From the NCBI GenBank assembly GCA_047495785.1, contig JBLDXI010000020.1:3162001-3226000 (forward strand): a stretch of DNA of 64,000 bases. The letters are read 5' to 3'. Numbering within the stretch: the stretch's first letter is position 1; every line of letters begins with the position of its first letter. The notes under the pieces were generated by a model. That model was not told the DNA's origin and made no database searches. It saw nothing but the letters and a program-made list of their open reading frames with translations. The stretch is from Lepidodermella squamata. Taxonomy: Eukaryota; Animalia; Gastrotricha. This document shows positions 1 to 64,000 of this stretch, piece after piece. A program made the position numbers and the translations under genes.

Positions 1-1256
1 GGTTGGTGCCCGACCTCTCATTTTTTCGCCCTCAAATATTTTCTTTCATCGATATGCTCCCGTTCTCGACGTTTTCGCCATCAGCAACGTCGATTCCACT
101 AATTCATGTCAATTAATTTTACCCTGATTTACTTTTTTCAAGAATTTTTTCTAACTTTGAAATTCCAAACCAAGGTCGTAGGTTGGTGCCCGACCTCTCA
201 TTTTTTCGCCCTCAAATATTTTCTTTCATCGATATGCTCCCGTTCTCGACGTTTTCGCCATCAGCAACGTCGATTCCACTAATTCATGTCAATTAATTTT
301 ACCCTGATTTACTTTTTTCAAGAATTTTTTCAAACTTTGAAATTCCAAACCAAGGTCGTAGGTTGGTGCCCGACCTCTCATTTTTTCGCCCTCAAATATT
401 TTCTTTCATCGATATGCTCCCGTTCTCGACGTTTTCGCCATCAGCAACGTCGATTCCACTAATTCATGTCAATTAATTTTACCCTGATTAACTTTTTTCA
501 AGAATTTTTTCAAACTTTGAAATCCCAAACCAAGGTCGTAGGTTGGTGCCCGACCTCTCATTTTTTCGCCCTCAAATATTTTCTTTCATCGATATGCTCC
601 CGTTCTCGACGTTTTCGCCATCAGCAACGTCGATTCCACTAATTCATGTCAATTAATTTTACCCTGATTTACTTTTTTCAAGAATTTTTTCAAACTTTGA
701 AATTCCAAACCAAGGTCGTAGGTTGGTGCCCGACCTCTCATTTTTTCGCCCTCAAATATTTTCTTTCATCGATATGCTCCCGTTCTCGACGTTTTCGCCA
801 TCAGCAACGTCGATTCCACTAATTCATGTAAATTAATTCTACCCTGATTTACTTTTTTCAAGAATTTTTTCAAACTTTGAAATCCCAAACCAAGGTCGTA
901 GGTTGGTGCCCGACCTCTCATTTTTTCGCCCTCAAATATTTTCTTTCATCGATATGCTCCCGTTCTCGACGTTTTCGCCATCAGCAACGTCGATTCCACT
1001 AATTCATGTCAATTAATTTTACCCTGATTTACTTTTTTCAAGAATTTTTTCAAACTTTGAAATCCCAAACCAAGGTCGTAGGTTGGTGCCCGACCTCTCA
1101 TTTTTTCGCCCTCAAATATTTTCTTTCATCGATATGCTCCCGTTCTCGAAGTTTTCGCCATCAGCAACGTCGATTCCACTAATTCATGTCAATTAATTTT
1201 ACCCTGATTTACTTTTTTCAAGAATTTTTTCAAACTTTGAAATTCCAAACGAAGGT
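1..1256. repeat. 180-bp tandem satellite, about 7 near-identical monomers (runs off the left edge)
   Basis: Sequence repeats with exact 180-nt period (ggttggtgcccgacc at 1, 181, 361, 541, 721, 901, 1081) with only scattered SNPs; identity breaks at about 1256. Confidence 0.98.
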
Positions 1257-1561
1257 CATTTTTTTGAATTTTAGAATTTCGGAAATTTATATTAGCATTT
1301 CATTTTTTTTTATTTTTTCTCTTTTTTACCAGTTTGCGAATCGAATGACCGATGTTGCACATGCTGTAATCAAATGGCTGAAAACGATTTCAAGACGAAG
1401 TGATTTGTGATTTTTCAAACGTGCTACTTCATTTGAACGTTGTTTACCAGCTTTGCTGTATGATGCTTTTTAAATTATATTGTTCCAAACCCCATTTTCG
1501 CTGACCCAGGCAGTAATAGGGTAGAGATGCCGTCTCAATGCCCGGCTATGCAGTTAAATAG

Positions 1562-1683
1562 CCAACCGACGTTGGAATAGTCGGTATAAACTTCCACCGT
1601 CCCGGCTCAGACGGCGAAAACGACCACGTCTTGGTGAGACGGTAAAAAAAACTCCGACAAGGCAAGGTCGGTAAAAAACTTCC
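1562..1683. promoter_or_regulatory. Four tandem stem-loop modules (about 30-nt period) upstream of the Rep-helicase gene
   Basis: accgac/gtcggt, ccgtc/gacgg, cgtct/agacg and ccgac/gtcgg stems, each followed by an A-run and usually (ct)tcc; function inferred only. Confidence 0.5.
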
Positions 1684-1957
1684 AAAATGTCCGCAGGGCT
1701 GAGCGACCAGCGCCCTCACTGTGATTCGTCACAAATACTAAGCTGGAAGGGAACCTATGACGATCTGTCAGGCATCTTCGGATCCGAGGTTTCTCCCCGA
1801 TATTTCAATTATTGATGTGCATTGGTAATTTCAATAAAATATGTTTTTCATTTCAATATATTTTTTTTAATTGATGTTCTTCATTCCATTCGCATATGGT
1901 GTTATTTTTTATTTATCTAGTTTTATGATGACAATTTTGTGATTATGAACTGGAATC

Positions 1958-4900
1958 ATGGTGAAACCGCCTAATTGGAAGCCAAAATCGAAGGGATCGC
2001 GTAAGTGTTCCTTTTGCAAACGGAAAGGTGTTCGAATCTCAACCCACTGCGGACTACTCAATTGCTCTAAAGCTAAAGGGCAACACCATCCCAAGCCGTG
2101 CATTAAGGTTCAACCTCCACAGTCCGCTTCTCAGTCCAATTGTATGTTTTCCTAATCAATCAGTTATATATGTTTCATCTGTTTTTACACAGCCACGTCG
2201 TGTTCGCATGTTGGCGAATCTTTATCGGTAGCTCCATCCTCACTCACTGTTCAGAATACGTCTCAGCAGTCGTTGATATCTCAAGGCTTGTTCTTGTTAT
2301 TCATCCTCAAATTGTATAAATTTGCGATAAAATTTCCCCATAGGTAGCGGCGCTGTTCTGACTGCTTCGGAGCAATTGTTGGATTCTCAAGGTCAGTAAT
2401 TTTTATTTCTCAACTATAACTTGACATGTGGCTGTGCCGTTCCAGCTGTTCCGGCTACCCGGGAAGATCCGCTGCCACCTCCGGGTTAGTTGTTAGATTG
2501 AGATTTATTTCATGTCTTGAGCGAATACCACTAAGCTCTTTTAAGAATTATAAGAATTGAAGAGGTGTTAACATATGATTGTTATGTCATTTAGTCTTGT
2601 CAAATAATATTTTCAGGCGCTTCTTTGAACGAACGGCAGGAATCTAGCGCGCCTGCAACACGTCAGCCAGTAACTCAGCCATCTTGTCCAGTATGCGGCG
2701 CAAAAGGCAGGAAGTATCTGACCCACTGCGACAATGAGGAATGCCGGATTAGTGGCCGCGGGCATCACGCTAATCCCTGTTTCCAGTTGGAACGACCCGG
2801 GCTACAGGCCGGTGTAAATCTTGAGCAGCAACGTAAGTATTATCCACCGGGTAACAACCTTTCATAAATAATGATTCATTTAGCTGTGGCGTCCTCTGGA
2901 GCTGTTGCTGCTACGTCACAACGGTCGCTGCCATCTATAGGTTAGTTATTTAATCAAGAATTGTGCTGCCTGGTGTTAACTAAAACTGCTGTTTGTTGCA
3001 GCTAGTGGTGGTTCTTCTAATGCACCTATTCTATGTGACAACTGCAGAAGACGATCGGTGCCCTTTTTCGACATCGACATTGCTGTCGTGGAAGAGCCGG
3101 TATCTGGACGCAGCTATGGTGCTCTAGGACTAAGGAAAGTCTATGAAAACTGCTCGTTATGCCGTTGTTGCCGTCACTATTTGCGCAACGGCGATGCTCG
3201 TTTTCCCGCCGGATGGCCAGCCCTTGTTTATAGCCTTTTCTTCAAAGCAGCGAATAGGCACCTAGCAGAGGCCCTCTCTAACTACATATCGCCGCTCATG
3301 AAAATGATGTGGAGCGAGGTCGACGGCTCAAATGTTATGCGGGACTCGCAGCCGTGTTTCGTTGACAAGACACGTGATCTGGCTGATTTCATGGCCAATA
3401 TCTACAAAGACGCAGGTATTCTATCAACCTACTAAATGAGTATACGAATGCAGTTTTTTTTTTAATTGCAGGAGGATTCAGTTACGCGCTAAACATGTAC
3501 CCAGTGCCCGACGTGATATGTCCGCAAGGTTGCCTCGCTTTCATGGAGAAGTGCCAGCTAATCCCGTACCATCATTTGATCCAACATGTCACTGGCAGCA
3601 ATTTCTTCGATTCCGACTTGCGCTGGTTCGAGTCAAGGAGACCCGACTGGCCGTGCAACCCAGTGCCTTTCCTCGCTTGGGATTTCGCTGCTGCAATGGT
3701 CATGGACGAGACAAAGGGCCTATGCATCCTTGCCTGCATTGACCACAGCAAGCCGGACCTGTTTTCCATGTACCTGCATCTCCCTGCGAATCCCGAGTTC
3801 GACCGGTTCCACGATCCGCAGCAGACCGAAATCTATGCACCCGTGCACGTGCAGCCCAATTTCGTCAGAGGCGGGCGAGTCGGTCAGTCGAACGCATCAG
3901 TGCCAGTGACAAAAACTCTGGGTGATCAATTAGGTGTCGGCAGCTTTACATTGCGTGGTGCTCACTCGGCAAATCGCAAGGCTTTGAGCATGTACGCCAG
4001 CGCCTTTAAGCCACACCTTTTGGCCTTGCGATATCGTCCTGAGATTCGCAACACCGCGATCAGCAGATTTGGCGAGGAACACGTGGCTCACGTTCTTGCT
4101 GATTTTGATCAGCATTGCCCAACTGCTGTCGTGAGAAACCATGTCAAGGGTGGCACTTTCATCGAGCTAGCTGACTGTTACTTCACCTGGGCTATTCGCC
4201 GCAAAATCGCGACAGGTCAGTACATTTCATTCTTAATCTACTACTATAGATTAGACTCAACAGAATTAGCACTGCATTAATTTTGCTGATAGTGATAGCC
4301 TTGTAATCGGGCCCTGCACTGAATTTTAGATGCGTTTTGTCCAATATAAAATTCTCCAATATAAATGGTCAAAGAACGGATGTAGCAACTGTAGTAGAGT
4401 ATCGCGCGGGATAACCACTGCAAATTATTATGTAGTGTACTTCGGGAGGATAAGATTAGGCCGATCGAACTGCTCCAAATTCTCGATATAATAAACAAAT
4501 ATAGAGATACTAAGATTCAAGCGCATTAACAATTCATCATCGATTCCTACGAATTGTCTCATTTCGTCCTTCTTTATTTTAGGAAGTGATTCGTCGAAAA
4601 AAGGGAAAACACCTTCAGAAGCCGTGATCTTCAATCCGGTTCACCCGAACGATGATCATGGCTTAATCCCCTGGGCGTTCAAGTCGGGTCAAGGCGACAA
4701 CCCTAGTCAGCTCCTGACACTGGTTGCCAACGTCGTTTCGTTGTGCCGCCCTGTGTACCGTGCGGCGTTGAGTCATCTAGTGCTTGGCAGTCCCGATTTA
4801 ACACGCGTCGACATCGGTGACTTGCTCAGTCATACTGTTTCGCTGCCGCGCCCGAAAACCCCTCGTACTCTGAATTTGTCGCATCTGGCAAGGGACTTCT

Positions 4901-7900
4901 GGTCACTGACAGAACCCGAAAGTGATAGCGGATCTGACGATGACGAAGAATCCCCCGATGTCGTTACGCGGGCATTAACTTTGATTGGGAGAGTTACTGC
5001 GCCGATTAATGATGTCGAGTTGTCGTTTGCTGGATCTCATCTTTTAGCGATAAGAAAGGGGCAAACCATGGACGGCGAAAGAAGGAGTCTCCGAAGTCAT
5101 GGTGAGTGTTTTATTCATATTTTGGCAATTATTGCTGCATTATTAGACGTTGTGGTGATACATATCATGATCTTGGGTCCTGAATTTCAAAATTTACTGG
5201 TTTTAATCAAAAATTGAAACAACAAAAAATTGAGGGCTCCCATTCAAGTTATAATGACGTAAATCTTGAAATATTGAGTAATTTTCAAATCGTTTGATTC
5301 ATACCTAGATAACCCTTGTTTATTTCGTGTTGACAGTGGGTAGGGTGCTGGTCATCCACGGAGGTCAATCTCAGCTGCTGACCGAATACCAGACTTCGCA
5401 TGAGCTGCTGATGTGCCGACCCGAAGGTGCCTTGCCGATCAATTGGCCCGCATTGCCCTTGTCGCTGAAAGCTGGTCATCACCTGCTACTTGCCCGCGTC
5501 AAGTTTGGCTCGAAATCCTACATCGTTTTTCGATGGTCGCCTAGCTTCAGTGGCTGGTGGACAGTAGAGCCTAGCGGGCGAGTGGTTCGTGGTGTCAGTG
5601 ATCAGCACATGCGCTCTGACGTCCAATTTGCGATTTACGCTCTGCCTGGCAACCAGACGTTCTGCAATCAAGCCGTCCGTCAATCGCTCGGTGGTCAAAG
5701 CAAGGCTGCCTGCGAAATGCATTTCGACTCTGTCGAGTTCAACTTCACTCTTATGAAAGTGCCGGTGAAACATAAGGTGAAGTGTTGCATGCGATCACCG
5801 GGAAGAGCCAATCAATGCGGCAAACCTGCTCAGTTGCGCTGTCCTGCGGGCTTGCAGAATGGCAGCTTGTCGTGCAGTGTCGGCATCTGCACGCGGTGCT
5901 TCAAGAAGCTTCCAGCGGACGGTATCACCAAGCTCTCAGCGCCTGACTTTCTGCCTGATGTGCCTGAAGATGCTGAATTGCAACTGTCAGCTAGCAGGGC
6001 ATCGAACTTGGAAGCTCAAGCCGACGAGGTTCCGCCGCAGCCTGAGCAGCTTCATTTGGCTACTGATATTCAATTTCCTCGAGGCGATGCTGAGCCGCTG
6101 TATGATCCGACCAAGGGTATTCTCGCCAAGTATCTCTGGCAGCACTTGGGAATTCTGCAGCGAACCAGGCTCGCTTTCGATTCTGCCCAGAAGTCTTTTC
6201 TACTGCAGCAGATGGTTGCCTTCGGAGATGCCCCTGCTACTTCCATCTTGTACCCGGAGGGTGCTCTGTTTCCGTCACTTTTCTATTGCCAACGTGATGG
6301 CAGTGTTGTTGGTGCTTTGCCTCACCATCACTACTCGTCCTACAACTCCGACTATACAGGTGGAATCGGCTCCCTGTCTGATCATGTCAAAGTCAGGTTG
6401 CGCAACTTCTTCTTGGCAACAAGCTGGTCGTTTGCGTCAATCTACTTCTCCTTTGACATGAAGCTATCGGCGCAGCTGAACAAAAACAGCACTGCAATCT
6501 TCATGAAGCGTGGGACAGAAGGCCTGGCAGGTAAAGGCGCTGTTGGCTGGTCTCCTCCTGGCACGGCTCTCGAATACGAGGAGTTCGACAAGGAGTCGAG
6601 GCTGAAAGAGCTTGGCGCCCTAATCAAGCATGAAGAATGGAAGTGGTTCGGGACAATTACTTGTAATGATACAGGTTAGCACAAGTTTTGGTATTCAATC
6701 TCACTCAATTGTAGACTGAATAATTTCTCCAAGAATTGTTTGAAATTTGAAATTTTACCACCTCGACCTACACAATGCATTATTTTTCAATTCCAGGCAC
6801 ACCTGGTGTATGTGAAATCGTCAAAGCCCTTATGATAAACGCTCAAAGGCACCATGGTCCACGCCCTGTTCTGTCGAAGGCCGACTATCAGCGAACTTTT
6901 CGTCAGCGTCTGCTCCTTGTTTCAAGGCTTGACGAGACCGAGTACAAGCGGCTGTACTACGCCCATTTCATCCTCATCAGCATGGCTTGGCAACGAGTGC
7001 AGGAGCATCTGATCGAGTTCCTGAAGCGCACGAATGTTGTTGGCACTGTCACCACTATTTTCGTCAGGAACGAATTTCAGAGCGAATCACTCGTTGGCAA
7101 CAAAAGTCATCTGCATATGGGCATTTCAGTACGCGAAAGCCGGGCAGAACTGCTGGAGAAAGTTTGCTGTGATCCTCGTGAATTCTTCTCGGAGCGGTAC
7201 GGCACGTCATTCGACGAGCTTCAGCGCTTGAGGTTGGTCGAGAGCCGAGATCACTTCGAGCTGCTCAAGGAGGTCCATTACCCCTTCCAACGTCACGAAT
7301 GCGAGAAAGCGTTTTGGAAATGTCAAGTTCCACGCGGCGAAGGAGGGGAAATGGTTTGCCGAGTTCGCCAGCACGGCGTCTCCAGCAGCGGCTATTTCGA
7401 AGAATTCCGCAACGTGTACTCCGAGGATACCCTGAAAGAGCTGCAATCCCTAGACCTCGCCAGAGAAGTGCCCAATCCCACTGGCGACTTTGACTGGGAA
7501 TTTCTGGCTGATCAGCTCAAGTCGGGCGTGTACCACTACGCGATCAAGCATCTCGAGAAGGGCGTGAAGTTCATTCCGCAAATCCCGATCATCGCGGCAA
7601 TGATGGGCGGCTCCACGAACTTTCAGATATGCGATTCTCATTTCAGCGTATCTTACCTGACGAGCTACGTTGCCAGCTCCGACGCTCGCCCTGAAGCTTA
7701 CGCTGCAACGACAGATGTTCCGGGCCAAGTCGTTGCTTTGTTCCCTGCTGGTTTTGAGCGAGGTCAAAAGCTTGCTAGTGTTCGGTGAGTAATATCTTTG
7801 CACTTCAATTGACTTGAAAAACTTTGATGTTTTTAGGAAAGTGATGGAAGCGAAGCTGAAGCATTTCCGTCGAGAAAGCATGCAGAGCTTTATCTTCATC

Positions 7901-10900
7901 GCCTTGACAGAAGTTGCTTGGTTCGCGTTGGGGTTTCCCTACACCATCACGAATGTCGGTTTCGTACACATCAACACACACCCACCAGCTTCGCGGCTAA
8001 TGTTGTGGCGACCGAAAGAAGCAGTGAAAAAGCGACTACCGGGTATGCTCTTGAGAATAGTTATTGTGATTATTTTCAAATAATATTCCAAAAACAGGTA
8101 CAGATGTAGTTGCTGTCGACCCAAACTACAATCGCCGGGGCCTGCCTCAGTGGCGCTTGTTCACGGAAGCATGCATTCGTCTGATCATGAAAATGAGAGG
8201 CACGAATCTGCTAGCTGGCCCTGTCGAGAAGTTCGAGATTCGACCTCCCGAGGCTCGTATCTTTGCGTCACCTGCTATCTATCACGCGGTGTTCGTCATC
8301 GACCGGAAAAACCGACGACCATACAACCCGATGGTCGATCCTTACATCCGTTTTTTCGACGGCTTCAAGCGGGAGGTCCGAATCAACGATTGCAGTTTGC
8401 GCATCGCGCTCGACTATCTGGCTCAGCAGGACCAATCCAATGCAGCCGTTCAAGCACTCACGGAAATTTTCGAACTCTTGGTCGAAGGCGATCCTGTCTA
8501 TGTTGACCGGTAACGATCTTTACGTTTTTATAATTTTCGGAATATTTCAAATGTACGCTGAACTAGGTACTTGCACGTCACAAATAAGGCGGCGATAATT
8601 CCAGTCCTATCCACCATCTCTCCGCTCAACCGCTTCAACTTCTTGTATCACGTCGTCATGACGTTTGGTCGAATCGAAGATGAGGCTACTACCTTTCCGG
8701 CTGGGCATCTCCGGGCGGCATTTGTTCGATCGGGGCTCATTCGGGTCAATCCTGAAGGCGAGCCGACCAACCTTCCTGCCGACGTGAGGTCTCTGAAGCG
8801 TCGCGTCATTCTCGAAATCTTCGCTTTCCTGCCAATCGGTGTCAAGAGATTCGATTTTTACGTCGCCACTCTGAAATCCATGTTCGAGCAGTTTTTCTTT
8901 GGCGATGGAGGCACCGACAATCTCTCGGCACTGACTGACTGGGATGCGATTGAACGGGAAGTTGACGAGGATATTGTCCGAGCGGAAGGAGAAATGAAGC
9001 GGTCTGTGGTTGAGGTGACGCATTCGCAGCTTGTCGGGAAATTGCCGCTACCACCGCTGTCGGATTTCACTGACGCTACATCGTGTCAACCTTTGGAATG
9101 GATTCCGAGTCTTCAACGACAACCAGGTCAGTCGGACCAGTCTTTCCAGGAGCAGCAGGCGGCTCTGGCTTTCGGTATGAAGACACTCGAACGCTTCCGA
9201 AGCAGAGCTAGCTTCAAGCACATCGCACTGGTTGGTCCTCCTGGGGCTGGAAAGACAACGCTGGCGCAGATCCTTGCCATGGTTGCCGTTTCTAAGGGAC
9301 TACGAGTTGTCATTACTGCTTTGACCTCGGAGCGAGCACGAGTTCTTGGCGGTCGGCACATCCACCTGCTTTTTCCTTTGCCGGTTAAGCAAATACCGTA
9401 CAAAAATGTAATGGCGTATGCTGACGGCTGCCTCAAGAATCTGTGTTTCAAGACTACGCCGTCTGTTGTCCTATATCGGGCTGACGTCTTCATCATCGAA
9501 GAAATTGGGCTGGTCTCTGCTGAAACCCTGGAAATCTTGGACACAGTTATGAGGAGTCTTACAGGTAAGCAAACCAGCATTCAATTATTACTGGTATTTA
9601 TAGTTTTCATTAGGAGTCGATGCGAAAATGGGTGGCAAATTGATCATTGCTACCGGGGACTTTGCTCAGCTCGAGACGATCAATGGTGAGAGTTGATTTA
9701 TTGCAATACTAACATGTATATTGTATTTGTTTTTTTTAATTATCCCAGGTCGATCCTTTTGGGAATCAACACAATTGTACCTCAGCTACGACGTCGCATT
9801 GTTGAAACATTTCGTTCGGGCTGCCACTGACCCGCTACTCCAGCGGGTGCTGTTGATTTTGCGGCAAGGCGTTCTTGACGAGATTGACCGGGACTTCATC
9901 CTCAAAGCTGTGACTAGAACGTGCAACTTTTACGACACTTGGGACAACGTTCCGTTCCTTGTCCAGCGGATCGTCCCAACAAGAGAAGCTGAACAAGAGG
10001 TTAGTTGGAAACGGAAAATTTTGGTGATCACTCTTGCCTTTCATTAATTGATCAGGTCATTCGGAAGTTCCTGCAAGACGCTAGTCTCAGTGGCAAGACT
10101 TTGAAAACAGCTCTATGCATCGACGAAGTAAACACGCGTGGTGCCTGGGAACCTCTTCACCGTCCCGAATGGAAAAAAGCTATCAACAAACAGTCACTCA
10201 AGCCCGAGAACTTAACGCTCTTTGTTGGTGCTGTGGTTGCTATGACCTACAATCACGTAGCGTCGAACCCGCAACACTCCTTCTCCCAAGGGCAGCTAGC
10301 TCTGGTGACGCAGTTGCCGGAAGACATGGCCGCACCGGATGCCAAAATTTCTGTCCGCTTGGTTCCTCCAGGGCTGCGTGACATTGCACCAGATGAGGCT
10401 TGGCCAGAAATAAGTGTGGGCCGGCATCGGGACGATAACATTGTTGTTGGCGACAACAAAACGCACCTGCGTCGTGTTCAGTTTCCGCTGCGGCATTACA
10501 TTGCCTCGACTATTCATCGTGAGTGCTAACCTTGTTTTTATATTCAAGTATATAAAAATGTTAATTGTTTTCAGGAATCATGGGTTCTACCTGCGAGAAC
10601 GGCGTTGCAGCCAAGATTGCTTCCAACGAGAAGGTACGTATTGCGAACAATAACTGTGGATATTGATATGTTCAATGTACTGTAATGAAGGGCTACGTGC
10701 TATGGGAACGGGCGCAGCTTGCTGTCATTCTCTCGCGGTGCCGTTCACTTGACCGTGTGTCATTTGTTGGCGAACGCGCAGACATCACTGTGGCCATCGA
10801 AAGGCTGTTGATGGCAGTCGATGAGCCATACGAGGCTATCGTCGCATCGCTGCAAACGCTGGACGTGCTGCCTACCTCAACAGTCGCCAGTAACTGGTCA

Positions 10901-11825
10901 GCCGGACGACAGCAGCAGGTCAGCGACCCCGACGAACTGCCCGACATCACGTTCCGCGTTTTACGAACAACTTCCGGGTTAGTCCACTTACTTATTTGGC
11001 TCTTTGTATAGTCAACTCACTAATTGCGTATGTCCCATTATATATCGAGTCTTGACAGTTCATATTTCTATAACCATTTTATTATATTTCAAAATAGAAT
11101 AAGTCGAACGTTTTCAAGAAAATTTTTCTTATAGATCATTCACGATCGAGCAGCTTGGCGATGCTCAAACTTCCATCCCATTGTAAGTATGGCATTGTTC
11201 ATCTGCTTTATATACTATTCAAAACTTCTTCATAGCCCTGCAACCGTTGACCAGGCAAGCTCCTCCGATGCGCCTGTTGTCCCACGGTTAGTATAACCTA
11301 TCAATTCCATTTCATTGCTTCAAATTCTGCTCAATTTATCAGAGTGCCGACATTGTTGGACTTCTACCGCGTCGTCGGTCCTGATTTGTCGGAACGCGAG
11401 CCCAATGGCGTCGTTTATCAATTGGTGGAGGTGGCTCAGCCGTGGGCCAGCTACTTTGGCGAAACCGAGCAAGCGCCTCTACAGCGACTTTATGACCACA
11501 ATCACAGTAAATACAAGAGAGACTAAAAAAATCGAACTGCTAACATTTGATTTCAGATGCAGGGGCCGCGATGACTCGCGGCAAGCAATGGCATTTGTAC
11601 GCCGTCGCTCGTGGCTTGCCTGATGACGAAACCAGGTTGAACCTGGAGAAAAGGTGCCAGGACCTTATTACAGCGCAACCTGAGCTTTTGCCGTGGCAAG
11701 TTAGGACCAAATTTGAGTCCTACGTGGACGACATCAACGCTCGCCTGCATGGGTCCACTGCTGTAATTCGTTACGGCGAGTTGGACGAGGCTAAGGTTCA
11801 CCGCCTGCGTATGATCTCCTTGTGA
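1958..11825 (+). CDS. Multi-exon (about 24 exons, about 2,600 aa) Helitron-like RepHel protein with C-terminal GIY-YIG endonuclease
   Basis: Rep motifs WFGTITCN (about 6645), RNEFQ...SHLHMGI (HUH, about 7070-7125), QRHEC..C, SYLTSY (about 7650). PIF1-type helicase motifs GPPGAGKT (9234), FIIEEIG, GDFAQL, RVQFPL..ASTIH, VILSR. GIY-YIG-like VVYQL..SYFGET..QRLYDHN..GAAMT..W..NLE (11400-11650). GT-AG junctions from about 3415 to 11556 were checked by hand and keep frame; the 5' mini-exons (2190-2940) are less certain. Confidence 0.88.
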
Positions 11826-12512
11826 GTCAGCTGATGGATGTCATTCTTTTTACTCAATCCTTTCACTTTTCAGCACGTCGACAATTAGAGTAGCACCGGC
11901 GCCACCGTCAGCGCAAGAAGAAGCAGGTGAACTAATCGACCAAGATCCGCCCCCAAAGCGGTAAATAGATTTAAGTTCACATTTGCTTGTAGCTTTTTAC
12001 TATTATTTTCAGAATTCATCTCGCAAATAATTGTTCGCCGTCTTGATGTTTCTGCCGATCTTCCGATAAATGAAATGTTCCAATTCAATGTTTTTCCTAG
12101 TAGTAGCCAATAAACGTATCGCACTTTTTCTAATAGTGTTTATTGAATCAGAGTTATCAGATCGACTTGACTTAATATGAATCAAATCGCCACGAAACCG
12201 TAATTTTTCTGATCCTTGTGCTTCGTCCATTATATAATTTTTCTAAAAGATTACCTAACCTCATTGCCATGCTCTTGGCTCTGTGGCAACCGAACCATAT
12301 TCATCTCACAAGTTGGCACTATAGTTGCTTCCGGAACCCACCATAAAGATGACAGATCTTAGTTTCAAGTTTTTCCATTGCATCACCATTGCTAAATCAA
12401 AATCCATCAAATAAAAATGCTTCCCTGCGTAAATCTATAATTTCAAATCTTAATCACGGAAAATAGGGTTTATATCAAATCAAATCAAACCCAAAGCACT
12501 GATGAGAATATC

Positions 12513-13256
12513 AAATTTCAAATGTCATTAACACTGGGGTGAGGGGGAGCCACCGTCCCCTCCAACGACGTGGAGGGGATCTCCAAGGGGTGGTTCGAGT
12601 CCTTACCCATTACCCAGGAGAGTGGAGAAAAAGAAAGAAAAGGCTAGCGCAGCGTAAGCCTTGTCGAACTCTCCTGGATGGGGGCGCGACTCTGGGAGTT
12701 CCGAAGGAACGCCAGTTCCTTTACGCGTGTTTTACACATACGCCGTAGATTACCACGAACGAAGTGAGATTTCATCCCAACAGGGGGGCCCGAGAACGCG
12801 TTGGTTAACAGGACATACTCCGATCGACTTGCCCGATTTATGGTGGTATCCTGGACCCCTCAGGACCTCCCAGAAACTTTTTCAGCTCAATCGGACCTTC
12901 CGTTGATTTTCTAGAAATTAGGACGGTTTTTACCTATTTTACCGTATTTTTTAGTCACGTGACCTGGAATGGGTAGTATACGACAGGACAGTAGGAGGAT
13001 ATGATAGGTACACCAAAAAACAAACCACGCTGACCAAAGCTTCCGAGCCAGCTGACAGGCTGGCCCCTCGCCCCTGGGGGAGAGGGGCCCCACAATAGCC
13101 CGCGACAAAAGAGCAAACGACAAAAAGGCAATATAAATAAAAGTCAAGGTCGATTGAAAAAACCTGCGGCAAATTGTTTGTGCATTTTGCACATTAATCT
13201 ATGGGTTTACCCGTAATCGACTACGGAGAATCCGAATATGAAATCCATTTTATTAT
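12513..13256. repeat. Structured GC-rich dispersed repeat, copy 1
   Basis: Aligns with 18385-19160 (long identical tracts such as caccgtcccctccaacgacgtggaggggatctccaaggggtggttcgagtcc); several hairpins. Confidence 0.9.
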
Positions 13257-13319
13257 AAAGCAATGATAACCCCATGATAATCCTTCCTAAAGTTTTCTGG
13301 CTCGCGCGGCTGCGTCGCA

Positions 13320-13570
13320 CTCGCTGAAAGAGTTGCGTAACTTTCACCACCTAACGACGCCTCGCTGAGATATGAAACTTCGAACAAGCACAACAAGGTT
13401 TTTTCCAACATGTTCAAGCTGACAGCTAGAGTTTCGCAATACAGGTTAGTCCACAAATACAGAATACTACCTTTGAAAACCAACTTCTTTGCAATCACGG
13501 CGACATTTCATTTCTTGTGAACGATCAACAGAATCATACTTATTCGTCGTTATTCAGTCGGTATTCAGTT
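13320..13570. repeat. About 250-bp segment duplicated at about 14493-14748
   Basis: tcgctgaaagagttgcgtaactttcaccacctaa ... cagaatcatacttattcgtcgttattcagtcggt occurs at both places. Confidence 0.85.

Positions 13571-64000: not shown

Follow-up and report, generated by a model that had tools for sequence, protein, structure and literature searches.

The window, the whole 64,000-nucleotide stretch of Lepidodermella squamata DNA that was analysed, contains a gene encoding an HUH Rep, a Pif1-like helicase and a GIY-YIG domain of the SLX1 type, all three of which are genuine, followed by a head-to-tail array of related units that stops within a tRNA gene. The features are as follows.

1 to 1257, plus strand: 180-bp satellite, seven copies at 98%
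1958 to 2940, plus strand: exons 1 to 6, a low-complexity N-terminus with two similar Cys/His-rich motifs, in exons 1 and 5
3002 to 6600, plus strand: exons 7 to 10, a clade-specific N-terminal region of ∼950 aa with conserved Cys/His
6653 to 7784, plus strand: HUH Rep (Y2), with motif 1 (TITCN) at 6653, motif 2 (EFQ...HLH) at 7072-7116 and motif 3 (YLTSY) at 7654
9234 to 10745, plus strand: Pif1-like SF1B helicase, exons 14 to 19, identified by Pfam, family comparison and profile
11407 to 11654, plus strand: SLX1-type GIY-YIG domain, exons 22 and 23, with the residues Y, Y, G, R, H, N and E kept
11874 to 12114, plus strand: exons 24 and 25, with the stop at 12044-12046, AATAAA at 12109 and spliced-run coverage ending at ∼12114
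12524 to 12678, plus strand: 3′ terminal block of the autonomous element, comprising a G/C-rich hairpin, a GCA-loop hairpin and a 10-bp stem, CCAGGAGAGT/ACTCTCCTGG
12679 to 18549, plus strand: unit 2, a non-autonomous relative, TG...CTGGA, filled with satellite-like repeats
18550 to 21711, plus strand: unit 3, a related unit, TG...CTGGA, with a minus-strand ORF of unidentified function at 20106-20747
21712 to 27061, plus strand: unit 4, a more distant unit ending in CTGGA, containing a degraded piece of a Rep of this clade at ∼26110-26270
27062 to 27100, minus strand: right-hand limit of the array, formed by the 5′ half of a tRNA-Gln(TTG) gene that is interrupted in its anticodon arm

The transposase gene (1958-12046, plus strand) runs from an ATG at 1958 to the TGA at 12044-12046 and, on translation of the joined model, comprises 25 exons encoding 2,678 aa with zero internal stops. 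There are 23 GT-AG introns and one GC-AG intron (2286-2343), with a median length of 56 nt and a GC content of 0.31 versus 0.53 for the exons. A previous sequence-only reading had described the gene as apparently intact, with the GT-AG junctions checked from about 3.4 kb onwards keeping frame, and both of these claims held. The same reading had placed the stop at 11825, which failed, as positions 11823-11825 lie within the donor GTGAGT of the intron at 11822-11873. This intron and another at 11961-12012 had been missed, and the protein is 39 aa longer than had been supposed.

Both of the missed introns were spliced out in contigs of runs X2 and X3. These contigs also skipped, at the predicted sites, the introns starting at 9565, 10000, 10519, 10634, 10978, 11183, 11287 and 11507, so that 10 of the last 11 introns were supported, with intron 15 being absent from the listed joints. 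Introns 1 to 13 are outside the read support (the listed joints omit them as well as intron 15, and the contig comparison excluded 1958-6399). Exons 7 to 19 are backed by colinear homology to long relatives, a comparison that yielded no homolog support for exons 1 to 6. X2 and X3 are not recorded as RNA runs, and their contigs may derive from sister copies. With this reservation as to the source of the contigs, the gene is intact and is spliced at its 3′ end. Contig 19 of X3 joined helicase exon 19 to exon 22, the GIY-YIG exon holding GVVYQL...YFGET; the nuclease is, therefore, not encoded by a separate transcript, a possibility that the sequence-only reading had raised as a potential refutation and that this join ruled out.

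Database searches were run per exon, and the joined model served only for the frame check and for locating motifs. Motifs were located at 6653 (TITCN), 7072 (EFQ), 7108 (HLH) and 7654 (YLTSY) for the Rep, at 9234 (Walker A), 9492 (IIEE) and 10509 (TIHR) for the helicase, and at 11407 (GVVYQL), 11452 (YFGET) and 11643 (LEKR) for the GIY-YIG domain; all of the motifs named beforehand were where they had been placed. Two criteria for Helitron-like elements were satisfied, namely, Y2 HUH Rep motifs 1 to 3 preceding a helicase within one protein and membership of this helicase in the Pif1 family of SF1B helicases. Pfam detected the helicase alone among the window exons. The Rep exon had no Pfam match and a phmmer search against the PDB was empty, family profiles being needed for its detection. 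Exons 22 and 23 alone likewise had no Pfam match and no phmmer match in the PDB. Against a profile of the C-termini of relatives, these two exons took the two highest ranks among 1,730 six-frame pieces from the window (E values of 6e-5 and 8e-4), and hhalign of exons 22 and 23 to this profile gave 91.6% and 83.8%, respectively. VYQL, SYFGET, RLYDHN and LEKR align to the family columns for the Tyr-x10-11-Tyr-x-Gly hairpin, the Arg...His-Asn helix and the metal-binding Glu.

The ∼950 aa upstream of the Rep are conserved among relatives and unannotated, and no Pfam match above the cut-off was found for exons 7 to 10. A confident fold was predicted for exon 8 (pLDDT of 85.5). No structural match to this model was detected with Foldseek, VIA-align (best Z of 3.4) or the Atlas (TM of 0.28 or less), which is no proof of a new fold; exon 10 had no usable Atlas match.

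A search with the Rep exon detected 125 relatives, many of 1,500 to 3,600 aa. Named species were Cyprideis torosa (an ostracod), Styela clava (a tunicate), Myxine glutinosa (a hagfish) and Priapulus caudatus (a priapulid), with no ciliate among those named in the homolog searches; the remainder came from metagenome or sequencing-run contigs. In relatives, Helitron_like_N, PIF1 and GIY-YIG occur in this order and pass their Pfam cut-offs, and some relatives also carry OTU. The sole match of the family Rep profile among solved structures in the PDB was Helraiser (7LCC; E value of 9e-5). For the C-terminal family profile, the best match was SLX1 (E value of 3e-16), followed by UPF0213 (1e-7), and a predicted model of the C-terminal domain of one relative folded as SLX1 (Foldseek E value of 2e-6). 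Hence, an initial assignment to an SLX1, UvrC or Penelope type of GIY-YIG was narrowed to SLX1-like, as far as solved structures show. The fold evidence comes from the domain of a relative; the window's own domain is split over two exons and was unmodelled. The clade resembles SLX1 (and the plant HIGLE) in this domain but has the catalytic domain only, fused to a transposase, with no match extending into the C-terminal part of SLX1.

A GIY-YIG-like domain was present 21 to 45 aa after the helicase in 67 of 70 complete relatives (from the ostracod, the tunicate and metagenome contigs), demonstrating that fusion of this domain to the Rep-helicase is clade-wide. The catalytic core was kept in 31 of 60 distinct relatives while the Asn was invariant (60 of 60). 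In loci L010-L013 the GIY-YIG occupies a separate reading frame, and in L003 (P0129) it lacks the R and the H. Deviation of several motifs from those of canonical Helitrons, as previously claimed, was confirmed. Walker B EE, TIH(R/K)xxG and LSRV are common to the relatives, and YxxSY occurs in a minority of members in place of the clade's usual YxxKY; as the deviations are shared across relatives, these motifs are clade signatures, and decay was rejected as their cause. Motif 3 of this copy reads YxxSY instead of YxxKY, a change that may or may not have an effect and is a caveat for the interpretation below. Rep motif 2 is three residues longer in many members.

In a helicase tree, the clade formed one side of a 100/98 branch separating it from other Pif1-like helicases, with exon 14 adjoining the Cyprideis protein. 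Family members scored 159 bits or more with the family profile and non-family proteins 156 or less. With the helicase profile, Helraiser scored 87.5 bits, below bacterial and yeast Pif1 (105 to 122 bits). The homolog searches returned clade members and other Pif1-like helicases and no HLE1 or HLE2 references; without such references, the tree leaves the position of the clade among Helitrons unresolved. These data supported the proposal of a divergent rolling-circle clade with a Rep, a Pif1-like helicase and a GIY-YIG in one transcript.

The element's own 5′ end falls to the left of the window. The 180-bp satellite is related at 65 to 75% to degenerate repeats inside unit 2 and probably lies inside the element's 5′ non-coding region, a placement that is inferred. 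The 3′ terminal block has CTGGA last, then T, with a structure z of -3.0. A comparison of this block (J1) with the end of unit 2 (J2) detected 94% identity up to the junction and 52% beyond it, the break being located exactly at CTGGA^T. A structured block ends in CTGGA^T at 12678, 18549, 21711 and 27061; that of unit 4 is only weakly like the other three, as 15 to 43 of 500 shuffles scored equally well. Units 2 to 4 are 5.9, 3.2 and 5.4 kb in size and differ in sequence. At the right boundary, the broken tRNA gene is 99% identical to an intact copy to the right of the cut and 53% identical to the left. Intact tRNA-Gln copies in the adjacent tRNA array (33490-33564 and later) read CGCTGGA^TTCAAAG, and the empty site represented by such a copy reads CTGGA^T. 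The window does not reach the left boundary of the element array, and the other half of the broken tRNA is not within view.

An Rfam search over 1-27300 detected just the broken tRNA and one chance-level match, and a bacterial promoter scan, which is inapplicable to a eukaryote, gave results at chance level. The 3′ terminal hairpin had no exact match in the metagenome contigs searched. The accessory ORFs at 20106-20747 and 22434-23198 had no Pfam match and no match in the loci of relatives; an SSB/RPA identity for these ORFs was unsupported.

Similar junctions were observed in relatives from other samples. L006 and L008, which are 97% identical, diverge directly after CTGGA or CTGGG followed by T, while two L002 copies diverge after CAGGGA followed by T. 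L001, L003 and L010-L013 contain head-to-tail arrays joined at CTAGG^TG, and in L001 and L010-L013 one 3′ end is joined to different 5′ starts at this sequence; in L001, 12 CTAGG^TG sites were detected versus 3.3 expected. A CTRGR^TG junction with mixed pairs of ends and starts, therefore, recurs across samples, with elements ending in CTRGR and then T (A^T in the window and G^T in L001, L003 and L010-L013). Nine delimited units all start with TG and have a longest exact inverted match of 5 nt or less. There is a 3′ subterminal hairpin, and the ends are well delimited and lack long TIRs, which satisfies a further criterion for Helitron-like elements. The cut was placed before the T by analogy with HLE1; whether this T is the end of the element or part of the target is undecidable from sequence.

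These analyses show the gene, splicing at its 3′ end, the domains, the motif at the junctions and the arrangement of units in head-to-tail arrays. The interpretation that we favour, with moderate confidence, is that of an autonomous Helitron-like transposon of a deep lineage, with a C-terminal SLX1-type GIY-YIG and ends of the form 5′-TG...hairpin-CTRGR-3′, integrating at look-alikes of its own end. By analogy with Helraiser, whose mechanism is established for HLE1, the Rep would nick at the 5′ T and the helicase would displace one strand. A second cut by the Rep after CTGGA would close a circle, whose junction, CTGGA^TG, would be the same as that of the array, and the Rep would then integrate the circle at chromosomal look-alikes of this junction (CTRGR^T). 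As the target resembles the element's own end, each insertion would leave a new target at its 3′ end and relatives would pile up. The anticodon arm of tRNA-Gln (CTGGA^TTCAAAG) offers the same motif and may have seeded the array in the window. Target choice would thus belong to the Rep. SLX1 cuts 5′ flaps and branched DNA; the titles of PDB entries 6sei and 7cq4 concur. The SLX1-like domain would act afterwards as a structure-specific nuclease on a flap or branched strand-transfer intermediate and would be helpful but not strictly required in cis; elements with a degenerate nuclease could possibly be served in trans by intact relatives. The circular intermediate, Rep nicking and flap cutting are inferred from sequence alone, partly by analogy, with no biochemistry.

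One alternative is that the GIY-YIG makes the target cut and sets specificity, as for the GIY-YIG of Penelope-like elements or the R2 endonuclease, with the Rep only excising and joining; the sequence-only reading had likewise proposed that a second nuclease could cut the target. In favour of this explanation, the clade retains the domain throughout, at an unvarying distance from the helicase, and its target motif is longer than that of HLE1 or HLE2. However, the closest solved relatives are the structure-specific SLX1 and not homing or restriction nucleases, and the target is the element's own end, which the Rep must already recognise. Target choice by the GIY-YIG is also doubtful because the degenerate domain of L003 sits among the same junctions. 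We consider it unlikely that this domain chooses the target, while help in trans from intact relatives is not excluded.

A second alternative, also improbable, is that the GIY-YIG was captured as an accessory that serves only for binding or structure, with any cutting left to host repair nucleases. This is consistent with the loss of catalytic residues, but not of the fold, in about half of the relatives, with the invariant Asn, with the separate reading frame in L010-L013 and with the treatment of extra domains by HELIANO as non-essential captures (PMC11417382). Against this, the full catalytic set is retained in 31 of 60 relatives of 20 to 45% identity as well as in this copy, implying long-term selection on catalysis.

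A third alternative is that of a sub-family dedicated to tRNA-Gln, with stacking due to repeated use of a regenerated site. Dada and Pokey also insert into multicopy RNA genes, and some Dada elements use a tRNA anticodon arm (PMC8869645). The array does end exactly at CTGGA^T in the tRNA-Gln anticodon arm, and the density of CTRGRT in the region is only ∼0.5 per kb. However, the window has six further Gln(TTG) copies, as well as Gln(CTG) copies, none of which holds an insertion, and no intact tRNA gene was found near element ends in any of 13 loci from other samples (the search for Gln fragments was limited to L001-L003). The short motif by itself explains the site. Dada and Pokey differ in using DDE transposases. 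The case for tRNA targeting here depends on a single locus, and the short motif probably produces such targeting incidentally; this explanation is very unlikely. Plants are known to contain concatemers of Helitrons in tandem (cited in PMC11934779), but formation of the present array by rolling-circle concatemers or segmental duplication without targeted insertion is all but excluded, as adjacent units are unlike in both size and sequence and the same ends occur with different starts.

Integration by the Rep at look-alikes of the element's end remains the preferred reading. A bolder version is that the clade constitutes a major class of eukaryotic rolling-circle transposons in its own right, alongside HLE1, HLE2 and the Paramecium clade, with a specificity of at least 6 bp for copies of its own end and its own SLX1-like nuclease finishing integration, and that, in this animal, the anticodon arm of tRNA-Gln serves one branch as a safe homing site; we regard this as conceivable but would not, on balance, adopt it.

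Comparison with known systems indicated that the clade is Helitron-like by its core but fails the terminal tests for HLE1 (a TC start) and for HLE2 (ATIR, TT target, DUF6570 and APE), with the proviso that the window element's own 5′ end is off-window. As in HLE1 (Helraiser), a Y2 HUH Rep precedes a Pif1-like helicase, there is a 3′ hairpin, the end begins with CTR and a T follows it. Unlike HLE1, the delimited units start with TG rather than TC, the end is CTRGR rather than CTRR and the target carries the element's own end motif. The CTRGR end followed by T is similar to the CTRR-3′ end and A^T target of HLE1 but one base longer. The EE and TIH(R/K)xxG helicase motifs, the extra Rep motif 2 residues of many members, the C-terminal GIY-YIG and the 950-aa private N-terminus are further differences. 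With HLE2 (Helitron2/Helentron), the clade shares a large Rep-helicase with an extra C-terminal nuclease, OTU in some relatives and satellite-filled non-autonomous derivatives. The nuclease, however, is an SLX1-type GIY-YIG rather than the APE of Helentrons, the asymmetric terminal inverted repeats of 8 to 15 bp are absent from the nine units, and the empty site is CTGGA^T rather than T^T (or TTTT^T/C). DUF6570 and an APE endonuclease were absent from Pfam scans of the window exons and seven full-length relatives and from precomputed lists.

The sequence-only reading had left open whether this architecture is undescribed, and it is not entirely so. HELIANO names a single HLE2 family with a captured GIY-YIG, HelenSM92 of Sphagnum magellanicum, described with short TIRs and TT sites (PMC11417382); our comparison rests on the published description, and its GIY-YIG may or may not be fused. 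No description of the lineage, the SLX1-like fusion or the CTRGR^TG junction was found in the literature searched, which did not include Repbase, Dfam and most subscription journals. HELIANO also reports at least four unclassified clusters (PMC11417382), among which the clade may be hidden. A third clade, 'HLE Paramecium', lies outside HLE1 and HLE2 in its authors' tree (PMC13085455). This clade similarly has ORFs of 9 to 10 kb, satellites between the ORF and the ends, non-autonomous derivatives and target-specific insertion with a 3′ end (CCAA) that matches the target repeat. It differs in targeting telomeric C4A2 repeats in ciliates, and GIY is not mentioned in the main text of the paper. 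HLE Paramecium is the system that behaves most similarly, and it may or may not be the same clade as ours.

How Helitrons finish integration and what role the extra nucleases have are open questions, and no function has been established for the AP endonuclease of Helentrons (Heringer and Kuhn, PMC8788227). The clade provides a natural test, as about half of its members keep and half have lost the SLX1-like catalytic residues, while the copy in the window is intact and spliced. The ends are readable to the base, and the element seems to select targets resembling its own end, with a motif longer than those of HLE1 or HLE2; such targets would explain the satellite-filled head-to-tail arrays. Pfam fails to detect the Rep, and the ends conform to the rules of neither HLE1 nor HLE2; a widespread lineage is, therefore, probably going unnoticed in standard annotation. 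This lineage is possibly a separate class of Helitron, and its combination of a Rep-helicase with a GIY-YIG has been reported once before (HelenSM92).

Domestication as a host gene was ruled out by the termini, the arrays and the existence of sister copies. The inference of recent activity from the lack of stops remains plausible without being demonstrated. Sister copies detected in a DNA run exhibited 88 to 99% identity, and 18 of the 26 listed coding differences were silent, which fits purifying selection during spread.

Three loci of clade relatives from other samples each hold a complete autonomous element of which both ends can be read; these elements are good references for the clade:

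L010:1012-21234, complete autonomous element, 20.2 kb
L003:7260-20901, complete autonomous element, 13.6 kb
L001:7390-19516, complete autonomous element, 12.1 kb

L010 is one of four copies (L010 to L013, 97.7-99.96% identical) in which the GIY-YIG domain lies immediately downstream of the helicase but in its own reading frame (L010:16551-17159), possibly due to an intron or a programmed frameshift. A second GIY-like fragment was present at 18125-18430 in L010 and likewise in L011 to L013. Some relatives' proteins (P0006, P0054 and P0057) carry an N-terminal OTU-like protease domain, which among these exceeded the Pfam cut-off only in P0006; no such domain was detected in the protein encoded by the window.

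Upstream of Rep, the window's transposase contains a clade-specific domain:

3474-4214, clade-specific domain, conserved Cys/His motifs CPxGC, CxxxxH and HxP

The predicted model of this domain was confident, and no structural relative of the model was found. Zinc binding is probable.

The array units that follow the autonomous element head to tail have, in their 5' start regions (12680-12790, 18551-18660 and 21713-21820), short hairpins bearing GNA triloops (ccGAAgg, ccGTAgg and ccGGAgg), the folding energy of which was not above that of shuffles. Within unit 2, a block was duplicated at 81% (13321-13618 and 14493-14793), which suggests an internal segment that is nested or duplicated. Degenerate repeats (13800-18230) related to the satellite (1-1257) contain GGTTCGAACCC, a sequence similar to the T-loop or B box of a tRNA; the satellite may be of tRNA or SINE origin. 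Units 3 and 4 contain the following ORFs:

20106-21100, minus strand, ORF
22434-23198, minus strand, ORF
about 24970-25770, plus strand, ORF

Two of the three are apparently intron-split. No match was detected among the fetched loci, and the two ORFs scanned gave no Pfam hit. These ORFs could represent accessory or captured genes.

Tandem tRNA-gene cassettes, representing most amino acids, occupy 27260-63000 as near-identical repeats spaced 3.4-6.0 kb. Beyond this array, AT-rich DNA at the right edge of the window contains an ORF of 211 aa (62954-63589, minus strand).
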